Positions 1 to 64,000 of a stretch of DNA of 64,000 nt are shown piece by piece. Numbering within the stretch: the first letter of the stretch is position 1; each line of letters starts with the position of its first letter. Source of the DNA: a plasmid; the sequence record NZ_CP017041.1. One strand, given 5' to 3'. The position numbers and the translations under genes were made by a program. The notes beneath the pieces were generated by a model, which saw only the letters and a list, made by a program, of their open reading frames with translations, searched no databases and was not told where the DNA came from.

Positions 1-44
1 CGGCTAACAGGGTGCGCACCAGGTCCTGAGCCCGATTGTCACGC

Positions 45-1751
45 TCAGTCACTGGTCGCCTCCTCGGGGAGTCCTACTTGCTCGGCCTGCTCTGATAGAG
101 CAGCCCGCTCCGATCCGGTCTGAGGCGCTTCCAAAGGGCCCGGCAAGACACCTTTGACACGCAGCCGCCCGTCCTTGCCGTCATCGCCGCCCCCCTGGGC
201 CACAGGGAGCGCCCAGGGGGGCACGTTGCTGGTGTAGATAGCGTCGCCGTGGATAGCCAGCAGGGTGCGGGAGTTCATGCGTAGTGCTCCTCCCTTGGTT
301 GTGGCGTTTTTTCCGGTGGTGGGGTCGGCGATGGGTGTGTTGAGGGTGCGTACGCGGGACAGGGCCCAGATGCGGGCGGCGATTTCGGGGTGCCAGGTGT
401 CGGGGTCGGGGCGGCGGCGGGCGGTTTGGTATTGGTAGGCGATGGTGTCACCGGTTTTGTTGCGGATGACGTCGAAGCCTTCGATGTCGGAGGGGATGTC
501 GTCGGCGTCGTAGACGACGGTGGTGGTGACGGGGTTGGAGGCCGACATTTGGCCGATGGTCACGCGCAGCATGTTTTTCAACGCGGAGGTGAGGATTGTC
601 GTGGCGGTGGGGTTTTTGTCTGCCCAGCGTTTCTCGGCGATGTCGATCATGTCTTGGATGGTTTTGACCCATCCTCGGATGGGATCGACTTTGGTCAGTT
701 TGATCCCTTCGAGGAACTCGATGGGCTGGGTGATGGGCCCATTTGGTCCGGCTTCGGTGTCCCAGCCTTCGTCGATGGCTAGTTTCAGTTCGGCGGTATC
801 GACCCATGTTTCGTGGGTGGTGCCGGGCACGTTGGGCCAAAACCATCCTGCTCGTCCTTTGGTGCGTTTGACCGGTAGTAGGCCGATGTCGTCCCACCAG
901 GATGGCACGGTGAAGCGGATGTGGTAGCGGGCCGGGTGCCAGGGGTTGTTGGTGAACAGGTCGCGGGCTTCGGTGGCGCTGAGCAGAGTGGCGGGTGCGG
1001 CACCGATCTCTCCGGTCACTGATCCGGCATACATGAATCGGCCGTCGATGTACACGAAGTTAGGGATAGGGCCGGCAGGCACGGTGGGGCGCCAGCCCTT
1101 TTCGCGGTCCTCGGGGTTGCCGTCGTCGACGCATAGTTCGTAGCGGTGCTGAGGGGAGGTGTGTTGGATGAGTGCGCCCAGTTCGGGGTCCATCGGCTCC
1201 ATGCGATAGGACTCGGGGGTCCGTAGCTTCCAGAGGTTGATTCCTTCTGCTCCGGGGCGGTCCATGAGGGCCCAGTCGCGGTCGATTCTGGTGGCGATGA
1301 TGTGGGTTAATTCGCGCCATGCCCAGCGGGCCTGGATTGGGGTGAGGGTCTGGCCAGGGAACCATTCATCAGCGACCAGAATGTCGAGGTTGCGGTCGGT
1401 TTCTTTGTGGGTGAACCGGCCTCGGGCGGGCCGCCCGGACAGCATGAACAGGCCCCGCACGTGCCAGTCCTGGTTGAACTCGCGGGTGTGAGCGGGGGTG
1501 TCAGGCAGCAGCCAGGATTGAGGCTGGTCGGGGATGTTACCGCAGACGATCAGGCGTCGGGCGTTGTGGTGTAGCGCGGTTGTTAGCAGGTCTGACAGGG
1601 TTGCGTGCTTGGTGCGTCGTCCCCCCAGCACTGGCAGGATCTCGTTTCCGGCCGCGTCGACTCCCCGGGCGGTGTCGATGTCTAGCCACACTGTTTCGGG
1701 GTCGGGGGGCCGATGTGGGGCGGGACGGCGCTGCTCCTGGTCGTCTCTCAT
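45..1751 (-). CDS. Large plasmid/ICE replication-initiator-like protein (568 aa), function uncertain
   Basis: Long ORF with good coding character. Stop/start overlap (ATGA) with an upstream HTH gene, the layout typical of xis/HTH-rep pairs in actinomycete elements. No unambiguous HUH or Walker motif recognised by eye. Confidence 0.3.
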   Translation of the reverse strand: MRDDQEQRRPAPHRPPDPETVWLDIDTARGVDAAGNEILPVLGGRRTKHATLSDLLTTALHHNARRLIVCGNIPDQPQSWLLPDTPAHTREFNQDWHVRGLFMLSGRPARGRFTHKETDRNLDILVADEWFPGQTLTPIQARWAWRELTHIIATRIDRDWALMDRPGAEGINLWKLRTPESYRMEPMDPELGALIQHTSPQHRYELCVDDGNPEDREKGWRPTVPAGPIPNFVYIDGRFMYAGSVTGEIGAAPATLLSATEARDLFTNNPWHPARYHIRFTVPSWWDDIGLLPVKRTKGRAGWFWPNVPGTTHETWVDTAELKLAIDEGWDTEAGPNGPITQPIEFLEGIKLTKVDPIRGWVKTIQDMIDIAEKRWADKNPTATTILTSALKNMLRVTIGQMSASNPVTTTVVYDADDIPSDIEGFDVIRNKTGDTIAYQYQTARRRPDPDTWHPEIAARIWALSRVRTLNTPIADPTTGKNATTKGGALRMNSRTLLAIHGDAIYTSNVPPWALPVAQGGGDDGKDGRLRVKGVLPGPLEAPQTGSERAALSEQAEQVGLPEEATSD

Positions 1752-2269
1752 GGTTTCCTCCTTTGGGCCAGGGAGCGGCCGGCGTCGAGGGCGTTCATGC
1801 GCTCGCGTTGTTCTTCGCGTAGTTGGTAGACCCGGCCTCGTGACACTCCTGCTGCCTCGGCGATGGTGGTGGCCGGCAGGTGGCCGATGGCGGCAGCGTC
1901 GGCAAGGACGTCACGCCAGGCCAGGTCAATGGTTCCCAGCTGGGCTAGAGCTTCGTCGCGGCGGCGGGTGGCATCAGCCACTACGGAGGCCCACCCTGTG
2001 GGGTGGATGGTCTTGACGACGATTCGGTTGTGGCGGATGGGGCCCCATGCATCAGCGGGGACTTGCCAGCCGTGATTGGCGGCGGACTCGGTGATCTTGA
2101 GGCGTCGCTCAGGTGCGCGGGTGCGGGCAGTGACGTCGGTGTTCCAGGTCTGGACTGGTACCCACGTCCCTTCTCGGATGCGTTCGATGACGCACGTGGT
2201 GACCTCGTCGGTGACTGTGATGACCAGACGATAATCTTTCCCGTCTGGGGTGGTTCGGTAGCTGGGCAT
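1748..2269 (-). CDS. HTH DNA-binding protein (excisionase/MerR-like HTH at C-terminus)
   Basis: C-terminal motif TTIAEAAGVSRGRVYQLREEQ resembles excisionase-family HTH. Translationally coupled to the downstream Rep-like gene. Confidence 0.45.
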   Translation of the reverse strand: MPSYRTTPDGKDYRLVITVTDEVTTCVIERIREGTWVPVQTWNTDVTARTRAPERRLKITESAANHGWQVPADAWGPIRHNRIVVKTIHPTGWASVVADATRRRDEALAQLGTIDLAWRDVLADAAAIGHLPATTIAEAAGVSRGRVYQLREEQRERMNALDAGRSLAQRRKP

Positions 2270-2338
2270 GTCACCCTCCCCTATCTGTCAAATGAGCTAG
2301 ACACAGTGTCTATTTAATTTGACGCAAAGTCAAGTGTG

Positions 2339-2938
2339 CTAGACGCCTTTGTGTGGATCCGCCCGCCCAGACAGGCACTCACGTCTCATGACCCGCCGCG
2401 ACGTCTTAACGAAACCAAACCGCTTATAGAACCGCTCCGCAGCGGGCCCGGAGGGCTTCAGTTCGAGGGTGAGACCGTGCTCGTCGGCCCATTGGCAGAC
2501 TTGTGTGAGGATCTGTGAGCCGTGGCCTTGAGTGCGGGGGACGGCGTGGACGCACATGAGCATGGGGCCGTGGCGGCGCGCTGGCGGGGCCACGTAGGCT
2601 CCGCCATGCCAGTCCGGTGTGGTCTGCCAGCTTCGCCATGTCGCGGTACGCCAGTGGTGGGCTTCGAGGGCCACCATGATCACCGCGACGACGACGAGCG
2701 TTGCGGCCCCGATCATGGCCAGCTCACCCTGGCCAGGCCAGTTCCCGCAGATGATCCAGTCTCTTAACGCCCAGATGATCGCGGCTTCCACGCCTGCTGC
2801 GATCGGGATGAGCAAGGCAGAACGACGGTGTCCTGCCATGATCTCGGTGATCTCGCTGCGATGCCACGACAAGGAGAATTCCCACGACTCTTGAATCATG
2901 CTGATGTGTGAACGGCTTCTTCGGCTTCGCCCTGCCAT
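2339..2938 (-). CDS. GNAT-family acetyltransferase-like protein
   Basis: C-terminal region HAVPRTQGHGSQIL...AERFYKRFGFV resembles the GNAT motif A (R/Q-x-x-G-x-G) and the C-terminal fold. N-terminus hydrophobic; true start uncertain. Confidence 0.35.
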   Translation of the reverse strand: MAGRSRRSRSHISMIQESWEFSLSWHRSEITEIMAGHRRSALLIPIAAGVEAAIIWALRDWIICGNWPGQGELAMIGAATLVVVAVIMVALEAHHWRTATWRSWQTTPDWHGGAYVAPPARRHGPMLMCVHAVPRTQGHGSQILTQVCQWADEHGLTLELKPSGPAAERFYKRFGFVKTSRRVMRRECLSGRADPHKGV

Positions 2939-3273
2939 AGTTTCTCCAAACGACGCTCAGCCAGCTCGTCGGGACACGGCGACAGCCTGCCGCACTCGGA
3001 GCAGACCCCGAAGTGGCGCGAGAGAGTGATGACCGGCTCGTCGGGAGCATGAACCGACTCGATGCCCGGGTGCTGCTCATCGGTGAGTCCCGAAGCGTGG
3101 CTGATCTCGATCAGACGGAGGTGGACCATGCCGTCGTAGCTGTCGGCTCTCTCGACATGGAACGGGTAGGAGCCGTCCGCGGTGTGGCCTGCAACCAGGT
3201 CCCCGATCTTCAACTGGCTGGCGGTCATGGTTCGCACCGGCGGCAGCGGGGTCCGGGTCGCGTTGATCCTCAT
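2896..3273 (-). CDS. Hypothetical protein (start chosen at MRINATR)
   Basis: ORF 2896..3369 trimmed to an internal Met. Contains a CxxC pair (CSECGRLSPC). No family recognised. Confidence 0.25.
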   Translation of the reverse strand: MRINATRTPLPPVRTMTASQLKIGDLVAGHTADGSYPFHVERADSYDGMVHLRLIEISHASGLTDEQHPGIESVHAPDEPVITLSRHFGVCSECGRLSPCPDELAERRLEKLWQGEAEEAVHTSA

Positions 3274-3814
3274 GGTCTCTCCTTGCTTCTGCGCCTTCAT
3301 AGATGAAGGTGCCACAGCCGGGGTTGATGTGCGGAACCACAGCCACTTTTTCAATAAATCCATCACCAATCCATCACCACGGTCTCACCCCTTCCCAAAT
3401 GTGTAAACCATGATTTACACATTTGGGGCATGATCGAACCCACAACCATCTCCACCACGCCCCGCGTGGCCATCATCTCCCCCAGCGGGCCAGCACGGTT
3501 CTGGGGCGAGCCTCCCAGCATCGCACTGCGCCGACACGGCCGGTCCCCCATGAGGTCCCTTCCTTCCGGGGCCCTGCTGCTGGTGTGGGACGTCACCGTT
3601 TTGACCGGGCCCACTCTCGGCCACCGCGTGCGTCCTCTCAGTAAGGACGCCGAGCTGACTGCCCGGCGCTGGCTCGACCAGGTCGCCGACAACCCCGGCT
3701 TCCTCGACACCCTTATCGAGGCCGCCCGCATCACCAATGGATGGCATCACGCGACGCCTCCGCACATTCAGGCCCCTTACCGGACCCTTCATCAGTGAAC
3801 GGAGGTACAACGAC

Positions 3815-4396
3815 ATGACCAGCGACATTGACATTGACCGGACCCACAAACCCGACGACCGCGCCGAGGCTCCTCTTTACCGGTCCTGGGCCAGGAGACT
3901 CGTGCACGTCTCCGGGATGCCCTGGCGTATCGTCGCCGCCCTGGCCGGGGTCTCCCCCACCTCCATGCACCGGCTTCTATTCGGCCGCAACGGTCGACCC
4001 GTGGAATGGATCGGCATCAATGATGCTCGCGCCCTGATGGATATCGGCATCGATGATCTCGCCTCAGCGTCCACCGACCGTATCCCGGCCCGCGAATCCC
4101 GCGAGCTGTTGGTAGCCCTGCACACCCTCGGCTGGACCGATGAGCATCTAAGCCGCTGGCTGACCAGTTCCGACCTCGACCTGGCCACCACCCCCAAGGC
4201 CCTCTACGTCACCCGGCTATCCGCCGCCCGCATCCAGGCCACCTACGACATGCTCATCAGCCAACCCGTCCGCCGCTGCGGCCACCCCCGCACCCCGCCT
4301 ATCTCGTCCCAGACTCCGGTTACCTCGCCCCAGCCCGGGCCCGAGGATGCCGAAACGTTCCAGCCCGCCCTGTTCGAGCTAGCCGACTGCGCATGA
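3815..4396 (+). CDS. Hypothetical protein
   Basis: ATG at 3815 preceded by GGAGG (3801-3805). No recognisable domain. Confidence 0.35.
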   Translation: MTSDIDIDRTHKPDDRAEAPLYRSWARRLVHVSGMPWRIVAALAGVSPTSMHRLLFGRNGRPVEWIGINDARALMDIGIDDLASASTDRIPARESRELLVALHTLGWTDEHLSRWLTSSDLDLATTPKALYVTRLSAARIQATYDMLISQPVRRCGHPRTPPISSQTPVTSPQPGPEDAETFQPALFELADCA

Positions 4397-4956
4397 GACC
4401 CCACACAAACATGGTTGAATCGAAGGGCTCAGCCAGCAGCCAGTTACCAGGAGTCCCCGTGCGTCTATACCGCGCTGTTCTTACCCACACCGACATCCAG
4501 ATCACCGTCCGCATCTGGAGCACCACCGACCACGACTGGACCTGGACTCCCCTCGACACCTGGACCCCCGACCCGACCCCGACCACACCAGCCCAACTGG
4601 CCGACGAACTCCACCGACACGGATGGACCACCCCCGAGGACCCCACCACCCTCACCAAGGTGACTGTGATCCCCGAGAACTGGCAGGCCCTCGTCGACCA
4701 CGCCCTCGCTGCCCGAAACCACCAAGCCAACCAGCTGCGCGTCGCCGAGAACATCCTCACCGACATCCTCGGCGACGCCGCCGACGCCGGCCTTTCCGTG
4801 ACCTTCCTCGCCCAGGCCGCCGGACTGTCCCGAGCTGCCTTCTACAAACGCAGCGCTAAGACCATCAACTCTATGAGGCACACCGACCAGCCGCGCGAAG
4901 ACCCCTCCCAGCTCACCCGAGCCGAGAAAACAGCACTCAGCCTGGGCGACGAGTGA
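4393..4956 (+). CDS. Hypothetical protein
   Basis: ORF overlapping the previous stop (ATGA); plausible operon partner. No domain recognised. Confidence 0.3.
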   Translation: MRPHTNMVESKGSASSQLPGVPVRLYRAVLTHTDIQITVRIWSTTDHDWTWTPLDTWTPDPTPTTPAQLADELHRHGWTTPEDPTTLTKVTVIPENWQALVDHALAARNHQANQLRVAENILTDILGDAADAGLSVTFLAQAAGLSRAAFYKRSAKTINSMRHTDQPREDPSQLTRAEKTALSLGDE

Positions 4957-5063
4957 TCCTCACACCTCCTGCGACAGCCCGGCCGTGGAGCCTTCCCACA
5001 CGTGTCTAGCCAGCACTGACCGGGAAAACCTATTCGCGGCACCACACCGGGCCCACTCACCAG

Positions 5064-5369
5064 TCACCTACACCCCCGACTGCCCCTCGCGAAGACCCAA
5101 CCAGCGAACCAAGCCCCCAATGCGCCCACCACGATCAGCACACCCACGGCGACCACCAGGTGGGAAGCACTAACCGACCCCAACAACCCAAGATCAAACA
5201 GGCCCTGCCCGGGAACGCCGAGCAGCCCGTGATCGCGAAGCCATGCTCCGAGATGACCGATGATTTTAGGGGCCATCTTCTTCAGCAGGGCTATCCCTCC
5301 GATACCAACAACGATGAAGGCGAGGATTTCTTCGCATCCGTTGTTTCCTTCTCCGGTGGGGCCGTTCAT
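5064..5369 (-). CDS. Small membrane protein (about 101 aa, 3 predicted TM)
   Basis: Internal Met MNGPTGEG... followed by hydrophobic stretches ILAFIVVGIGGIALL and LVVAVGVLIVVGALGAWFAGWVF. Coupled to the upstream ORF. Confidence 0.3.
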   Translation of the reverse strand: MNGPTGEGNNGCEEILAFIVVGIGGIALLKKMAPKIIGHLGAWLRDHGLLGVPGQGLFDLGLLGSVSASHLVVAVGVLIVVGALGAWFAGWVFARGSRGCR

Positions 5370-5713
5370 GCTGCCTTCTCGGGGTGGACGGCCAGCCAGC
5401 CGATGAGGTTGTCGGCGACCTGTCCTGAGGTTTCGATCAGTTCGACCTGTCCAGCCTGCCATGCGCGCGATGCGCCGGCCAGCAGTGATGCCGGGGCCCC
5501 TGCTGCGCGGCTGAGAGAAGCGACTTCAGTCAAGGCGGTGCGTAGCTCCTCGATGGCGCTTTCGATGTACCAGCCGCTGTCGGTACTGGTCTCGGCGGCG
5601 TCGGTGGCGGTGATAAGGGCGTCGGTGAGGTTGTTGACGGCATGGTCGAGATCAGCGATGCTCGGTAAAGCTACGGGAGTCACGGTGTGTTTTCCTTCCA
5701 GGGATGCCTTCAC
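5366..5713 (-). CDS. Hypothetical protein (115 aa)
   Basis: Clean ORF, acidic and Ala/Thr-rich. Its stop overlaps the start of the downstream small membrane ORF (ATGA at 5366-5369). Confidence 0.3.
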   Translation of the reverse strand: MKASLEGKHTVTPVALPSIADLDHAVNNLTDALITATDAAETSTDSGWYIESAIEELRTALTEVASLSRAAGAPASLLAGASRAWQAGQVELIETSGQVADNLIGWLAVHPEKAA

Positions 5714-5817
5714 TGGTAAAGGTTCCCTGGGTCCGGCCGATGTGCGGTGATTTAAGAAAGATGCTCCGCATCAAGTCGTTTGAGTCAGGAAAATTCGGCT
5801 AGAACGGCACCAAGGTT

Positions 5818-5937
5818 CGCTCCCACTCGTCCAAACCTGTGGCGGGGCTGCCCCTGTCTGAACGCACATGCGTGTGCACTGTCTGCGGGATGATCCTGGA
5901 CCGCGGCATCAACGCCGCGGTCAGCCCCGCTCGCTAG
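5818..5937 (+). pseudogene. tnpB: Relic 3' end of a tnpB (IS605/IS607-family) gene
   Basis: Translation HSSKPVAGLPLSERTCVCTVCGMILDRGINAAVSPAR* matches the TnpB C-terminal zinc-finger/RuvC-III signature (SSKTCS..LSER.Y.C..CG...DRD.NAA.N) seen in the intact tnpB at 12312..13757. No upstream coding continuation. Confidence 0.5.
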
Positions 5938-6153
5938 CCACGATGGGCACAGGAGAGCGGCCCGGGGCAGGAGGTCCGTCTACCCTCCGAGGCAGCGGCT
6001 GCTGGCAATGAAGCGTCATTTCCCCTCGGGGAACCGGGCATTGGCAACGGCACTTTGAGACTGAGATGCCACTATCTGACATCCAGACATAACCGTTAGT
6101 GGTCGTTTACGGTCGCTTGTATAACAAGTTATTATTGTAGTACAATATTTGGC

Positions 6154-6423
6154 ATGGCCATCATTTTTACTGAGAGCGCCGCTCGACATGGGTTCACCCG
6201 TGACGACGCAATTCACGCTATGGAGACTCCCGAGGTGTTCACGCCCCACTTTGATCATTCCCGTACTGGGAGTCCTGATGTGGCGGCATGGATTGGCCCG
6301 GCGAGAGGAGGGCTCACCATTGAGGTGTTCGCCACGGTGATCCGACCTCACACAGTCGTGGTCTTTCACTGCATGGAAGTGCGACCTTCAACCCGCGAGA
6401 AACTGAACGGAGAACAATCATGA
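6154..6423 (+). CDS. brnT: BrnT-like ribonuclease toxin (type II TA)
   Basis: About 89 aa with the spacing typical of BrnT/COG2929 toxins (HGFTRDDAIHAME ... VVVFHCMEVRPSTREK). Stop overlaps the start of a BrnA-like RHH gene (ATGA at 6420). Confidence 0.55.
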   Translation: MAIIFTESAARHGFTRDDAIHAMETPEVFTPHFDHSRTGSPDVAAWIGPARGGLTIEVFATVIRPHTVVVFHCMEVRPSTREKLNGEQS

Positions 6424-6746
6424 GCAACAGCCACGAGATCCGTTACGGGATCGACTTCACCGAACTGGCCGACTGGGCCGAGACCGATAACGCCACCCAT
6501 GACCCGCAAACCAGCCCTGTGTTTTGGGGTAAGGATGCCCGGCACGCCAGCCAAGCGCTGCTGAAGCGTGGACGCCCGACCCTTGGCGAGGACCATGCCA
6601 CTGGCAAGGGACACTCACCACGCCGTCAACTCCGTCTGGACGCTGAGACAAACACACGCCTCGATGCAATGGCGGCCGAGACCGGGCGCAGCCCCTCCGA
6701 CATCATGCGCACCGCCCTCATCGACTACCTCGATGCCGCAAGCTAA
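6420..6746 (+). CDS. brnA: BrnA-like antitoxin (ribbon-helix-helix)
   Basis: Motifs ELADWAETD, KRGRPTLGE and C-terminal RHH RLDAETNTRLDAMAAETGRSPSDIMRTALIDYL. Confidence 0.6.
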   Translation: MSNSHEIRYGIDFTELADWAETDNATHDPQTSPVFWGKDARHASQALLKRGRPTLGEDHATGKGHSPRRQLRLDAETNTRLDAMAAETGRSPSDIMRTALIDYLDAAS

Positions 6747-6806
6747 CATCACCTCACATGCACGCGCTACAAGGAAGTCATGCAGGCGACAGCATGAATC
6801 ACGATC

Positions 6807-7142
6807 TCACCCCAAGATAATGATCTTGGGATTCTGAGCCGGGTCAATCCATCGCAGCGTGCTAGTCAGCTCTGACAGTGAGTCCATACCCACACACCCA
6901 GCAGTGTAACGCGTCGCATAATGCAAAAAGATCGCTGCCCCCGACTCGGCACCATGACGCGCCAGCGAGCCATAGTTGAAATCCAGTACGGCTGCTTGCC
7001 GGTACTGACGGCCCACGTAGTCCGCCAAGTGCTCGTTATCCGACTTCGACAACGCGCGACAGTCCTGACGCCACCGGTTGTAATCAGGGGCAGTGGGATC
7101 ACCGATCCACCACGAGCACGAATTGATCCGCCGATACGGCAA
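6807..7142 (-). CDS. Hypothetical protein
   Basis: ORF with a reasonable codon pattern. An alternative overlapping frame (6866..7306) also exists. No family recognised. Confidence 0.2.
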   Translation of the reverse strand: MPYRRINSCSWWIGDPTAPDYNRWRQDCRALSKSDNEHLADYVGRQYRQAAVLDFNYGSLARHGAESGAAIFLHYATRYTAGCVGMDSLSELTSTLRWIDPAQNPKIIILG

Positions 7143-7364
7143 CTTCGTCCCCGGATCACCAGCACCGAAAGCAAAGACGACCCCGTAGACACCTGATGGG
7201 GCGCCATATCACCCTGAATACACTGAGACCCTGACGTGACACCGAGACTCTTATCCAACCGCGCGACAACCCGCACGGCAGAGCGGTCGACCTCACTACA
7301 CGCCACCCCTCGACGCGCCCGAAAACGGCCGTTTACGAGCAGCTGGTAAGTATTCAGAGGGGCA

Positions 7365-7787
7365 TCAGCGGGTGAGTTGGTAAACCCTTTGGCGGGTCAC
7401 CCCAAGCACGCGGGCGGTGTCGTTGGCGCTGTATTTCTTCTCGACCCTCAGCAGAGTGACGGCCTCACGCTTGCGTGCGGCCGCGTGATCAAGCACCTTC
7501 CGGGCTTGGCGCTCTTCCTCCTCACCTTCTTCCCACATGCGGCGGGCGTCGGCCTCACCATCCAAGCGAACGTGAACCTTAAACGCCTTCTCATCGGGTC
7601 CATCCTCATCCCAGGCGGTAATGATTCCGCGGGCCTCGTCTGCGACCTGACCCAACTTCACTGCTTGCCCAACCGCCCCGAGGGCCGGAATCTCGAATAC
7701 CCAGAAATTCGCCTCAGGTGAGACCTCACGATGGGCGATCACGTCATAGACCGTCCCAGCTTCTGCTGTCATGCTCATTACTTCCAC
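7365..7787 (-). CDS. hicB: HicB-family antitoxin with C-terminal HTH
   Basis: N-terminal HicB-like fold (ANFWVFEIPALGAVGQA) plus C-terminal HTH ARVLGVTRQRVYQLTR. Overlaps the hicA stop. Confidence 0.65.
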   Translation of the reverse strand: MEVMSMTAEAGTVYDVIAHREVSPEANFWVFEIPALGAVGQAVKLGQVADEARGIITAWDEDGPDEKAFKVHVRLDGEADARRMWEEGEEEERQARKVLDHAAARKREAVTLLRVEKKYSANDTARVLGVTRQRVYQLTR

Positions 7788-7987
7788 TCCTTCGGAATCG
7801 TCACGCCTGCTCGCTCCAGCTGCGCCAGGACACCAGCGGACATGAGCCGGTGACCTGTTGGTATCGATACGCGCCCGGCCCCGTTAGACCTCCCCCAGAT
7901 TTCATGACTTCCTTTCGCGTCACGCAGATAGTCCCATCCCTGGGAACGGAGCAGCTTGAGGACGTCCTTGGTTTTCTGCGGCTTCAT
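7778..7987 (-). CDS. hicA: HicA-family toxin (mRNA interferase)
   Basis: 69 aa. LKLLRSQGWDYLRDAKGSHEIWGR...IPTGHR matches the YcfA/HicA fold signature (GW..R.kGSH). Immediately upstream of the hicB-like gene. Confidence 0.65.
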   Translation of the reverse strand: MKPQKTKDVLKLLRSQGWDYLRDAKGSHEIWGRSNGAGRVSIPTGHRLMSAGVLAQLERAGVTIPKEWK

Positions 7988-8466
7988 ACATTATAGTATA
8001 GCCCCACTATACATATAAGACAACCCCCTATTTACAGTTTAGTTGGCTTCTGTGCGCCCTCCACTGATGCCGTGGTGGACGAAGTCGTACCGTCCCGTCT
8101 GCTCGATTAGCGATATTGTCACGTCCGTAAGTGGCTTCCAGCGCGTCGATGATGAGCTGACGGGCCGTGGTGCCTAGATGCTTGAGGACGTCGCCCACAA
8201 GGGCCAGCCTCCGCATGGACAGAACGAATCCTCAGCAACGCCGACCCACTGGGATTCCCCGTTGAGCCGGCCAACACGTCACCGCTGCAACATCTCAGCT
8301 CTAATCCCGACAAGATCATCATCATCGACACCCCGGCAGGCAACGGAGACATCACCACATACCCCGATCTGCCAAACCTCAACGACGACAAACACTGAGC
8401 TGAAAGGAACACGATCATGGCGTCGGGCTGGTCTTCGGCGTAGCACAAGCCCAGCGCTTTTGACGG

Positions 8467-9123
8467 TCAGTGAGCGATGGCCAGGCCGACGAGGGCGCCG
8501 CTGCACAGGCTGGGCGCCCAGGGAAGGAATCGGGTGGTGTGGTGTCGGCAGCGGTCGATGAGGGCGTAGAGGGCGATCAGAGTCAGCCCGGCGATGACCG
8601 TGGCGTGGATCGTGGTGATCCCGGTTGCGGCGGCCGGGGCCGCCCACAGCGGCGTGATGCGCACATCAGAGAAACCGAATCCGCCTCGGGAGATGACCCA
8701 GACGATCATCCACGCCGCGGAGATGACGACAGTAGCGATAGCAGCACGGATCGCCGCAGTCTGGTTCGCGAGAGCGATCATGGCCACAGCCCCGATCCAT
8801 CCAACCCAGCCGGTCCAGGCGAGGACTGCCGGTATCCATGTGGTGATGGCGTCGATGACGGCTACCCATGCCCCGATGGTGGCTAGCAGAGCCCAGGCCG
8901 GCCAGGTGGGTGCTGGGGCCCACGCTACGGCGGCGATCATGGTTGTCGCAGATGCAGCACAGACAGCGATCATGCTTCGGAGACTGTAGGTGTCGCGGTA
9001 GGCGATTTTGTCGGGGCTGGCGGTAGCTGGTTCTGGCAAGACGCGGGTGAGGGCAGGCCACCCTGCGGCCGCGATAGCCATCACGGCGACCACCCACACA
9101 ATCTGTTGCATGGGTCTCATCAT
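8467..9123 (-). CDS. Polytopic membrane protein, probable A24 prepilin peptidase (TadV/CpaA-like)
   Basis: Multi-TM 218-aa protein with candidate catalytic-Asp motifs VAVIDAITTWIP and GFGFSDVRITP (cf. ID..T..LP and GGGDVK of A24 peptidases). Confidence 0.45.
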   Translation of the reverse strand: MMRPMQQIVWVVAVMAIAAAGWPALTRVLPEPATASPDKIAYRDTYSLRSMIAVCAASATTMIAAVAWAPAPTWPAWALLATIGAWVAVIDAITTWIPAVLAWTGWVGWIGAVAMIALANQTAAIRAAIATVVISAAWMIVWVISRGGFGFSDVRITPLWAAPAAATGITTIHATVIAGLTLIALYALIDRCRHHTTRFLPWAPSLCSGALVGLAIAH

Positions 9124-9160
9124 GGCCCATCAACGCCGAAAATGGGTGGCCGACATGGGT

Positions 9161-11158
9161 TCAGCCGTCGAGAGGTGTGCGGGTGGACATGGCTTCTCCT
9201 GCGCCGAGCATGAGGGTTCCGGAATCGTCGCCGGCCGATTCCCAATCGACGATGACCTGCTCACCGTCGACGCTGGACTCGGCGATGGTCACCCAATCTC
9301 CGTCTATGTCGATGAGCATCCCAGCAGTCAACTCGGTGGCGGCCACCGGGTGGGGTGGGCTGTAGAAGCGGTCGATGTCGCAAACGGGATCTTCGTCGGG
9401 TTCCTCGACTACCGGGGGCGGGGCGGGCCTGGCTGTCTCGGTGTCGGCAGCCAGGTCGGCTCCCAGGATGCGCTCCCACTGCGGGCTGGTTTTCTTGCCC
9501 GCTGAGGCCATGGCCTTAGCGATCTGTTTGTCAGTGGGCCACACAAACTTCTTCTTGGTCCAGGTCGTGGTGGCGGGTCGCAGCTGTTCCAGCAGCTTCA
9601 GGTCTTGCGGGGAGCGGGCTTTGCGGGGGTCGGGGGTGTAGAAGAACTGGACTTCTTTGGGGGTTGATTCGCCGGATAGGTAGGTGCCGCGGCCGCGTTT
9701 GCCGAACGGGATGCCCACGCCGACGTGTTCGGAGCCGAACATCATGCGGGCGCCATCGGAGGACAGGGGTCCGGTGGCGGCTCGGCCGGAGAAGTTGTCT
9801 CGGATCTCGCCGCCCAGAAATTCGGCGTCTGGGCGTTGGGTTCCTAGATCGACGTGGATGCGGCAGGCTGCTGCCATGCGCAGCAGGGAGCCGATCCATC
9901 CGAAGACGGGGCATTCTCCGGGCATTCCGGAGACTTTGATCGTCGACCACCAGTTTTTCGTGTTGCCGTAGAACTGGCGGTATTCGTCGATGAGGACGAG
10001 CACTCGGGTGAAGTCGGTTTCTCGTGCTCCTTCTTCCTCGATGCGTCGGTAGCGGTCCTCCATGAGGGCCCACAGCCAGTGGATGAGGGCGACCTGGTCG
10101 GGCACGGTGGTGGCGACCATTTCGATGTTGGGCCACTCCCGCAAGCCCAGATATTCGATGCGTTTGGGGTCGATGATGAAGACGCGCCAGTCACGGCGGG
10201 CGGCCTCGACGGCGTCACCGATCATGGATACCGTTTTCCCGGTGCGGGTACGGCCGGCTTTGAGCTGGTGGGCCATGACACCAGAGATGTCCCAGTAGCA
10301 GGTGTTGCCGTCCTCGTCGACGGCTTGAGGGATCTTCTCCCAATCTGGGGAATCTGGGGCAGGAAGGGCCACCGGTCGCGCCGCCACCGAGGGCAAAGGG
10401 CGTCGACGAGTGACAGTGATGGTGTCGTGCTCCAAGTCGAAGTCGCTGCGCCATTGGCCGGGCATCATCGCCGAGGTTACCGCGGCCAGGCGTAGCTGAA
10501 TGTTGGGGCTGGACAGGTGAGCGCCACGCTGGTGGTGAATGGTGAACCCGTCCAGCTTCCCCTGATCGGTGCTCCAGGAATCGACAGTGACCGCCGACCC
10601 ATAGATTTGGGTGGCCACGTCTTTGGCGCGCTCGGTGGCCCGATCCAGATCAGTCTTGTCAGGCTCGGGGGTGGGGTCACGGTAGGCCAGGATGAACCGT
10701 CCGGCCGGGATCGTTGCGGAAGCCACCGTGAATTGTCCTGGCGGCCAGGCAGCTGCAGCTGCCTGGGTCAGCGTCATTGGCACGGTCTCCCCCGCGGCCG
10801 CCTCAGGAGGAATAGTGAGGATCAGTCGGCGCGGGTGTTTGCCCTTGCGATCCCACGTAACTTTCTGGGACACCGGCACCTTCAGCGTCGCCTGGATAGC
10901 CAGGCGGGCTGTTTCAGCGGTCTCAGTGCGCCGGTCGGCGCGCAACGCACGACTGGCGTGAAGAGTCCCCGCCACAGCGCAGCCCACACATAGCAGCCAC
11001 CAGCGGGGATCCGCGGCCGCGGCGTAGCCTCCTGTGGCCAGTACCGCACCCGACCAGCCGGCCGCAGTGTTCGTCCACGCCGGTTTCACGCTGACAGCGA
11101 GCTGGGCGGAGGGTGTCTTCTTCGCGGCCGCAACTGAGGGACGAGACCGGATGGTCAT
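9161..11158 (-). CDS. FtsK/SpoIIIE-family DNA translocase / conjugative coupling ATPase (TraB/TcpA-like)
   Basis: Walker A KAGRTRTGKTVSM and Walker B VLVLIDEYRQF. N-terminal TM segments. Size 665 aa. Confidence 0.7.
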   Translation of the reverse strand: MTIRSRPSVAAAKKTPSAQLAVSVKPAWTNTAAGWSGAVLATGGYAAAADPRWWLLCVGCAVAGTLHASRALRADRRTETAETARLAIQATLKVPVSQKVTWDRKGKHPRRLILTIPPEAAAGETVPMTLTQAAAAAWPPGQFTVASATIPAGRFILAYRDPTPEPDKTDLDRATERAKDVATQIYGSAVTVDSWSTDQGKLDGFTIHHQRGAHLSSPNIQLRLAAVTSAMMPGQWRSDFDLEHDTITVTRRRPLPSVAARPVALPAPDSPDWEKIPQAVDEDGNTCYWDISGVMAHQLKAGRTRTGKTVSMIGDAVEAARRDWRVFIIDPKRIEYLGLREWPNIEMVATTVPDQVALIHWLWALMEDRYRRIEEEGARETDFTRVLVLIDEYRQFYGNTKNWWSTIKVSGMPGECPVFGWIGSLLRMAAACRIHVDLGTQRPDAEFLGGEIRDNFSGRAATGPLSSDGARMMFGSEHVGVGIPFGKRGRGTYLSGESTPKEVQFFYTPDPRKARSPQDLKLLEQLRPATTTWTKKKFVWPTDKQIAKAMASAGKKTSPQWERILGADLAADTETARPAPPPVVEEPDEDPVCDIDRFYSPPHPVAATELTAGMLIDIDGDWVTIAESSVDGEQVIVDWESAGDDSGTLMLGAGEAMSTRTPLDG

Positions 11159-11433
11159 GCCGCAGTTTCCTTGTGGCAGGTCAGCTCATAGGCATGATGT
11201 CCAGCAATGATGCCGTGACGCACCGCCCCGGTGGCCGCATAGACCGTGCATAGCTTGAACACGGGGCACCCATTACAGGCCGCCGGGTTCATGCTTTCTT
11301 TGTCCCACGACGGCGGATCATCGGTGCACGGCACAACCAGGCCATCCTGTTGGACAGCACTGATAGCGGTGAACAGTCGCAGCTGGGCGCGAACTTGTTC
11401 CCGGGTTAGGTTGACGGAGCGGGATACACGCAT
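11155..11433 (-). CDS. whiB: WhiB-like (Wbl) Fe-S transcription factor
   Basis: Four Cys in the Wbl arrangement (C...CNGC...C). Small size. Immediately upstream of, and overlapping, the FtsK-like gene. Confidence 0.55.
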   Translation of the reverse strand: MRVSRSVNLTREQVRAQLRLFTAISAVQQDGLVVPCTDDPPSWDKESMNPAACNGCPVFKLCTVYAATGAVRHGIIAGHHAYELTCHKETAA

Positions 11434-11694
11434 GGGGGCTTCCTTCCTCTTCACTGGTGAAGGTGTCTGCACGCTCCTGGATGTGCGGAGGAATTTGTCA
11501 GTGCTTGATCGCGGTGATCAGCCAGCCGGTCGCGGCAGTGGGTTCGGGCACCAGGGTCAGGTGCACCACGGTGTGGTCGGCCAAGGGCACGTCAATCAGG
11601 GGTCCGTCGGCAGTTGCCCCAGCGAAGGTGGGGGTGGCGGGCAGTTGCTGGTTAAGGCCTGGCTAGTTGACTTAAGCACACTATAGTAGGTGGT

Positions 11695-12315
11695 ATGAAT
11701 CTCAAGGAGTGGGCAGGAGTGCGCGGGATTTCGTATCAGACCGCGCTGCGGTGGTATCACCGTGGGCTTATGCCTGTTCCCGTGCATCGAGTGGGAAGGC
11801 TCGTGCTCGTTGATTGTGACGAGCATGGGTTGCCGTTCGAGGGATCGACCCCCGAGCCGACGAAAACGATCATTTATGCTCGGGTGTGCTCGGCGGATCA
11901 GAAACCCGATCTTGATAGACAGATCGCTCGAGTCATGACATGGGCGAGCGCGAAGGAATTGTCGGTTGATGGTGTTGTCACCGAGGTTGGTTCTGGTCTC
12001 GATGGGCATCGGAAGAAGTTCGAGAAATTGTTGAAGGATGGTTCTGTCAGGACGATTCTTGTGGAACATCGCGATCGATTCTGCCGATTCGGGTCGGAAT
12101 ACATTGAAGCGGCACTTTCGGCACAGAATCGTCGTCTCCTTGTTGTTGACGACAAGGAGATCGAAGACGATCTTGTGCAGGATATGACAGATGTGCTCAC
12201 GTCCATGTGTGCGAGATTGTACGGAAAGAGATCAGCGAAACATCGCGCCCGAAAGGCCGTGGAAACGGCCATGACCACTGGCGGTGAAGAATCCGTTAAG
12301 GATGATCACACATGA
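11695..12315 (+). CDS. tnpA: IS607-family serine recombinase transposase TnpA (MerR-like HTH + resolvase domain)
   Basis: N-terminal MerR-type HTH (WAGVRGISYQTALRWYHRG), catalytic region YARVCSADQK, resolvase-like core. Confidence 0.8.
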   Translation: MNLKEWAGVRGISYQTALRWYHRGLMPVPVHRVGRLVLVDCDEHGLPFEGSTPEPTKTIIYARVCSADQKPDLDRQIARVMTWASAKELSVDGVVTEVGSGLDGHRKKFEKLLKDGSVRTILVEHRDRFCRFGSEYIEAALSAQNRRLLVVDDKEIEDDLVQDMTDVLTSMCARLYGKRSAKHRARKAVETAMTTGGEESVKDDHT

Positions 12316-13757
12316 TCACGAAGCCCGCCGCCCCGAAATTGGACAAGAATGGCCCAGATGTTGTTGTCCGGTCCTACAAGTTTGCGTTGAAACCCACGAA
12401 GTCGCAGGAACAGAAATTGCGTCAGCATACGGGTGCAGCAAGGTTTGTCTACAATTATCTCATTTCCCAGTGGCGCGACGACATTCACACTCGTGCCGAA
12501 GAGAAGAAATGCGGCGTTCCTGAGGATGAATTGACGCCGTTCACGTTTAAGTTGTCTGCCTATGATATGCGTAATTACTGGAATCGCACCAAGGGCGAGT
12601 GTGCTCCGTGGTGGCCAGAAGTATCGAAGGAGATCGGCAACGATGCGGCACGTCGTGCCCATGACTCCATTGAGAACTGGTACGACTCCAAGGGCGGGAA
12701 ACGCAAGGGCAGAAGAGTGGGCTTCCCCCGGTTCCACAAGCGCGGATGCCATGAATCATGCACGTTCTCAACCGGGACGATCCGTGTCAATCCTGACCGT
12801 CACTCGGTGGCACTGCCCCGAATCGGAACCATAAAGACTCGCGAAAATACGCGCGAATTGCAACGCAAAATCGCCAAAGGTACGGCAAGAATCACTCAGG
12901 CCACGATCTCTCGCGGGTTCAATTATTGGCACGTCTCCTTCACCGTGTACGAGAAGAAACACATTCCCGAAACCCACGCACATTCCGGCTCTGTTGTCGG
13001 GGTGGACATGGGTGTGGGAGATCACGTCATCGTTGCGGCAACCCCAAACGGTGATGAAGTCATGCGTAGGGGATTGCCGCAATCGGTCAAGAAGGATGAA
13101 GCGCGAGTGCGGCACCTTCAGCGCAAACTGTCGCGTAAGCATGGCCCGGATAAGAGGACGAAAACCACGCCCTCGAATCGGTGGATTCGCGCGAACAACC
13201 AAGTCAATAAGTATCGCGCGAAACTGGCTAACATACGTCGCGATCTTGCGGCGAAGGCTGCTCATGGGTTGGCGACGAATTATGAGACCGTCGTCATCGA
13301 GGACTTGAACGTTCAAGCCATGATGACGCGCGGAGGCGCACACAAACGTGGTCTGAATCGCGCGATAGCGCAGGCCTCATTTGCCGATGTCAGGCGACGA
13401 ATCACCTACAAAACGAGGTGGAATGGCGGTAGAACCGTCATTGCCGATCGGTGGTTTCCATCGTCGAAAACGTGTTCGGAATGTGGAGAAGTGAAATCCA
13501 AGCTCTCCTTGTCCGAGCGTGAATACATCTGCCATCGTTGCGGTGTTGTCGTGGACAGAGACCTCAATGCTGCAACAAATCTGGCGAAATTAGCGGCACC
13601 GAAATCCGGTGTCGATTTTCACGGAACCGGGAGTTCGCCGGGGATGGGACGTGGAGGCGCGGGGAAGACCAACTCATCCTCGGGTGAGCTGGCACCGGCC
13701 GGTGAAGCGTCAATGGCCCGAAAGGACCTGAGCGGCCGCAAGGCCGGCACGAGATAA
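12312..13757 (+). CDS. tnpB: TnpB (OrfB, RuvC-like RNA-guided nuclease family)
   Basis: 481 aa. C-terminal zinc finger CSECGEVKSK...CHRCGVVVDRDLNAATNL. OrfB_IS605-like central region. Confidence 0.85.
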   Translation: MITKPAAPKLDKNGPDVVVRSYKFALKPTKSQEQKLRQHTGAARFVYNYLISQWRDDIHTRAEEKKCGVPEDELTPFTFKLSAYDMRNYWNRTKGECAPWWPEVSKEIGNDAARRAHDSIENWYDSKGGKRKGRRVGFPRFHKRGCHESCTFSTGTIRVNPDRHSVALPRIGTIKTRENTRELQRKIAKGTARITQATISRGFNYWHVSFTVYEKKHIPETHAHSGSVVGVDMGVGDHVIVAATPNGDEVMRRGLPQSVKKDEARVRHLQRKLSRKHGPDKRTKTTPSNRWIRANNQVNKYRAKLANIRRDLAAKAAHGLATNYETVVIEDLNVQAMMTRGGAHKRGLNRAIAQASFADVRRRITYKTRWNGGRTVIADRWFPSSKTCSECGEVKSKLSLSEREYICHRCGVVVDRDLNAATNLAKLAAPKSGVDFHGTGSSPGMGRGGAGKTNSSSGELAPAGEASMARKDLSGRKAGTR

Positions 13758-13849
13758 CCTGACCATCAGAGTCAGTTCTCATGCAACGGTGAAGGCGGCC
13801 AGGCCTGCTGGGATGAGGATGGCGGCCGCGCTGACGGACCGTAGTGAGG

Positions 13850-14914
13850 TCATTTGACGATCCTTCGGTAGCTCGAGGGGTTGCCGTAGATCTTCTCCAC
13901 GTTGATGCCGCGGGCTTGGTTGTCGGCGCTGATCATCTGGCCTCTACCGATGTAGGTGGCTACGTGGTGGGCAGGGATGCCCCAGAAGATAAGGTCGCCG
14001 ACTTTGAGCTGGTTGCGGTTGACTGGGGTGCCGACTTTTTGCTGTTCGGCAGCGGTGCGGGGAAGGTTGATGCCGATACGTCGGTACAGTGCCGAGGTCA
14101 GGCCTGAGCAGTCGTAGCCGCCATCGCTCGCACCATTACCGCCCCACACGTAGGTGTAGGAGTTGTTGGCGGCGATCGATTTGGCCCATTCCACGGCTTT
14201 GGTCAGGTTCTTTGAGACGCCGGTTTCGTTAGCGGTCCCGGTGACACAGTCGTTGGACAGGCGCCCTGTGGTGGTGGCTCCCACCATCTGTTTGGCGATG
14301 GCCTCCCATTTAGCGTAAGCGTTAGGCAGGGCTGAGGCCTGAACCGCTTGGGCTGCTTGGGCCGGGGATTTCGACTGCCAGTCGGGGACATCGACAAGGC
14401 CGGGAATGTGGTAGCCGGGGCCGCCGGCCGATGTGGGGCCAGCATAGGTGATGGTGTGGCCTTTCAGGAATGTCTCCGTGGCGTAGGCATCATTGTTGAC
14501 TTGGTCCAAGGTGCCGTACCAGCCCGGTAGAACGCGCTGTTGGAATGGGCCGGCGTCGCCGTCACCGTTAGGTTTCGTTGCGGCGGGGTTGGCTCCGAGG
14601 TCTGATTCCTGTTTAGCGGTCATGATGGCGATGACCGCAGCCTGGACAGGTAGTTTGTCGCGTTGGACCACGGTGACGATGGTGGTCACTAGTTGCTTCT
14701 GCCTGGTTGTGAGGCCTCCGACACTAACAGCGCCACCGGTGACAGTTCCTATGCAGGGATCCCCACCGACGCCGCCAGCGCCAGAGTTGTCGTCGAGGGC
14801 CCCGGCGCCTACTGACAGTAGTGGCACCACAATCACGGCAGCTGACGACATTGCCAGGCCCGCAAGGATCAGTGCTACGACACTTGCTACGACGATCACG
14901 CGAGACGCCTTCAT
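13850..14914 (-). CDS. Secreted NlpC/P60-family peptidoglycan hydrolase (conjugation-associated cell-wall hydrolase)
   Basis: N-terminal signal/TM. C-terminal NlpC/P60 catalytic region YVWGGNGASDGGYDCSGLTSALY...GDLIFWG...HVATYIG. Confidence 0.7.
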   Translation of the reverse strand: MKASRVIVVASVVALILAGLAMSSAAVIVVPLLSVGAGALDDNSGAGGVGGDPCIGTVTGGAVSVGGLTTRQKQLVTTIVTVVQRDKLPVQAAVIAIMTAKQESDLGANPAATKPNGDGDAGPFQQRVLPGWYGTLDQVNNDAYATETFLKGHTITYAGPTSAGGPGYHIPGLVDVPDWQSKSPAQAAQAVQASALPNAYAKWEAIAKQMVGATTTGRLSNDCVTGTANETGVSKNLTKAVEWAKSIAANNSYTYVWGGNGASDGGYDCSGLTSALYRRIGINLPRTAAEQQKVGTPVNRNQLKVGDLIFWGIPAHHVATYIGRGQMISADNQARGINVEKIYGNPSSYRRIVK

Positions 14915-17031
14915 CGCTGGCCGCCCTTCGCTGGTTTGAGGGGGCTTCGCCTGCTGATACGCACGGGCTTCGTTGATCCACTCCGCCGTCGGTTGGCAGG
15001 CCTGGGTTTGAGCGGCTTATTGGGTTGCGGTTGAGGTTCCGGAGGCTTCTTAGGTTCCTTAGGGGGTTTCACATGCCTAGGCACTTCGGTGGCGGTGGGA
15101 GGAGTCAGCACGTGGCGCACCGGCTTAGTGACCTTCCGGACACCCAAGACAACCGGTTTGATCACCGCTTTGGTGCCCTTAACCATCGGTGCGGCTACCT
15201 TCGCACCGGTGGCCTTGACTGCATGATGCGTCTTGATGGCCCCGGCCTCGGTTCGGCCAACCCGTCTAGCAGCAGCATCGAGGGTCGGGTGGCCCGTCGT
15301 CGCCCTCACCGGTGCGTCCTTGCCCTGGCGGGTCTGCTTAGCGATCGCCGACATGCCGCCTCGCAATGCCGAAACATGATTGTGGGCGTGGGCGATCGCC
15401 GACATGCCGGCCGTCGCGATTTTTGACTGGCCCTGCGGGGCCCCTGCCCCAGCACGAATCTGCCGGTAAGCCGCCGACGTGCGACGAGCACCCGCCGCCA
15501 TTCGCGCCACCTTCGCAGCCCTAGTCACTCCCGTCGACACGCCACCCGTGGCTACCGCAGCAGCACCCGAGACCACAGTCGAGGCCATCCGCCTTCGACC
15601 CCATCCGGTGAGCTTGCGACCACCACTGCGCACCATCCGGCGAGCACCCCGCCCAGCCCACTGGCCGATCACCGAGCCCCTTTCGGAACGCTTGCTGCGC
15701 ATCCAATCGTTGATCTTGTCCCTCAGCCCCTTCTCGCCCTTGTGACGACGCCACATGGACATCAAGAACCCGATAATCCCCACGAGCTCGAGCATGTTGA
15801 CAACCATGACCTTGATGGCGACATCACCGTCAGAGGCGAAAACCGACTTGATGATGAGCATGACCACACCCAACATCACCATCGACCCGACAATGCCGAT
15901 CATCGAGTACAAGATCGAACACAGATCCCGGATGAGCGGATCTGTGCGGCCAGGGATAGCCCGCAACACGTTGAGCATCGACATGAACGCCGACCACACC
16001 AACTTGCACACGTAGAACCAGCACATGCCCGCGAACACCAGCAGGACCACAGCCAAACCCGCCACCGTCGACGAGTAAAAGAAGAACCCCACCAACCACG
16101 AACCATCCGCAATATCGCCGGCGTAATCCGACAACCCCTCATCACAGTCACCAAGGTCGTCGCGAGCATCCGAGACGTCATCGTAAGGGCCACCCTTGAG
16201 CACCTCGATGTACTTGTCGTGGCACTTCGCATCAATAATCCGGCCATAGTTGAGCTGCTGATGAACCGGCGCCACGAACGAGTCCACAATGATCGCCGAC
16301 AGCTTCGGATCCTTCGAGTCTCCCGTCGAGGTCATGTCATCAGGAACCTCGACCTCACCAGCGGTCGCCGTCGCAGGATCAACCGAACTAGTAATCATGT
16401 GAGACAGCGCCACACCGAACTGCTGGGTGCGAGCCAACGGAGTAGCCAACGTCGTCGTATCGCCTGCGAACTTCGCCACTGGGGCCGCCAAGAAACCCAA
16501 CGCCAGCGCCGCAGCAATCGCCGCACGCGCACCCGTAGCCCACGCCCCAGCCGTGCGTCCCCTCATCATCTTGACGACCACGCCCACACCGGCGCACGTC
16601 GTCAGCAACGTCAACACCGTTCCACCCCAGCTGTCCGCTCCCAGCGGAGCCAAAACCTTGTCGTGGATGTCGTTCTGCAACCCCACCAGCGGGCCGGTAA
16701 TCCACCCCACCCAGCTCATCGCCACGGTCCAGTCCAACAACCGGCACAACAGGGCAACGACCATCAGGTACGTGTTCCAACACATACCAATAATGGAGGC
16801 CCACATACCCTTCAGCGGGGCCGTAACACCACCATCGTCCAACGACATCTGGTACTGAAACAAGTGAATACCGTTGGAGTCAGTCACATTGAAACCATCA
16901 CCCATCCAGCCCAGCCCAGGACCCGACGCCATAGCAGGCACACTGCCCAACGCCACCACCAGAACCAGCGTGGTGACGATGATACGGAACCACCGCTCCC
17001 CGGTTCCGCGACGATACGGATGACGGCTCAC
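14911..17031 (-). CDS. Polytopic conjugal-transfer membrane protein (VirB6/TcpH-like) with basic C-terminal tail
   Basis: 706 aa, at least 6 TM segments, long Lys/Pro-rich C-terminus. Translationally coupled between the VirB4-like and NlpC/P60 genes. Confidence 0.45.
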   Translation of the reverse strand: MSRHPYRRGTGERWFRIIVTTLVLVVALGSVPAMASGPGLGWMGDGFNVTDSNGIHLFQYQMSLDDGGVTAPLKGMWASIIGMCWNTYLMVVALLCRLLDWTVAMSWVGWITGPLVGLQNDIHDKVLAPLGADSWGGTVLTLLTTCAGVGVVVKMMRGRTAGAWATGARAAIAAALALGFLAAPVAKFAGDTTTLATPLARTQQFGVALSHMITSSVDPATATAGEVEVPDDMTSTGDSKDPKLSAIIVDSFVAPVHQQLNYGRIIDAKCHDKYIEVLKGGPYDDVSDARDDLGDCDEGLSDYAGDIADGSWLVGFFFYSSTVAGLAVVLLVFAGMCWFYVCKLVWSAFMSMLNVLRAIPGRTDPLIRDLCSILYSMIGIVGSMVMLGVVMLIIKSVFASDGDVAIKVMVVNMLELVGIIGFLMSMWRRHKGEKGLRDKINDWMRSKRSERGSVIGQWAGRGARRMVRSGGRKLTGWGRRRMASTVVSGAAAVATGGVSTGVTRAAKVARMAAGARRTSAAYRQIRAGAGAPQGQSKIATAGMSAIAHAHNHVSALRGGMSAIAKQTRQGKDAPVRATTGHPTLDAAARRVGRTEAGAIKTHHAVKATGAKVAAPMVKGTKAVIKPVVLGVRKVTKPVRHVLTPPTATEVPRHVKPPKEPKKPPEPQPQPNKPLKPRPANRRRSGSTKPVRISRRSPLKPAKGGQR

Positions 17032-19550
17032 GCTGCCTCCTGGTCGTGCTCGGGCGGGTTGGAGCTAGCGGCCTCACGATGGGGACCGTAGGCAGGTCTC
17101 AAGAGCCGAATCTCACCGACGTTGCCGTGTTGGTCGGCGTACAGGCCACAACCGGGGCCTCCGGGGTTGAGAGCAATCTTGACCAGGTCAGCGAACTCCT
17201 CAGGGGACGTTTTAGGGTCCACGCCCAGGAACTCGACACCTTTCTGGGCGAGGTTGATGTTGTCGCACAGCAACACGATGCGATGCTGAATGAGGTTACG
17301 GACGGTCTCGTTGGGGTAATCGGCCTCGGGGTCGTGGGAGCCAGTAATGAGCCAGGCGTTGGCTCGGCGGGACTCACGCACGTACTCATCGATGGCGTGG
17401 GAGGCCTCCGGCGAGGACGACATATGGTGGAACTCATCAACGATGAAAGCGGCGTCGCGGGCCCGGTCGCTAAAGCACACCAGGCGAGCCAGACGAGCAA
17501 TGAGCGCGTAGAGAGCCCGGCCAAACACCTTGTGCGGGGGCAGCTGCCGAAACAAATGTTCTGACAGCATCTCCTCGGCGTTAGGAAGAGCGATGCCACA
17601 AGTGCCGATGATGAGGATGTCGGCACTCAGGTCGGCGGGAGGAAGGTCCGGGTCAAAGATGGCCGAAGCTAGGGAGGCCGAGTTCTCGATGTCAGCGAAC
17701 ACGGCAATCCTGTCAGCGATCGCGGTGGCCTCGGGAAGGTCGCACTCCTCGGCCAGGTGGCGGGCCAAACGCCCACACGAGGTGATCTGGTGGTCACGCA
17801 TGTAGGCCGGCTTGAGGACCTTGGCCAGCGTGGTTCCGGCCACACCGATGGTCTCCAAGTTAAGCAAGGTCAGCAAGAACGACTGGGCGACCTGTCCGGC
17901 CATCTCCGGGGGAAGGATGCGCAGCGGGTCCAGCGACAGCTTGGGGTGGGCCGTGTCGACGATCTGGCGTCTAACCCCGTCGATAGAGTTGACAAAGGTT
18001 ACCCACTCCCGCTCATCGGAGTTGTCGGTGGCAATAATGCGCCCGCCCCGGGCCGCGATGGCTGCGCACAGCCGCTTCTCGGCCATCGTCTTGCCCGCGC
18101 CCATCTTGCCGATGAACGCCACCGTGTTGCCCTTCTGATCCTGAGTGTCGGCATGCAGGTCAAGGAAGGCCAGCGACTGCAACGGGGAGCCTGTGACCAC
18201 AGCCAACGGGATGCCGGTGGTACGGCCCAACCGGTACTCGACCACCGGGATAGATGCGGCGAACGCGGAGGCGTGAGTCAGCTGACGGTAGGCGTTAAGC
18301 GAGGAGGAGAACCGGCCACCGGGCCGGGCAGCCCACAGCAAGTCCTCCTGACGGCCCACGGGACGCACCCACGTGAAGTCACCGAACACCGGATCATTGA
18401 CGAACGCTCCTGCCAGCTCCTCGGTGGTCTCAAAGTCAGGAGACGAGACAGTGACGGTGATAAGAGCCTGGATCTCGACCTCACGCTCATCGGCGGCCAG
18501 CTCGGCGTTGTAGTCGACGAGCACCTGAGCGGAATGCTCGATAGACATGAGGGTCGAAGCCTGGGTCATCTCACCGCCCTCGACGTTGTCGAGCTGGTCG
18601 ACGGTTTGGCGGATGGCCCGCTGATTTTTCTGCATCGCAGCGTGACGGGTCCGGGCCACTCCCCGGATCGCCACGTCGACCGGCACGCCAGTGTCGTCGA
18701 TACGGCCCAGGAACTCGTAGGCAGGCCACGTCATCGTGCGGGGCACCTTGCCCAGCGCAATGTGGGACTGGTAGACGGTCTCGCCGGTGTCGGCACCGAT
18801 TTTGAGGACGCGACGATTCCACGCCTGAGCCGTCCGGGACATGTCGGAGACTCGCTTGTCATCCCCGCTGGCCAGCAGGTCGGAGGTCGCGGCCTCATCG
18901 ATGACCAACTCCCCCAGCGCGGCACGTCCAGCCTCATCCATGAGGGCGATTCCCTCGCCAGGGGCATCATCACGCAACCGGGTCGGGTGGCCTGACAGGT
19001 GCTGCCGAAGCCAGATCTGTTCATCAACGGTGACCGGGCGGGGTTGGAACGCTGCCGGCAGTTTCGCACCGAATTCCTTAGCCTGACGGAGGGCCCACTC
19101 CCGTGCGACACGGCCAGGAGCGGTGGTCATGAGTCCGGCGGCTTCGGTGATTTTGTTGAGGGCGGCGGTCCAGGCGGTGTGGGTGCGTATTTTCTGGTCT
19201 TGGTTGAGTTTGATCGATAGGAACCACACGCGCCGGCCTAGGGATTCGGTTTCAGGCTGGTCGAGGGTGGCGTCGATTTCGTCGGCCCACACGGGGTGTT
19301 CGCTCAGGTCGAGGCCGGCGGCCATGGCGTCGACGATTTCTGTGGGGTCGGTCCAGGTGAGGGCTCCGTTGAGGCAGAACTCGTGGCGGGCGAGGTGGCG
19401 GAATAGGTCGCGGTGAGCTGCGGCGACGGTGAGGGAGGCGTTCTCGGTGACGGGTCGCTGGAGGGGAGTGAGTCGCCAAGTGGCCCAGATGTCGCCGGTG
19501 GAGGTCCAGACGAGGTTGTCGAAGAGGAACCGTTCGGGGATGGACATCAT
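17028..19550 (-). CDS. VirB4/TraE/TcpF-like conjugative ATPase
   Basis: 840 aa. Walker A AFIGKMGAGKTMAE and Walker B-like AFIVDEFHHM. Confidence 0.6.
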   Translation of the reverse strand: MMSIPERFLFDNLVWTSTGDIWATWRLTPLQRPVTENASLTVAAAHRDLFRHLARHEFCLNGALTWTDPTEIVDAMAAGLDLSEHPVWADEIDATLDQPETESLGRRVWFLSIKLNQDQKIRTHTAWTAALNKITEAAGLMTTAPGRVAREWALRQAKEFGAKLPAAFQPRPVTVDEQIWLRQHLSGHPTRLRDDAPGEGIALMDEAGRAALGELVIDEAATSDLLASGDDKRVSDMSRTAQAWNRRVLKIGADTGETVYQSHIALGKVPRTMTWPAYEFLGRIDDTGVPVDVAIRGVARTRHAAMQKNQRAIRQTVDQLDNVEGGEMTQASTLMSIEHSAQVLVDYNAELAADEREVEIQALITVTVSSPDFETTEELAGAFVNDPVFGDFTWVRPVGRQEDLLWAARPGGRFSSSLNAYRQLTHASAFAASIPVVEYRLGRTTGIPLAVVTGSPLQSLAFLDLHADTQDQKGNTVAFIGKMGAGKTMAEKRLCAAIAARGGRIIATDNSDEREWVTFVNSIDGVRRQIVDTAHPKLSLDPLRILPPEMAGQVAQSFLLTLLNLETIGVAGTTLAKVLKPAYMRDHQITSCGRLARHLAEECDLPEATAIADRIAVFADIENSASLASAIFDPDLPPADLSADILIIGTCGIALPNAEEMLSEHLFRQLPPHKVFGRALYALIARLARLVCFSDRARDAAFIVDEFHHMSSSPEASHAIDEYVRESRRANAWLITGSHDPEADYPNETVRNLIQHRIVLLCDNINLAQKGVEFLGVDPKTSPEEFADLVKIALNPGGPGCGLYADQHGNVGEIRLLRPAYGPHREAASSNPPEHDQEAA

Positions 19551-20188
19551 GACTCCTTTTCGGCGGCGGCGAGGAAGGCTTCCAGGCCGCTGCGGCGTAC
19601 AGCGTTCCCGGTAGGGTGCAGGGGTTTTCTGGGGGTGGGTTCAGGTTTCGGGTCTGGGAGGGGTTTGGGCTCGTAGGTGGTGTCGATGTCTTCGGCGAGG
19701 ACGTGGTCGAGCAGGCAGGTGGCCGGGGTGTCGGTAGTCTCGTCCAGCTCGTCGATCATCTCGTCGAGGAGGTTGGGGGTGGTGGATGCGGCCCACACAG
19801 GTGGGATAGCCGGTGCGGGTCGAGGCGGTGTGGGGAGGCGGAGTTTGGTTTGGCCCCAGAGGGGTGTGTGGGTCATGCCGGCGGGAGTGGTGGCGGCGTG
19901 AGTGGTCACGCGCCACCAGCCCGCCAGCCATGCCAGAGGTGACCAGGTCCAGTCGATGCGGCCGATGATGAACTGGGCGAGCCATCCGGCGGCCAGCGCG
20001 AAGATGAAACCGCGGATGGTCATGCCCCCGTCGATAATTTTGAAGCCCATCATCGCGGCAGGAACTACGCCGCCGACAGCGAGCACCTGATAGATCGTGT
20101 AAGGCCCGCCGGGGATCTTTCGACCCGAAGAGTCCTTACCGATGATGCGGGGCTGCTGGCGGGCTTCGGTGTGCCACTGGATGTCCAT
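19547..20188 (-). CDS. Membrane protein of transfer module (unknown function)
   Basis: Two to three TM helices, Pro-rich C-terminus. Coupled to the VirB4-like gene. Confidence 0.3.
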   Translation of the reverse strand: MDIQWHTEARQQPRIIGKDSSGRKIPGGPYTIYQVLAVGGVVPAAMMGFKIIDGGMTIRGFIFALAAGWLAQFIIGRIDWTWSPLAWLAGWWRVTTHAATTPAGMTHTPLWGQTKLRLPTPPRPAPAIPPVWAASTTPNLLDEMIDELDETTDTPATCLLDHVLAEDIDTTYEPKPLPDPKPEPTPRKPLHPTGNAVRRSGLEAFLAAAEKES

Positions 20189-20263
20189 GACTTGCTTCCG
20201 GGTTCTCGGCTCTACCGGGCGGGAGCCTCAATAGCGGCCTTTGTGTGCTGGGGAATGTCCATG

Positions 20264-20530
20264 TCAGCCCTTGCCCAGTCCCTGCATCATCTGTCCGAAG
20301 AATTGGATGGCGTTGCCTTGGATGAGCCAGTACGCCATGCCACAGACGAACAGCATGGAGACGATTTTCGCGAGGCTCATGCCGTGTCGGAAGATGTTGA
20401 ACGCGGCGAGGGCCATGACTGCGAGCATGGCGACGGCTCGCACTGCGGAGTTTCCTTCACCTGCCTTAGTTGTGGTCCATTCGAAGAGGTTCTGTGTTTC
20501 CAGTGGGAACAGGAGAAATTGGTCGAGCAT
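20264..20530 (-). CDS. Small two-TM membrane protein (possible VirB2/pilin-like subunit)
   Basis: Internal Met at 20530 gives an 88-aa protein with two hydrophobic helices (AVAMLAVMALAAFNIF and IVSMLFVCGMAYWLI). The upstream extension of the ORF is Pro/Arg-rich and unlikely to be coding. Confidence 0.3.
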   Translation of the reverse strand: MLDQFLLFPLETQNLFEWTTTKAGEGNSAVRAVAMLAVMALAAFNIFRHGMSLAKIVSMLFVCGMAYWLIQGNAIQFFGQMMQGLGKG

Positions 20531-20547
20531 GAGGATGGCTTGTCCTT

Positions 20548-21438
20548 TCAGGAGGCCGACCGGGATGGGCCCGGTGTTGACGGGCTGGGCGACACGGGTG
20601 TGCCGGCCAGGGGCAGAAGGCGTGACGGCTGGTCGAGGGCGGCGACCTCCCATCGGCCTGCACGGCTGACAAGGGTCAGGCCGTACTGGCTGGTCCGGGT
20701 GGTGGATTCGTCGCCGGTGGGCTGGCATGTCACGGTCACCGTGACGGTAATCTTCTGCCGGTCTGAGGGGGTGGGGACCTCGTCAGGTCCCACCACATGA
20801 GTGGTTTTCACTGATACGCATGGGGCTGGGTCAACCGCGGTGAAAGCGGTCCCTGGGCTGCTCCATCTCGACAGGTCGGTGCTTCCGGCCAGCATGGCGG
20901 TTAGGAAGCCTGAAGAGGTTTGGGCGGCCGGGTCGGCGGTGCGAAGCTCCGAGGTGTCTAGGGTGGGGGCCGAGGCCGGTGCAGGCATGGGGATCTGTCC
21001 AGGTAGACGCAAGGCGATGGCCTTGCCGTTGGAATCGACGTGGACCGGGACTGACCAGGCCTGTCCGCTCCCGGATTGACCGCCCATGGTGACCACGGTG
21101 ACCTGCCACAGGCTCGGGTCAGACGGGGAGACGGTGGCATCGGCGACGGTGACTGTGGTGGGGGCCGGGCCGGGTTTGCGGGGCAGTCGGGCGTCGGTGA
21201 TCTTGGCCGCCACCAGGTGCCCCAAGTTGTCCAGGTGCTCAGAGTCGGAGGTCAGCAGAAGAGTAGTCACCTCGACCGCGGTGGCTGAGGCGATCTGAGC
21301 TGTGCGGCGGTCGTGATGGGTGGTGTCAGTGCTGACAGCTGTGGTGGGAGCGGATGCCGGGGCCGCCGAACGGACCAGGGCAACGGGGCCGCATGCGACT
21401 CCGCACAGCACGAGGGCAAGGAAGCCTTTGGTGGCCAT
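20548..21438 (-). CDS. Secreted/lipoprotein of transfer module
   Basis: Start at MATKGFLALVLCGVACG (signal peptide with a lipobox-like LCGVAC). Thr/Pro-rich mature part. Confidence 0.4.
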   Translation of the reverse strand: MATKGFLALVLCGVACGPVALVRSAAPASAPTTAVSTDTTHHDRRTAQIASATAVEVTTLLLTSDSEHLDNLGHLVAAKITDARLPRKPGPAPTTVTVADATVSPSDPSLWQVTVVTMGGQSGSGQAWSVPVHVDSNGKAIALRLPGQIPMPAPASAPTLDTSELRTADPAAQTSSGFLTAMLAGSTDLSRWSSPGTAFTAVDPAPCVSVKTTHVVGPDEVPTPSDRQKITVTVTVTCQPTGDESTTRTSQYGLTLVSRAGRWEVAALDQPSRLLPLAGTPVSPSPSTPGPSRSAS

Positions 21439-21850
21439 CGATCCGGTGTGGGGCCAGGGACCCACGTTTTCCTGTGCCTGTTTTTTCTTGGCCGACCAGC
21501 GGCGGGACTTAGGGTTAGCGGATGCACCTTCTGGGGTGCATGCTCGTCTCAATCGCATCGGTCACCTCCTTCATTCACTGGATGAAGGGATGAAGGGAGT
21601 GGCCCATGTGCGGTCGAACCCGAAAAAGTTCAAACTTTTTTCTGGGTCTGCCTCAAGTACGACAGAAGGCCTGCATCATCACGGCGTTGTGGTAGCAGAT
21701 CTTGCGTCAGCGTAAATGTATGGGCCTCGTAGGAGTAGCTCTTAGGTGGGTCCCGGTGGTTGCGGCCAGGGCGAGGGTGTCGGGTATGTGTAGCGCTAGT
21801 CCCGGGTTCGTGGTGTGAGGGCTTTTGGGTGCTGACATGCACTACCCATT

Positions 21851-21887
21851 GCTAGACGCTGTGCTGTGGCATGGCTAGGCGTCTAGC
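21851..21887. promoter_or_regulatory. Palindrome GCTAGACGC-N19-GCGTCTAGC in the transfer-module/sigma intergenic region
   Basis: Perfect 9-bp inverted repeat arms at 21851-21859 and 21879-21887. CTAG-containing, like the repeats upstream of parA. Confidence 0.3.
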
Positions 21888-22385
21888 AGACGGGTTGACA
21901 TCACCTTTAGGCTGGCAGCATCCGAGGCCGCAGGCCAGAGGAATGCGGACAGCCTAACGATTGACGTCCCCCTCTTATTTCCTTCACCTCTTCCACTTTC
22001 TGGAGCTGGCACTCCCCTTGCTGATGTCAGCTTTTTCCTGGATGCCACGGTTGAGTCGACTACTCGAAGGTGGATCGATCCACCGATGTATCTGACTCTG
22101 GTTTTAGAGGCCATCCCCGCTACTTCTGAAGTCACCCCTTCTCCCCCGGCATGACAGGCGGCGCCCCACAGATTGACGACACTGCGGGGCTGCGGAGGTC
22201 TTCCAAGACTGTCGCCAGGGAAAGTGCGTGTCTGTCATCTCATCTTTTCCCGTCACATTTCCCCTTGTCAGAGCGGTTTTTGCAAAGTGACAACGTCAGG
22301 GGTCTTGACGACAACATCCTCGACAACATCGTGGCGGTGGTCTGTGTCTCGTCAGTTCAACGCACCGGGGAAAGAGGCACCGCTG

Positions 22386-23072
22386 ATGTTCACCACCACA
22401 AACACTCTCAACGATGAATGGGACCAGATTCGCGCCATCGAGATCGATTGGCATGACTGCCCCGAACTGATGCACTGCATCGACGTTGATGATGTGTTGG
22501 CCGTCATTCCTGCCGCCCCCGACGCCATCCTGGGCTACCTCATTACCCGAGCTCAGGGCGGTGACGAGTTGGCCACCCGCACTATCATCCAAGCGTTCAC
22601 AGGCAAGCTTATTTTGATGGCCACGGCCACCAAGGTGCGCCGTACTAATGACGGCTTCAATGATCTGCTGGCGGGGTTGTGGGAGACGATCATCACGTAC
22701 CCGTTGGATCGTCGCCCTGACAAGATCGCTGCGAACCTCACCCTCGACACGTTGCACCGGGTTACCCGGTTCTGGCGTGCTGATTCCCCCGATGAGGAAG
22801 AGGCTCACGGTCTGGTGCCCTTCCCTGACACTCTCATCGCCCCAGAGCCCGATGAGGACGTCACAGCTAGCCAGGCCATCGCCTTGGCGGTGGACCGCAA
22901 CTGGATTACCGAGGACCTAGCCCGCCTCATGAGCCATATTTACTGTGACGGTATGACTGGAGCTGATGCGGGTCGTCTGCATGGCTGCGCTCCAGCTACG
23001 GTGCGATCTCGATGCCGTGATGGTCGGGCCGTGTTGCAGCGCAACGCCGAGACGATCCTGGCCGTCTGCTGA
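22386..23072 (+). CDS. Sigma-70/ECF-like sigma factor (region 2-like core and C-terminal region 4 HTH)
   Basis: RBS GAAAGAGG before ATG 22386. C-terminal LARLMSHIYCDGMTGADAGRLHGCAPATVRSRCRDGRAVLQRN has the region-4 pattern. The ORF upstream of 22386 is unlikely to be coding. Confidence 0.45.
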   Translation: MFTTTNTLNDEWDQIRAIEIDWHDCPELMHCIDVDDVLAVIPAAPDAILGYLITRAQGGDELATRTIIQAFTGKLILMATATKVRRTNDGFNDLLAGLWETIITYPLDRRPDKIAANLTLDTLHRVTRFWRADSPDEEEAHGLVPFPDTLIAPEPDEDVTASQAIALAVDRNWITEDLARLMSHIYCDGMTGADAGRLHGCAPATVRSRCRDGRAVLQRNAETILAVC

Positions 23073-23814
23073 TCCCTCTCTTGCTCATGCCTGCCGCCAC
23101 CCTACCCCTACCTGCTAGAAACATAGCCATGTCTCCAGCAACGCATCTAGCATATTTTCTAGCAATTGATCTAGCTATGTATATAGCTGATGATCTAGCT
23201 ATCATATAGCTGTGTCTCCAGCCTATGGGTCACGTTTACTGTGACGGTATGACTGGAGCTGATGCGGGTCGTCTGCATGGCTGCGCTCCAGCTACGGTGC
23301 GATCTCGATGCCGTGATGGTCGGGCCGTGTTGCAGCGCAACGCCGAGACGATCCTGGCCGTCTGCTGATCCCTCTCTTGCTCATGCCTGCCGCCACCCTA
23401 CCCCTACCTGCTAGAAACATAGCCATGTCTCCAGCAACGCATCTAGCATATTTTCTAGCAATTGATCTAGCTATGTATATAGCTGATGATCTAGCTATCA
23501 TATAGCTGTGTCTCCAGCCTATGGGTCACGTTTACTGTGACGGTATGACTGGAGCTGATGCGGGTCGTCTGCATGGCTGCGCTCCAGCTACGGTGCGATC
23601 TCGATGCCGTGATGGTCGGGCCGTGTTGCAGCGCAACGCCGAGACGATCCTGGCCGTCTGCTGATCCCTCTCTTGCTCATGCCTGCCGCCACCCTACCCC
23701 TACCTGCTAGAAACATAGCCATGTCTCCAGCAACGCATCTAGCATATTTTCTAGCAATTGATCTAGCTATGTATATAGCTGATGATCTAGCTATCATATA
23801 GCTGTGTCTCCAGC
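22937..23814. repeat. Tandem direct repeat, about 296 bp x 3 (third copy slightly truncated)
   Basis: Identical 69-aa artifact ORFs recur at a 296-bp period (22996, 23292, 23588). Each unit = the last ~46 codons of the sigma-like gene + a Pro-rich spacer + an AT-rich CTAG-rich segment (tctagcatattttctagcaattgatctagctatgtatatagctgatgatctagctatcatatagctg). Confidence 0.85.
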
Positions 23815-23898
23815 CCAAATGACAGCCCAATGGCATGCTTGCCACAGGAAGGTGCGTCAGCCTCCCGAAATACTGGAAGGAGCTTTACCGTGCAGGAC

Positions 23899-24825
23899 AT
23901 GACCTCGACCAGACCGATTGACCGATCCCCGTTCGACCGCAGCATCGCGGTATGGAACCACAAAGGCGGCACGTTCAAGACGTCCGTCGTGGCGAACCTG
24001 GGATACCTGTTCGCCGCCGGTGGCAACAAGGTGCTGATGGTCGACATGGACCCCCAAGCCAATCTCGACATTGACTTCGGTATACCCGCGGGAGAACGTG
24101 AACGGGGCATGGGATTAGCCGAGGCGCTACGTGAGGGGACGGCCCTTCCCCCACCGCGTCATCTCAGCGAAAACCTTCACCTGGTCAGTGGCGGCCCGGC
24201 CCTCCACGAGTTCACCGACCCCGCCTCCCTAGCGGCCATCCTCGAGCGGGTCACTACCGCACGCTACGACCTGCTGGCCCAGGCCCTCGCACCGCTGGCC
24301 TGGGACTACGACCTTATCCTTATCGATTCCGGGCCGGCCCAGACTGTGCTGTCCCAGACCATCCTTGGAGTAGCCCGCTACCTGGTGGTGCCCACCCGCT
24401 CCGATAACGCCTCGATCACCGGGCTGGTCGGCGTTCAGGACGCCATCGATGAGGTCGCCGACTGCAACCCCGGCCTGAACCTGCTCGGTGTTGTGCTGGC
24501 TGGTGTGGGCACTCAGGCCACCCGGATCGGGGCCGATAAACGCAAGGCCATTGACACGGTCTTGGGGGAGGGGACCGTCTTCGAGGCGATCATCCACTAC
24601 TCCGAAAAAGTGGCCGTGCTCGCACGCCAGCAGGGTAAGACCGTCGCCGAGTTGGCTGGCGAATACCACCACACCCAGCCCGCCTACACCTACCTAGCCC
24701 AAGGCAAAAAGGTCCCCAACGTCGCTAAGGCGGCCGTCGCCATTGAAACCGACTACCTACGGTTGGCCACCGAAATCAGTGACCGCATGTTCGCCGGCGA
24801 CGAGCAGGAGTCCACTCATGACTGA
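23899..24825 (+). CDS. parA: ParA/Soj-family partition ATPase
   Basis: RBS GGAAGGAG. Deviant Walker A NHKGGTFKTS, DMDPQANL. Start at 23899 (MTSTRPIDR). Confidence 0.8.
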   Translation: MTSTRPIDRSPFDRSIAVWNHKGGTFKTSVVANLGYLFAAGGNKVLMVDMDPQANLDIDFGIPAGERERGMGLAEALREGTALPPPRHLSENLHLVSGGPALHEFTDPASLAAILERVTTARYDLLAQALAPLAWDYDLILIDSGPAQTVLSQTILGVARYLVVPTRSDNASITGLVGVQDAIDEVADCNPGLNLLGVVLAGVGTQATRIGADKRKAIDTVLGEGTVFEAIIHYSEKVAVLARQQGKTVAELAGEYHHTQPAYTYLAQGKKVPNVAKAAVAIETDYLRLATEISDRMFAGDEQESTHD

Positions 24826-25438
24826 CGATCCGACCCTGCCCGACCACACCTCCACCGAGGGCGACGACGCCGACACGCGCCTGGCTGAGGAGTGGACCAC
24901 CAGCGGCCGCAAAGTAGGCATCCTGCCCCAGCGTCAGCGACCCGGACGCTCCACAAAACCCGCTAAACAGACTCCTGTCTCGTCCCCTGCTCCTGCTGCA
25001 CCAGCACCAAGGAAAACCCCGGCGGCCACAACCACCCAGAATGAACGCCAGCGGATCAACGTCACCGTCTACGTTGTCCCCGAACTGGCCGCCGAGCTGC
25101 GCTCCCGGTCTGCGGCGACGGGGGTGACGGTCTCGGATCTGGTGGTGCAGGCTCTGGTTTTTGTGGCCGATCACGCGGGCGAGGCGGTCGCCGATGATGT
25201 TCGCGTCGACGCGGTTACTGGTGATGGGGGAGGGTTGTTCGATGTGACCCCGTCGCGGCCGACAGGTGTCGCTAAGACCCAGTTGGGGGTGCGGATGACC
25301 CGCCACAACAAGGACGGTTTGGACCAGCTGACCCAGATCAGTGGGGCCCGTGACCGTAGTCATCTTGTGTCCGTGGCCGTGCGCGACTATCTCGACTCTA
25401 ATCCTGTTCCTGTGAAGAAAGGCCACCATGTCCGCTGA
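24818..25438 (+). CDS. Partition-associated DNA-binding protein with two RHH-like segments (ParG-like)
   Basis: Overlaps the parA stop (ATGACTGA). Segments QRINVTVYVVPELAAELRSRSAATGVTVSDLVVQAL and TQLGVRMTRHNKDGLDQLTQISGARDRSHLVSVAVRDYL look like ribbon-helix-helix units. Confidence 0.45.
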   Translation: MTDDPTLPDHTSTEGDDADTRLAEEWTTSGRKVGILPQRQRPGRSTKPAKQTPVSSPAPAAPAPRKTPAATTTQNERQRINVTVYVVPELAAELRSRSAATGVTVSDLVVQALVFVADHAGEAVADDVRVDAVTGDGGGLFDVTPSRPTGVAKTQLGVRMTRHNKDGLDQLTQISGARDRSHLVSVAVRDYLDSNPVPVKKGHHVR

Positions 25439-26081
25439 TGAAACCCTGGCCGGGCGACACTTTGAAACGACTGTTAAGCCCAGGCGGCGTCCCGTGTTCG
25501 TCGCCGCCGGGATCGCCATCGTCGTGGTCGGTGCTCTGCTTATTGCCCAGTTGATTCACGCGGGTCAGACCGAGAATCGCGTGTTGGAGGTCCGTTCCGA
25601 TGTGGGGCGTGGCGAGGTGATTCGTGACACCGATCTGGTGGCGGTGACCGTTGGCCAGGTCGGCAACGTGTCAACGGTTCCCGCCGATCAGCTTGATGCC
25701 CTGGTCGGCAAGCGTGCCGCGGTGGATCTGCGTTCCGGGTCTTTGTTGTCTGCCGGGGCTATTGGGGCGGCCGACACTGTTCCAGCCCCGGGTAAGTCGC
25801 TGGTTGGGTTGAAGCTGGCCCCCGGGCAGGTTCCTATCGGGGATCTGACCGCCGGGGCGAAACTGCGTCTGATCCAGACGTCGGCCCTCAACGGGTCGGC
25901 CACCGCGACCGACGCCGCCAATACCAATGGTCAGTCGTGGGATGCGACGATGGCGGCCAGCACCAAGGGCACCGATCAGGTCACTTTGGTCAATGTGGAG
26001 GTGAAATCGGGTGAGGCGGCCCGGATCGCCCAGCTGACCTCCCAGGGCCGTATCGCTGTGGTGAAGGACTCGAGCCGGTGA
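25428..26081 (+). CDS. cpaB: Flp pilus assembly protein CpaB/RcpC-like
   Basis: N-terminal TM. SAF/CpaB-like region (VIRDTDLVAVTVGQVGNVSTVPADQLDALVGKRAAVDLRSGSLL). First gene of a tad-type operon. Confidence 0.6.
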   Translation: MSADETLAGRHFETTVKPRRRPVFVAAGIAIVVVGALLIAQLIHAGQTENRVLEVRSDVGRGEVIRDTDLVAVTVGQVGNVSTVPADQLDALVGKRAAVDLRSGSLLSAGAIGAADTVPAPGKSLVGLKLAPGQVPIGDLTAGAKLRLIQTSALNGSATATDAANTNGQSWDATMAASTKGTDQVTLVNVEVKSGEAARIAQLTSQGRIAVVKDSSR

Positions 26082-26896
26082 GCACCATCGTTGTAACCAG
26101 TGTCTCGGGAGCCCCTGGGGTGACCACGACGGCGATTGGGTTGGGCCGGGTGTGGCCACAGTCCAGTCTGGTCGTCGAGGACGATACTCATCACGCCATG
26201 CTGGCGGGCTATCTGCGAGCCGGTCAGCATGCCGAGCCGAATCTGGCTACGGTGGCGAGCTTGACGTCGACTCCGACTAACGCCCAAACGGTGTGGGAAT
26301 CCATTGCCAGGCCCCTGCCCACCGATGATCCGGTCAGCGGGCTGCGGCGCAAGGTTATCCTCGGCCCACCTACCCCGTGGTCTCGCGCGGGTATCGACCC
26401 TAGGTGGGGCTTCATGTTGGGGTTGTGGCGGCGGCTGGAGGAGGCTGGTATTGACACCATCATCGACTTGGGCCGCCTGGCCACGCCGCTGACGTCGACC
26501 CCGCAGCTGATCGCCGCCCCCATTGTCGAGGACGCCGACATGATCTTGGTGATGATCGAGGCGAGGCTACGAGACGTAGCCGGCGCTCACACGATGGTCG
26601 AGGGGCTAGCCGAGCAGATGAATCTGGCCGGGGCCCACCAGCGCCTCGGGTTGCTGGTTCACCGTGGCGGGGCGGCCCGCGGAGTCCCCGAGTTCACTGA
26701 CAGGGAGATCACTTCGGCGTTGAAACTGCCGGTGTGCGGGTCGATAGTCCATGACCCGGTCGGGGCCGCCCAGCTGTCCGATGGTGTGGGGCAGCGGTTC
26801 GACAGGTCGCGTCTGGGCAGATCGTTGTCGAAGGTGGCGGCTGGCCTGGTTGAGGACATTGACAAGCGCCGTGCTGAGGGCAAGGAGGATCTGTGA
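26078..26896 (+). CDS. tadZ: TadZ/CpaE-like ParA/MinD-related pilus assembly protein
   Basis: Degenerate P-loop (VTSVSGAPGVTTTAIGLG). Position between cpaB and tadA. Confidence 0.55.
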   Translation: MSTIVVTSVSGAPGVTTTAIGLGRVWPQSSLVVEDDTHHAMLAGYLRAGQHAEPNLATVASLTSTPTNAQTVWESIARPLPTDDPVSGLRRKVILGPPTPWSRAGIDPRWGFMLGLWRRLEEAGIDTIIDLGRLATPLTSTPQLIAAPIVEDADMILVMIEARLRDVAGAHTMVEGLAEQMNLAGAHQRLGLLVHRGGAARGVPEFTDREITSALKLPVCGSIVHDPVGAAQLSDGVGQRFDRSRLGRSLSKVAAGLVEDIDKRRAEGKEDL

Positions 26897-28437
26897 TGGC
26901 CAGTTTTTCTGACAATCCGTTCGACAAGTTGCGTTCCCGTCTTGATGTTGGGGTGTCGTCGGCGACGTCGATGGCCGGGCACATAGATGCAGGGGAGTCC
27001 TCAGTGGGGCAGGAGTCCTCTCCCAGGTTTGCCTCGGAGTTGTTTTCGACGTCGTCGGGGTGGACCAGTTCCCAGCAGGTGACTCAGACTTCCCCGGTGA
27101 TGACCCGTTCGGAGAAGGTCGATTGGTCTGTTGTTGCGGAACTGGCTAGTACGGCCACGGATGAGATTGAGACCGAGATCACCCGGTGGAGTGCTACTCA
27201 TGAGGGCCTGGCGACGTTGGACATGCGCCAGGCCATCGCCGAACCTGCTATCGCGTCGGCGGTAGCCACCTACGCTGACCGGCGTCAGATCGACGTAGGG
27301 GAGACCTGGCCTGACCTGGTACGTCAGGGCTACCGCAAGGCCGTGTGGGATCAGTTGTTCGGGATGGGGCGGTTGCAGCCGCTGTTCGAAATCAGCGACG
27401 CCGAAAACATCGTCGTAGTGGGTAATCACGAGGTGATCGTCGATCACAACGATGGTTCCCGGTCGACGTTGCCGCCGGTGGCTGATTCGGATGCCGAGTT
27501 GGAATCCCAGATCGCCCGAATGGCGAGGAATGCGACCCCGCGGCGTGCCTTCGACGCCGACCATACTGATGTGACGATCATGCACCAGCAGAAATTCCGC
27601 ATCCACGCGATCTCTGCGGAAGTGTCGTTACAGCCATCGGTGGTGATCCGCCAGCATTTGCTGACCCACATCAGCCTGGGGGATCTGTCCCAGCGCGGAA
27701 TGATGCCGCTGGAGGTGGCCCGGTTCCTGGACCAGGCGGTGCAAGCCGGCAAGTCCATCGTGGTCGCCGGTGAGCAGGGTGCAGGCAAGACAACATTTCT
27801 GCGGGCACTCATCCACGCCATCCCGATGCGGGAACGATTTGCCACCCTGGAGACCGATCAGGAGTTGTTCGCTCATCTGATGCCAGGCCGACAGAACACG
27901 CTGGTGCTGTTCGCCCGTGACGGTAACGGCGAGATTGATCCAGCCACCGGAACCCAGCATGGCGCCATCGAGATTGCCCAGCTCATTCCGCCTAGTCTGC
28001 GCCAAGCGTTGACCCGGGTCATCGTCGGTGAGGTGCGCGGCAACGAGGCTTCGGCCATGTTTCAGGCCATGCAGTCGGGTACGGGCACCATGAGTAGCAT
28101 TCATTCTCCGCGGGCCTCGGAGGTGCCATCTCGACTGGCCCAGATGATTTCGATGGGCCCGGTCTACAATTTGGATCAGGCCATGCTCCAGATCGGTCAT
28201 TCGATCGACTACATCGTCTTCGTGCGTCGGCGTGACCTGCCTGACGGGACCCGGCTGCGGTTCGTTGAGCAGATCCGGTCAGTCTCGCCTGGCGATGCGA
28301 CAACTCCCAGTCTCGGCGAGGTGTACACGGCCGATGCGTGGACCGGTCAGCCGTTGACCCCGCTCATGCCCGGATCGGCCGCCGACGAGCTGTCTCACTT
28401 CGCCCGCGACTTGGATTACTGCGAGGCCCACTCATGA
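26893..28437 (+). CDS. tadA: TadA/CpaF secretion ATPase (type II/IV secretion NTPase family)
   Basis: Walker A VVAGEQGAGKTTFLRAL. VirB11/CpaF-like His box region IVGEVRGNEA. Confidence 0.85.
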   Translation: MMASFSDNPFDKLRSRLDVGVSSATSMAGHIDAGESSVGQESSPRFASELFSTSSGWTSSQQVTQTSPVMTRSEKVDWSVVAELASTATDEIETEITRWSATHEGLATLDMRQAIAEPAIASAVATYADRRQIDVGETWPDLVRQGYRKAVWDQLFGMGRLQPLFEISDAENIVVVGNHEVIVDHNDGSRSTLPPVADSDAELESQIARMARNATPRRAFDADHTDVTIMHQQKFRIHAISAEVSLQPSVVIRQHLLTHISLGDLSQRGMMPLEVARFLDQAVQAGKSIVVAGEQGAGKTTFLRALIHAIPMRERFATLETDQELFAHLMPGRQNTLVLFARDGNGEIDPATGTQHGAIEIAQLIPPSLRQALTRVIVGEVRGNEASAMFQAMQSGTGTMSSIHSPRASEVPSRLAQMISMGPVYNLDQAMLQIGHSIDYIVFVRRRDLPDGTRLRFVEQIRSVSPGDATTPSLGEVYTADAWTGQPLTPLMPGSAADELSHFARDLDYCEAHS

Positions 28438-29300
28438 ACACTCCCGCACTAACCAGCGCCCTCATCATGGCCGGGCTAGGGCTGATCCTGGCCATCGACG
28501 GGCTGGTCCCGGCGCCGCCTCGACCTGGGGCCCCGCTGAGCCCGGCCCAAAGGTGGGCTCGGCTCACCCACCGTCCCACAGGAGCGGCCGGGCGCCGCCG
28601 GGACCTGCGCTGGGGGCTGGCTGTTCTCGTCGGCGTCGTCCTATTTGTGCTCACTGGCTGGGTCGCTGCGCTGGCGCTGGGCCCCATCATCGTGCTGCTG
28701 GCCCCCACCCTGCTGGGGGCGGCCCCGCCGACCGACATCCCGCTGATGGAGGCGTTGGATCGCTGGGTGCGTCAGGTCGCTGCGGTGCTGCCACAGGGGC
28801 GAGACATCATCACAGCGGTGCGGATCTCACGGCCGCGGGCCCCGAAGCTGATCGCCGGGTCGGTGGATCAACTGGTGTCGCGCCTCGATGGCCGTATGGA
28901 GCCGAGGGAGGCATTCCAGCGGATGGCCGACGAGCTGGACTCATCTGAGGCTGACGCGGTGCTGGCCTCGCTGGCATTAGCAGCCACTCACCCGCGGGGC
29001 GCATCGGTGACATTAAAGGCTATTGCTGGCACTATTCAGCAGCGGTTAAAAGTGCTGCGGCAGGTGGAGGCTGAACGGTCCAAGCCGCGCAACGCAGTGC
29101 GCCAGATCACGCTGGTCACGATCGCCATGTTCGGGGTACTGCTGGTTGTTGGGCGCTCGTTCTTGGCCCCACTGGCAACCCCTCCCGGTCAGGTTCTGGT
29201 CACCGCGGCGGTGGTCATGTATGTCACCGCATTAGTGCAGATGTATCGGATGGCGCGGCCGCGACGTCGTACGCGGATCATGGTCAGGAGGACCCGATGA
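28434..29300 (+). CDS. tadB: TadB-like inner-membrane platform protein
   Basis: GspF-like polytopic protein. Start overlaps the tadA stop (ATGA). Confidence 0.6.
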   Translation: MNTPALTSALIMAGLGLILAIDGLVPAPPRPGAPLSPAQRWARLTHRPTGAAGRRRDLRWGLAVLVGVVLFVLTGWVAALALGPIIVLLAPTLLGAAPPTDIPLMEALDRWVRQVAAVLPQGRDIITAVRISRPRAPKLIAGSVDQLVSRLDGRMEPREAFQRMADELDSSEADAVLASLALAATHPRGASVTLKAIAGTIQQRLKVLRQVEAERSKPRNAVRQITLVTIAMFGVLLVVGRSFLAPLATPPGQVLVTAAVVMYVTALVQMYRMARPRRRTRIMVRRTR

Positions 29301-30190
29301 CCACCACTGCTTTGTCTCTGCTGGCCGGAGCCGTTGTCACCGTCGGACTGCTGGTCATCACAGCAGCGTTCCGGCCTGCCCCAGGCCCTGATCTGGTAGC
29401 CGCCCTGGAGGTGGTGTCAGGTCGCACCTCAAGCGTTGACGAACAGATCGACCAGACCCGAATCGGGCGGCTAGGTCGCAGCGTGACCCGCACATTCCAT
29501 CTGTCGGTGTCCCCAGCTATGCGGGCCGCACTACGCCTCCAGGGCACCACCCCCGAGGCGTTCTACGGTCGCCGCCTGATGAGCGCGCTGGCCGGGGCGA
29601 TCCTGCCGTGGCTGCTCAACGCGATAGCCATCGCGGTAGGGGCGAATTTCCCAAGCCTGCTCATCCCTGCGGCGCTGTGTGTAGCGTTAGCTGGCGCCGG
29701 ATGGATGCTGCCAGCAGCACGACTGAAGGCTGCAACCGGACCAACCAACGATGATTCGTTCGAGGCACTGCTGGTATTCATCGACCTGGTCGTGTTGGAG
29801 CGGCTAGCCAATGAAACCTCCGTCGACGCACTCACCAATGCGGCGCATGTCTCGGATGCCCCACTGTTCATCCAAATCCGTCAAGTCCTGAATCGAGCCG
29901 CCCTCGAGAACGTCGACCCGTGGAACGGGCTAGACCGGCTAGCCGACGACATCAAACTGCCCGAACTCACCGATGTGGTCTCCATCGCCCGCCTCCAAGA
30001 AGAAGGCGCCTCCTTGGTCGACAGTTTCCGCGCCCGGGTCGCCGAGCTGCGCGACGCCTACCTGCTGCGCCTCCAGCAGGAATCCACCACCATCACCCAG
30101 CGCCTCGGCTTGTGGACAGTCCTGCAAGCAGGCTCGGTCATGCTCATCTTGTTAGGAGCAGCCGCCCTCACCCTCATCACAACCGGATAA
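29297..30190 (+). CDS. tadC: TadC-like inner-membrane platform protein
   Basis: Second GspF-like membrane protein. Overlaps the tadB stop. Confidence 0.6.
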   Translation: MTTTALSLLAGAVVTVGLLVITAAFRPAPGPDLVAALEVVSGRTSSVDEQIDQTRIGRLGRSVTRTFHLSVSPAMRAALRLQGTTPEAFYGRRLMSALAGAILPWLLNAIAIAVGANFPSLLIPAALCVALAGAGWMLPAARLKAATGPTNDDSFEALLVFIDLVVLERLANETSVDALTNAAHVSDAPLFIQIRQVLNRAALENVDPWNGLDRLADDIKLPELTDVVSIARLQEEGASLVDSFRARVAELRDAYLLRLQQESTTITQRLGLWTVLQAGSVMLILLGAAALTLITTG

Positions 30191-30297
30191 ATCGGCATCG
30201 TGTCGAGCCCCCACACCACGAAAGAATCATCCATAATGACGGCCATAGGCACCACAATGCCGATCACATCGAAATCGAAAGTGAAGGAGAACTCATA

Positions 30298-30489
30298 ATG
30301 ACCGATCTCGACCTAGCCAAGAACCAGATCACCTGGCTAGCCGCACACCTGCGCTCCCGGGTTGTTGACGAGCGTGGTGGTGGTAGTTCCACCGTGGAGA
30401 CATTGATTTGGATTGGTGTCATCGTGGTGGCGGTGATTGCTGTGGGCGCCGGGGTGACGGCGTTCATCAAGTCGAAGATGCCTCACTAA
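30298..30489 (+). CDS. flp: Flp-family pilin-like small protein (63 aa, single TM)
   Basis: RBS GAAGGAGAA before ATG 30298. ERGGGSSTVETLIWIGVIVVAVIAVGAGVTAF matches the Flp/TadE-type N-terminal hydrophobic domain. Embedded in the longer artifact ORF 29920..30489. Confidence 0.45.
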   Translation: MTDLDLAKNQITWLAAHLRSRVVDERGGGSSTVETLIWIGVIVVAVIAVGAGVTAFIKSKMPH

Positions 30490-30870
30490 GTGATGCGAGA
30501 CAAGGTGAGGACCGATCAGCGTGGTGGTGGTTCGGCGTCGGTGGGGATGCTGCTGCTGGTGCCGGCGATCATGCTGATGACATTCGGCGGGATTGAGATC
30601 GGGTTGTGGTATCACGCCCATCAGTCGACCCTCGCTGCGGCCCAAAGCGCCGCGGAGGCTCAGCGTGTCGTCCACCCGGATCCGGGGTCGGCGCAGGAGG
30701 CAGCCGAGAGAATCACCAGTCATGGCGGGGTGCGTGATACCCGGATATCGGTCAGTGATGACGGGGCCACCGTCACGGTGACCGTCTCGGGTCGGGCCCC
30801 ATCGATGTTGGGGTTGCATCTGCCGGCTGTGTCGTCAACGACGTCGATGCCTAAGGAGCGTCTGTCATGA
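30490..30870 (+). CDS. tadE: TadE/TadG-like pseudopilin
   Basis: N-terminal QRGGGSASVGMLLLVPAIMLMTFGGIEIGLWYHA (TadE N-domain pattern). Confidence 0.6.
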   Translation: MMRDKVRTDQRGGGSASVGMLLLVPAIMLMTFGGIEIGLWYHAHQSTLAAAQSAAEAQRVVHPDPGSAQEAAERITSHGGVRDTRISVSDDGATVTVTVSGRAPSMLGLHLPAVSSTTSMPKERLS

Positions 30871-31280
30871 GGCGCAGCGAGCGCGGTGGAGCGAGTCTGA
30901 GCGTCGAGGTGCTGATGTGGGCACCGATTGCGCTAGTGGTCATCGGGTTTGTCGCAGCCATTGGCCGGATGTCGATGGCCCAGGATGCGGTGAGGGGCGC
31001 GGCGGGGGCGGCGGCCCGGGCGGCGTCGTTAGAGCGTGAGGGCCAGTCGGCTCAGTCCGCGGCAGTCCAGGCGGCGACCGCGAATCTGTCGGCCGGTGGG
31101 CTGACGTGTACTCCACGTGTGAGCGTGGACACCTCAGTGTTCACCCGTCCTGCCGGTCAGGCGGGCACGGTATACGCCACGGTTACGTGTGTCACTTCGC
31201 TAGGACCCGGGTTCGGGTCTCGGACGGTGCACGCGACAGGGGCGGCCCCGGTAGACACCTACCGGCAAAGGAGAGGCTGA
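30867..31280 (+). CDS. TadE/TadG-like pseudopilin
   Basis: N-terminal SERGGASLSVEVLMWAPIALVVIGFVAAIG. Confidence 0.55.
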   Translation: MRRSERGGASLSVEVLMWAPIALVVIGFVAAIGRMSMAQDAVRGAAGAAARAASLEREGQSAQSAAVQAATANLSAGGLTCTPRVSVDTSVFTRPAGQAGTVYATVTCVTSLGPGFGSRTVHATGAAPVDTYRQRRG

Positions 31281-31281
31281 G

Positions 31282-31677
31282 ATGGATGAGCGTGGCGGCG
31301 GTTCGGCGTCGGTGTGGATGCTGCTCATGGTGCCAGTGATCCTGGTGGTGGCCGGTCTGGTCTTTGACGGGTCCCGTCAGATCTCAGCAACCCAGGCGGC
31401 TCAGGATGCTGCGGTGGCGGCGACCCGCGCCGGAACCGATGCGGCAGCAACCCCGCAACTGGCCGGCCGCGACGGTGCGGCCGCGGCTGTCCAGGCAGCC
31501 CGACAGGCGCTGTCTGCGGCCGGGGTGAGTGGATCGGTGCAGGTGGGCGGGGTGACCATCACGGTGACCACGTCTCAGAGCCGGCCGACGCTGTTTCTGT
31601 CGGCGATCGGAATCAGCCAGGTGACCGGGCACGGGAAGGCTCATGCCCAGCTTGTAGGACCGGGAGAACGTCCATGA
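31282..31677 (+). CDS. TadE/TadG-like pseudopilin
   Basis: N-terminal DERGGGSASVWMLLMVPVILVVAGLVFDGSRQ. Confidence 0.55.
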   Translation: MDERGGGSASVWMLLMVPVILVVAGLVFDGSRQISATQAAQDAAVAATRAGTDAAATPQLAGRDGAAAAVQAARQALSAAGVSGSVQVGGVTITVTTSQSRPTLFLSAIGISQVTGHGKAHAQLVGPGERP

Positions 31678-34600
31678 CAGTGATGCGTCGTATCCGTGCC
31701 CTGGTGGCGCTATGCGTGGTGATCGTCGGCCTACCGATCGGGCTGGCGGTTGCGGGCGCCCCACTGATGCCTTCGGGTCTGTCGTGGGCTCATCTACGGC
31801 ATCTGCTAACGACCCCGGATATGACCGGGTCTGTGCTGGTGTGGCTGGTCAGCCTCATCGGCTGGATCTGCTGGGCGTGGTTTACCCTGGCCGTGGCAGC
31901 CGAGGCGGTCACGATGGCCTCGGGGCGTCGACTTCGGTTGCACATGCCTGGCCCCCGCGTGGTACCCCGCGTGGCTGCCGGTCTCCTTATTGCCGCGTTC
32001 GCGGCCGCACCGGCGGCCACGTCGATAGCTCACGCCGCAGAGGCCCCCCATGTGGCGGTTACCGCCCAGGTGGCCCCAGCCCACGCGGCTACCACCCATA
32101 ACAGTCATGGCCCTCACACCCCCGGGGCTCCGAAGATCTGGAAGACTCACACGGTGCGGCCCGGCGACTACCTGTGGGAGATCGCCGAGCACTACTACGG
32201 TGACGGCTCCCACTTCCGTCGTATCGCCGAGGCCTCCGGTATCGACCCGCACTCGGAACTGAAAGCCGGCCAAAAACTGGTCCTACCAGTTCCCGAAAAC
32301 ACAGCCGCGGTTCATTCGGTCCAGGCGGGGGAGTACCTGTGGGAGATCGCCGAGCACTACTACGGTGACGGCTCCCAGTTTCATAAAATCGCCGAGGCTT
32401 CCGGTATCGACGCCCATTCCGATCTAGCCGTGGGCCAAAAACTCATCATCCCCGGGCCTCTCCACCACGCCACAGCCCCAACATCAACCCATCCGAAGGT
32501 CCACACGCCGAATGCCGCGGTGGTCCCCGCATCCGCGACTGCGCCTGTCCATAAGGCCACACCTGCGCCCGCCCCGACGTCGTCTATTCCAGCTCACCCG
32601 AAGGCCCCGGCCGTCTCCTCTGCCGGCCACTCAACCAGCGACAAGCACCCCACCAGCCCAGCCACCGTCGCCGCTATTAGTGACGAGGAGGCCTTGTCCC
32701 CGGTTCAGGTGGGGCTGACCGCCAGCGTCGGACTCGTGCTCGTCGCCGGGCTGGTCACCACCCTTAACCGCCGCTACCGGACCCGGTTCACCCGCCAGCC
32801 CCGCGGCACGGCCATGACCCTGCCCAGCCCAGACGCCCAAACCGCTGAGATAGCGCTACGCAGCACCAGGGCAACCGACACTCTGACGATCACATGCCTC
32901 GACCAGGCGCTCCGCGCGATCGGCGCATGGTGCCACCACACCGGGCACCCGCTGCCACCCCTGCTGGCTGCCCGCATCGACGACGACCGAATCGACCTGC
33001 TGCTATCGGCGTCCACCCCCGACCATCCCAAAGCGGTAGACCTAACCGCCGACGGATCGGTGTGGACCCTGACCGCCGAGCGGATCGACGACCTGCTAGC
33101 CCACGCCGACGACGACCAGGCAGCCCCGTGGCCATCTCTGGTCACGCTGGGACGCGACGACGACGGCGCCCATATTCTTATCGACCTGGAAGCCGCAGGG
33201 ACCTTGCACCTGATCGGCGACGACCAAGTCGACACAGCCCTGGCCGCCATCGCTGTAGAACTAGCCACCTGCGACTGGTCCGACGAGGTCAACATCACCC
33301 TGGTCGGCCAAATATGCCCAGGCCTAGAAGAGGCGTTAGGATCTGCGACCCTGACCCGCGCCGCCGACGTTGACGCCCTCCTCACCACCCTGGAAGCTCG
33401 CGCCAACGATCAGCGGCGCATCCTCACCGAGGAAAGCCCCCTCGCCGCTCACCGAGCTGACCCAGCCCTCTCTGACGGGTTCGACACCGAAGTAATCCTC
33501 CTCAACACCGACCTAACCGAAGCCCAGCGCGACCGGCTCGCCAACCTCATCGAAGCCCTTCCCCGAGTGTCAGTCGCCGCAGTAACAACCAGCCACACCA
33601 GCCCACACGAATGGTCCCTCACCTTGACAGGGGACCCCCTAGTCGCCAAGCTGGCCCCTCTCGGCTGGCATGTCCACCCCCAAACCCTCTCCCCAGACCT
33701 CTACGACCGCGTGGTCGAACTGTTAGCCAATTCCGCTGACGACGATTACGAACCTGCCAGCTGGTGGGACCACAACACCGAAATCAAACCAAACACCAGC
33801 CAGGACGACGAAGATAAGACTGCCATCAGCAGGCACACCCGCCCGAATATCCGCCTAACCACTCTGACCGGCGACATCAACCTATCCAGCGTCGACATCG
33901 ACACCATCATCGACGACGCCAACCAGGCCCTCAACGCCGACGAACCCACCGACCAGGTTCGTGTCAATGCCCACCAACCCGGCACCGATACCCCCTTCCC
34001 CATCGACGACATCGACCCGCTGAACTCAGGCCACCCCGTCCTATCAATCATCGGCCACCCCAACATCACCGGTACCACCGGAACCGCCGGGCGCTCCCCG
34101 TGGCGCTGCCAGCAGCTAGCTCTCTACATCGCTGAGCATCCGGGAGTATCAGGGGCAACTATCGCCGACGATTTGGGTCTATCAGGTGCGACGGTGCGCT
34201 CGATTGCTACACACCTACGACACTGGTTGGGGGCCGATGAGGCCGGGGTGGCTTACATGCCGGCGGCCACGCATGGCTACCGGCTCGATGACCGGATCGT
34301 CACTGATGTGGATTTGATCGACGCCGCCCTGGCCGGGCGGGGTATCAACACCGCTGAGACGGCTACTCTGGTGGCCATTTTGAAACTGGGCCGGGGTCGG
34401 GTCTTCGCCGGCGTTCCTGACTCGGATCTTCGCCAGTTCCGGGCATCGATGTACCACGTGGAGGCCCGCATCGTCGATGCTGCTCTCCAGGTGACTGATC
34501 GGGCTCTGGAGGCCGGGGACCTGGGGCTGGCCCGCTGGGCGCTAACCCAAGGACTGCTGGTATCTCCCGATCATGAAGATCTGGTGGCTGGGTGTCTACG

Positions 34601-34751
34601 CACCGAATACCAGGCCGGGAATATGGAAAAAGTCGCCGAACTCGTCGATCATTTATCGGCTACCGCGCGACGGCTGGGTGTCGACTTGAGCGCCGACACC
34701 ACCCGGATCATCGACTCCGTTATTACCCATACACGCAGGAGAGCGTCATGA
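31674..34751 (+). CDS. Large membrane protein: TM - LysM x2 - Pro-rich linker - TM - cytoplasmic region ending in BTAD/SARP-like helical domain
   Basis: Two near-identical LysM units (VRPGDYLWEIAEHYYGDGSHFRRIAEASGID...GQKLVLP and VQAGEYLWEIAEHYYGDGSQFHKIAEASGID...GQKLIIP). C-terminal HLRHWLG...LDDRIVTDVDLIDAAL...GRVFAGV... resembles a bacterial transcriptional activation domain. Confidence 0.55.
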   Translation: MTVMRRIRALVALCVVIVGLPIGLAVAGAPLMPSGLSWAHLRHLLTTPDMTGSVLVWLVSLIGWICWAWFTLAVAAEAVTMASGRRLRLHMPGPRVVPRVAAGLLIAAFAAAPAATSIAHAAEAPHVAVTAQVAPAHAATTHNSHGPHTPGAPKIWKTHTVRPGDYLWEIAEHYYGDGSHFRRIAEASGIDPHSELKAGQKLVLPVPENTAAVHSVQAGEYLWEIAEHYYGDGSQFHKIAEASGIDAHSDLAVGQKLIIPGPLHHATAPTSTHPKVHTPNAAVVPASATAPVHKATPAPAPTSSIPAHPKAPAVSSAGHSTSDKHPTSPATVAAISDEEALSPVQVGLTASVGLVLVAGLVTTLNRRYRTRFTRQPRGTAMTLPSPDAQTAEIALRSTRATDTLTITCLDQALRAIGAWCHHTGHPLPPLLAARIDDDRIDLLLSASTPDHPKAVDLTADGSVWTLTAERIDDLLAHADDDQAAPWPSLVTLGRDDDGAHILIDLEAAGTLHLIGDDQVDTALAAIAVELATCDWSDEVNITLVGQICPGLEEALGSATLTRAADVDALLTTLEARANDQRRILTEESPLAAHRADPALSDGFDTEVILLNTDLTEAQRDRLANLIEALPRVSVAAVTTSHTSPHEWSLTLTGDPLVAKLAPLGWHVHPQTLSPDLYDRVVELLANSADDDYEPASWWDHNTEIKPNTSQDDEDKTAISRHTRPNIRLTTLTGDINLSSVDIDTIIDDANQALNADEPTDQVRVNAHQPGTDTPFPIDDIDPLNSGHPVLSIIGHPNITGTTGTAGRSPWRCQQLALYIAEHPGVSGATIADDLGLSGATVRSIATHLRHWLGADEAGVAYMPAATHGYRLDDRIVTDVDLIDAALAGRGINTAETATLVAILKLGRGRVFAGVPDSDLRQFRASMYHVEARIVDAALQVTDRALEAGDLGLARWALTQGLLVSPDHEDLVAGCLRTEYQAGNMEKVAELVDHLSATARRLGVDLSADTTRIIDSVITHTRRRAS

Positions 34752-34787
34752 TCTCCCGTTGCACTCATCCCTATCAGGAAGGTTCCT

Positions 34788-35375
34788 ATGCACCATTATC
34801 GTCTTGGTATCGGCACTGCCCTCATCGCGGTAGCCGCCGTGGCCGGCTGTCGCTCAACAGACTCGACACCCACACCACCTCCATCCCGTGTCTCCGCCAC
34901 GACATCAGCGAGCTCTACCCTCAGCCCGACCCCGTCAGCCGGAGCGATCAGTGCCGCCGACGCCGAAAAGGTCTACCGCACCGCCTACATCAATAACTTC
35001 GAGGTGGAGAAGATGGGAGGCCTGGCCCCTGGTGAGCCGGCCCCGCTCATGCTCACCAACTACGCCTCCGGCCAAGCCCTCAAGAACTACATGATCTTCA
35101 ACCGCAAGGTCTACAACCTAGGCATCCGATGGAAGTCAGGGGCCCCAAAAATCACGGCAGTACGGGAGAAGAAGGGTGATACCACCTATCCTGAGGCTGC
35201 TATCGCTTTGGAGTCCTGCGAGGACGGCCGCTCTATCCGTACTGTGGACCGCCACGGAGAAGCTGACCATGGACGCATCATCCATCTCGATAGCTGGTAT
35301 GCCCGCGACAAGAAGGGCACCGTCAAAATGATCGCACGTAACGGAGTGGAGGTCCCCTCATGCGACGTCAAGTAA
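34788..35375 (+). CDS. Lipoprotein
   Basis: Signal peptide with lipobox AVAGC. Thr/Pro-rich linker. Confidence 0.45.
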   Translation: MHHYRLGIGTALIAVAAVAGCRSTDSTPTPPPSRVSATTSASSTLSPTPSAGAISAADAEKVYRTAYINNFEVEKMGGLAPGEPAPLMLTNYASGQALKNYMIFNRKVYNLGIRWKSGAPKITAVREKKGDTTYPEAAIALESCEDGRSIRTVDRHGEADHGRIIHLDSWYARDKKGTVKMIARNGVEVPSCDVK

Positions 35376-36268
35376 TCACCGCGGGCCTCCTGAGCCTGGC
35401 CCTCGCCGCCATGCCCCTGACCGCCCTCGCAGACGACGAAAACTTCAGTAGCCATACGGACACGAATGGTCCTGGCTATGACGTGCGGGTAGATGTGTGG
35501 AACCATCCTCATTCTGGGGCTCATACTCGCTCGGGGGATCGGGGCGGTGATGGGAAGAATCATGATGATGGCCCGGGCGAGGCTACGTCTGTTGATGGGT
35601 TGTCGCAGGCTGATGCGTGGGCTGCTCATGCCGGGTATGCCTCGGCGGCTAACTATCAGTGTCAGATGATGAAGTCTTTTCTTGATAGTTCCGAATCGGC
35701 GCATATGACTGCCGCTGAACGTGCCAGCGGGCAAGCCGATTTCACTAAGAAATGCCGGACGGATCCGTCAGGTAAGGCCAGTGCGATCCCTGACCCGGCC
35801 TGGCTGGGACGCCATGCGGCCATGAAGATGACCCTGCCCGGTGCCCGACCGGTCATTGCCCCTGACCCGAGTCTGAATCAGTGGCATTCGGCGGCGGTGG
35901 GCCAGGCGTTGTGGCTGTCGGTTGATGATCCCACCGCCACCACGCACAAATCGATCACGTTTATGGGACAGATTGTCTCGTTGAGCGCCAAACGAAACGG
36001 TCTGTCGTTTGATATGGGCGACGGCCACACCGTCCATTGCGACGCCACGACCCCCTGGAGTCCGTCGGTGGAGCCGGGCACCCCCTCCCCAACGTGCGGC
36101 TACACCTATCAGCAGGCAGCCCCGCCAGAGGGCTACAAGGTCACCGCGATCACGTCGTGGGATGTGACGTGGTCGGTGCTGGGCCACACCGGGTCAGTCC
36201 ATATTGAAAAGGCCGGTGGGCAGATGCTTCCGGTCGGCGAGTTGGAGTCGGTTGTCACCCACCGATGA
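35360..36268 (+). CDS. Secreted protein (signal peptide), unknown function
   Basis: MRRQVITAGLLSLALAAMPLTALA signal. Overlaps the neighbouring genes. Confidence 0.4.
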   Translation: MRRQVITAGLLSLALAAMPLTALADDENFSSHTDTNGPGYDVRVDVWNHPHSGAHTRSGDRGGDGKNHDDGPGEATSVDGLSQADAWAAHAGYASAANYQCQMMKSFLDSSESAHMTAAERASGQADFTKKCRTDPSGKASAIPDPAWLGRHAAMKMTLPGARPVIAPDPSLNQWHSAAVGQALWLSVDDPTATTHKSITFMGQIVSLSAKRNGLSFDMGDGHTVHCDATTPWSPSVEPGTPSPTCGYTYQQAAPPEGYKVTAITSWDVTWSVLGHTGSVHIEKAGGQMLPVGELESVVTHR

Positions 36269-37263
36269 CCCCCGATAGCCCCACCCTCTACGAGGTGTTA
36301 GGGGTTGCCCCCGACGCCACCGACACCCAGCTCAAGACGGCATGGCGCCTCGCCGCGAAAGCGACCCACCCCGATGCCGGCGGCGACCCCCAGGCGTTCA
36401 CCACCGCCCAGCACGCCTGGGAAGTGTTGTCTGACCCGGGCTCCCGCGCCTCCTATGATGCCGCCCTGGCGGGAGAAGGCGACCCCGACGTAGAGGCCCC
36501 AGACAACACCGTCGACCCCTTGACCCCCTCGTGGTCGTGGAGTGTCTCCTTCATCGATGCCACCCCGCAGCTACGCCACACCCGGCCCGGCACGCTCGCC
36601 GCGATCGTGGTAGCCGCCGCCGGGGTCGAGGCCGGGATCGGCTGGCATGAGGCGTTGGAGGCCCTCGCCCCCTCTCCCGGGTTCGTAGGTTCGTGGTGGA
36701 TGACCTCGGTTCCGGTCGTGGCCGCAGTGACATGGCTCGCGGCGATCACGGGGGTACAGGCCATCATGGCCGGGATCGGCTGGCTGGGGTGGGGCTTGAT
36801 CGGTGCCGCCTGCCTGTGGGGACACCCGTGGGCTGTGGCCGTATTGGGAGCCGGATGGGTGGCCTGGGTAGCCGCCGCAGTGTGGTGGTGGCGCCGACGG
36901 ATGGCCTGGCCTGCCCGCACCTGCCGGGCAGGAAACATGGTCGACATGCCCGAGGTTGACCCGCCATGGATGGAACCGGTGGAACTGGTAGCAGAACTCA
37001 TCCCCTCCGTGCGGGCCATGTGGTCTCCTGACGGGCAAACGGTGGCTGTAGTAGCCGGTCGGCGGGTAGCAACCTTAGGGATGCCGATGCGAGGGTGGCG
37101 TGGCATCGAGATGCGGGGCTGGAACCCGATCGGTGCCGACACCGCGTGGATCGTTGACCAGATAGGCGGCTGGCTGGCCGACCAAGACAAACCGCTCACC
37201 ATCGACGGGAAAATCTTGTTCGAGACCTGGGACAGGCTACAGACAGTTCGTCCTCACAGCTGA
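36265..37263 (+). CDS. Membrane J-domain (DnaJ-like) protein
   Basis: N-terminal J domain LYEVLGVAPDATDTQLKTAWRLAAKATHPD (HPD motif present) followed by at least 4 TM helices. C-terminal tail ...IDGKILFETWDRLQTVRPHS. Confidence 0.5.
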   Translation: MTPDSPTLYEVLGVAPDATDTQLKTAWRLAAKATHPDAGGDPQAFTTAQHAWEVLSDPGSRASYDAALAGEGDPDVEAPDNTVDPLTPSWSWSVSFIDATPQLRHTRPGTLAAIVVAAAGVEAGIGWHEALEALAPSPGFVGSWWMTSVPVVAAVTWLAAITGVQAIMAGIGWLGWGLIGAACLWGHPWAVAVLGAGWVAWVAAAVWWWRRRMAWPARTCRAGNMVDMPEVDPPWMEPVELVAELIPSVRAMWSPDGQTVAVVAGRRVATLGMPMRGWRGIEMRGWNPIGADTAWIVDQIGGWLADQDKPLTIDGKILFETWDRLQTVRPHS

Positions 37264-37335
37264 GAAAAATTTTGGGTCCGCCCTGCATATCGGGGCCTCT
37301 TCATACCTTCAAAAGTGTGAAGGGGAATACAGACT
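37180..37335. repeat. Direct repeat A (about 155 bp, partner at 39455..39615, about 75-80% identity)
   Basis: Shared strings atcgacggg.atcttgt.cgag.c.tgggacaggct.ca.acag, gaaaaaatttt.gggcccgc and ccttcaa..gtgtgaaggg (hairpin). Confidence 0.55.
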
Positions 37336-37390
37336 CTTCGACTGGAATTAAAATGGTATATGGCGTGTCCGGTCCGCACCCAGCTCCACG

Positions 37391-37699
37391 ATGCGCCATA
37401 GGGGAGCCATAACTTCACCAATCGTATACGATATGAGTGTGGGTGAGCATCTACCGGTGGCCGACAGTCAGATACAAGCATGGGCGGATGAAGCAGAAGC
37501 TGATTATGACCTCAGCATGCTTCCGCCGTCTCGACGTGGTCGCCCACCGGTGGGGAGGGGCCCGGGCACTGTGGTCCCTGTGCGCTTCGACGCGGACACT
37601 CTCAAGGCGTTGTCACAACGAGCCCATGACGAAGGATTGACCACGCGTTCTGACGCGATCCGTGCTGCGGTTAACCAGTGGCTCGGCCTCGGCTCGTAA
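37391..37699 (+). CDS. BrnA-like ribbon-helix-helix antitoxin-family protein (orphan; no adjacent BrnT)
   Basis: QAWADEAEADYDL, RRGRPPVG, and C-terminal RHH VRFDADTLKALSQRAHDEGLTTRSDAIRAAVNQWL. Same family pattern as the BrnA at 6420. Confidence 0.5.
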   Translation: MRHRGAITSPIVYDMSVGEHLPVADSQIQAWADEAEADYDLSMLPPSRRGRPPVGRGPGTVVPVRFDADTLKALSQRAHDEGLTTRSDAIRAAVNQWLGLGS

Positions 37700-38051
37700 A
37701 CATTATCGGCGCGACAACCTTACTGATGACGCTGTTGGTTACGCCGTAGAGCACATCTTGTACTCGTGGGCGCTCGACGATGCTGATGATCCTCGGTGCT
37801 GGATGATGATTCGGTGTTGACCCAGCTGGCCTCCTCATGGAGCTAGTTATCCTCATCTACGACGATGGCTATGAACTCCTGATCCACGCCATGAAAGCCC
37901 GCCCTCAGTATCTGAGCTACTTCGCTATCTAGTGTTGTTGGGCGAGTTGAACTCAACTTTTCTCCGACGCAAGCGCCAATAAAAGGCTGATCCATCCGAA
38001 TACCACCAAACACGGCTGAAGTGTGGAACAGATTCAGCAAGACAGGGTGCG

Positions 38052-39242
38052 GTGCTCGGGTGCGTTGGGGAGATGAGGATATTCAGGCTTCTGGCGGGAT
38101 GTGGCTTGATGACGTCCAGGATCACCGGTTCGGTTTTGAAGGTGCCTTGCATTAATGTCGACAGGGTCGTACGACTCGAGGATTGGATCGACCAGCCCGT
38201 TGCGTCTGAAGAACTTCATCCACCCCGGTGGAGCTCCGGCCGCGTACTGGTGCAACGGATCATTAGCATGGGTAGCGTGAGTATGCCTTCGATCGTGGTC
38301 AGTGCTGTCATCATCCAAGATTCTGACGGGCGGCTTCTCACTGTCCGTAAACGAGGCACCGAGGCATTCATGCTGCCAGGCGGCAAGCCGGAGCCCGGCG
38401 AGGACTCGCGTCAGGCAGTAGTCCGGGAAGTGCACGAAGAGCTCGGCGTCGCATTGTCTTCCGACGACCTGCGTCGGGTGGGAGTGTTCACCACGCGAGC
38501 AGCGAATGAGGCCGGCCATCAGGTGGTGGCGACGATTTTCACCCACACCCCGGTTGCGGTGAGTGAGCCAGCTGCTGAGATCGAGCAGATTCGTTGGCTC
38601 GATTGGAGTGTCGACGCCCTGCCTGACGACCTGGCCCCGCTGCTGGTCGAGGCAGTCATCCCGTGGCTGCGGCGCCGTATCCGGTCGGTCGCTGTATTCA
38701 CGGGTGCGAAGGATGGAACCGACCCTCATTATCGTGTCGAAGCAACCGCCTTGGGCCGGGGTCTCGCACACGCCGGGATCACCCTGGTTTATGGCGGCGG
38801 GAAGGTCGGGATGATGGGTGCTGTTGCTGATGCGGCCCTCGCTGCTGGCGGCGCTGTGATCGGAGTGATGCCGCAGCACTTGGTGGACGGGGAGATCGCC
38901 CATCCTAGTCTGACTCACCTCGAGGTAGTGCGGACTATGCATGAGCGCAAGCAGCGGATGAGTGACCTAGCTGACGCGTTCGTCGCGCTACCCGGCGGCG
39001 GCGGAACCCTTGACGAGCTATTCGAAGCATGGACATGGCAGCAGCTCGGTGTACACAGCAAACCCGTGGCCTTGTACGACTCGACCTTCTGGGCACCGCT
39101 GACCGCGCTACTCAACCACATGACCATCGAAGGCTTCATCCGCCCTGAGGACCGCGCCTCGCTCGTGATCGCCGATACCATACATCAGCTGATGGCCGAT
39201 CTTGAGGGATGGACCCCACCACCACCGAAGTGGCGCTCGTGA
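38052..39242 (+). CDS. NUDIX hydrolase - LOG (lysine-decarboxylase-like/cytokinin riboside 5'-monophosphate phosphoribohydrolase family) fusion protein
   Basis: Nudix box GGKPEPGEDSRQAVVREVHEELGV. LOG signatures TLVYGGGKVGMMGAVADAAL and LPGGGGTLDELFEAWTWQQLGVH. True start may be the internal Met near 38263. Confidence 0.65.
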   Translation: MLGCVGEMRIFRLLAGCGLMTSRITGSVLKVPCINVDRVVRLEDWIDQPVASEELHPPRWSSGRVLVQRIISMGSVSMPSIVVSAVIIQDSDGRLLTVRKRGTEAFMLPGGKPEPGEDSRQAVVREVHEELGVALSSDDLRRVGVFTTRAANEAGHQVVATIFTHTPVAVSEPAAEIEQIRWLDWSVDALPDDLAPLLVEAVIPWLRRRIRSVAVFTGAKDGTDPHYRVEATALGRGLAHAGITLVYGGGKVGMMGAVADAALAAGGAVIGVMPQHLVDGEIAHPSLTHLEVVRTMHERKQRMSDLADAFVALPGGGGTLDELFEAWTWQQLGVHSKPVALYDSTFWAPLTALLNHMTIEGFIRPEDRASLVIADTIHQLMADLEGWTPPPPKWRS

Positions 39243-39454
39243 CATAGAACAAATGATTCTGACTATGGCTCATTGACATCTGCGCAGCGGCTACTAGCTC
39301 CATTGACTTCAAATCGGGCCTTGGCCGAGGCTCGGTTCAGGTGGCCCGGAATGGATCCCCACAAATTGAATGCTCATGATCGAGGTGATGAACGCCCACT
39401 CTATTGTCCTACGCCCGGTTGTATCCAGCGAGCAATTGAAGGTGCTGCGCCTGC

Positions 39455-39615
39455 TGGTCGACCAGGCCGAGCCACTCATCATCGACGGGCGCATCTTGTA
39501 CGAGGCATGGGACAGGCTGCAAACAGCCCGTCCGGCCCGCTAGAAAAAATTTTTAGGGCCCGCTCCGCACATCCCGGTCTGTACCCACACCTTCAAGGGT
39601 GTGAAGGGAATAAAA
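39455..39615. repeat. Direct repeat B (partner of 37180..37335). Includes the 3' end of a 57-aa ORF (39373..39543) ending ...IDGRILYEAWDRLQTARPAR
   Basis: See repeat A. The small ORF mimics the C-terminal ~35 aa of the J-domain protein. Confidence 0.55.
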
Positions 39616-39640
39616 ACACACCTAACAACAACTTTGTTTC

Positions 39641-40039
39641 ATGATTTGGCGCGTCGGACCCTTTCTGACCGATGTCGTGCGCAACAATGGACCCATGAGT
39701 TCGCCTACCAAGATGCGCCGGAAGGGAACACGCGGCCCGAAACCTCGCAGCGACGAGGAGCTAACGGCTGTGATGTGCCGCATCCCAGAGTCAGTGGCCG
39801 AACGTGTCAGCGATATGGCTTGGGAGCTGAGGCTCTCCCGATCCGATCTTGTGGGCTGGTCGGCCCTCTATGCACTCAACTCGATGCTCAGACAGCGCGG
39901 AGAGGACACGATTCCGGTTCCGGAGTATCTGGACAAGGCCGTGCTCACTGCGTTGTATCCCGATGGGTTGCCCTTCGACGAGGACAACGAGGAGCCGGGC
40001 GAGAATGCCGGGCAGGAGGAGCTTGCGATGACTGGATGA
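39641..40039 (+). CDS. Hypothetical small basic/acidic protein (possible DNA-binding)
   Basis: ORF with a Lys/Arg-rich N-terminus (KMRRKGTRGPKPRSDEE). No family recognised. Confidence 0.25.
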   Translation: MIWRVGPFLTDVVRNNGPMSSPTKMRRKGTRGPKPRSDEELTAVMCRIPESVAERVSDMAWELRLSRSDLVGWSALYALNSMLRQRGEDTIPVPEYLDKAVLTALYPDGLPFDEDNEEPGENAGQEELAMTG

Positions 40040-40352
40040 GCCCGAACATGGTTGAAGGCCGCCCCGCCAGGCGACCTTCAATCAATGGTTTCGGTTGTCA
40101 GCTGCAGCCACCCTTGCCAGGTGCTGTGGTTCTTCTCCAGAGGAGGAGGGACCGCCATGAAGACCAAGAAGACCTAGAAGATCCAAAAGAACCGGTTTCA
40201 GCTTTTGCTTCGGTCTTCATGGTAGCTGATAGCCCGCGTCGTTGGAAGTGCGACGACGCCGATCCTCATCGGTATCGCACCCTGAAACAGGGTGTTGAAC
40301 ATGAAGGGTTGACCGCTATGTCAAGCCATGAGACGCCCTCCCGGAGGGCGTC

Positions 40353-41903
40353 ATGACCGCTTTAATTCAAGCTCTGCCGACAGCTGAACTGTCTGCTGGA
40401 CCTGGTGCTAGCAGTCCAGCTAGACCCTCTGCTGAGGGCTTCATCAAGATTCATCACGACCTCATTAGTGCGGGCGTGTCGGGTAACGCGATGGCGTTGT
40501 TCGTCGCGTTACGTAACCAGCCCGGCTGTGATCAGTGGACCCGTCACTCGTACCTGCGGCTAGCCCAATGGTGCGGCTGGGATGGGCTGTCGGAGGCGGC
40601 GGGCTGTAAGCGGGTGCAGCGGGCCGCTGCTGAGCTCGCTAGCGGTGGTTGGCTGGAATCGCGGGTCGGCCATGATCGTCGCACCGCTAAGACGCTGGTG
40701 TGGCATCGGTTGACCAGCCCCGACACCGACCGCTGGGAGCAATTGCCGCGGATTGTGTGGGCGAGGATCTGCCAGATCGCCGGGGAGACGTCGGGAGAGT
40801 GGGTGAGGCATTGGCTGGTGTGGCGGATGCTGGCCGGTCGTACTGGTGTGGCTCAGGCCCCTACGTCCATCGTGGCCCGGTTCCTGGGCTGTTCTTCGCG
40901 CCAGGTCTCTCATATCCGTGGGGCTCTCGTTGATGCCGGTCTGCTCGGCTGTGACGAGGTGTCGGGGGCGGCGAGCCGGGTGTGGTTCCCCTCGATGGCC
41001 GAGGAGTGTGCAGCGGATCGTGAGGTGGTCGATGGGGCCGTCGTCGGTGCTGGGGTGGGCTCTGGTGAAGGTGTCGAGGAGGGCGGGGAACCCCTGTCGA
41101 TTTTGTCCACCCACCCCTGTCGATTTTGTCCACCCACCCCTGTCGATTTTGTCCGCCAAGTATTAGACAAACCATTAGACAGTGAATTAGACCTTGGGTC
41201 GCGTCAGCGTGTTAGCTCACCAACGCGCGCGCGCGCGGCGGCCGAGCCGCCGAAGCCAAAGAAACCCATACCACCAACGCCTGAACCAGCAGCCCCCGCT
41301 TCAGACAGTCCTGTGTCAGCGCACGCTGATGAGGCTGCCGAGTTGGCGTGGCGGTTCGTGGGGTGGTGTCCTCAGCTGGTAGGGGCACCGAAGAAGGTGC
41401 GTGGCCAGCTCCGTCAGATGGTTGCCAAGCAGATCCGTCTCCATCGTGCCTGGCTGGATGTGCCGGCGTTGACTGTTGCCGCTGAGCGAGTCCGGGAAAT
41501 CGGGGCGCTGGGTGATCGGCACTGCGAGATCGTTCGAGACGAGCTGCATGGCGTGATTGCCGACCGCAAGGCAGCCCCCCCAGCCCCCTCACCCTCACCA
41601 GACGAAGGAGACACGACTGTGTGGATTTACAAAGACCCTCATGAGACTCTTGACGAGTTTGCGGCCAGGACTGAGCCCTCTCGTGTGTGGGAGGTCTCCG
41701 AGCGCGATGACATGGCTGGCGGGATCGCCGTGAACTTGCTGGCGGCTAAGCCGGATGATCCGATGGGCTGGCTGACTCGCCGGCAAACCATGCTGATGGT
41801 CCGGTTCCCCCAAGCCGTCGACGAGGTCGTAGAGATGTGTCACATCGTGCGTACCGCCTTGGAGGCCGACATGGCCGCCGGAACCCGGTGGGAGGACCGA
41901 TGA
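40353..41903 (+). CDS. Replication-initiator-like protein (N-terminal winged-helix region), ORF reads through an iteron array
   Basis: N-terminal half resembles wHTH Rep proteins. 3 x 24-bp iterons lie inside the ORF at 41090-41161. May be two genes or a Rep with an internal origin. Confidence 0.35.
   Translation: MTALIQALPTAELSAGPGASSPARPSAEGFIKIHHDLISAGVSGNAMALFVALRNQPGCDQWTRHSYLRLAQWCGWDGLSEAAGCKRVQRAAAELASGGWLESRVGHDRRTAKTLVWHRLTSPDTDRWEQLPRIVWARICQIAGETSGEWVRHWLVWRMLAGRTGVAQAPTSIVARFLGCSSRQVSHIRGALVDAGLLGCDEVSGAASRVWFPSMAEECAADREVVDGAVVGAGVGSGEGVEEGGEPLSILSTHPCRFCPPTPVDFVRQVLDKPLDSELDLGSRQRVSSPTRARAAAEPPKPKKPIPPTPEPAAPASDSPVSAHADEAAELAWRFVGWCPQLVGAPKKVRGQLRQMVAKQIRLHRAWLDVPALTVAAERVREIGALGDRHCEIVRDELHGVIADRKAAPPAPSPSPDEGDTTVWIYKDPHETLDEFAARTEPSRVWEVSERDDMAGGIAVNLLAAKPDDPMGWLTRRQTMLMVRFPQAVDEVVEMCHIVRTALEADMAAGTRWEDR
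41090..41161. repeat. Iterons: 3 tandem copies of cccctgtcgattttgtccaccca (third variant ...tccgccaag), followed by ttagaca/ttagacc short repeats to about 41195
   Basis: Exact 24-bp period visible in the sequence. Confidence 0.75.
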
Positions 41904-42661
41904 GGTCACTGCGGCGAAACATCATGGTTGTGGCTGGTGTGCTCGGCGTCGCGGTAGCGGCGGGCCCGACCTTAGCCAGGTCGTTGCCGTTTGCCGACAG
42001 GTCTCAGCCGCCGACGACCAGAAATGCCACCCAGGCGGCCGCAACCGGTGCAACGGCTGCGGCGGGCGCGCTCAACCGTCTGCCAGTCAAAGGCAAAGCA
42101 GCGATGACCGGATACACCCGGACCCAATTCGGGCAGGCGTGGACCGATGACACCGACCGGGAGTTGACCCGCCCCTGGGGCCACAACGGATGCGACACCC
42201 GCAACGATGCCCTTGCCCGCGACCTGGTCGAGGCCCACCTGAAACCCGGATCACGATGCGTGGTCGTCTCCGGGCGACTCCACGACCCCTACACCGGGTC
42301 CACACTCGCCTGGCGGCGCGGCCGGCACACCTCGACAACAGTCCAAATCGACCACGTCGTAGCCCTCGGGAACGCGTGGATTACCGGCGCGCAAAAACTC
42401 TCACCGCTGCAACGCACCGCCCTGGCCAACGACCCGTTGAACTTGCTGGCTGTCGACGGACCCGCTAATGAGGCCAAACGAGACAGGGATGCAGCGACCT
42501 GGCTACCCCCTAACAAGGCCTACAGATGCGACTATGTGGCCCGCCAAATCGCCGTCAAAATGAAGTACCAGCTGTGGGTCACCGCCGCAGAGAAGACCGC
42601 TATGGCGCGGGTATTGCACCGCTGCCCGACCCAGACACTCCCTGTAGGAGCCACACGATGA
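41898..42661 (+). CDS. Secreted His-Me finger/HNH-like nuclease (DUF1524-like)
   Basis: Signal/TM MRSLRRNIMVVAGVLGVAVAAG. Motif IDHVVALGNAW...N...NLLAVDGPANEAKRD. Confidence 0.45.
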
Positions 42662-42822
42662 CCACCCATTGGATCCCCGAACAACTCCTAGAACCCGGAG
42701 TCGGAGTCATCCTCGACACCGAAACCACCGACCTGGACGGGCGCATCATCGAAATATCGATCATTGACGCAGCCACCGGGACGGTCCTGATGGACCAACT
42801 CATCAACCGTTGCACGAGATAA
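42658..42822 (+). pseudogene. N-terminal fragment (54 aa) of a DEDDh 3'-5' exonuclease (DnaQ-like), truncated
   Basis: Exo I motif ILDTETTDLDGRIIEISII. Terminates ...INRCTR* inside a sequence nearly identical to the IS607 tnpB 3' end/right end. Confidence 0.5.
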
Positions 42823-42854
42823 CCTGACTACTCAAGTTAGTTCTCGTGCAACGG
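42807..42854 (+). mobile_element. Solo IS607-like right-end hairpin element (about 85% identical to 13752..13796)
   Basis: ccgttgcacgagataacctgactactcaagttagttctcgtgcaacgg vs ggcacgagataacctgaccatcagagtcagttctcatgcaacgg. Perfect 12-bp inverted-repeat arms. Confidence 0.5.
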
Positions 42855-42937
42855 TTGTTTAGAGGAAGGGGGCCGGGCGGTGAGCCCGGGCCCCTGGTGT
42901 GTGCTGAGTCGGCCAACGGGCCCAGCACACAGGTCTG

Positions 42938-43414
42938 TTATGAGGCGCTGGCCTGTTTCGGGCGGCCTGCCTTAGGCTGGCGTGTCCGCGCCCACTGCTC
43001 GGCGGCGGCTTTGGGAAACAGCGGGCCGGCCGCGGTCTTGATGACAGGTGCGGGGAACCCGGCGGTGGCGGCAAGCTGACGGATACGCTGACGTGAGAGG
43101 CCCGCAAGGTGAGCGATCTCGGTGTATCCGACTACTGGGGGAAACAGTGGCCGGTCAAGGTCTGCGAAGAACTCTCCTTCGGGGCGGGCCTCGAGTCCTG
43201 TCACGGTGACATCGCCGCACGCCTCGACGATAGCTGTGCGGGCTGTCTCGGCAGCATGGAGCAGGGAGTCAGCTTCGACGAACACCGAAATTGATCCGGT
43301 GTGCCCGTCCTGGCTCAGTGAGGCGACCGGGGACAGATGATCGAGTGCTTCCAGGGCATCGAGCATCATGTCTTCGCTGACTGCGCGAAGGGACAGGCGA
43401 ACGTGCCACATCAT
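42938..43414 (-). CDS. HicB-like antitoxin with C-terminal HTH (putative)
   Basis: Downstream partner of a HicA-like gene. C-terminal TEIAHLAGLSRQRIRQL HTH. Confidence 0.4.
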   Translation of the reverse strand: MMWHVRLSLRAVSEDMMLDALEALDHLSPVASLSQDGHTGSISVFVEADSLLHAAETARTAIVEACGDVTVTGLEARPEGEFFADLDRPLFPPVVGYTEIAHLAGLSRQRIRQLAATAGFPAPVIKTAAGPLFPKAAAEQWARTRQPKAGRPKQASAS

Positions 43415-43484
43415 GCATTCTCCTTTCGTGTCGATGTATCTCATGGAGGGGATAGGGGGCTGGGGCTCCAGCCCCCCGTGACTG

Positions 43485-43694
43485 CTAGACAGTGAATCCC
43501 GAGCGCCTCAGTTCGGAAAGCATGTTGGCCCATGCTCTGCGATCCGATGGAGTCTTGTGGATCATGACCGCTGATCGTGACGTATCCGGCGGGTAGATCA
43601 TCCATCCCTTGCGCCGGGTCTCGATGCGGGCACCTTGCTCAGATTCCAGTTCCTTGAACAGTTTCTTAAGCGACTTGCGGTACTCGTTTCCCAT
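43485..43694 (-). CDS. HicA-like toxin (putative)
   Basis: 69 aa, RRKGWMIYPPDTSRSAVMIHKTP...LSELRRSGF pattern similar to the HicA fold. Confidence 0.4.
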   Translation of the reverse strand: MGNEYRKSLKKLFKELESEQGARIETRRKGWMIYPPDTSRSAVMIHKTPSDRRAWANMLSELRRSGFTV

Positions 43695-43817
43695 GTCTCA
43701 CCTCCCCTGTTGAGTTGTGAGACCAGCATAACACTAAACACTTCCCAATGACAAGGGTTTAGTGTTTGTGGGGTGACTTAGCCGATAGTGCGCTACCTCT
43801 CCCCCGCTTATCGGCGC

Positions 43818-44141
43818 TTAGACGGTGAGGGCTTGGGTTACGAGGTCGAGGGGAAGCTGGTAGAGGCGGGCCAGGGTGTCGATGCTGAGGTGGGGGTCCA
43901 GGGTGGAGGCGGCGATGATGGCCCCGTGGAGCATCCATAGGGCGCTTTCGTCGGTGGGGTTGTCGAGCCAGCGTTGGCGGATGTCGGCGAAGGGGTAATG
44001 GTTTAACAGGAGCAGGCAGGCTCCCATGGAGTAGTCCTCAACTTCGTCGTCGCTGAGGCGGTCGATGTGGTTGATGTCAGCGAGGACGGTGCCGAAGATA
44101 TCGCTGTCAGATTCGGTGATGTCATCCATATTGGGGTGCAT
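43818..44141 (-). CDS. Hypothetical acidic protein
   Basis: ORF only. Confidence 0.2.
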   Translation of the reverse strand: MHPNMDDITESDSDIFGTVLADINHIDRLSDDEVEDYSMGACLLLLNHYPFADIRQRWLDNPTDESALWMLHGAIIAASTLDPHLSIDTLARLYQLPLDLVTQALTV

Positions 44142-44364
44142 AGGGGCTCCTGAGATGTCGTCGCTAGGGAAAGGTTAGAGGAGGTTGGGGTAGCTGGCGG
44201 GGTCGACACTCGATGCAAAGATGCATAAGTGTCCGCTATGGTGGGGGTGCAGTGGGCTCCTGTGGTGGCTGGGGGATCGTTGTATGTGGGCTGGGGTTTC
44301 CCCTCGCAACACGCCGATACACATATATACAGATACATAGATGCACATGTGTAATGATGTATTT

Positions 44365-44429
44365 ATGCGTAGTATTTCTATTGTCAACACCAAGGGTGGG
44401 GTTGGGAAGACGACCACGGCGGTCTACCT
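44365..44429 (+). pseudogene. parA: 5' fragment of a parA gene (MRSISIVNTKGGVGKTTTAVYL) interrupted by IS copy 1
   Basis: Walker A KGGVGKTT. Continuation (ATALAAQYRVVLLDADPQGS...) found after IS copy 2 at 63285. Confidence 0.65.
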
Positions 44430-44477
44430 AGGGTGTGTCTCCTATATGTGAGGTGAGGGTCGCGAGATACTGGCGGG

Positions 44478-44894
44478 GTGAATGAGAAGTCTCGGTTTGA
44501 GGCGATGACGGATGAGCAGTGGGAGCGTGTGGAGCCCCTGTTGCCAACGAACTGTGGGCGTCGGGGTCGCCCGTTCTCGAATAGTCGGATGATCGTCAAC
44601 GGGATCATCTACCGCTACAGGACGGGGATTCCTTGGAGAGACCTGCCTCGTGAGAGGTATGGGCCGTGGCAGACGGTGTGGAAGCGTCACCGCTCCTACG
44701 CGAGGCGGGGCGTGTGGGATTGTGTCCTTTTTCAGGTGGTGGCCCAAGCGGATTCGGCTGGGAAAGTGGATTGGACGGTCAGCATTGACGCCACGATCAA
44801 CCGTGCCCACCAACACGCCACGAACACGACGCGCCCCGACCAGGACACGGGGGGCTTCATCGAACTACAAGAATTCTCCGCTGGGCGAGGATGA
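44478..44894 (+). CDS. IS5-family transposase OrfA
   Basis: N-terminal HTH-type region typical of IS427-group orfA. Identical copy at 62362. Confidence 0.75.
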   Translation: MNEKSRFEAMTDEQWERVEPLLPTNCGRRGRPFSNSRMIVNGIIYRYRTGIPWRDLPRERYGPWQTVWKRHRSYARRGVWDCVLFQVVAQADSAGKVDWTVSIDATINRAHQHATNTTRPDQDTGGFIELQEFSAGRG

Positions 44895-45388
44895 GCCTGC
44901 AGGTCACGGCATTGGACGCTCGCGCGGGGGGGTTGACCACGAAGATCCACCAGGTCGTGGACGGCAACGGGCGTCCCTTGGCCATGGTCGTCACTGGAGG
45001 CCAGCGCAACGACGGCGCGATGATGCAGGACACCTTGAAGGACATCTACGTCCCCAGGCCCACCGGCAGGCCCCGCACCACACCCGACACGGTCATGGCG
45101 GACCGGGGCTACACGTCGGGCGTGAACCGTGAATACCTTCGAGATCACCACGTCAAGGCAGTGATCCCCCAGAAGAAGAACGAGATCGCCTCCCGGAAGA
45201 AGAAGGGCTCCAAGGGAGGCCATCCACCCGCCTTTGACGCAGAGGCATACAAGGGACGAAACGTCGTGGAACGCTCCTTCAACAGCGTCAAACAGTGGCG
45301 TGGTCTGGCCACCAGGTACGACAAGCTTGCCGTCACCTACAGGTCAGCCACAGTCCTACACGCCATCCTCCAATGGCTCCAAATATAG
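44891..45388 (+). CDS. IS5-family transposase OrfB (DDE domain)
   Basis: DDE-containing C-terminal part (MADRGY...SFNSVKQWRGLATRYDK). Identical copy at 62775. Confidence 0.75.
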   Translation: MSLQVTALDARAGGLTTKIHQVVDGNGRPLAMVVTGGQRNDGAMMQDTLKDIYVPRPTGRPRTTPDTVMADRGYTSGVNREYLRDHHVKAVIPQKKNEIASRKKKGSKGGHPPAFDAEAYKGRNVVERSFNSVKQWRGLATRYDKLAVTYRSATVLHAILQWLQI

Positions 45389-45469
45389 GAGACACGCCCT
45401 AGACCCATTGACCCCTATCAACCCTGTTAGTACTGTCAGAGTCAATAGTATCAACCCAAGGAGGAACCC

Positions 45470-45640
45470 ATGAGCTACATCACCCGCACCGGAAACCTGG
45501 CCGGCGCCCCCGAGCTGCGCGAGGGAGAGCGTGGCCCGTACACCTACGCCCGCGTCATCGTGTCCGACCGCATCCGCCAGGAGGACGGCAGCTACACCGA
45601 CGGACCGGCGGCAGCCGATTCGTCGGCACCGCGCCCCTGA
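45470..45640 (+). pseudogene. ssb: Truncated ssb-like gene (56 aa N-terminal fragment)
   Basis: RBS AAGGAGG. MSYITRTGNLAGAPELRE...YTYARV resembles the SSB N-terminus (GNL..DPELR). Flanked by palindromic GTCAATAGTA / TACTATTGAC motifs. Confidence 0.4.
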
Positions 45641-45671
45641 CAGTACTATTGACACTATTGGAGGTATCACC

Positions 45672-46470
45672 GTGACCGCTCAAATCTTCGCCCTCTGCAA
45701 CCAGAAGGGCGGCGTCGGCAAGTCGACGACGACATTTCACCTGGCCCGCGCCGCGGTGCTGCGCGGCCAGCGCGTGCTTGTGGTCGACAACGATCCCCAG
45801 GGGAACCTGACGTCCGTCGCGGCCGCCGAGCCCGTCGGGGAAGACCAGGCAGGACTGGCCGACGCGCTCAGTGCGCGCGCGCCCGAGACCATCCGCGACG
45901 TGATCGTGCCGGGAGTCTGGCCCGGCCTCGACGTCGTGCCGACGTCGGGAGTCACGCTCGGCTACGTGCGCGACGAGACTCGTGATCGCCGGGGCCGGCC
46001 GAGAGGGCCGGCTGCGCGAGGTCCTGGCCGCCGTCGCTGGCGACTACGACGTGATCCTGATCGACTGCGCACCGAGCCTGGACCAGCTCACGATCAACGG
46101 CCTAACGGCCGCGCAGGGCGTCGTCGTTGTGACCCACTCGAAGCTGTGGAGCGCGAATGGCTTGGCGCAGCTGCTCGACACGATCGAGAGCGTGCGCGCC
46201 TACTACAACCCCGAGCTGTGCGTGGCGGGCATCATCGTCAACCAGCACGAGGAGAACACCGTCAGCGGAAAGACCTGGCTCGGCGAGCTGGCCCAGGCCG
46301 CCGAGTCCCGAGGGCTGAGCGTGCTCAGCCCTCCGATCCCGAAGCGCGTCGTCATCGCAGACGCCACCGAGGCCGCGCGCGGCCTCGACGAGTGGGGGAG
46401 TGCCGAGGCGACCGCACTCGGCCAGCTTTACGCCGACCACCTGACCAGTATCGAAGGAGTCCTGTCATGA
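45672..46470 (+). pseudogene. parA: parA with apparent frameshift near 45965-45985
   Basis: N-terminal part in one frame (GTG start, CNQKGGVGKSTT). C-terminal part (GDYDVILIDCAPSLDQLTINGL...) in another frame (ORF 45982..46470). Confidence 0.6.
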
Positions 46471-46844
46471 ACCGCCCATCCCCCCGCAAGTCCTCACTGA
46501 GCGGATCGAGCCCGGTCGCCCCGCCGCCGGCAGAGACGCCCGAGACGAAGCCGACACCGGCCGCGCCCGTCACGCGCAAGGCCGAGGAACCGTCGACGAG
46601 CGGCAAGAAGAAGTGGCGGCACAAGGTGTCGTTCTACCAGGACCCGGCCGACACCGACCGGGTGCGAGGAGCGATCCTGCACACGATGGTGCAAGAGGGC
46701 AACCGGAACCTGAGCCAGTTCGTCAACGACGCCGTGATGGCCAAGGTCGAGGAGCTGGAAGCCAAGTACAACCACGGCGAGCCCTTCCCCGCCGTGGGAG
46801 CCCGAGAGCTGCCCCAGGGCGGCGCGGCCGCCGCTGGCGAGTAA
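46467..46844 (+). CDS. ParG-like RHH partition protein
   Basis: Overlaps the parA stop. KKWRHKVSFYQDPADTDRVRGAILHT RHH-like segment. Confidence 0.5.
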   Translation: MNRPSPRKSSLSGSSPVAPPPAETPETKPTPAAPVTRKAEEPSTSGKKKWRHKVSFYQDPADTDRVRGAILHTMVQEGNRNLSQFVNDAVMAKVEELEAKYNHGEPFPAVGARELPQGGAAAAGE

Positions 46845-46850
46845 GAACCC

Positions 46851-47300
46851 ATGAAGGCGCGCGCCATCGCCACAGTGGCCCTGCTGGGCCTGCTGGCCGG
46901 GTGCGCACCGAGCACGTCGGCCGCCTCGACGGCGACCGTCACCGTCGGTACCCGCCAGTTCCAGGTGGAGGTCGCAGACACCGCGGACGAGCAACGAACC
47001 GGACTCAGCGGACGAGCCGAGGTGCCTGAGGGCACCGGAATGCTGTTCACGTTCGCCGGCCGCCAGGAGCGGCAGGTGTGGATGGCCGGCATGCAGACCC
47101 GGATCGACGCGGCATGGATCGTCGATGACCAGGTGCTCGCCGTCGAGACCCTGGACCCGTGCACGATGACCGATCAGAGCATGTGCCCGCGCTGGACGTC
47201 GCCTGGCGACGTCGACGCACTGCTGGAAGTCCCCGCCGGCGCACTCGAAGGTGTGCCGGTCGGAGAGACCGTCACCATCCGAGAGGACACCCCATCATGA
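46851..47300 (+). CDS. DUF192-family lipoprotein
   Basis: Lipobox LLAGC. FQVEVADTADEQRTGLSGR...GMLFTF...VWMAGMQTRIDAAWIVDDQVL pattern of DUF192/COG1430. Confidence 0.5.
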   Translation: MKARAIATVALLGLLAGCAPSTSAASTATVTVGTRQFQVEVADTADEQRTGLSGRAEVPEGTGMLFTFAGRQERQVWMAGMQTRIDAAWIVDDQVLAVETLDPCTMTDQSMCPRWTSPGDVDALLEVPAGALEGVPVGETVTIREDTPS

Positions 47301-47713
47301 CCACGACGACCGCCGACGCGCTGCGCGCCTGGGCGAAAGGCATCTACCCGAGTGAGGCCGGCGTCGAGCTGCTGATCCGGTCCGGGCGAGCCGTCTACGA
47401 CGGCGCACCCTGGATCACCCGAGACGGCGACATGGCATGGATCGACGTCGACGAGCTGCTGCGCGAGACCGGAGCCTGGTCGGGAGGAGAGCGACGCCTG
47501 GTGCGCATCGCCGCGTCGCTGCTGGGCGGCCCCGCCGTCGACCTGTCCGAGGACGTGCCCGGCCTCGACCGTCAGGCGGCCGCCCTGGTGCTCGCTGCCA
47601 TCGCACACGCCAACGGCTCGCACGAGCACTCAGAGTTTCAGTTCAACGAGGACGGCACACCGCGAGGCTTCTCGCGGGTGCCCACGCTGTATCCCTGGCC
47701 AGAGACCCGATAG
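47298..47713 (+). CDS. Hypothetical protein
   Basis: Internal start MTTTTADALRAW of ORF 47159..47713. Confidence 0.3.
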
Positions 47714-47737
47714 CGCACTACCCGAGGAGATGCGGCA

Positions 47738-47971
47738 ATGGCCACGAAGTGCCCACACTCAGACGTCGACGTCAACGGCTACTGCTACGCATGCGGAGCC
47801 TACGTCGAGGGCCGCGACGCCGGCGCGGCGATCGCGGCGCTGTTCCCGGAGTTGTACGAGGCCGTGACCGAGCGGCCGGCCTGGCTGGATGCCAAGAGCG
47901 ACGGCCCGATGGCCGACGCGCTCCGACCGCTGCGCGAGGCGTCGCAGGACGAGGACGGCGAGGACCGGTAA
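47738..47971 (+). CDS. Small Cys-containing hypothetical protein
   Basis: CPHSDVDVNGYCYACG motif. Confidence 0.25.
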   Translation: MATKCPHSDVDVNGYCYACGAYVEGRDAGAAIAALFPELYEAVTERPAWLDAKSDGPMADALRPLREASQDEDGEDR

Positions 47972-48201
47972 CGATCGTTTACGGCGCCCAGGCAGCGGGA
48001 CCGTTGCAACGCCCGCGCAAACGTCGATCGGAATCGCGTTTCGGAGGACGTTTACGGCAGCTGGTAGTCAGGCGCGCAGCGCCTGACGCTGTTCAGGTAC
48101 GGCCACCAGTGATGATGGCTTCGGGGTGCCACTTGAGCATGTACTGGAACAGGGGATCGAGGATAGAAATAGTGGCTTCTCGGTCCTGTCCCTTTACCGG
48201 C

Positions 48202-48500
48202 TCATCCGAATCCAGGGTGTAGTCGGGGTCTGAACCCGCCGGTCTCGAGCAGGGATCTGGCGATGTAGTTGGTCAGGTTGCGGAACCCCAGCGCCGAGCC
48301 GCGCAGGTGCTCGAGCCTGCCGTTGATCGCCTCGGTGGGCCCGTTGGAGGTGCTGGGCCGGTCGAAGTAGGCCAGCACGTCGGCGGCGCGCTTCTTCAGC
48401 GTCCTGCCGAGCTTGGTGATCTCGACCAGGGCCTTGGGGACGCCGGTGCTGATCGAGTCGATGAGCCGGGCCATCAGCTCGCGGCCGTGGCGCCGGTTCT
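48202..48500 (-). pseudogene. 3' fragment of an ISL3-family transposase
   Basis: ...TNGPTEAINGRLEHLRGSALGFRNLTNYIARSLLETGGF matches the ISL3 transposase C-terminus. The upstream part of ORF 48202..49266 is out-of-frame noise. Confidence 0.5.
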
Positions 48501-48690
48501 CGTGGCGGTAGGCGGCGATCATGGGCTGGTAGACGCTCCGTGACCTCGACCTGGGCGTCGTCGGCGAGCAGGGTGTCCAGTCGGTCCTTCTGCTTGTCGT
48601 TGAGCAGGTCGGCGCCGTTACCGCTGCCGCACCGACCAGACGCATGTCTACAGGGAATCCGCGCCCATCGACGACCTGGTCGAAGACCTC

Positions 48691-49140
48691 ATGGTCAAGG
48701 CCCTGCGCAAGGTCGAGATGAGGGCCCTGTTGGCACCCGCCGCGCCCGACGTCGATGCGGCCGCCATCCAGCGGGAGTTGGCCGACATCGACGCCAAGAG
48801 GATCCACTACGCCACAATGCTGGCCGACGACGAGATGGACGACGCTCAGTTCAAGGCCGCCAACAAGCGGCTCGCCGCGCGTCGCGCGGCGTTGGAGGAG
48901 CAACTGCCAGCCCCGGTCTCCCCGGTGGCCCAGCGCATTCTCGATGTGCCCCCGGAGACCGTGGCCAACGAGTGGGCCCTGCTCGACCAGGACGAGAAGC
49001 GGGCCCTGATCGACGCACTGTTCACTATCGAGCTGGCGGCCCCCGGCACCAAGGAGAACGCCTACAAGGACTGGCGGAAGAGGATCGTGAACCCCGAGAC
49101 GGTCATCGTGACGCCGAAGCAGCAGGGTAAGGTTGCTTAG
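48691..49140 (+). pseudogene. Probable C-terminal fragment of a large serine recombinase (coiled-coil region)
   Basis: Helical segment IQRELADIDAKRIHYATMLADDEMDDAQFKAANKRLAARRAALEEQL. Lacks an N-terminal catalytic domain. Confidence 0.3.
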
Positions 49141-49651
49141 GTGTTTCGCATCGACGGTCGAACAGCGACCAACCCTGCTTGGTGAGGCGATAGCACTTGC
49201 CAAAGACGTCGGCCAGCTCGACCAGGTCGCCACCCGCCGCGAACTCGGCCATGCCCCCGCCGACATGCTGGGTGAGGGTGCTGCGGCCCACCAGCTGCCA
49301 CGTCAGGGCGTGGGCGTCGCCGCTCATCAGCCGCCACAGCAGGCGCACGTCCAGAGCAGCGCTGGGGCTGAAGACCACTTCGGCGGCTGCCCCCACAACA
49401 GTGGTCACGTTCAGTGCCTGCTTCTTGGTCAGGCCCGCAGCATCGGCCCACCTCGACCTGGCCTCTGTCCGACGGTGTCGCATGTGCTCGCGGGAATCCA
49501 GCCAAGAGCCGGCCTCCGGGTGGGTGCGATCCACGTATGGCTCGAGATCATCGCCGTACTGCAGCGCCCGCTTGTAGAACTCGTCAACCACCCGCAAAGC
49601 CCGCTGCTGGCGATCCACTGGGACATCGGGCGCCAGCACCCAGACCGCCAT
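49103..49651 (-). CDS. Hypothetical protein
   Basis: ORF only. Confidence 0.25.
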   Translation of the reverse strand: MAVWVLAPDVPVDRQQRALRVVDEFYKRALQYGDDLEPYVDRTHPEAGSWLDSREHMRHRRTEARSRWADAAGLTKKQALNVTTVVGAAAEVVFSPSAALDVRLLWRLMSGDAHALTWQLVGRSTLTQHVGGGMAEFAAGGDLVELADVFGKCYRLTKQGWSLFDRRCETPKQPYPAASASR

Positions 49652-49821
49652 GGCTGTGTCAAGCTAATCCGGCCCCGGAATGACGGCCTCAATTGGCTCC
49701 ACCCCGTTACGTGCGGACAGGATCCGTTCGGGATCGGATAGCGGACACCTACCCGCCCGGTTTCGAAGCGAGCCAGCAGGCCCATGGCACGCGCGTGGGG
49801 TTGCGTGCCATGGGGTTGGTG

Positions 49822-50145
49822 TCAGTGCTGGGGCGGAAAGCGCCTCTTGACGACCCCGCGGGTGACGCCCTTCCAGTCGGTGTTGTCGGTGGCGATGGTG
49901 CCCCGTGTGGTGTCCCTGTAGCCGGCCTCGTCGATGTGGGTGGCCTGTCGCGTGGTGTAGTTCCACGGCGCGCTGCTGGCTTCGGAGGTTCGCGGGGCAG
50001 CCGCTTCGGGGGCGGGCTCTTGGCGCTCTGGCTGGACGGCCGACGCTTCGGCCTTGGGCTGGACGGCGGGCGCGGGGGTCTGCGGGGTGAACGGGCTGCT
50101 TCCTGTGTCGATGGTGTAGCCGTCGACGGAGGTGTAGTAGCGCAT
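49822..50145 (-). CDS. Hypothetical Pro/Ala-rich protein
   Basis: ORF only. Confidence 0.2.
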   Translation of the reverse strand: MRYYTSVDGYTIDTGSSPFTPQTPAPAVQPKAEASAVQPERQEPAPEAAAPRTSEASSAPWNYTTRQATHIDEAGYRDTTRGTIATDNTDWKGVTRGVVKRRFPPQH

Positions 50146-50286
50146 GGTTCCTTCTTGGGTTGATCGTTCTAGCGAATGGGTTGGGGTTGGACGTTCGCGG
50201 GGGCGGTCGCCCGGGGTCGTGTGGTTGGCCGGGTCACTGGGTGGGTGGTGTGGTGATGGGCGCTCCTGTGGGGGTGAGAAGGCTGG

Positions 50287-51378
50287 TCAGTGCTGGCTGT
50301 CGACGGGGTAGCGTTTGCGCAGCCAGAGGCTGATGTAGACGAGTCCGATGAGGGCCGGGACCTCGATCAGGGGGCCGACGACGCCGGCGAGGGCTTGGCC
50401 GGCGGTGACACCGAAGGTGGAGATGGCGACGGCGATGGCGAGTTCGAAGTTGTTGCCGGCGGCGGTGAAGGCGAGGGTGGTGGTGCGTTCGGAGCCCAGG
50501 TGCAGACTCCGTCCGAGCAGGTGGCCGATGCCCCACATGACCGCGAAGTAGACCAGGAGCGGCAGGGCGATGCGGACGACGTCGAGGGGGCGGCTGGTGA
50601 TCTGTTCGCCCTGCAGGGCGAACAGCACGACGATGGTGAACAGAAGCCCGTACAGCGCCCAGGGGCCGATCTTCGGCAGGAAGCTGTGCTCGTAGGTTTC
50701 GCGGCCCCAGGCGTTCTCGCCCAGGGTGCGGGTCAGGTATCCGGCGACCAGCGGGATGCCGAGGAAGATCAGGACGCTCTTGGCGATCTGCCAGGCGGAG
50801 ACGTTCAGGCTGGTCTGCTCGAGGCCGAGCCAGGAGGGCAGGGCGGACAGGTAGAACCAGCCGAGCGCGGCGAAGGCGACGACTTGGAAGATCGAGTTGA
50901 TCGCGACGAGCACGGCGGCCGCTTCGCGGTCACCGCAGGCCAGGTCGTTCCAGATGATGACCATGGCGATGCAGCGCGCGAGCCCGACGATGATCAGGCC
51001 GGTGCGGTAGGTGGGCAGGTCGGCGAGGAAGGTCCATGCCAGCGTGAACATCACCAAGGGACCGACGACCCAGTTCAGCAGCAGGCTGGAGACCAGCATG
51101 CGCCGGTCGTGGGTGACGGTCCCGAGCCGGTCGTATCGGACCTTGGCGAGCACCGGGTACATCATCACGAGCAGCCCGATGCTGATGGGCAGCGAGACGC
51201 CGTCCACCTCGACGGCGGCCAGCGCCGTGCCGATGCCGGGGACGACACGGCCCAGCAGGAGCCCGACGACCATGGCCGCGAGGATCCACACGGGCAGGTA
51301 GCGATCGAGCGTGGACAGCTGCTGCGCCACGGGCGTCCGGGTCGGTGTGGACGGTGGTTCGGTGGTGATTACGGCCAT
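50287..51378 (-). CDS. acr3: Arsenite efflux transporter ACR3
   Basis: Start at MAVITTEPP. ACR3 signature LPISIGLLVMMYPVLAKVRY. 10-TM topology. Confidence 0.85.
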   Translation of the reverse strand: MAVITTEPPSTPTRTPVAQQLSTLDRYLPVWILAAMVVGLLLGRVVPGIGTALAAVEVDGVSLPISIGLLVMMYPVLAKVRYDRLGTVTHDRRMLVSSLLLNWVVGPLVMFTLAWTFLADLPTYRTGLIIVGLARCIAMVIIWNDLACGDREAAAVLVAINSIFQVVAFAALGWFYLSALPSWLGLEQTSLNVSAWQIAKSVLIFLGIPLVAGYLTRTLGENAWGRETYEHSFLPKIGPWALYGLLFTIVVLFALQGEQITSRPLDVVRIALPLLVYFAVMWGIGHLLGRSLHLGSERTTTLAFTAAGNNFELAIAVAISTFGVTAGQALAGVVGPLIEVPALIGLVYISLWLRKRYPVDSQH

Positions 51379-51666
51379 GACTACCTCACATTGACGATCA
51401 TCGATATGAACGTCCTCATCATATAGAAAACCGTCAATATGACAAGTCACGGGGTGTTCGTCGTCGAGATTCAACCCTTTCGGGTGCGTCGGGGTGCGGC
51501 CGTGGAGCTAGGCCGGGTGGAGGTCACCTGTCATGGCGGGGGTGGGGATGGCTTGGCGGCGGCGTGCTGACGATTGGCCCGTCGGGGGTGTGGGCGGGTG
51601 GTGAGCGCGCGCTGAGGAGCGCCCCCGGGGTTCACGCTCGGCGGGGGCGCTCATTACTGCAAGGGG

Positions 51667-53061
51667 TCAGGGTTGGGTGCGAGTGCTCGCTGGCTGGTGC
51701 TGGGTCACCCATGCCTGCGCGGCGATCTGGATGGCGTCCCAGGGCGAGCCCAGCGGCGGTGTGTAGGCGAGGTCGAGGTCATTGATGTCGGCCACGTCCA
51801 TGCCGTGGAAGAGCGCGGTGGCGTAGGTGTCGACCCGCTTGGCGGTCTCGGTGGTCAGGTGCCCGACGAGCTGGGCACCTAGCAGCCTGCCGGTGGCGCG
51901 GTCGCCGGTGATGCGGATGGTGATGGGGTGGGATCCCGGGTAGTAGGCCTTGTGGTCGTCGGGCGCCGAGGTGGTGCTGGCGGGGTCGAACCCGGCGGCG
52001 ATGGCTTCGTGCTCCCGCAGCCCGGTGCGGGCTGCGACCAGGTCGAACACCTTGAGCACCTGGGTGCCGATGCTGCCCGCGAATCGGGCGTTGCCGCCCA
52101 GCGCGTTCTCGCCGGCGACCCGTCCCTGTTTGTGGGAGGTGGTGCCCAGTGGGAGGTAGGTGGTGCCGAGCAGGCGATGGTGGGTGGCCACGCAGTCGCC
52201 GGCGGCCCACACGTGTGGCAGGCCGGTGGCCATCGTCTCGTCGACGAGCACCGCACCGCGGGGCCCTGTCTGGGCTCCAGATCGGACGAGCAGGTCGGTC
52301 TCGGGGGTGACACCGACCACGACCAGAACGAGGTCCACATCCCACGACAGGGCTTCGCCGTCTCTGGCCTGACCGGTCACGTGCAGGCCGTCAGCACCCT
52401 TGGCTATGCCGGTGACGCTCGTACCGGTGTGGATATCGACCCCGTGCCGCACGAGTTCGGCATGGACGAGGGTACCGAGTTCGGGGTCGAGGGTGGACAG
52501 TACCTCGGGGGCGGCCTCGACCTGGGTGACGTGGATGCCGCGGGTGGTGAGGCCTTCGGCCATCTCCAGGCCGATGTAGCCGGCGCCGACAACCAAGGCG
52601 GTGCGCGGCTGCAGCTTCTCGAGGGAGTCGCCCAGGGCGAAGGTGTCGCCCATGGAGTGCAACAGGTGGACGCCGTCGGCGGCGCCGAGGGTGTCGAGTC
52701 CGGTGATCGGGGGACGCACGGGCCGGGCGCCGGTGCCGACCACCAGCGCGTCGTAGTCGACCAGGGCGGGGGTGTCGTCGGGTCCGATGGCCTCGAGCTG
52801 ACGGGCGTCGACGTCGATGCGGGTGGCGCGCGTGTCGAGCAGCAGGTGCAGGCCCGCGGCCTCCAGGTCGGCGCGGGTGCGGTGTGCCAGGTGGTGCCAG
52901 TCTCCGACCTCGCCGGAGATGTAGTAGGGGATCCCGCAGATGGAGAAGTTCGGGTAGGCGTCGGCCACCACGACGGTGACCTCGGTCGACGGGTCGAGTT
53001 CGCGGGCACGCAGCCCCGCGGAGATGCCGGCATCGCTGCCGCCGACGCACACAACGTGCAT
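51667..53061 (-). CDS. FAD-dependent pyridine nucleotide-disulfide oxidoreductase (CoA-disulfide reductase/NADH oxidase-like) in the ars locus
   Basis: GxGxxG VVCVGGSDAGISAG. Single redox Cys in SICGIPYY. Second NAD-binding motif VVGAGYIGLE. Confidence 0.75.
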   Translation of the reverse strand: MHVVCVGGSDAGISAGLRARELDPSTEVTVVVADAYPNFSICGIPYYISGEVGDWHHLAHRTRADLEAAGLHLLLDTRATRIDVDARQLEAIGPDDTPALVDYDALVVGTGARPVRPPITGLDTLGAADGVHLLHSMGDTFALGDSLEKLQPRTALVVGAGYIGLEMAEGLTTRGIHVTQVEAAPEVLSTLDPELGTLVHAELVRHGVDIHTGTSVTGIAKGADGLHVTGQARDGEALSWDVDLVLVVVGVTPETDLLVRSGAQTGPRGAVLVDETMATGLPHVWAAGDCVATHHRLLGTTYLPLGTTSHKQGRVAGENALGGNARFAGSIGTQVLKVFDLVAARTGLREHEAIAAGFDPASTTSAPDDHKAYYPGSHPITIRITGDRATGRLLGAQLVGHLTTETAKRVDTYATALFHGMDVADINDLDLAYTPPLGSPWDAIQIAAQAWVTQHQPASTRTQP

Positions 53062-53088
53062 GGGGATGTCCTTTCGGGTCGCCGGGCC

Positions 53089-53436
53089 TCAGCCCAGCAT
53101 GGCGAGGTACTCGTGCAACGCGGCCAGCCCTTCGGGTCGCGGGGTGAAGTGCGCCCACTTGCCGCGCATTTCCTTGTCCACCAGCCCGGCCTCGACCAGC
53201 TTCTTCAGGTGGTGTGACAGCGTCGGCTGGGTCACGCCGAACACCTCGGGCATGTGGCACGCGCACACGCTGGAGCACCGGCTGGCCGCGATGTGGTGCA
53301 GGATCCGCAGCCGCACCGGGTCAGCGAGCGCCTTCACGACGAGCGCAACCCGTTCCGCCTGCTCCATCGAGATCGTGCCACCACCCGGCGCGCAGGCCTC
53401 GGCGGCGGCCATCGGGGCTTCCAGCAGTTCGGTCAT
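53089..53436 (-). CDS. arsR: ArsR/SmtB-family metalloregulator
   Basis: HTH LADPVRLRILHHI. Metal-site Cys cluster SRCSSVCAC. Confidence 0.8.
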   Translation of the reverse strand: MTELLEAPMAAAEACAPGGGTISMEQAERVALVVKALADPVRLRILHHIAASRCSSVCACHMPEVFGVTQPTLSHHLKKLVEAGLVDKEMRGKWAHFTPRPEGLAALHEYLAMLG

Positions 53437-53548
53437 GCAGACATGCTACCCGCTCATATTGACACCTGTCGATATGTGTGCCACGCTCACTCATATCGAC
53501 GGTCATCAATGCGTGATGGTCGTCCTCCACCCGAGCCGGAGGTTTCCC

Positions 53549-53971
53549 ATGCCCGTCATCCGTGTCTTCGAACCTGCACTGTGTTGCAACACCGGGGTCT
53601 GCGGCCCCGACCTCGACCAGGAGCTGGTCGACTTCACCGCCGCGGTCAACGCCCTCAAGGCGCAGGGGGTGGACGTCCACCGCGCCAATCTGGCCAGCGA
53701 GCCGGCGCAGTTCGCGGAGCACCCCGTGGTCGTCAAGTTCCTGCAGGCCGCCGGCTCCGAGGGGCTACCCCTGACGCTGGTCGACGACGTCACCGTGCTG
53801 GCCGGCCGCCACCCGCGCCGCGACGAGCTGGAGCGCTACGCCGGCCTGAACCCGACGAAGGACGCCCAGCCCCAGGGCGGATGCTGCGGCCCGCAGCAGG
53901 AAGCCCCCGCCGCGTCCACTGGCTGCTGTGGGCAGCCCGCCACTACCAGCACCGTGTCCGGCTGCTGCTGA
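53549..53971 (+). CDS. arsD: ArsD arsenical metallochaperone/repressor
   Basis: MPVIRVFEPALCCNTGVCG with the vicinal Cys pair. Cys-rich C-terminus. Confidence 0.8.
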   Translation: MPVIRVFEPALCCNTGVCGPDLDQELVDFTAAVNALKAQGVDVHRANLASEPAQFAEHPVVVKFLQAAGSEGLPLTLVDDVTVLAGRHPRRDELERYAGLNPTKDAQPQGGCCGPQQEAPAASTGCCGQPATTSTVSGCC

Positions 53972-53993
53972 CCCCGACTCGAACTTTCAGGAG

Positions 53994-55757
53994 ATGGTGA
54001 TGACCCAGTTTCTCGACAACCCGCCCCGGCACTTTTTCTTCACTGGCAAGGGCGGTGTCGGCAAGACCAGCATCGCGTGCGCCACGGCCGTGCACCTCGC
54101 CCACCAGGGCAAGCGGGTGCTGCTGGTCAGCACCGACCCGGCGAGCAACATCGCCCAGGTGTTCGGTGCCACCATCGGCAACAAGATCACCCCAATTCCG
54201 CAGGTGCCCGGCCTCGACGCGCTGGAGATTGACCCCGACGAGGCCGCTGAGGCCTACCGCAACAAGATCCTGGAACCGGTGCGCGCGGTCCTGCCCATCA
54301 AGGAGATCGAGGCCATCACCGAGCAGCTGTCGGGCTCCTGCACCACCGAGATCGCCTCGTTCAACGAGTTCACCGACCTGCTCGCCGACACCCAGGCCAC
54401 CGCCGGCTACGACCACGTCATCTTCGACACCGCCCCCACCGGCCACACCATCCGCCTGCTGCAGCTGCCCGGCAGCTGGACCAGCTACCTTGACAACGGC
54501 AAGGGCGACGCGTCCTGTCTGGGGCCCATGAGCGGGCTCGAGAAGAACCGCGCCACCTACCGCGCCGCCGTCGAGGCCCTCACCGACCCCACCAGCACCC
54601 GCCTGGTGCTCGTCGCCCGGGCCCAGCAGTCCACGCTGCGCGAGGTCGCCCGCACCCTGGACGAGCTCGCCGAGCTCGACATCCACGCCACCAACCTGGT
54701 CGTCAACGGCGTCTTGCCCGCCGTGGCCGCCACCGACGACCTGTCCCGCGCCATCCACGACCGCGAACAGGCCGCGCTCGCTGCCATGCCTGCCGCCCTG
54801 GCAGCCCTGCCCCGCGACACGGTGAGCCTCAAGAGCGTCAACATGGTCGGCCTGGAGGCACTCGCCACCCTGTTCCACGACGAGGACGCCCCGCAGGCCG
54901 ACGCGCAGGACACCGGCGGGCAGGGCATCGGCCAGCAGCCGCACCTCGCCGGCCTGGTCGACCAGCTCGCCGAGGCCGACCATGGGCTCGTGATGACGAT
55001 GGGCAAGGGCGGTGTCGGCAAGACCACCGTCGCAGCCGCCATCGCCATCGCCCTGGTCCAGCGCGGCAAGAAGGTCCTGCTCACCACCACCGATCCCGCC
55101 GCGCACCTGTCGACCACCCTCGGCAACGACGTCGACGGGCTCGAGGTCAGCGCCATCGACCCTGAGAAGGCCATCCAGGAGTACCGCGACCACGTCATGG
55201 CCTCCAAGGGCGCCAAGCTCGACGACGCCGGCCGCGCCGCCCTCGCCGAGGACCTCATGAGCCCCTGCACCGAGGAGATCGCCGTCTTCCAGCAGTTCAG
55301 CCGCGCCGTGAACAAGGCCCGCGACCAGTTCGTCATCATGGACACCGCCCCCACCGGCCACACCCTGCTCCTGATGGACGCCACCGGTTCCTACCACCGC
55401 GACATCACCCGCCACCTCGACGACGACCAGCGCGGCCACGTCACCACCCCGCTGATGCGGCTCCAAGACCCCGACCACACCAAGATCATCGTGGTCACCC
55501 TGCCCGAGACCACCCCCGTCACCGAGGCGCAGGCCCTGGCCAGCGACCTGGAACGCGCCAACATCCACCCGTGGGCGTGGGTCGTGAACAACTCCCTCGC
55601 GGCAGCCCACCCCACCAGCCCACTGCTCGCCACCCGCGCACGCTCCGAGCAACAGCAGCTGGACGCGGTGGCCGCCACCACCAACCGCATGGCCGTCATC
55701 CCCACCCAGACCCGCGAACCCGTCGGCACGCAACAGCTCACCGCTCTCAGCAACTGA
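53994..55757 (+). CDS. arsA: ArsA arsenite-stimulated ATPase (two homologous halves)
   Basis: Two P-loops FTGKGGVGKTS and TMGKGGVGKTT. DTAPTGH motifs in both halves. Confidence 0.9.
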   Translation: MVMTQFLDNPPRHFFFTGKGGVGKTSIACATAVHLAHQGKRVLLVSTDPASNIAQVFGATIGNKITPIPQVPGLDALEIDPDEAAEAYRNKILEPVRAVLPIKEIEAITEQLSGSCTTEIASFNEFTDLLADTQATAGYDHVIFDTAPTGHTIRLLQLPGSWTSYLDNGKGDASCLGPMSGLEKNRATYRAAVEALTDPTSTRLVLVARAQQSTLREVARTLDELAELDIHATNLVVNGVLPAVAATDDLSRAIHDREQAALAAMPAALAALPRDTVSLKSVNMVGLEALATLFHDEDAPQADAQDTGGQGIGQQPHLAGLVDQLAEADHGLVMTMGKGGVGKTTVAAAIAIALVQRGKKVLLTTTDPAAHLSTTLGNDVDGLEVSAIDPEKAIQEYRDHVMASKGAKLDDAGRAALAEDLMSPCTEEIAVFQQFSRAVNKARDQFVIMDTAPTGHTLLLMDATGSYHRDITRHLDDDQRGHVTTPLMRLQDPDHTKIIVVTLPETTPVTEAQALASDLERANIHPWAWVVNNSLAAAHPTSPLLATRARSEQQQLDAVAATTNRMAVIPTQTREPVGTQQLTALSN

Positions 55758-55775
55758 CTCAGGGAGTGACGCCTA

Positions 55776-55806
55776 CCCGCCGGACCCAACTGGTGGATCC
55801 GGCGGT
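55776..55806 (+). terminator. Stem-loop downstream of arsA
   Basis: ccgccggacccaactggtggatccggcgg inverted repeat. Confidence 0.3.
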
Positions 55807-55830
55807 AGGCGACTGCCTATTTGCAGTGTG

Positions 55831-56616
55831 TCACCCGGCCTGTCGGGCTCGGGTGTGGGCGAGGCGGTAGGAGTTGGTGCCGGTTTCGATGATGGTGGCG
55901 TTGTAGGTGAGGCGGTCGACGATCGCGGCGCACAGGCGGGGGTCGGTGAAGGTGTCGGTCCAGGCGGAGAAGGACTGGTTGGAGGCGATCGCGATGGCGT
56001 TCTTCTCCTCGCGTTCGGCGCCTCGCCGGTCGAGTTCCATGTAGCCGAGCTCGTCAATGACGAGGAGGTCGACGCGGCCGTAGCGGTTGATGGTCTTGGT
56101 GAGTTGTTTCTCGTCGGCGGCTTCGACGAGCTCGTTCACGAGCCGGGTGGCGAGGGTGTATCGGACGCGGTAGCCCTGTTCGGCGGCGGCGGTGCCGAGT
56201 GCGATGAGCAGGTGGGATTTGCCGGTGCCGGAGTCCCCGATCAGGCACAGGGGGTCGCCGCGGCGGATCCAGTCGCCGGTGGCGAGCTCGTTGATGGTGG
56301 CGGGGTTGATGCTGGGGTTCGCGGTGAAGTCGAAGTCGGCGAGCCATTTCTCGCGGGGGAAGCCGGCGCTCTTGATGCGACGCAGGGTGGAGCGGCGGTC
56401 GCGGTCGTCGACCTCGGCCAGGAGGAGTTCGGCGAGGAAGCCTTGGTAGGTGAGTTGTTCCTTGGTGGCGGCCGTCACGGCGTCGTCGACGACGGCGCGG
56501 ATGGTGGGCAGCCGCAGCCGGCGGCAGGCCTGGTCGATCGCGGCCTGCGCGGCTTGTTCGGTCAGGCCCTGACGCCGGCGAAGGCTCGCGGGGCGGCTGG
56601 TGCTGGTGGTGGTCAT
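55831..56616 (-). CDS. istB: IS21-family helper ATPase IstB
   Basis: Walker A LIGDSGTGKSHL. Walker B LLVIDELGY. Confidence 0.8.
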   Translation of the reverse strand: MTTTSTSRPASLRRRQGLTEQAAQAAIDQACRRLRLPTIRAVVDDAVTAATKEQLTYQGFLAELLLAEVDDRDRRSTLRRIKSAGFPREKWLADFDFTANPSINPATINELATGDWIRRGDPLCLIGDSGTGKSHLLIALGTAAAEQGYRVRYTLATRLVNELVEAADEKQLTKTINRYGRVDLLVIDELGYMELDRRGAEREEKNAIAIASNQSFSAWTDTFTDPRLCAAIVDRLTYNATIIETGTNSYRLAHTRARQAG

Positions 56617-57005
56617 GGGGTTCCTGTCGGGGTGTGGTGGTGAGTCTCGGCGGGGGCCGGGGCGGGATCGGGTTGGCGTCGACGCAGGAGTTCGTCGTAG
56701 GCGGTGACGGTGGGCAGGGGCCGGGTGTCCTCGGGCAGGTGCGCGATGACCTGGTGCGGGTTGGTGGGGCGTCGGGGTGGCAGGTTCACGACCGTCCCGC
56801 CCCTGGTCGGGCTGGCTGGGGCGGGTGTGTGGGTGGTGGCATGGCGGCGGGCTTCGACGGCGACGGCGTCGGGGCTGATCGCGCCCACCGACAGGGCCGA
56901 GGTGATGCCGGCGATCACCGCGTCGGACGGGAGGGATCGGTCGATCTCGTCACAGGCTTCCAGCAGTGCTTGAGAGCCGCCGATCGCTGTCCACAAGTGT
57001 TTCAC
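56613..57005 (-). pseudogene. istA: 3' fragment of IS21-family transposase IstA
   Basis: Overlaps the istB start. Ends ...LPTVTAYDELLRRR typical of the IstA C-terminus. No N-terminal DDE/HTH part. Confidence 0.45.
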
Positions 57006-57115
57006 AATCCCTGTCCGAATCGGAAGTTGTCACGAGATCTCGCGCATGACCATCTCGGACACCGCGGCGCAGCCGCGACGGGGAGGAGGGCGATCGCATA
57101 CTCAGGAGGATTCCC

Positions 57116-57454
57116 ATGGCTTACCCGTACACCCTCACTCCCGTCGCCCGAGGCGTCCAGCTGCGCCTGCCCCACGTGACCTTGGCCGGCGACCTGGCCT
57201 ACGACCCCGCCTCGAGCGCGCTGGTTCTGATCCACGATGACGGTGAACACCACGTGCTCTCCACCGTCCTGCTCGCCTACGGCTACATGCCCTTCTTCGG
57301 CGAGACGTTCATCAAGGACTGGACGGAACACTCCGGTCTCACCGACACCCTGGTCATGGCCGGCGTGGTTACCGTCGTCGAGCGGCTGACCGTCGGCCCT
57401 TTCAACTCCACGGCCTACCGGGTCCGCGCGCGGCCTCGGTGGCGTCTGCGATGA
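57116..57454 (+). CDS. Hypothetical protein
   Basis: ORF only. Confidence 0.2.
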   Translation: MAYPYTLTPVARGVQLRLPHVTLAGDLAYDPASSALVLIHDDGEHHVLSTVLLAYGYMPFFGETFIKDWTEHSGLTDTLVMAGVVTVVERLTVGPFNSTAYRVRARPRWRLR

Positions 57455-57623
57455 CGACGCGCTTCGGGATCGGCGGGCTGAGCACGCTCAGCCCTCGGGA
57501 CTCGGCGGCCTGGTGCAGCTCGTCCAGCCAGGTCTTTCCGCTGACGGTGTTCTCCTCGTGCTCTTTATCCCGACGACAGTCAGTGTGTGGGGGATGATAC
57601 TTCGCCGTTCAGCTCGCTACTAC

Positions 57624-57929
57624 ATGAGCCCTGAAAGAAATGCTGTTCTCGCGATAGTGGCGAAGCGCGGAGCATGGCACATTGCGGATCACGTAGCCGC
57701 CGAGCCTAGTCATGACCAGGGGAAGGCTCTCCGCGAACGACTGATCGGCCCGCTAACTATCGCCGCCGACAGAGCTGGTGTCGAGATTCGCACGGTGGCA
57801 GCGAATCAGAAGCTCGCAGATCAGTACGTGGCCGAAGTGCAAGGTTTGGTCGATGTAGGGCCCGGAATGCCGCGAGGCCGGAAGCTACAACGCCCGCCCG
57901 CTCAGGATGCGCGCACGAATCTGCAATGA
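57624..57929 (+). CDS. Hypothetical protein
   Basis: Internal Met MSPERNAV of ORF 57513..57929. Confidence 0.2.
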   Translation: MSPERNAVLAIVAKRGAWHIADHVAAEPSHDQGKALRERLIGPLTIAADRAGVEIRTVAANQKLADQYVAEVQGLVDVGPGMPRGRKLQRPPAQDARTNLQ

Positions 57930-58153
57930 AGCCGACACGCTGCATGAGACAACCCGTTCCGCTAACGGTCGTTTATGGGCCGATGGTCGACGAGGGTCGA
58001 CGGTGTGGCTTCGTTCGCTTGGTGGCGGGGTTTTTGCAGCGCTCCGTGGCGGTCTTGTTGCCGCGATCACGCAGGACTGGCTGCAGGTAGGTGTCGCGGT
58101 CTGAACCGAGAGGGGTGCGCCCGGTCGGGGCCGTTTGGATCGCTGCCGCTACG

Positions 58154-58756
58154 TCAGAGTCCGAAGGCTCCGCCGCTGACGAGGATCACGATGCCGAGGC
58201 CGATGAGAACGATGGGGAAGAGGATGTGCTCCCAGCGTTCGAGCACTTCGGCGATCGGGGGGCGGGTGGCGACGAACTTTGCTAGGGCCACCAGGACCGC
58301 GACGAGCGCGAGGAAGATGATGCAGTAGGCGACTACTGCGAGAGGTTCCACGCTGAGGAAGACAGGGGTGTAGACGCCGATGTTGTCGCCGCCGTTGGCA
58401 AGGGTGACGCCTGCGACTGTCCACACGCCGACCTTCTTGCCGGCAACCTTGACCTCGTCGTCATCGTCGTCATCGTCTCCGCGCCAGGCCTGCCATGCGG
58501 CCCAGAGGCCGAGGCCCAGAGGGATGAGACCGAAGTACGGGATGGCTGCCGAGGGCAGGAATGCTCCGGCACCGGTAGTCACCAGGACCGCGGCACCGAG
58601 GATGCCGGCGAATCCGAGGTACTGGCCGGCCAGAATGCGGGCGGTAGTGCCGCGCTGGCCTGCCCCTCGCGCGAAGAAGAGGGAGAGCACGACGATGTCG
58701 TCGATGTTGGTCGCTGCGAACAGGCCCATCGCCTGCAAGACCGAGGTGAGTATCAT
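58154..58756 (-). CDS. cadD: CadD-family cadmium resistance transporter
   Basis: MILTSVLQAMGLFAATNIDDIVVLSLFF... 5-TM pattern of PF03596, acidic loop DDDDDDDE. Confidence 0.7.
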   Translation of the reverse strand: MILTSVLQAMGLFAATNIDDIVVLSLFFARGAGQRGTTARILAGQYLGFAGILGAAVLVTTGAGAFLPSAAIPYFGLIPLGLGLWAAWQAWRGDDDDDDDEVKVAGKKVGVWTVAGVTLANGGDNIGVYTPVFLSVEPLAVVAYCIIFLALVAVLVALAKFVATRPPIAEVLERWEHILFPIVLIGLGIVILVSGGAFGL

Positions 58757-59112
58757 GCGCCCTCCCCAGCTGCGTCGCATCCGGGAAGCGAGCAGGCGGG
58801 ATCGATGCACGGGGCGTCTTCGTCCACTGCCAGGGTGGCATCGACCAGTGCCGTCAGCGCCTGCGCCAGGTGCGAATCGGCGATCTCATATCGTGTCCGA
58901 CGACCCTCGGGCTCGGAGACGACGATCCCGCAATCGCGCAGGCATGCCAGGTGGTTGGACACGTTCGGGCGTGTCAGGTCCAGATCTCGGGCCAGTTCCG
59001 CCGGGTAAGCGGGATGGTCGAGCAGGGTCAAGGTGATCCGGGATCGAGTGGGGTCGGCCAGTGCACGACCCAGGCGGTTCATCACGTCGAGACGCGAAGC
59101 AATAGTCAGCAT
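58753..59112 (-). CDS. ArsR-family regulator (CadX/CadC-like)
   Basis: HTH ALADPTRSRITLTLL. Cys pairs at C-terminus. Confidence 0.7.
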   Translation of the reverse strand: MLTIASRLDVMNRLGRALADPTRSRITLTLLDHPAYPAELARDLDLTRPNVSNHLACLRDCGIVVSEPEGRRTRYEIADSHLAQALTALVDATLAVDEDAPCIDPACSLPGCDAAGEGA

Positions 59113-59304
59113 GGACTGAACTATACAGCGCGCACTGAACACTCGGTCACAGGCGTCAGCCCAGATCGCATGCCCGTAAGGGGATCCTCCACCGTACGTC
59201 GAGCGAGCTTCCTCCTCGACGACTCTTTACGAGGGATTGCCATGTACGGAAGACCCGTACGGTGATATGGGCGGTGAGGGGAGGGCAACTGCAACAATGG
59301 GCAC

Positions 59305-59877
59305 ATGCATGTCGGCTACGCGCGCGTCTCGACTCTCGAGCAAGACCTCTCCGCCCAACGGGAAGCGCTCGAGCGCCTCGGAGTCGAGAGCAAGAACATC
59401 TACTTCGACCACGGCCTGACCGGAACTACCCGCGCCCGGCCCGGGCTGCGCGAAGCGCTGGCCGCGACCCGGGAGGGCGACACCCTGGTGGTGACCAAGC
59501 TCGACCGGCTAGCCCGCTCCCTCCCGGACGCGAGGGACATCGCCGACGAGCTCACCATCAAGGGAGTCGCGCTCAGCCTCGGCGGCAGCGTCTACGACCC
59601 CAACGACCCCGTGGGCCGGCTGCTCTTCAACGCGCTCGGCATGGTGGCCGAGTTCGAGGCGGACCTCATCCGCCTGCGCACCCGCGAGGGCATGGCCATC
59701 GCCAGATCCAAGGGCAAGCTCAAGGGCAAGAAGCCCAAGCTCTCACCCTCTCAGCGCAAGCACCTCATGACCTTGCATACGGCTGGCGAGCACACCCAGG
59801 CAGAGCTCGCCGAGCTGTTCAACGTCTCCCGCACCACCATCTACCGCGAGCTGCGCCGCACCACGACCACCTCCTGA
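59305..59877 (+). CDS. Serine recombinase (resolvase/invertase family)
   Basis: MHVGYARVSTLEQDLSAQ catalytic Ser region. C-terminal HTH VSRTTIYREL. Confidence 0.8.
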   Translation: MHVGYARVSTLEQDLSAQREALERLGVESKNIYFDHGLTGTTRARPGLREALAATREGDTLVVTKLDRLARSLPDARDIADELTIKGVALSLGGSVYDPNDPVGRLLFNALGMVAEFEADLIRLRTREGMAIARSKGKLKGKKPKLSPSQRKHLMTLHTAGEHTQAELAELFNVSRTTIYRELRRTTTTS

Positions 59878-60061
59878 CCGCCCATGCCCCGCCACTGAGC
59901 GATCACAGAAGCCCGCCACTGAGCCATCAAATCCACATCGACGGAGACCGACACGCCGGACCGAAACCCTGGACCGAAACCTATACGGCCCAAAACTACC
60001 CCTAGACCGTTTTCGGGAAATCGACTAGAATGGACTTAGCACCGAGCGAGAGGAGCACCCC

Positions 60062-60259
60062 GTGGCCACCAAGACAGCAACCACCGCGACGACCGCGGCC
60101 GAGCGCGAGCTGCGCGTGGCCGAGGCGATCCACAGCGGCGAGATGGAGGGCCTGCCGGTGACGGCTGCCGGCCGCCAGGACGCCGCCGAGTACGTCGCCG
60201 GCCGCATCGACTCTGACGAGCTGGTGGCCCGCGCGCACGCACGCTATGGCCTCGACTGA
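60062..60259 (+). CDS. VbhA/FicA-like antitoxin
   Basis: Contains the inhibitory S-x-x-x-E-G motif (HSGEMEGL). Overlaps the fic start. Confidence 0.6.
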   Translation: MATKTATTATTAAERELRVAEAIHSGEMEGLPVTAAGRQDAAEYVAGRIDSDELVARAHARYGLD

Positions 60260-61040
60260 GTTCGTCGACCCGTATCTCGATCCCGAGACGGGTCTGCTGA
60301 GGAACAAGGTCGGCGCACAGACGAAGGTCGCCCTCGATGAAGCCGAGGGCGACCTTTCGTTTGCCCGTTTGGTGCAGCTCATGGATCACCCGGTGAAGCC
60401 GACCGGCGACCTCGACGAGCTGCGCGCGATCCACCGCCATCTGTTCCAGGACGTCTACGACTGGGCGGGGGAGCTGCGCACGGTCGACATTCGCAAGAAC
60501 GTGGAGGGAGCCCAGTTCTTCCTTCCAGTGTCGATGATCGGCCGCGCCGCCGGCTACGCCGAGGGCGAGCTGCGCGCCGACCACGAGCTGCGCGGCATGA
60601 GCCGCGAGCAGTTCATCGACCGCCTGGCGTACCACTACGACCAGTTCAACTACGTGCACCCGTTCCGCGAGGGCAACGGCCGGACGCAACGAGTGTTCTG
60701 GAACCGCGTCGCCCGCGACGCCGGCTGGCAGCTCGACTGGCGCGAGGTGCACGGCGCGACCAACGACCAAGCGAGCCGAGCGGCATCCGAGCAGCAGGAC
60801 TTCGGGCCGCTGCGCGAGATGTTCGATCAGATCGTCAGCAAGGCGACCCCGCAGGGTGAACGAGACGCCGCCTGGCGCGTCGCAGAGCGCGCCCGTCTGT
60901 CGTTCCCCACGAGTGCCACCGAGGCCGTGCGCCGACCCCAGAGCGTCCCGTCGAGCGCACCGCAGGCGCGCACCACCATGCACGTGCCAGGGCAGAGTCA
61001 CCGAGGGCCTGGCAACGACGGACCAGGAGCGAGCCGATGA
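60246..61040 (+). CDS. fic: Fic/Doc-family toxin (class I Fic, VbhT-like)
   Basis: Fic motif HPFREGNGRTQR. Confidence 0.8.
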   Translation: MASTEFVDPYLDPETGLLRNKVGAQTKVALDEAEGDLSFARLVQLMDHPVKPTGDLDELRAIHRHLFQDVYDWAGELRTVDIRKNVEGAQFFLPVSMIGRAAGYAEGELRADHELRGMSREQFIDRLAYHYDQFNYVHPFREGNGRTQRVFWNRVARDAGWQLDWREVHGATNDQASRAASEQQDFGPLREMFDQIVSKATPQGERDAAWRVAERARLSFPTSATEAVRRPQSVPSSAPQARTTMHVPGQSHRGPGNDGPGASR

Positions 61041-61209
61041 ACGATGACTACCGACTGTCACACCGCGCGCCAGGACCCGAGGGGGACGGCACGACGGTTC
61101 GACTCGACCAGGTTGGGGGAGAGTACGACGAGGTGTTTCCGGCCGACGTGGGACAGCACCCAGAGCGCTACGGTGCGCTGCACTCGACGACAGTCGACCA
61201 GGTGCCCGC

Positions 61210-61554
61210 GTGCGGGTCTGGCGCGCTGTCCCCGAAGGTGTGACCGCGATCAGTCCCGGCGATTGGGTGGCACTGTCCGAGAAGTACGCCCGAGCTGAGA
61301 GCCAGATCGAGCACGCCCAGGTCATCACCGCTACGGCCACCGCATCGGAGCTGTGGTCGGAAGGTCTGCTAGAGGAATGGGGATACCAGGGCACGGCACC
61401 GCTACGCGCCGAGCCAGCGGCCGCCGAGCGCCCGCTGAGCCGTGCCAGCTTCCCTCAGAGCGCGCGAGCGGCGGTCGCTTCAACACGGACCGCAGAGGCC
61501 CACACACAGGCCATGACGCGAGCTAACACGATCGGCCCGGAGGTGGGGCGATGA
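61210..61554 (+). CDS. Hypothetical protein
   Basis: ORF overlapping the resolvase start. Confidence 0.2.
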   Translation: MRVWRAVPEGVTAISPGDWVALSEKYARAESQIEHAQVITATATASELWSEGLLEEWGYQGTAPLRAEPAAAERPLSRASFPQSARAAVASTRTAEAHTQAMTRANTIGPEVGR

Positions 61555-62150
61555 CGAGTGTTGTCGGCTATGCGCGGGTGAGCACGCGCGAGCAGAACCC
61601 CGAGGCCCAGGAGGCCGAGCTGCGTGCGGCAGGGGCGACGCGAGTGTTTGTCGATCGTGGCGAGTCGAGCCGCGTCAGGGACCGGCCGCAGTGGATCGCG
61701 TGCCTGGACTATCTGCGCGACGGTGACACGCTCGTGGTGCGCCGGCTGGATCGCATCGCCGGCAGCGAGAAGATGGCCATCGAGACGATCAATGACTTAG
61801 CCGAGCGTGGTGTGAACATCCGGAGTCTGACCGAGCCGGACATCGACACGACAACCCCGATGGGTCGAGCCCTGTTCGGTATCGTTGCCGTGTTTGCTCA
61901 GCTCCGAGTGGACACGATCCGGGAGAACACCCGGCGCGGTTTGGAGCACGCCCGCGCCCAGGGGCGCGTCGGCGGTCGGCCCTCTGTGATGACCCCGAAG
62001 CGCGTCGCCGCTGCTGCGCAGATGCGCGGCGAGGGAAAGACCCTCGCGCACATCGCGGCAGTGCTCGGAGTCGGCAAGTCGACGGTGGCTCGCGCGCTGG
62101 CCAAGCTGGACGAGGAGACCCCGGAGCGGGTCGGAGCTGCGAAGCCCTAA
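61551..62150 (+). CDS. Serine recombinase (resolvase family) with C-terminal HTH
   Basis: VVGYARVSTREQNPEAQ. HTH GVGKSTVARAL. Confidence 0.8.
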   Translation: MTSVVGYARVSTREQNPEAQEAELRAAGATRVFVDRGESSRVRDRPQWIACLDYLRDGDTLVVRRLDRIAGSEKMAIETINDLAERGVNIRSLTEPDIDTTTPMGRALFGIVAVFAQLRVDTIRENTRRGLEHARAQGRVGGRPSVMTPKRVAAAAQMRGEGKTLAHIAAVLGVGKSTVARALAKLDEETPERVGAAKP

Positions 62151-62194
62151 CCGTTCTTCCTCCTTCCCCTGATAAATGCCGCCCTGCACAGGGC

Positions 62195-62260
62195 AGACCC
62201 CCGTCAAGGGCGCGGCGGAGCCGCATCACGTAGTGACGCGAAGCGCCCTTGACGGGGGTC
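62195..62260. repeat. Long inverted repeat (17-bp arms ACCCCCGTCAAGGGCGC / GCGCCCTTGACGGGGGT, 30-nt spacer)
   Basis: Seen directly, between the resolvase gene and IS copy 2. Candidate res site, terminator or transposon end. Confidence 0.4.
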
Positions 62261-62313
62261 TGAGCTGTGTGAGAATCACGGCGTCAGGGGGAGGGGGAAC
62301 CCTGCACCCAACT

Positions 62314-63284
62314 AGGGTGTGTCTCCTATATGTGAGGTGAGGGTCGCGAGATACTGGCGGGGTGAATGAGAAGTCTCGGTTTGAGGCGATGACGGATGAG
62401 CAGTGGGAGCGTGTGGAGCCCCTGTTGCCAACGAACTGTGGGCGTCGGGGTCGCCCGTTCTCGAATAGTCGGATGATCGTCAACGGGATCATCTACCGCT
62501 ACAGGACGGGGATTCCTTGGAGAGACCTGCCTCGTGAGAGGTATGGGCCGTGGCAGACGGTGTGGAAGCGTCACCGCTCCTACGCGAGGCGGGGCGTGTG
62601 GGATTGTGTCCTTTTTCAGGTGGTGGCCCAAGCGGATTCGGCTGGGAAAGTGGATTGGACGGTCAGCATTGACGCCACGATCAACCGTGCCCACCAACAC
62701 GCCACGAACACGACGCGCCCCGACCAGGACACGGGGGGCTTCATCGAACTACAAGAATTCTCCGCTGGGCGAGGATGAGCCTGCAGGTCACGGCATTGGA
62801 CGCTCGCGCGGGGGGGTTGACCACGAAGATCCACCAGGTCGTGGACGGCAACGGGCGTCCCTTGGCCATGGTCGTCACTGGAGGCCAGCGCAACGACGGC
62901 GCGATGATGCAGGACACCTTGAAGGACATCTACGTCCCCAGGCCCACCGGCAGGCCCCGCACCACACCCGACACGGTCATGGCGGACCGGGGCTACACGT
63001 CGGGCGTGAACCGTGAATACCTTCGAGATCACCACGTCAAGGCAGTGATCCCCCAGAAGAAGAACGAGATCGCCTCCCGGAAGAAGAAGGGCTCCAAGGG
63101 AGGCCATCCACCCGCCTTTGACGCAGAGGCATACAAGGGACGAAACGTCGTGGAACGCTCCTTCAACAGCGTCAAACAGTGGCGTGGTCTGGCCACCAGG
63201 TACGACAAGCTTGCCGTCACCTACAGGTCAGCCACAGTCCTACACGCCATCCTCCAATGGCTCCAAATATAGGAGACACGCCCT
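62314..63284 (+). mobile_element. IS5-family (IS427-group) insertion sequence, copy 2 (identical to copy 1, same orientation)
   Basis: Identical ORF translations and identical terminal repeats. orfA 62362..62778, orfB 62775..63272. Confidence 0.8.
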
Positions 63285-63801
63285 GGCTACGGCCTTAGCC
63301 GCTCAGTACCGGGTCGTCTTGCTTGACGCCGACCCGCAAGGATCGGCGACGTCATGGGCTACCGACGCTTTCGAAGCCGGTGACCAGTTGGACTTCGAGG
63401 TCCGCCCGGCTAATGCCCCCATTGTCAGGCGCTGCCGTGACATCGACGCCGACCTCGTCATCATCGACACTCCCCCCGGTGACTCTCAGACGATTACCGC
63501 AGCCCTCGACGTCGCCGATGTGGTCATCATCCCGACCGAGTCGGGGGACCTGGACATGGATCGAGCGCTAATGACCTATCAGGTGGCCCACGGCACGCGC
63601 CGGGCCCTGCTCTTCAACAAAGCCGATCGGACCAGGCAATACCGTGACGCCCACGACGGAGCCGCCGCCGTAGAGGGCCTCGACATTCTCGACGCGGAAG
63701 TTCATCGGCGGGTCGCCTATCGGCAAGCCATCGGAACCCGGCCAACAGATCTAGGAGAATTCGCCCAGGTTGCCGACCAGATCAAGGAGATGCTGAAGTG
63801 A
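63285..63801 (+). pseudogene. parA: 3' portion of the parA gene interrupted at 44429 (ATALAAQYRVVLLDADPQGS...EMLK)
   Basis: Joining 44365..44429 to 63285.. reconstitutes a continuous ParA ORF (...TTTAVYL|ATALAAQ...). Confidence 0.65.
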
Positions 63802-64000
63802 GTAAGAACCACAAGCCCACCGCCGCAGACAAGGCCAGCCGCTACAGCGGCCAGATGGCGGCAAGCCAGGGGGCCAGTGTCTCTGAAACCTTTCAGTCAG
63901 CCAAGACCCCGATCACCGCGTTCAACGTCAAACTGCCTACCGCCACCCACACGGCGCTGAAGATGAAGGCCGTCGCCGACCACACCACCATGAACGACCT
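63798..64000 (+). CDS. ParG-like partition protein (partial, runs off window end)
   Basis: GTG overlapping the parA stop. KLPTATHTALKMKAVADHTTMND RHH-like. Confidence 0.35.
   Translation, partial: MSKNHKPTAADKASRYSGQMAASQGASVSETFQSAKTPITAFNVKLPTATHTALKMKAVADHTTMND

Follow-up and report, generated by a model that had tools for sequence, protein, structure and literature searches.

The DNA analysed here is a stretch of 64,000 nucleotides (the window) from the plasmid of record NZ_CP017041.1, in which a 296-bp unit upstream of a parA gene is repeated 2.96 times at 22939..23815 with 100% identity. We give a probability of about 0.6 to the explanation that this repeat is a recent and still-fluctuating amplification of the putative operator/centromere-like site of a ribbon–helix–helix (RHH) protein, in which two short reading frames created by the duplication are passengers. 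The window belongs to a Cutibacterium tad/conjugative plasmid, 99.4–99.6% identical to Cutibacterium modestum pKB17-24694 across 39.6 kb, and plasmids of this family are known to encode Flp/tad pili (PMC5696575). In the literature searched, the repeat and par region was not described and no published work on the regulation or segregation of these plasmids was found. The features discussed are the following.

21850..21888, inverted repeat with perfect 10-nt arms, TGCTAGACGC / GCGTCTAGCA, based on the TCTAGCA box
22386..23072, + strand, intact gene of a divergent 228-aa ECF-type sigma factor (profiles, AF2, Foldseek); its last 134 nt open unit 1
22939..23815, + strand, tandem array: units 22939–23234 and 23235–23530 (296 bp each) and 23531–23815 (285 bp, without the 11-nt junction)
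23122..23223, the nine boxes of unit 1 in 12-bp phase, with YAGC core and T(C/A)TAGC consensus (coordinates are those of copy 3 minus 592)
23224..23234 and again 23520–23530, + strand, junction 'filler' TATGGGTCACG (alignment, per-copy flanks, codon comparison)
23225..23368, + strand, mini-ORF 1, 47 aa, truncated sigma-4 domain (MGHVYCDG...AVC)
23418..23519, the nine boxes of unit 2
23521..23664, + strand, mini-ORF 2, 47 aa, identical to mini-ORF 1
23714..23833, box array of unit 3 with the unduplicated tenth box, ten YAGC boxes
23834..23889, + strand, conserved parA leader with a strong Shine–Dalgarno sequence, GGAAGGAG, 7 nt before the GTG
23890..24825, + strand, ParA/Soj-type Walker ATPase, 311 aa, GTG start (Pfam AAA_31 1.8e-23, CbiA 3.5e-14)
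24818..25438, + strand, RHH protein, 206 aa (Pfam RHH_3 22.1–23.9 bits, cut-off 21.6)
25428–26081, + strand, SAF/CpaB-like gene, overlapping stop/start codons
26078–26896, + strand, degenerate ParA/MinD-like gene, probably TadZ-like, overlapping stop/start codons
26893–28437, + strand, CpaF/TadA ATPase gene (T2SSE), overlapping stop/start codons

Tandem Repeats Finder places the repeat at 22939..23815 (period 296, 3.0 copies, 100% matches, 0 indels, score 1754), and a self-comparison at lag 296 gives an unbroken 581-nt match between 22939..23519 and 23235..23815. The triplication that an earlier note had read from the letters is therefore real, and the self-alignment proposed there returned a period of 296 and three 285-nt cores with no difference among them; the ends given at the time, 22937 and 23814, were 1–2 nt off. 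Each unit contains the last 43 codons of the sigma-factor gene and nine boxes of a 10-box array. The presence of the sigma-like gene tail had thus been rightly recognized, while its length, then put at the last ~46 codons, was slightly overstated, as 43 codons and the stop are common to the copies. The low-GC segment with CTAGC/ATAGCT repeats described in each unit is also there, with a GC content of 0.35–0.40 compared with 0.64 for the window.

Phased boxes upstream of an apparent parA–RHH–tad operon

The AGC trinucleotides of the third unit and of the unduplicated tenth box lie at 23717, 23729, 23741, 23753, 23765, 23777, 23789, 23800, 23812 and 23824; all 10 of those present in 23690–23840 keep a 12-bp phase that includes a single step of 11 nt, and none of 20000 shuffles reached 7 in phase. 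The unit 1 array contains two 24-bp repeats, each with the dyad AGCTAT-N3/4-ATAGCT, and the three arrays account for 12 of the 18 occurrences of TCTAGC in the window and for six of the seven of TATAGC. In lineages at 82% DNA and 77% protein identity, the box core and the 12-bp phasing are kept and the spacers diverge. A lineage at 45% identity differs both in its box (GTTAG/TAGY at 11 bp) and in its RHH beta-strand. All CTAGC-type plasmids share the strand RQRINVTVYV, and the GTTAG-type L014 has another one; in other words, box type and RHH beta-strand covary across the two plasmid groups. We infer that the array may be the binding site of the RHH protein, an operator/centromere-like element. 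In a scan for consensus sigma-70 promoters, which is not adapted to actinobacteria, the array gave no match, and Rfam had none in 21400–24000. A Shine–Dalgarno-sequestering hairpin in the parA leader was considered and discarded, as this leader folds no better than shuffled sequences (z = 0.03).

ParA has a deviant Walker A motif (KGGTFKTS) within its first 30 residues and no N-terminal HTH domain, its match to AAA_31 starting at residue 17. Its best match among solved structures is the delta protein of pSM19035 (2oze_A, 7.3e-17), followed by Soj. Against the NCBIfam model ParA_partition (NF041546) it scores 60.2 bits for a cut-off of 180; it belongs to the ParA/MinD superfamily but not to that equivalog. 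The RHH gene overlaps the parA stop by 8 nt, and its product has a Pro/Thr/Ala-rich N-terminus, probably disordered, followed by the RHH at residues 79–113. With 206 aa, this protein is larger than typical type Ib members. A second RHH-like motif can be seen by eye at residues about 150–195, with no Pfam or solved-structure match.

A deviant Walker A ParA devoid of HTH, an RHH gene directly downstream and an array of short repeats directly upstream are the features by which type Ib partition systems are recognized, and all three are found here. In these systems operator and centromere are the same DNA; in pSM19035, the RHH protein omega binds short-repeat arrays that have both functions. The resemblance to the type Ib delta/omega system of this Streptococcus pyogenes plasmid includes the Walker ParA without N-terminal HTH, the RHH partner and the short-repeat arrays, which precede promoters and occur in more than one region of the plasmid. 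The two systems differ in that pSM19035 has contiguous 7-bp heptads whereas the boxes of the window, with their YAGC core, are of about 6 bp at 12-bp phasing, in that omega has 71 aa compared with 206 for the RHH protein studied here, and in that the operon of the window runs on into tad pilus genes. In addition, the several arrays of the window come from a recent tandem duplication, in contrast with the dispersed sites of pSM19035. The order repeats, parA, RHH gene is also that of two other type Ib systems, ParF/ParG/parH of TP228 and ParA/ParB of pCXC100, which share a flexible N-terminal tail of the RHH protein but have sequences unrelated to those of the window. The C-terminal domain of the pCXC100-type ParB (PF18064) is actually encoded in another cassette of the window, at 46.5–46.84 kb, and not beside the parA studied here.

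Because the genes overlap, parA, the RHH gene and the SAF/CpaB-like, TadZ-like and CpaF/TadA genes apparently form one operon. The order of these genes is preserved even in relatives of 45% protein identity. The studied parA is always linked to tad genes, so that it could serve pilus biology rather than partition. Furthermore, a second cassette at about 45.67–46.84 kb comprises parA2, frameshifted here, and the PF18064 ParB; a ParA-like ORF lies at 63118–63801; and in plasmid p11-79 a small parA adjoins the annotated replication protein. Since the plasmid has at least one other par locus, the parA–RHH pair is not necessarily its main partition system. Lastly, the inverted repeat at 21850..21888, possibly a second operator, lies within the 830 bp of intergenic DNA that precede the sigma-like gene, and the pair TTGCTAGACG...CGTCTAGCA is kept in all CTAGC-type relatives (L002, L003, L004, L018, L019, L024 and L027). 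The translational coupling of parA–RHH to tad genes in a conserved order, the additional par cassettes and this second conserved CTAG-box pair, as expected in a regulon, all speak for boxes that act exclusively as a transcriptional operator or promoter of the tad pilus/conjugation operon, to which the RHH protein would bind or which the adjacent sigma factor would read, with no role in segregation. We nevertheless consider this rather unlikely, given the type Ib architecture, in which the operator is the centromere, and given that delta of pSM19035 is the best structural relative of ParA. Operator and centromere roles of the boxes are not mutually exclusive. The centromere-like character attributed earlier to the AT-rich segment stands insofar as the array is of the type Ib centromere/operator kind, with conserved 12-bp YAGC phasing, although it may be chiefly the par–tad operator.

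A copy-number polymorphism with a single founding junction

Copy number was compared among plasmids that encode an identical 228-aa sigma-like protein. The single-copy versions that the earlier note proposed to look for in homologous plasmids exist (L008, L011 and L012); two copies are found in AP024748 (L001/L007), L005, L009, L010 and L013, at least two in L006, which has a run of Ns in the repeat, and three in the window only, among the plasmids compared. The Cutibacterium acnes alleles are all single copy. A T/C variant at unit position 218 is uniform inside each array and differs between plasmids, while the two copies of L009 differ from each other at position 264 and hence are separate copies and not an echo of the assembler.

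The 11-nt sequence TATGGGTCACG is present solely at the two internal junctions and is missing from single-copy plasmids; the k-mer spanning the junction is CCAGCCTATGGGTCACG, with ...ATGGGTCACGTTTAC as junction-side sequence. It is homologous to the native flank CATGAGCCATA, from which it differs by transitions only, and the four codons at the junction encode M-G-H-V compared with M-S-H-I in the native gene, a change of two amino acids. Simple duplication of either flank cannot yield these 11 nt. No other copy that could have been a template-switch donor was found in the window. A native sigma allele with the junction codons (ATGGGTCACGTT, or M-G-H-V) was searched for by exact or degenerate pattern in GTDB genomes, with no match; viral contigs gave none either, the one match in metagenome contigs is another two-copy array, and MGHV occurs in none of the seven protein clusters. 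Deaminase-type hypermutation was rejected as the source of this all-transition junction, the changes going both ways (A to G and T to C, but also C to T). As this same odd 11-nt junction is found in all multi-copy arrays, one founding duplication lies at their origin.

Identical head-to-tail units, a shared founder junction, a copy number varying between close relatives and variants homogenized within an array are also properties of the VNTR-like amplifications, driven by RecA or slippage, of bacterial replicons. Unlike the clean microhomology join of such polymorphisms, the junction has here 11 nt that resemble a different allele of the flanking gene. We conclude that the repeat is a real and fairly ordinary copy-number polymorphism. 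That the third copy, or the entire multi-copy state, is an artefact of assembly and that the plasmid truly has one unit would agree with the observation of three copies in the window alone and with the run of Ns by which the related scaffold L006 breaks inside the repeat, a sign that the region is hard for assemblers. It is nonetheless improbable: at least six independent assemblies from differing samples and pipelines, the GenBank plasmid AP024748 among them, contain a junction that a single-copy template could not yield, and the copies of L009 differ by one base. In addition, assemblers as a rule collapse tandem repeats and seldom expand them.

The earlier note also likened the segment to an array of iterons, in which case the amplification would multiply origin or incompatibility determinants of replication and not par sites. 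The segment is indeed AT-rich with many direct repeats, and the literature found does not map the origins of these plasmids. However, the flanking genes encode a sigma factor and ParA with no adjoining rep gene, and the sole annotated 'replication protein' of the family, that of p11-79, lies elsewhere, beside another parA, and has no tblastn match in the window. Typical iterons are of 17–22 bp, longer than these 6-bp boxes spaced by 12 bp. A par operator agrees better with the position directly upstream of parA–RHH and with the way in which boxes and RHH beta-strand covary, and we find the likeness to iterons very doubtful.

The sigma-factor gene and the truncated reading frames

The gene upstream of the repeat had been called sigma-like, and this holds. 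A profile of its protein family (983 representatives) matches the sigma-4 domain of Mycobacterium tuberculosis SigL (3hug_A, 2.1e-7) and SigL 6dv9_F (residues 37–173, 2.7e-6), as well as SigD and SigE structures; Pfam Sigma70_r4_2 is matched by 34 of 75 family members (E <= 0.01), and one source calls cluster P0001 'RNA polymerase sigma factor'. The protein of the window itself scores 14.2 bits for this Pfam domain (cut-off 25.7), has no region 2 match and is below the NCBIfam thresholds too. Its AF2 model (pLDDT 91.6, 75-sequence alignment) fits ECF sigma structures: the top Foldseek matches are all sigma factors (sigma-E, AlgU, SigE, BldN, SigL, SigH, SigK and SigW), with TMt of 0.61 for the sigma-2 domain (2map) and 0.69 for sigma-4 (2h27). 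Based on this model, the gene encodes an ECF-type sigma factor with sigma-2 and sigma-4 domains joined by a linker, the two-domain fold of group 4 sigma factors, from which it differs by an N-terminal extension of ~45 residues and by the lack of an evident adjacent anti-sigma gene.

The in-frame ATG previously noted for copies 2 and 3 is indeed present, and a small ORF begins at each of the two internal junctions, whose peptide includes MGHVYCDGMTGADAGR and whose last 43 codons and stop are common with the full gene. This ATG is not a new start but the homologue of native Met182. In the modelled sigma-4 domain the helices span residues 161–170, 176–187, 192–199 and 203–219; the mini-ORFs, which begin at residue 182, inside helix 2, would lack helix 1 and half of helix 2. 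As their start lies inside the second of four helices, they are not a complete domain, and the free-standing region-4 HTH peptides formerly proposed are not supported. They have no purine-rich Shine–Dalgarno sequence in the 15 nt upstream of the ATG, and the hexamer at -12 to -7 is TGTCTC and not TANNNT, with no -10-like hexamer for a leaderless start. The gene index contains no gene for their product, although several indexed contigs have the junction, and two-copy loci have no called gene in the interval from the sigma gene to parA.

The mini-ORFs are probably inert by-products of the duplication, and the suggestion of a decoy HTH domain found no support. An adaptive amplification of free sigma-4 peptides, acting as decoys or anti-activators in competition with the full-length sigma for binding to -35 elements or to the beta-flap of RNA polymerase, might be invoked since the ORFs are intact with an ATG start and the HTH recognition helix, have sub-threshold matches to sigma region 4 (Sigma70_r4_2, E = 0.006; SigM, E = 5e-4), differ from the native protein at two amino acids of the four junction codons, and could be carried by a read-through mRNA, no terminator being predicted after the sigma gene by the promoter/terminator scan; it is extremely unlikely in view of the missing helices, the absence of translation signals and of gene calls, and the coexistence of one- and two-copy plasmids with identical genes, as for a neutral by-product. 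Very improbable as well is that the 296-bp unit is a reversible contingency locus, in which array size would tune RHH repression of the par–tad operon and/or partition and incompatibility of co-resident Cutibacterium plasmids, while a truncated sigma-4 peptide made from internal promoters would dampen the plasmid's own sigma factor.

Amplification of a putative operator/centromere-like site

The explanation we favour, amplification of the putative site of the RHH protein, can be detailed as follows. In one founding illegitimate duplication, codon 182 of the sigma-factor gene came to follow the end of the box array. The gene itself stays intact, and the two 47-aa frames are most likely passengers, present because the left breakpoint fell inside it. 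The number of units would since have risen and fallen, either through unequal homologous recombination or through replication slippage involving the identical units. The amplified part that matters would be the array of 12-bp-phased T(C/A)TAGC boxes, to which the RHH protein, whose gene lies two genes downstream, presumably binds; the array would act as the promoter–operator of the parA–RHH–tad operon and/or be the centromere in a partition cassette of type Ib, delta/omega-like. Three units contain 28 boxes grouped in three clusters, compared with a single cluster of 10.

The copy-number variation described here is of an expected kind, and so is the site at which it occurs. The phage collection searched gave no match to this region of the window, and plasmids of this family move between Cutibacterium species on human skin; pTP-CU411, a relative with a single copy of the unit, is described as transferable and bears erm(X) (PMC9119108). 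What is gained for these plasmids is a candidate cis-acting site, the phased T(C/A)TAGC boxes, and a candidate binder, the RHH protein. The presence of one, two or three arrays in otherwise near-identical plasmids constitutes a natural allelic series, which can be used to study the effects of array dosage on stability, incompatibility and tad expression.

Structure of the repeat and its box array

The 296-bp repeat upstream of parA is, in this sequence, a true triplication, as the earlier note had proposed: Tandem Repeats Finder returns a period of 296 with 3.0 copies, 100% matches and 0 indels over 22939..23815, comparison of the array with itself at lag 296 gives an unbroken match of 581 nt, and the 285-nt cores of the three units show no difference among them. 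Eleven nucleotides, TATGGGTCACG, are confined to the two internal junctions.

Repeat units
22939-23234, unit 1, full
23235-23530, unit 2, full
23531-23815, unit 3, 285 nt

The low-GC, CTAG-rich segment ascribed to each unit is equally real (GC 0.35-0.40 vs 0.64 window-wide), and its three copies hold 12 of the 18 TCTAGC and six of the seven TATAGC motifs of the window. Between 23690 and 23840 lie ten AGC trinucleotides, all ten in 12-bp phase (seven exact, one 11-nt step, three more), and none of 20000 shuffles reached seven in phase. Set out in 12-nt register, the boxes are CATAGC, TCCAGC, TCTAGC three times, TATAGC, TCTAGC, (T)ATAGC, CCAGC and ACAGC, with a dyad, AGCTAT-N3/4-ATAGCT, inside each of two 24-bp repeats. 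Because the right breakpoint of the duplication follows box 9, each unit carries nine boxes and the tenth stands behind unit 3. The (T)AGC cores and their 12-bp spacing are kept from lineage to lineage, the spacers having diverged; a lineage of 45% identity (loci L014-L017) has GTTAG/GCTAG boxes with 11-bp spacing upstream of parA. The first beta-strand of the ribbon-helix-helix (RHH) protein encoded after parA, RQRINVTVYV, is the same in all plasmids with CTAGC-type boxes, unlike in L014, so that box type and strand appear to covary, weakly but consistently, in the two groups compared. In addition, a perfect 10-nt inverted pair of the array box, TGCTAGACGC-N19-GCGTCTAGCA (21850-21888), is kept upstream of the sigma-like gene in all CTAGC-type lineages, which suggests that this gene and the par-tad operon may be under one common regulator.

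The parA-RHH cassette and other par genes

The product of parA (GTG at 23890) has a deviant Walker A motif close to the N-terminus, no HTH domain was found in it, and its nearest solved structure is delta of pSM19035, then Soj. The gene overlapping its end encodes an RHH protein above the Pfam threshold, and SAF/CpaB-like, degenerate ParA/MinD-like and CpaF genes follow with overlapping stop and start codons. The order sigma, parA, RHH, SAF, TadZ-like, CpaF is conserved down to 45% identity. Residues ~150-195 of the RHH protein (TQLGVRMTRHNKDGLDQLTQISGARDRSHLVSVAVRDYL) resemble a second strand-helix-helix unit, although this stretch has no Pfam match; the protein could be a tandem, single-chain RHH.

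Repeats followed by a Walker ParA and an RHH gene are the anatomy of a type Ib partition/regulation cassette, whose nearest analogue is delta/omega of pSM19035. In that system, short repeats arrayed in front of promoters serve both as operators and as centromeres. From this anatomy and likeness we infer that the amplified DNA is a binding array of the RHH protein, which would bind the boxes; a promoter would lie within the array, and the parA-RHH cassette may act in plasmid segregation. That the boxes are an operator only is compatible with much of the evidence, since parA-RHH is always coupled to tad genes and the plasmid carries further par genes, two observations that count against a unique partition role; this reading does not exclude a centromere. 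That they are replication-origin iterons, as the earlier note also considered, is opposed by the lack of an adjacent rep gene.

Other par genes and cargo in the window
41837-42661, GmrSD_C nuclease-domain protein
45674-46844, second partition cassette: parA2 (GTG ~45674), then PF18064 ParB
46851-47300, DUF192
63118-63801, third ParA-like ORF

The parA2 gene is ParA-like for ~100 residues, changes frame near 45975-45985 (...GACGAGACTCGTGATC...) and goes on as ORF 45982-46470 (VILIDCAPSL...) in a different frame, being either a pseudogene or the product of a sequencing error; the PF18064 (pCXC100-type) RHH ParB follows at ~46.5-46.84 kb. Around a small ORF upstream of parA2 (45425-45665), repeats like TGACAGTACT / AGTACTGTCA and TCAATAGTAT / ACTATTGACACTATTGG were seen by eye and are possibly the centromere/operator of this second cassette. 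Window 39600-64000 includes arsenic/cadmium resistance-type cargo, and 57996-59967 shares 96.6% identity with a stretch of a Microbacterium sp. plasmid in which a recombinase, ArsR and a cadmium transporter are encoded.

The sigma-like gene and the mini-ORFs

Taken alone, the 228-aa upstream protein (22386..23072, +) gives only sigma matches below threshold. Its family has 983 representatives (exhaustive profile search), and a 75-member alignment matches the sigma-4 domain of M. tuberculosis SigL (3hug_A, 2.1e-7) and SigL residues 37-173 (6dv9_F, 2.7e-6); 34 of the 75 members match Pfam Sigma70_r4_2. Foldseek matches to the AF2 model (pLDDT 91.6) are sigma factors without exception, mostly ECF, and isolated domains are matched separately (sigma-2, TMt 0.61; sigma-4, TMt 0.69). 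These results show that the label 'sigma-like' is correct and, on the predicted structure, that the protein is an ECF-type sigma factor, divergent and extended at the N-terminus; its tail lies in the repeat unit, as claimed. An exact direct repeat (CGACAACATC twice, 12 nt apart) is found at 22309-22330, ~60 nt upstream of the gene start. Divergently upstream of the gene, type II-like relatives encode a 429-484-aa protein (L004, p11-79, 238-1608; L019, 1446-2825; L024, 88-1542), annotated as CopG family in p11-79 and with only a faint RHH_1 match in L019 and L024; it is another candidate CTAG-box binder in these plasmids. A TcpC-like conjugation gene (20548-21558) occupies the corresponding place in the window.

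Mini-ORFs
23225..23368, +, mini-ORF 1, 47 aa, ATG within the junction
23521..23664, +, mini-ORF 2, 47 aa, identical to mini-ORF 1, ATG within the junction

The free-standing region-4 peptides of the earlier note exist as intact reading frames, but they encode an incomplete domain: in the AF2 model the sigma-4 helices span 161-170, 176-187, 192-199 and 203-219, and because the start Met corresponds to native Met182, inside helix 2, the peptide retains the helix-turn-helix and C-terminal helix but has lost helix 1 and one half of helix 2. No Shine-Dalgarno is present within 15 nt upstream of the ATG (TGTGTCTCCAGCCT), in contrast with parA (GGAAGGAG), and no TANNNT -10 box for a leaderless start was found, the hexamer at -12 to -7 being TGTCTC. 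The gene index has no entry for the product, and none of the two-copy contigs has a gene call at this place. Weak translation of read-through transcripts is conceivable, as the sigma gene has no predicted terminator behind it. Nothing positively favours a function, and the incomplete domain, missing Shine-Dalgarno and missing gene calls leave little support for a sigma-4 decoy. The earlier interpretation holds for the triplication, the sigma tail and the centromere/operator-like array, and overstated the mini-proteins and the unusualness.

Copy number and origin of the repeat

By megablast against plasmids, the window matches Cutibacterium plasmids only; the phage collection gave no match. Positions 1-39619 are collinear with C. 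modestum pKB17-24694 (AP024748.1; 99.4-99.6% identity), from which the cargo of the remaining 24 kb is absent. Identity over the region is 94-95% for the C. acnes plasmids of HL096PA1 (NC_021086), pTP-CU411 and CP012356, and 82% for p11-79. These relatives are the C. acnes plasmids that encode tad (Flp) pili (PMC5696575), and pTP-CU411 is described as transferable and linear (PMC9119108). The 285-nt unit is ~99% identical between the window plasmid and C. acnes plasmids (1-3 differences; L002, L003), in flanking 2.7 kb of ~94% and beside a sigma protein of 91% identity, a mosaic which suggests that plasmid lineages have recombined in precisely this stretch (22939-23223).

Repeat units in contigs encoding the exact same 228-aa protein, and in one metagenome contig
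One: L008, L011, L012
Two: L005, L007 (AP024748, pKB17-24694), L009, L010 (GCA_004793845.1)
Two: L013, metagenome contig found by junction-pattern search, with the upstream gene present only in its 3' portion
At least two: L006, with a stretch of N inside

Single-copy homologues thus exist, also in C. acnes, whose plasmids have one unit each (among 24 contigs read for allele P0001, each of the four different arrangements shown has one), and p11-79 has one diverged equivalent. Among the plasmids compared, three units occur in the window only, and its third copy is less secure than the duplication. An assembly artefact is unlikely for the duplication: the two copies of L009 differ at unit position 264, and a T/C variant at position 218 is uniform per array and variable between plasmids, in one- and two-copy forms. 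This pattern counts against an assembler echo and is expected if identical units have repeatedly undergone unequal exchange and contraction.

All multi-copy arrays share one junction and therefore go back to a single founding event. Had the segment merely been duplicated, ...CTCCAGCC would be followed by (C)TCATGAGCCATATTTAC; the junction found is ...CTCCAGCC-TATGGGTCACG-TTTAC, and its mismatches with the native flank are transitions only. Its codons are M-G-H-V vs M-S-H-I in the sigma gene; the changed positions also vary among alleles (first S/R/T, other I/V), and CAC-GTN is present in the L018 allele. Post-duplication drift is excluded by the 5-6 changes in 12 nt beside 285 nt with none. 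Given this imbalance, the junction resembles a fragment of another allele of the flanking gene, one not yet sampled, possibly acquired by inter-plasmid unequal exchange or left when the upstream gene was later replaced by recombination. No allele with these codons was found in protein clusters, metagenome contigs, GTDB genomes or viral contigs, and no other template elsewhere in the window.

In conclusion, we read the amplification as a copy-number polymorphism that would be neutral to mildly consequential, and its variants offer a useful natural allelic series.

Follow-up and report, generated by a model that had tools for sequence, protein, structure and literature searches.

The interval between two flanking repeats, R1 and R2, in the window (the 64,000-nucleotide stretch of DNA analysed here) is probably best explained as a variable slot that holds a decayed toxin-antitoxin pair and an unrelated Nudix-LOG gene, a cargo spread by recombination, and that ends in a stump of another allele of the J-domain gene, R2. 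The window is a member of the Cutibacterium acnes/modestum linear tad-plasmid family, being 92-99% identical at the nucleotide level to five Cutibacterium plasmids, and the plasmid origin that had been proposed for it is thereby confirmed. In these linear plasmids, the accessory cargo slot sits at the junction between the tad/Flp-pilus module and the replication/partition module, with the following layout:

36265..37263, + strand: membrane J-domain gene, last gene of the tad/Flp-pilus module (Pfam DnaJ, E 3e-14)
37173..37329, + strand: repeat R1, allele type A, comprising the J-gene 3' end, an A/T-rich stretch and two hairpins
37433..37699, + strand: RHH (CopG-type) antitoxin-like gene, 88 aa, intact
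about 37689..37932, + strand: BrnT/RelS-like (RelE-superfamily) toxin pseudogene, ~84 aa, read by three-frame translation
37933..38267, no strand: spacer separating the toxin-antitoxin relic from the Nudix-LOG gene
38268..39242, + strand: Nudix-LOG fusion gene, 324 aa, ATG at 38268
39243..39452, no strand: right-hand end of the cassette interior, missing from the empty sites L032 and L033
39370..39543, + strand: 57-aa mini-ORF with the C-terminal end ...IDGRILYEAWDRLQTARPAR
39453..39612, + strand: repeat R2, allele type B, 3'-end and hairpin relic of another J allele
39641..40039, + strand: 132-aa gene without family match, first gene of the downstream replication/partition module

The J gene is labelled 'J domain-containing protein' by RefSeq in HL096PA1 and p11-79, and its alleles among relatives share 64-100% aa identity.

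The product of the RHH gene, whose mechanical ORF is longer and starts at 37391, matched Pfam RHH_1 (E 5e-6 to 7e-6; 26.2 bits, cut-off 20.5), and its BrnA score fell below threshold (E 0.024; 15.4 bits, cut-off 26.1). Contrary to what had been claimed, the gene is not an orphan: the toxin pseudogene lies directly downstream, at about 37689-37932. Outside Cutibacterium, 25 actinobacterial plasmids gave an RHH match, and in 23 of them a toxin match follows it immediately in the same orientation; the homologous pair is annotated as RHH and 'toxin' in p545 and pCPRO01. When the plasmid 'toxin' genes were used as tblastn queries, two pieces were needed in all Cutibacterium plasmids, and in 22/22 cassette-bearing loci extending beyond the frameshift site. 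In the window, one extra base, the C at 37812, puts the codons that follow ...CWMMI in the +1 frame; of the catalytic motifs, both SARKH and IHAMKAR remain. Once corrected for the frameshift, the toxin aligns across the whole family and keeps its 23 invariant columns, with substitutions at four nearly invariant positions of the family alignment (P34A, E38A, R43C and R54L).

The toxin family profile matched M. tuberculosis RelS (PDB 9SDC) with an E of 1.4e-6, and the equivalents of K9, H10, H64 and R69 are conserved in this alignment. The predicted fold matches BrnT-type toxins: the best Foldseek matches of the AF2 model (pLDDT 92.7) were 7VD7_A (TM 0.75) and BrnT 3U97. The pseudogene's family thus shares the fold of the toxins of BrnT-BrnA (Brucella abortus) and RelS-RelI (M. 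tuberculosis Rv2663-Rv2664), as well as the Lys-His pair (in SARKH), the last-strand His (in IHA) and the Arg, residues that are needed for BrnT/RelS toxicity (PMC13284704). The RHH protein in turn resembles BrnA, weakly, in its C-terminal domain and an RGRP-type N-terminal stretch. Unlike in both of these systems, where the toxin gene comes first, here the antitoxin gene does; the antitoxin is of the RHH type, whereas RelI is of the HTH type; and, in contrast to BrnTA, the toxin has no match to Pfam BrnT and the RHH protein none above threshold to BrnA. The direct homolog is the pair of Propionibacterium freudenreichii p545 (NC_002580.1, WP_176703045.1 / WP_179892813.1), with identical gene order and spacing (67% aa identity for the RHH protein, 72% for the toxin) and with relatives on Rhodococcus, Arthrobacter and Cellulosimicrobium plasmids. 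The p545 toxin has an unbroken ORF that shares 8 nt with the end of the RHH gene, whereas the window copy carries the extra base at 37812.

The first unit of the cassette would therefore be the remains of a p545-like type II toxin-antitoxin module, in which the RHH antitoxin/autorepressor gene is intact and the gene for a putative BrnT/RelS-like RNase has been inactivated by the +1 frameshift. Because its toxin is a frameshifted pseudogene, the module should be unable to act as an addiction system. Most likely, the RHH gene has been retained for a solo role, as antitoxin or repressor, or has begun to decay too. Conceivably, it might also regulate the downstream Nudix-LOG gene; a limited search found no operator-like motif common to the two genes.

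The second unit encodes a protein with both predicted domains. The ORF at 38052-39242 scored above cut-off against NUDIX (54.3 bits, cut-off 21.1), Lysine_decarbox/LOG (141 bits, cut-off 27) and TIGR00730 (187 bits, cut-off 96). The predicted length of 396 aa, by contrast, is an ORF-calling artefact, the conserved protein having 324 aa. At the DNA level, the match to the L008 gene (84% identical) starts at 38257, and both domains are present in 118 of the 120 best database matches to the 396-aa query; these two-domain matches are 297-384 aa long and cover 73-84% of the query, save a 396-aa cluster of the same gene and a 271-aa match. The additional 'N-terminal extension' (38052-38267; 70 aa, no Pfam match) is not conserved and falls in the spacer, which has no homology to p545 or L008 and no Rfam match; in C. 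modestum pKB17-24694, positions 37868-38165 are deleted.

The Nudix box (38382-38450) is intact and belongs to a MutT/NudG-like domain that is closest to MutT/NudG/MutT2-type NTP pyrophosphohydrolases. Intact too are the type-I LOG motifs GGGKVGMMG (38793-38819) and PGGGGTLDE (38991-39017), which correspond to GGGxxGxMG and PGGxGTxxE. The last 185 aa align over their full length with the TIGR00730 type-I LOG structures 5ZBJ and 5ITS (E 2e-60 and 3e-59), both deposited as cytokinin riboside 5'-monophosphate phosphoribohydrolases; we take 5ITS to be C. glutamicum CgLOG and 5ZBJ to be P. aeruginosa PaLOG. This canonical type-I match led us to reject a divergent conflict-system SLOG. The protein differs from these LOGs in its additional N-terminal MutT-like Nudix domain and in its score of 138 bits against the NCBIfam cytokinin-LOG equivalog, below the cut-off of 300. 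Separate, adjacent mutT and yvdD (LOG) genes jointly match the entire fusion in Acinetobacter records. The dN/dS value against L008 is 0.14, and the gene is under purifying selection.

Nudix specificity is hard to predict. The enzyme most likely works alone and may process nucleotides in two steps: the Nudix domain would convert a nucleoside tri- or diphosphate, modified and probably carrying an N6-substituted adenine, to the 5'-monophosphate, whose N-glycosidic bond would next be cut by the LOG domain to yield the free base and ribose 5-phosphate. According to a review, LOG-Nudix fusions are on record and could furnish the monophosphate substrate (PMC7913349).

Chromosomal Actinomycetota proteins named 'TIGR00730 family Rossman fold protein' in RefSeq have the same two-domain architecture, mostly with 313-345 aa against 324, and 50-66% identity among the best 120 matches. 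Within this set, the named matches with long contigs lie on chromosomes of 2-4 Mb (Corynebacterium, Glutamicibacter, Brevibacterium, Nakamurella, Oryzihumus and others), where the genes are solitary, in contrast to the window copy in its plasmid cargo slot. The second unit would thus be a stand-alone gene of a kind common in Actinomycetota chromosomes. It had been proposed instead that the RHH and Nudix-LOG genes form a two-gene toxin-antitoxin, defence or anti-defence module, with the RHH protein as antitoxin or regulator and the fusion draining a nucleotide pool or destroying a nucleotide signal. The two genes are indeed co-oriented and always together in Cutibacterium plasmids, the full fusion is found in PLSDB only in the five plasmids of this family, mobile-element genes are among the other cargo of the slot, and the Nudix part matches the PADLOC candidate family PDC-S07 (E 4e-11). 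This match, however, spans the generic Nudix fold alone, and the LOG domain is of the canonical type. The cognate partner of the RHH protein is the toxin pseudogene situated between the two genes, and the conserved Nudix-LOG reading frame does not start until 568 nt past the RHH stop. The survey of genomic neighbourhoods likewise failed to bear the proposal out: an RHH or other antitoxin gene neighboured the fusion homologs in none of the six contexts examined, all of which differ. Finally, homology to p545 is limited to 37454-37914 and that to L008 to 38257-39242, and since each covers one unit only, the toxin-antitoxin unit and the Nudix-LOG gene appear, from these alignments, to have separate origins. 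We therefore consider a joint module very improbable.

A solitary enzyme might also serve as an interaction factor rather than in housekeeping, by releasing cytokinin-like N6-substituted adenines onto host skin cells or neighbouring microbes, or by destroying nucleotide second messengers of anti-plasmid or anti-phage immunity. The gene was captured on a plasmid family for which a link to skin inflammation is reported (PMC11137742). It has kept both of its catalytic motifs, and the protein is 98.5-100% identical across plasmid backbones. LOG enzymes of pathogens make cytokinins, as does M. tuberculosis Rv1205; Samanovic et al. in 2015, cited by PMC7913349, reportedly described both this activity in pathogens and LOG-Nudix fusions. 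Against such a role, no isopentenyltransferase or other cytokinin-pathway gene was seen adjoining the Nudix-LOG gene, the chromosomal homologs lie in unremarkable, non-conserved contexts, the protein scores under the cytokinin-LOG equivalog cut-off, and the plasmid literature searched held nothing on this gene. An interaction role is thus unlikely, and a stand-alone nucleotide-processing enzyme is the reading that we retain.

The cassette is flanked, as predicted, by a pair of repeats of ~157 nt (~156 bp at ~75-80% had been proposed) that are ~75-82% identical: 82% mean column identity over about 200 columns in the MAFFT alignment of the two copies, 74.5% by blastn (37173-37329 vs 39453-39612, E 8e-23) and 76% in the repeat search (37173-37273 vs 39453-39553, spacing 2280). 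Blastn found these two copies and no others in the whole 64-kb window, which likewise has exactly two occurrences of the hairpin core ACCTTCAARRGTGTGAAGGG where 0.00 were expected. The repeat unit takes in 30 codons at the end of the J-domain gene, rather than the ~15 first described, plus 66 nt past the TGA (37261-37263 in R1). The R1 RNA is predicted to fold at -28.4 kcal/mol (z -2.15); its hairpins are terminator-like without a T-tail and were not called as an intrinsic terminator in a consensus scan. The 57-aa mini-ORF does end inside R2, as had been noted, and RefSeq annotates a 51-aa hypothetical protein at this site. Its first 27 codons come from cassette sequence (39243-39452) and it has no Pfam match; it is a chimera of cassette sequence and a J-gene 3' relic, and probably not a real gene.

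Comparison with relatives revealed that the slot is variable. L032 and L033 are empty sites in which the cassette is missing, a single repeat copy is present and the homolog of the 132-aa gene comes straight after the J gene and R; these and other relatives are skin-metagenome assemblies, in which mis-joins at repeats are possible in principle. The single J 3' end of L032, a native one at 7909-8068, can be aligned with R1 as well as with R2, and its identity to R2 is 98%. Up to R, the left backbone of the empty L033 is 98.9% identical to that of the occupied L035. Elsewhere the slot holds other cargo (an IS607-type element, a resolvase, or a 345-aa ORF without family match); in L034-L038 and L040 it contains an IS607-type element, part of a second J copy, or both. 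The cassette interior is 99-100% identical among plasmids whose J genes are only 71-96% identical; its right-hand end (39243-39452) is 98.6-100% identical across the six plasmid loci checked (100% in five). The R alleles are mosaic, switching from type D to A at the stop codon in L001, from B to A inside R1 in L030 and from C to B in L019, and the left breakpoints are scattered from 36352 to 37326, through the J gene and the repeats. Taken together, the empty sites, the alternative cargo, the near-identical cassette in diverged backbones and the scattered breakpoints support cargo moved by recombination. The claim of acquisition by recombination thus holds, with crossovers inside the repeats and the J gene, and the notion of the repeats as a dedicated mobility site does not, given the spread of the breakpoints and a cassette without recombinase. 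An integron, a transposon or another site-specific system was rejected, since the cassette lacks a recombinase, an att-like site and a target-site duplication.

The cassette could instead be ancestral, or a circular element with one R copy could have entered once, integrating at R in the Campbell manner; L032 and L033 would then have lost it secondarily, through recombination between R1 and R2. One R copy in empty and two in occupied sites suit integration and excision alike, the exact runs of 10-11 nt or more common to R1 and R2 in the MAFFT alignment could permit rare recombination, and the cassette is present in most sampled loci reaching past the J gene. On the other hand, the cassette brings no recombinase, and L033 has an R allele of its own rather than a mixture of known R1 and R2 types. 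R2 moreover starts abruptly within the J coding sequence, and a much longer remnant of J (aa 177-332) is seen in other loci, at an IS607 junction. This pattern suggests that plasmid variants were joined repeatedly by unequal or illegitimate exchange, and not by a site-specific event. Since the cassette is near-identical in backbones that are 71-96% identical, recent spread is favoured over ancestral presence, and we regard an ancestral or Campbell-type origin as a minor possibility.

In the preferred reading, R1 and R2 would be two diverged alleles of one stretch of the backbone, namely the final 30 J codons with the hairpins. R2 would be what remained of the J gene of a recipient-type plasmid after plasmid variants sharing a cell had crossed over unequally or illegitimately. 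The cassette would since have moved between diverged backbones through ordinary homologous recombination, in J/R on one side and in the downstream sequence on the other. Presence/absence polymorphism, alternative cargo, gene stumps at junctions and scattered crossovers are features that the slot has in common with the variable regions of mosaic plasmids, in which co-resident variants recombine homologously or illegitimately. Because it combines a broken toxin-antitoxin pair with a separately captured enzyme gene, this region of the Cutibacterium plasmids would be an ordinary mosaic and not a new defence or toxin system.

Comparison of 36200-40400 with five published plasmids (C. acnes AP025555.1, pIMPLE-HL096PA1 (NC_021086.1), NZ_CP012356.1, p11-79 (NZ_CP136362.1) and C. 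modestum pKB17-24694) gave 92-99% nucleotide identity, and over 4010-25000 pKB17-24694 is 99.6% identical to the window. By nucleotide homology and synteny, the window is a linear tad (Flp-pilus) plasmid of Cutibacterium acnes/modestum, of the pIMPLE-HL096PA1 type. In the published plasmids, TadE/TadG, a LysM protein, two hypotheticals and a J-domain protein are followed by the cassette genes, annotated as 'ribbon-helix-helix protein, CopG family', 'TIGR00730 family Rossman fold protein' and a 51-aa hypothetical, to the right of which come a hypothetical, a replication protein and ParA. This gene order places the locus at the junction of the tad (Flp-pilus) and replication/partition modules of a known plasmid family. 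Phage records searched with the region gave zero matches. The features of the locus are as follows.

36265-37263, + strand: membrane J-domain gene (J gene), last gene of the tad module
37173-37329: left flanking repeat (R1)
37330-39452: cassette interior
37433-37699, + strand: RHH gene, 88 aa
37689-37932: putative toxin pseudogene
38268-39242, + strand: Nudix-LOG gene from its probable start, 324 aa
39370-39543: mini-ORF, 57 aa
39453-39612: right flanking repeat (R2)
39641-40039, + strand: 132-aa ORF, first gene of the replication/partition module

The right-hand third of the window (42000-64000) carries arsenic/cadmium-resistance-type DNA, with ArsR, an ACR3 arsenite transporter, ArsC, a cadmium transporter and a recombinase; this DNA shares 96.6% identity with a Microbacterium plasmid and 74-76% with plasmids of Rhodococcus and Mycolicibacterium. 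In the five published Cutibacterium tad plasmids, matches extend to no more than ~10% of 42000-64000 and include none of its arsenic/cadmium parts, so the window plasmid is a larger, metal-resistance-bearing variant. On the other side of the locus, the gene of the 1025-aa LysM protein contains an internal direct repeat of 141 nt (32147-32287 and 32312-32452, 79% identical), and further upstream lie 66-nt (30514-30579 and 31285-31350) and 37-nt repeats at a spacing of ~780 nt, possibly originating from duplicated genes. A scan of species-representative genomes (GTDB) returned a single relative with the same arrangement, the 'Clostridium leptum DSM 753' scaffold DS480336.1. This 40-kb scaffold, filed under a gut Clostridium, displays the Cutibacterium plasmid arrangement including the cassette, a link already pointed out by Kasimatis et al. 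2013 (PMC3666418).

The original prediction held that the cassette is bracketed by direct repeats duplicating the 3' end of the J gene and the hairpin behind it, and this was confirmed by alignment, by blastn (E 8e-23) and by the count of the hairpin core, with exactly two occurrences versus none expected. R1 and R2 are spaced by 2280 nt, share 74.5-82% identity depending on the aligner, and comprise the final 30 J-gene codons together with 66 nt past the stop codon. No third copy was found in the 64-kb window. No useful signal came from scanning for sigma-70 promoters and intrinsic terminators, and the hairpins lack a T-tail.

Searching metagenome contigs with the J protein provided 35 loci, from skin and other metagenomes, onto which all features were mapped. 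The repeat exists as at least four allele types, with several copies being mosaics whose switch points fall within the repeat. The cassette interior (37330-39452) is 99-100% identical in nucleotides across loci, the J genes of which are 71-96% identical. The left edge of this near-identical block is scattered over 36352-37326, and its right edge, mapped in 24 loci, falls where R2 begins in 15 of them and lies further right in the remainder. Two contigs displayed empty sites. In L032, R1 and R2 both align to a single segment (7909-8068), which is 98% identical to R2 and has the 132-aa ORF directly 3' of it. In L033, the J gene (65% aa identity) stands directly before the 132-aa ORF, which is 100% identical to that of the window over the 111 residues within the contig; the left backbone of this locus is 98.9% identical to that of the occupied locus L035 up to the repeat. 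The empty sites, which come from metagenome assemblies, need confirmation, and they may be ancestral or may be secondary deletions. An assembly collapse may also have produced the L032 site; for L033 we judged such a collapse unlikely, its repeat allele being unique. Taken together, the empty sites, the allele types and mosaics, the near-identity of the cassette and the mapping of its edges argue that R2 is a J-gene stump derived from another plasmid variant, and that the 57-aa mini-ORF is chimeric, joining cassette sequence to this stump. Neither the mini-ORF nor the 132-aa ORF had a Pfam match.

In skin-metagenome relatives, the same position also hosts other cargo. In L034 (8106-12551), the J-gene hairpins are followed by an IS607-type element encoding a 209-aa serine recombinase and a 481-aa TnpB/Cas12f-like protein, together with an RHH-like 119-aa ORF, a 345-aa ORF without family match and a resolvase. 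In L035 (8106-10177), L036-L038 and L040, an IS607-type element precedes a partial second J copy (aa 177-332; aa 275-332 in L036), R1 and the cassette, with R2 present after the cassette in L035 and L036, the only contigs of this set long enough to show it. The longer J stumps beside IS607 indicate that such joins recur at the slot. A 516-aa ORF gave no Pfam match.

These data bear on how the cargo arrived. A site-specific mobile cassette (integron cassette, transposon or IS) does not fit the locus, where the repeats are diverged backbone alleles and the left breakpoints are scattered; 37330-39452 contains no recombinase ORF. By contrast, acquisition through recombination, as proposed originally, is backed by the empty sites, the alternative cargo and the near-identical cassette in diverged backbones. 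In the simplest history, the duplication would have arisen when plasmid variants residing together underwent an unequal or illegitimate crossover, and the cassette would later have spread by ordinary homologous recombination in its flanks.

The RHH protein belongs to the CopG family (PF01402, 26.2-26.6 bits, gathering threshold 20.5), and its match to the BrnA antitoxin model PF14384 is below threshold (15.4 bits versus 26.1, E 0.024, aa 27-64 only). It had been described as a BrnA-like orphan. The first term points in the right direction, although the BrnA match itself falls short in Pfam; the second is to be abandoned, since a toxin pseudogene adjoins the gene. The tblastn homologs of the RHH protein are on largely the same records as the toxin matches. 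Of these records, 25 from outside Cutibacterium have an RHH match, and 23 of the 25 show a toxin match immediately 3' on the same strand. On the Propionibacterium freudenreichii plasmid p545 (NC_002580.1), the annotated RHH and toxin genes overlap by 8 nt.

Three-frame translation of 37650-38300 revealed two open pieces with a frame change between them, ...SARKHYRRDNLTDDAVGYAVEHILYSWALDDADDPRCWMMI and GVDPAGLLMELVILIYDDGYELLIHAMKARPQYLSYFAI, the latter ending at a stop. The window copy has an extra base, a C at 37812 (ATT-C-GGT), that causes a +1 frameshift, and four substitutions at nearly invariant positions. Once joined, the sequence matched by tblastn 'toxin' or 'hypothetical protein' genes on p545 (72% identity) and on plasmids of Cellulosimicrobium, Rhodococcus, Arthrobacter and Dietzia. 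Members of the toxin family measure ~84 aa and are widespread in Actinomycetota. Two tblastn pieces were required in all five published plasmids and in all 22 mapped loci spanning the frameshift site. Pfam and NCBIfam, including the BrnT model, gave no match (E up to 10) to the p545 toxin or the corrected window toxin, and the family was placed solely via a profile search of PDB sequences and a fold search. The profile search identified chain C of PDB 9SDC (E 1.4e-6), the M. tuberculosis RelS toxin (Rv2663), a BrnT-like RNase of the RelE superfamily that cleaves the anti-Shine-Dalgarno region of 16S rRNA (PMC13284704). The AlphaFold (AF2) model of the family (pLDDT 92.7) best matched, with Foldseek, the Salmonella toxin 7VD7_A (TM 0.75) and BrnT 3U97 (probability 1.00). 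The Lys-His near the N-terminus, the His in the last strand and the Arg essential in RelS and BrnT (PMC13284704) are kept across the family alignment and in the window copy (SARKH, IHAMKAR). By fold and key residues, the family is thus a BrnT/RelS-like member of the RelE superfamily. Among BrnT/RelS-like toxins, the window pseudogene belongs to an uncharacterised subfamily in which the antitoxin gene comes first and encodes an RHH protein.

A functional type II system would have an intact toxin ORF beside the antitoxin; here the toxin frame is broken at 37812. Partner adjacency, the RelS/BrnT-like nature of the toxin family and the frameshift in all copies indicate that, as read from the sequence, this unit is a decayed toxin-antitoxin module, in which the antitoxin is intact and the toxin dead. 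A programmed frameshift in the toxin gene was rejected: ATT-C-GGT contains no slippery run, and the copies all derive from one near-identical cassette. In pKB17-24694, the pseudogene has lost its 3' end, and the spacer preceding Nudix-LOG most of its length, to a clean 298-bp deletion of 37868-38165 (L002 5680, in the locus of this plasmid). The RHH allele of the same plasmid (L002 5234-5512) carries 12 extra nt and is 95% identical to 37433-37699, the rest of its cassette being ~99% identical.

Both domains announced for the second gene were recovered above curated thresholds, Nudix with PF00293 (54.3 bits, gathering threshold 21.1) and LOG with TIGR00730 (187.4 bits, cut-off 96.35). The Nudix box GKPEPGEDSRQAVVREVHEELGV (aa 39-61 of the 324-aa protein; criterion GX5EX7REUXEEXGU) is intact, as are the LOG motifs GGGKVGMMG (aa 176-184; criterion GGGxxGxMG) and PGGGGTLDE (aa 242-250; criterion PGGxGTxxE). 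Alignment of the LOG domain with the LOG crystal structures 5ZBJ (E 2e-60) and 5ITS (E 3e-59) runs from end to end, and the Nudix domain is nearest to nucleoside-triphosphate pyrophosphohydrolases of the MutT, NudG and MutT2 types. Among the 120 best database matches, 118 have both Pfam domains; 116 of these are 297-384 aa long and span 73-84% of the 396-aa query, the other two being the 396-aa cluster of Nudix-LOG itself and a protein of 271 aa. Named long-contig matches among these 120 are 2-4 Mb chromosomes of Corynebacterium, Glutamicibacter, Brevibacterium, Oryzihumus, Nakamurella and Leucobacter, and further matches come from Arthrobacter and Plantactinospora. The nearest non-plasmid relative, L008, is 84% identical in amino acids; dN/dS between the two is 0.14, and selection thus maintains the enzyme.

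The 396-aa length first proposed does not agree with these relatives. DNA homology to L008 is confined to 38257 through the stop codon at 39242, and the called start of L008 corresponds to ATG 38268. Together with the lengths of the relatives and the loss of 37868-38165 in C. modestum, this places the true start, in all probability, at ATG 38268, giving a protein of 324 aa; the 72 codons by which the mechanical ORF extends further upstream are not conserved coding sequence. The database cluster of this protein, with 484 members and a length of 396 aa, and the 389-aa RefSeq models begin upstream of this ATG, and these upstream starts (38052-38267) are probably a start-site mis-annotation spread through C. 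acnes records. Pfam found no match in the 70-aa 'N-terminal extension', a permissive Rfam search gave one sub-threshold chance match and no riboswitch upstream of Nudix-LOG, and no tRNA gene was detected.

It had further been suggested that the RHH and Nudix-LOG genes form a novel toxin-antitoxin or defence module, and comparative tests failed to support this. In the six neighbourhoods of Nudix-LOG homologs examined, all different in context, none has an RHH or antitoxin gene beside the fusion gene. The p545 toxin-antitoxin homology covers 37454-37914 only, and the cassette therefore comprises two unrelated units with ~335 nt of spacer between them. Searching for an operator-like motif common to the regions upstream of RHH and Nudix-LOG revealed short chance-type matches only. 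In PADLOC-DB, the RHH, toxin, J and 132-aa proteins had no defence-system match, and Nudix-LOG hit the candidate family PDC-S07 (E 4e-11) through its generic Nudix fold and, weakly, PsyrA (E 1e-3), which does not make it a member of a known anti-phage defence system. The C. acnes plasmid papers searched do not describe the cassette. Nothing in the locus points to a toxin-antitoxin or defence system of a new kind, and Nudix-LOG, from a large actinobacterial family, reads as an enzyme gene that is independent and ordinary in appearance.

What this enzyme does can be framed from its relatives. Type-I LOGs act on N6-substituted adenine nucleotides, and because these are known substrates, they are the most likely substrate class of Nudix-LOG by analogy. 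From the known chemistry of each family, the Nudix domain would convert (modified) NTP or NDP to NMP, from which the LOG domain would next release the free base and ribose 5-phosphate. Nudix-LOG misses the cut-off of the cytokinin riboside 5'-monophosphate phosphoribohydrolase equivalog NF058542 (137.9 bits versus 300), and a cytokinin-activating function is therefore not to be assumed. According to one review, LOG-Nudix fusions have been reported and could supply the di-/triphosphate hydrolysis needed by LOG (PMC7913349). The Acinetobacter records H116/H117 ('Acinetobacter phage MD-2021a', 240 kb), which resemble bacterial contigs more than phage genomes, carry adjacent, separate mutT and yvdD (LOG) genes that jointly match the whole fusion at 42% identity, a Proteobacteria gene-pair counterpart; this adjacency supports a functional coupling of the Nudix and LOG activities. 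A far bolder scenario, to which we give very little credence, is that the plasmid enzyme is a one-polypeptide pathway from N6-modified adenine nucleoside tri-/diphosphates to free cytokinin-like bases, or a destroyer of a nucleotide immune signal, recruited onto inflammation-associated Cutibacterium plasmids for altering host-skin or inter-microbial signalling, with the solo RHH protein co-opted as regulator.

All components are of known kinds: a CopG-type RHH protein, a BrnT/RelS-like toxin pseudogene, a Nudix-LOG fusion and a mosaic accessory region. New relative to the visible annotations are the toxin pseudogene, the corrected Nudix-LOG start, and the slot with its alleles; the mechanism is not new. 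By the searchable open literature, the Nudix-LOG fusion family appears to be without biochemical characterisation, and, possibly leading from modified NTPs to free bases, it is a reasonable target for enzymology. For a clinically studied plasmid family, the analysis provides a re-annotation: a previously unannotated BrnT/RelS-like toxin pseudogene beside the 'CopG' gene, a Nudix-LOG start codon probably set too far upstream in plasmid annotations, and an annotated 51-57-aa 'hypothetical protein' that is a J-gene stump. The tad/replication junction is identified as the place where these Cutibacterium plasmids swap cargo, and knowledge of this slot aids the comparison of plasmid variants tied to acne, prostate isolates and resistance.

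Follow-up and report, generated by a model that had tools for sequence, protein, structure and literature searches.

Solo ends and scars of insertion sequences (IS) are left by IS-adjacent deletions, and quasi-palindromes are prone to template-switch mutations of the Ripley/Lovett type. Elements of the IS607 family use serine transposases, have GG targets and termini and do not duplicate their target (PMC6188088). Published omega-RNA scaffolds consist of three stem-loops and a pseudoknot, with the scaffold ending at GG (bioRxiv 10.1101/2023.11.20.567912).

This article describes a fragment of an IS607-family right end (RE) fused to a truncated exonuclease gene in a 64,000-nucleotide stretch of record NZ_CP017041.1 (hereafter the window), which is Cutibacterium linear-plasmid sequence. 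Like IS607 (H. pylori) and IS1535 (M. tuberculosis), elements with TnpA and TnpB, the fragment has a GG crossover end, a GG target and no target duplication, and its sequence equals the RE terminus of full-length members of one actinobacterial IS607 subfamily; unlike a whole element, it has no tnpA, tnpB or left end and comprises only 41-43 bp of the RE. With the PATE and MITE derivatives of IS200/IS605 it shares short length, palindromic form and origin from IS ends, but it lacks a left end, occupies a single site per sequence and is not surrounded by contiguous target DNA; moreover, IS607 works by a dsDNA serine-recombinase mechanism and not, as IS200/IS605, by ssDNA hairpin recognition. Set against a TnpB omega-RNA, the remnant is equivalent to the 3'-terminal stem-loop, with the boundary between scaffold and guide (...GCAACGG, then guide) preserved; it lacks the conserved stems of the ~135 nt upstream, among them the presumed nexus and the presumed partner of the pseudoknot, and no Rfam family covers it. 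It is also like the scars of IS-adjacent deletions, in which one IS end stays where it originally met its flank and the remainder of the IS is lost together with adjacent host DNA, and like Ripley/Lovett quasi-palindrome mutations, the junction turning an imperfect hairpin into a perfect one with the other arm as putative template. In contrast to those scars, the same CCGTT boundary recurs here in two independent remnants of two IS subtypes, and we know of no description of such a recurrent boundary for IS607. The feature is very probably the inert scar of an IS607-family insertion sequence, formed by insertion at a GG and one subsequent deletion.

The Resident IS607 Element and the Ends of Its Family

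An apparently intact IS607-family element on the plus strand (11632..13789; genes by Pfam, ends by multi-copy comparison) served as reference. A serine-recombinase tnpA (11695-12315, plus strand; Pfam Resolvase, E = 4e-16), whose product carries the N-terminal DNA-binding domain characteristic of the family, is followed by tnpB (12312-13757, plus strand; Pfam HTH_OrfB_IS605, OrfB_IS605 and Cas12f1-like_TNB). Termini and target are GG, long terminal inverted repeats are absent and there is no target-site duplication; the GG and the lack of duplication fit IS607-family transposition (PMC6188088). This region of the window is 98-99% identical to C. modestum pKB17-24694.

Both IS-free C. acnes plasmids and over 40 copies from other contexts served to locate the ends, the comparison including L012, located in a different context, and 65 loci retrieved with TnpB from metagenomes. 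Homology in the IS-free plasmids resumes at GGTGAAGG (13788). All full-length copies end in ...TCTCGTGCAAC (...GCAAC); next comes GG, or in rare cases GT, GC or AG, and beyond it unrelated DNA, and the sequence upstream of the RE terminus (13747-13789 on the plus strand of the resident copy, from the comparison of copies) always reads AAGGCCGG(C/T)(A/G)CGAGATAA. At the left end (LE) the order is flank, GG, GYGGCGAGCAGTTGC; an LE boundary at 11640-11643, suggested by BLAST against the C. acnes plasmids, was dropped for ~11632-11634 on the basis of the more than 40 copies.

Other features of the element were observed along the way. The LE motif TAGTTGACTTAAGCA (11632-11680) recurs in inverted orientation in the RE inner hairpin of some members (GAGCTGACTTAAGTA; cf. 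13760-13785), and motifs of this type, common to both ends, are candidate TnpA-binding motifs. The left flank of the resident copy (GGTGGCGGG) resembles the LE start of the IS itself. In C. acnes NC_021086.1 (20100-20480), ~340 bp including a 92-aa ORF lie between the flanks of the resident IS607 (window 11560-11650), so this relative lacks a clean empty site for the resident insertion. Three loci from human skin metagenome (L094-L096) hold TnpB-only copies of the subfamily, with a 29-aa tnpA stub upstream, beside a gyrB-like gene.

A Right-End Remnant Within a Truncated Exonuclease Gene

The ORF at 42658..42822 (plus strand), assigned from the ORF list and N-terminal homology as a truncated DEDDh (DnaQ-like) 3'-5' exonuclease of 54 aa, starts with ATG at 42658 and stops with TAA at 42820-42822, the C-terminus reading ...LINRCTR. 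Its native part covers codons 1-50 (42658-42807) and includes the Exo I motif DTET, while codons 51-54 and the stop (RCTR-stop) belong to the junction and the IS remnant. When extended via an intact relative, the N-terminus shows 61-67% identity (residues 6-64 of that relative) to actinobacterial-plasmid 3'-5' exonucleases, with annotated matches in Rhodococcus, Prescottella, Streptomyces and other actinobacterial plasmids. The 54-aa stub has no match in Pfam and, of the DEDDh motifs, retains Exo I (DxE) only, without Exo II and Exo III (H-x4-D); the relative in locus L023 reaches ~164 aa. Alignments with L003, L008 and L023 all lose homology past window 42808, and the close homologues (P0002, P0003 and L023) read ...L(I/V)(N/D)P... 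after codon 50, so the RCTR tail is not native coding sequence. The sequence-only reading of this DNA, which had the exonuclease truncated after 54 aa by a solo IS607-type right end, was thus upheld, and a native C-terminus of the same sequence, which would have spoken against it, was not found in these homologues.

The foreign segment matches the resident right end without gaps: 42812-42854 is identical to 13747-13789 at 36 of 43 positions (84%). This agrees in essence with the 48 bp about 85% alike to 13752..13796 that had been proposed, except that the alignment gives 13747-13789 and 43 bp. The similarity is beyond chance in the pairwise alignment with the RE terminus of L042, a full-length family member, which is identical over the entire 43 bp; the RE termini of L027 and L079 are identical at 42 of the 43 positions. 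The TnpB of L042 is ~93% identical to that of the resident element, and the RE matches (43/43 against 36/43) imply that the remnant derives from a sister element and not from the resident IS. Differences from the resident RE lie mostly in the inner-hairpin loop, one of them turning a G-C pair into G-U and another repairing a C/A mismatch. A covariance model of the terminal hairpin (R1) matched the remnant by cmsearch with 57.1 bits (E = 7e-14; model positions 6-48 of 48). Within the window the 17-mer GCACGAGATAACCTGAC has just two exact occurrences, 13747-13763 and 42812-42828, and blastn of the resident IS against the whole window returned no further IS607 fragment.

Based on this RE identity and the R1 match, the terminal 41 bp of an IS607-family RE are placed at 42812..42852 (plus strand) and contain the last three tnpB codons and the stop (..TR-stop), an inner 5-6-bp hairpin and the outer stem. 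The 54-aa ORF consequently ends on tnpB codons and the tnpB stop, as had been noticed from the sequence. At 42853..42854 (plus strand) stands GG, the crossover site of the serine recombinase, which IS end and target share. Similarity to the IS copies ends exactly at this dinucleotide, where every full-length copy meets its flank; since all of them end at the same GG, the similarity stops at the true IS/host junction. Leftward, native exonuclease sequence extends to 42808, and LE, tnpA and tnpB are absent beside the RE, which sets the fragment apart from a complete or autonomous IS607.

The possibility that the match is fortuitous, or that it represents the native exonuclease C-terminus, is practically negligible: the shortness of the match is the only point in its favour, and it is opposed by the 43/43 RE identity, by an expectation of 0.14 chance matches for GCACGAGATAACCTGAC even with three mismatches allowed, and by homologues that run on differently past codon 50.

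The Hairpin and Its Junction

By fold calculation, 42804..42857 is a perfect inverted repeat with 16-bp arms (42804-42819 and 42842-42857), the 22-nt interior of which holds an inner hairpin (42824-42829/42835-42840). The segment folds with -32.8 kcal/mol as RNA (z = -7.2) and -22.5 kcal/mol as DNA (z = -9.4). Its core stem consists of 13 perfect pairs (CCGTTGCACGAGA/TCTCGTGCAACGG), or 16 pairs with the flanks; a conserved hairpin had been anticipated at this place and is present, although the 12-bp arms given for it were too short.

Between the native codons and the RE stands the trinucleotide GTT (42809..42811, plus strand), which belongs neither to the native exonuclease nor to any full-length IS copy, these carrying GCCG at the corresponding place. 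GTT is the complement of the AAC at the RE terminus and, together with the native CC, extends the left arm to CCGTT, the exact complement of the terminal AACGG, by which the hairpin becomes a perfect palindrome.

Ancestral-like Arrangement and Proposed Formation of the Scar

An ancestral-like arrangement is preserved in L023, where the exonuclease ORF extends to position 515 and is followed by two small membrane-protein ORFs and then by the GG junction. BLAST aligned window 42635-42808 with L023:1-174 (84% identity) and window 42853-43600 with L023:1056-1804 (95% identity). The L023 junction reads ...CCTGG, GG, TTGTTTAAAGGAAGGGGGCC... (GG followed by TTGTTT), homology to the window resuming exactly at the GG (L023:1056), and where L023 has 881 bp the window has 44 bp (42809-42852). 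Native plasmid DNA, the right flank of the lost IS, occupies 42855..43600 (95% identical to L023:1058-1804) and holds convergent-terminator hairpins together with a minus-strand gene of 168 aa (42938-43444); from ~42869 on, it is 80.6% identical to the C. acnes plasmid NC_021086.1. An RE match ending at GG, together with an L023 allele in which 881 bp stand in place of the 44 bp, indicates the scar of an IS607-family insertion followed by deletion. Among the options raised from the sequence alone, that of a transposon footprint therefore stands, as the fragment ends at the crossover GG and L023 shows this GG undisrupted.

The following course of events is proposed. An element of the L042 subtype would have inserted at the GG downstream of the two small ORFs behind a full-length exonuclease gene, with its RE facing the present 42855+ flank. 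A single deletion would then have removed ~2.1 kb of the IS, sparing its last 41 bp, along with 881 bp of plasmid DNA, that is, the exonuclease from codon 51 to its end and both small ORFs. Codon 50 would thereby have been fused to the RE terminal hairpin, with the ORF ending on the last tnpB codons and the tnpB stop. The remnant probably has no function, and would at most add a further stem-loop to the terminator hairpins already present in this intergenic region. A full-length IS at the scar site was not found in any contig compared, so that the intermediate is inferred. Counting against an inert scar is the resident, apparently intact IS607 (TnpA and TnpB) on the same plasmid and in the same orientation, which bears on a possible activity of the scar in trans.

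The same exonuclease gene was also seen independently inactivated in three relatives, by a nonsense codon at Q47 in L023 (L023:24-515), by divergence or frameshift past codon 51 in L003 (L003:1531-1743) and by replacement with unrelated DNA past codon 41 in L026 (L026:463-702); the gene appears to be dispensable and decaying in these plasmids.

A second, independent 43-bp remnant (L037:3719-3766), situated 1 kb downstream of a full-length IS and beside a RelB/YafQ-like toxin-antitoxin pair, is identical at 43 of 43 positions to another IS subtype (L032-type) and has a partly palindromic flank. Its left boundary is the same CCGTT, which is absent from every full-length copy, and the sharing of this boundary by the two remnants points to a deletion mechanism templated by the hairpin. 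The most likely source of CCGTT is a strand switch templated by the RE hairpin as a quasi-palindrome: a nascent strand ending in ...CAACC would anneal to GGTTG at the RE/flank junction, copy GTTGC(ACGAGA) and then switch back at the left arm of the hairpin. Beyond CC/GG, the flanks show inverted microhomology both in the window (reverse complement of the left flank, GGTTGATGAG, against GGTTGTTTAG, 8/10) and in L037 (7/9), and despite this both window flanks are native DNA. A copy of the right arm would carry a T at a position where the left arm of L037 has retained a C. Only 3-6 nt of homology would then have been available for the second switch, and the template-switch model is weaker for it.

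In a rather unlikely alternative course, the CC of exonuclease codon 50 and the GG at 42853 would each have received an IS copy, the two in inverted orientation, and the resulting long inverted repeat would later have collapsed by deletion between direct repeats of 8 bp (GCACGAGA) formed at the outer ends by the arms of the RE hairpin. CCGTT would then represent, in both remnants, a genuine RE terminus in inverted orientation next to a CC (= GG) target, the C/A mismatch retained in L037 would be accommodated, and long inverted repeats are unstable in bacteria. However, this course needs three events instead of two and gives no reason to expect additional inverted microhomology in the flanks, and no exonuclease ORF reading into an inverted RE (...LINRCTRTNLSS...) exists among the homologues. 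Three further origins were rejected. Derivation of GTT(GC) from the LE terminus (CAGTTGC) fails as this motif is located 12-16 bp into the LE and the bases before it differ. A deletion by TnpA from the LE to an internal GG would have produced ...GGCACGAGA, and a TnpA-mediated inversion between the RE and an inverted site would have left an inverted loop; neither is observed.

Other RE-proximal remnants were detected in L056/L057:3190-3244 (~57 bp), L058:4300-4397 (at least 100 bp) and L097/L098:7621-7750 (minus strand, at least 130 bp), all of them with left boundaries other than CCGTT. That of L056/L057 is also fused to a host ORF, to which it gives the last codons (...GCKAGAR) and the stop. 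Remnants of such various lengths indicate that RE scars are common in this IS subfamily.

Mobility, Guide RNA and Termination as Alternative Roles

Three active roles can be set against the inert scar. The sequence-only reading had considered a mobile mini-element, and the 48-bp CC-GTTGC...GCAAC-GG can be viewed as two inverted RE termini of MITE-like nature, mobilised in trans by an IS607 TnpA: its perfect 13-bp terminal inverted repeats each end in a potential GG/CC crossover, the same architecture is found in two different contexts (window and L037), and the RE interior motif is related to the LE motif, a candidate TnpA-binding site. This is nonetheless highly improbable. The two instances match two different full-length subtypes, each at 43/43, and hence arose separately and did not spread as one element. 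The window copy occupies a single junction in all 11 independent contigs, and the absence of a copy at any other site leaves mobility unsupported. In L023, the ancestral arrangement, its flanks are 881 bp apart, which is not a simple insertion, and an empty-joint allele (...CTCATCAACC-GGTTGTTTAGAGG...) was not encountered among five protein clusters sharing the exonuclease N-terminus. The multiple copies and simple insertions against an empty site that characterise a MITE were sought in ~580 kb of related loci and GTDB representatives: no further copies appeared in the related loci, and in the GTDB genomes a degenerate RE pattern hit two loci only, namely a complete IS and a contig that is identical to the window and is probably a contaminant. 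Against the plasmid collection, the 48-mer had chance matches of 21 nt only; in viral_contigs, CGTTGCACGAGATAAC hit a full-length IS on the opposite strand and one further sequence by chance; and the window holds no other solo copy. In addition, the TnpA of IS1535 requires four subterminal motifs and flanking DNA for end pairing (PMC6188088). As an intrinsic terminator co-opted by the GmrSD_C-like/exo' transcription unit, the scar would offer its 16-bp stem (-32.8 kcal/mol) and a following UUGUUU right after the stop codon; this role is unlikely, given that a scan for the terminator consensus made no call at the scar, the U-tract is weak, two strong GC hairpins just downstream are also present in relatives without the scar, and divergence among the plasmids is too small to show selection.

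The proposal of an orphan omega-RNA scaffold fared no better. An RNAalifold consensus of 36 distinct REs yielded ~180 nt of nested conserved stems, several of them long-range, with many G-C/G-U and a few compensatory changes, the pattern to be expected of a TnpB guide-RNA scaffold, and the last ~180 nt of this IS607 subfamily (window 13610-13789) are presumed to be the omega-RNA scaffold. Compared with a complete scaffold, which has several stem-loops and a pseudoknot over ~100-200 nt upstream of the guide, the remnant keeps ~43 of the ~180 structured nt, namely the last hairpin. In that hairpin 94.6% of cells are paired, with one-sided changes only (G-C/G-U, A-U/G-U) and no excess over shuffles, a result compatible with an RNA stem, short of proof. 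Rfam searches of the whole window at the gathering threshold, and E-value scans of both regions, gave nothing meaningful and no match to the scaffold, and a literature search for orphan or solo omega RNA returned irrelevant papers only. With the terminal hairpin alone retained, an orphan guide RNA from the remnant is unlikely, and the remnant would not be expected to load TnpB. More specifically, read-through from the GmrSD_C-like/exo' operon could yield an RNA of the hairpin plus 16-20 nt (TTGTTTAGAGGAAGGG...) that guides the resident TnpB in trans, for example against competitor plasmids with the ancestral site (L023 TGGGG followed by TTGTTTAAAGG). The remnant does have the scaffold 3' end and the exact point at which the would-be guide begins, the plasmid also encodes an intact TnpB, and the ancestral L023 site (TGGGG-TTGTTTAAAGGAAGG) is preceded by a G-rich, TAM-like TGGGG, a TGGG TAM having been reported for another IS607 TnpB (bioRxiv 10.1101/2023.11.20.567912). 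Such activity is extremely unlikely all the same, considering the extent of the structure lost, the three stem-loops and nexus/3'-end pseudoknot that known scaffolds need (bioRxiv 10.1101/2023.11.20.567912), the different IS subtype of the resident copy (7 differences in 43 bp) and the lack of an Rfam match. The adjacent sequence, suggested as a guide, also has no second target: the 20 nt past the remnant GG match nowhere else in the window.

Plasmid Context and Spread

The region around the remnant is ~80% identical to C. acnes plasmids. The identical junction was present in every one of the eleven contigs read, the plasmids differing by 1-3 SNPs per 3.3 kb, and the exact 54-aa ORF is indexed in 989 assembly-collection blocks, always in the same context. 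Judging from these sequences, the scar arose once, spread with the plasmid and is fixed in a widespread skin-plasmid lineage. Since the scar-bearing plasmids are nearly identical, its conservation is uninformative on selection for or against the hairpin. One 635-bp contig of an assembly named Actinoplanes campanulatus JCM 3059 (NZ_BMPW01000089.1) is identical to window 42430-43064, scar included, and is probably Cutibacterium plasmid contamination of that assembly.

The window contains other repeats. Two 100% identical 973-bp IS copies with DUF4096 and DDE_Tnp_1 ORFs lie at 44428-45400 and 62312-63284, the former splitting a ParA-like gene that starts near 44366 and is intact in L017 and L003. 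A perfect tandem repeat with a period of ~296 bp spans 22939-23815 in three copies.

Concluding Remarks

For annotation, the 54-aa 'exonuclease' is a pseudogene stub and the hairpin an IS607 scar, to be listed neither as a gene nor as a guide RNA. The scar, whose junction recurs in hundreds of assemblies, can also serve as a precise marker for the lineage of a very widespread skin plasmid of Cutibacterium.

A broader, very unlikely scenario is that the terminal hairpin drives recurrent element loss, by strand switch or by an RE/RE' reaction, leaving the 48-bp palindrome CC-GTTGC...GCAAC-GG, and that such relics stay substrates of TnpA or guide TnpB. If this were true, the relics would keep both the crossover site and the guide junction; the one described here could pair with the LE at 11.6 kb, so that the resident TnpA would mobilise the intervening 31 kb, or could provide TnpB with a minimal guide RNA against plasmids carrying the ancestral site. 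The two remnants with one palindromising boundary are a hint that the RE/omega-RNA hairpin may channel the deletions that erase IS607 elements.
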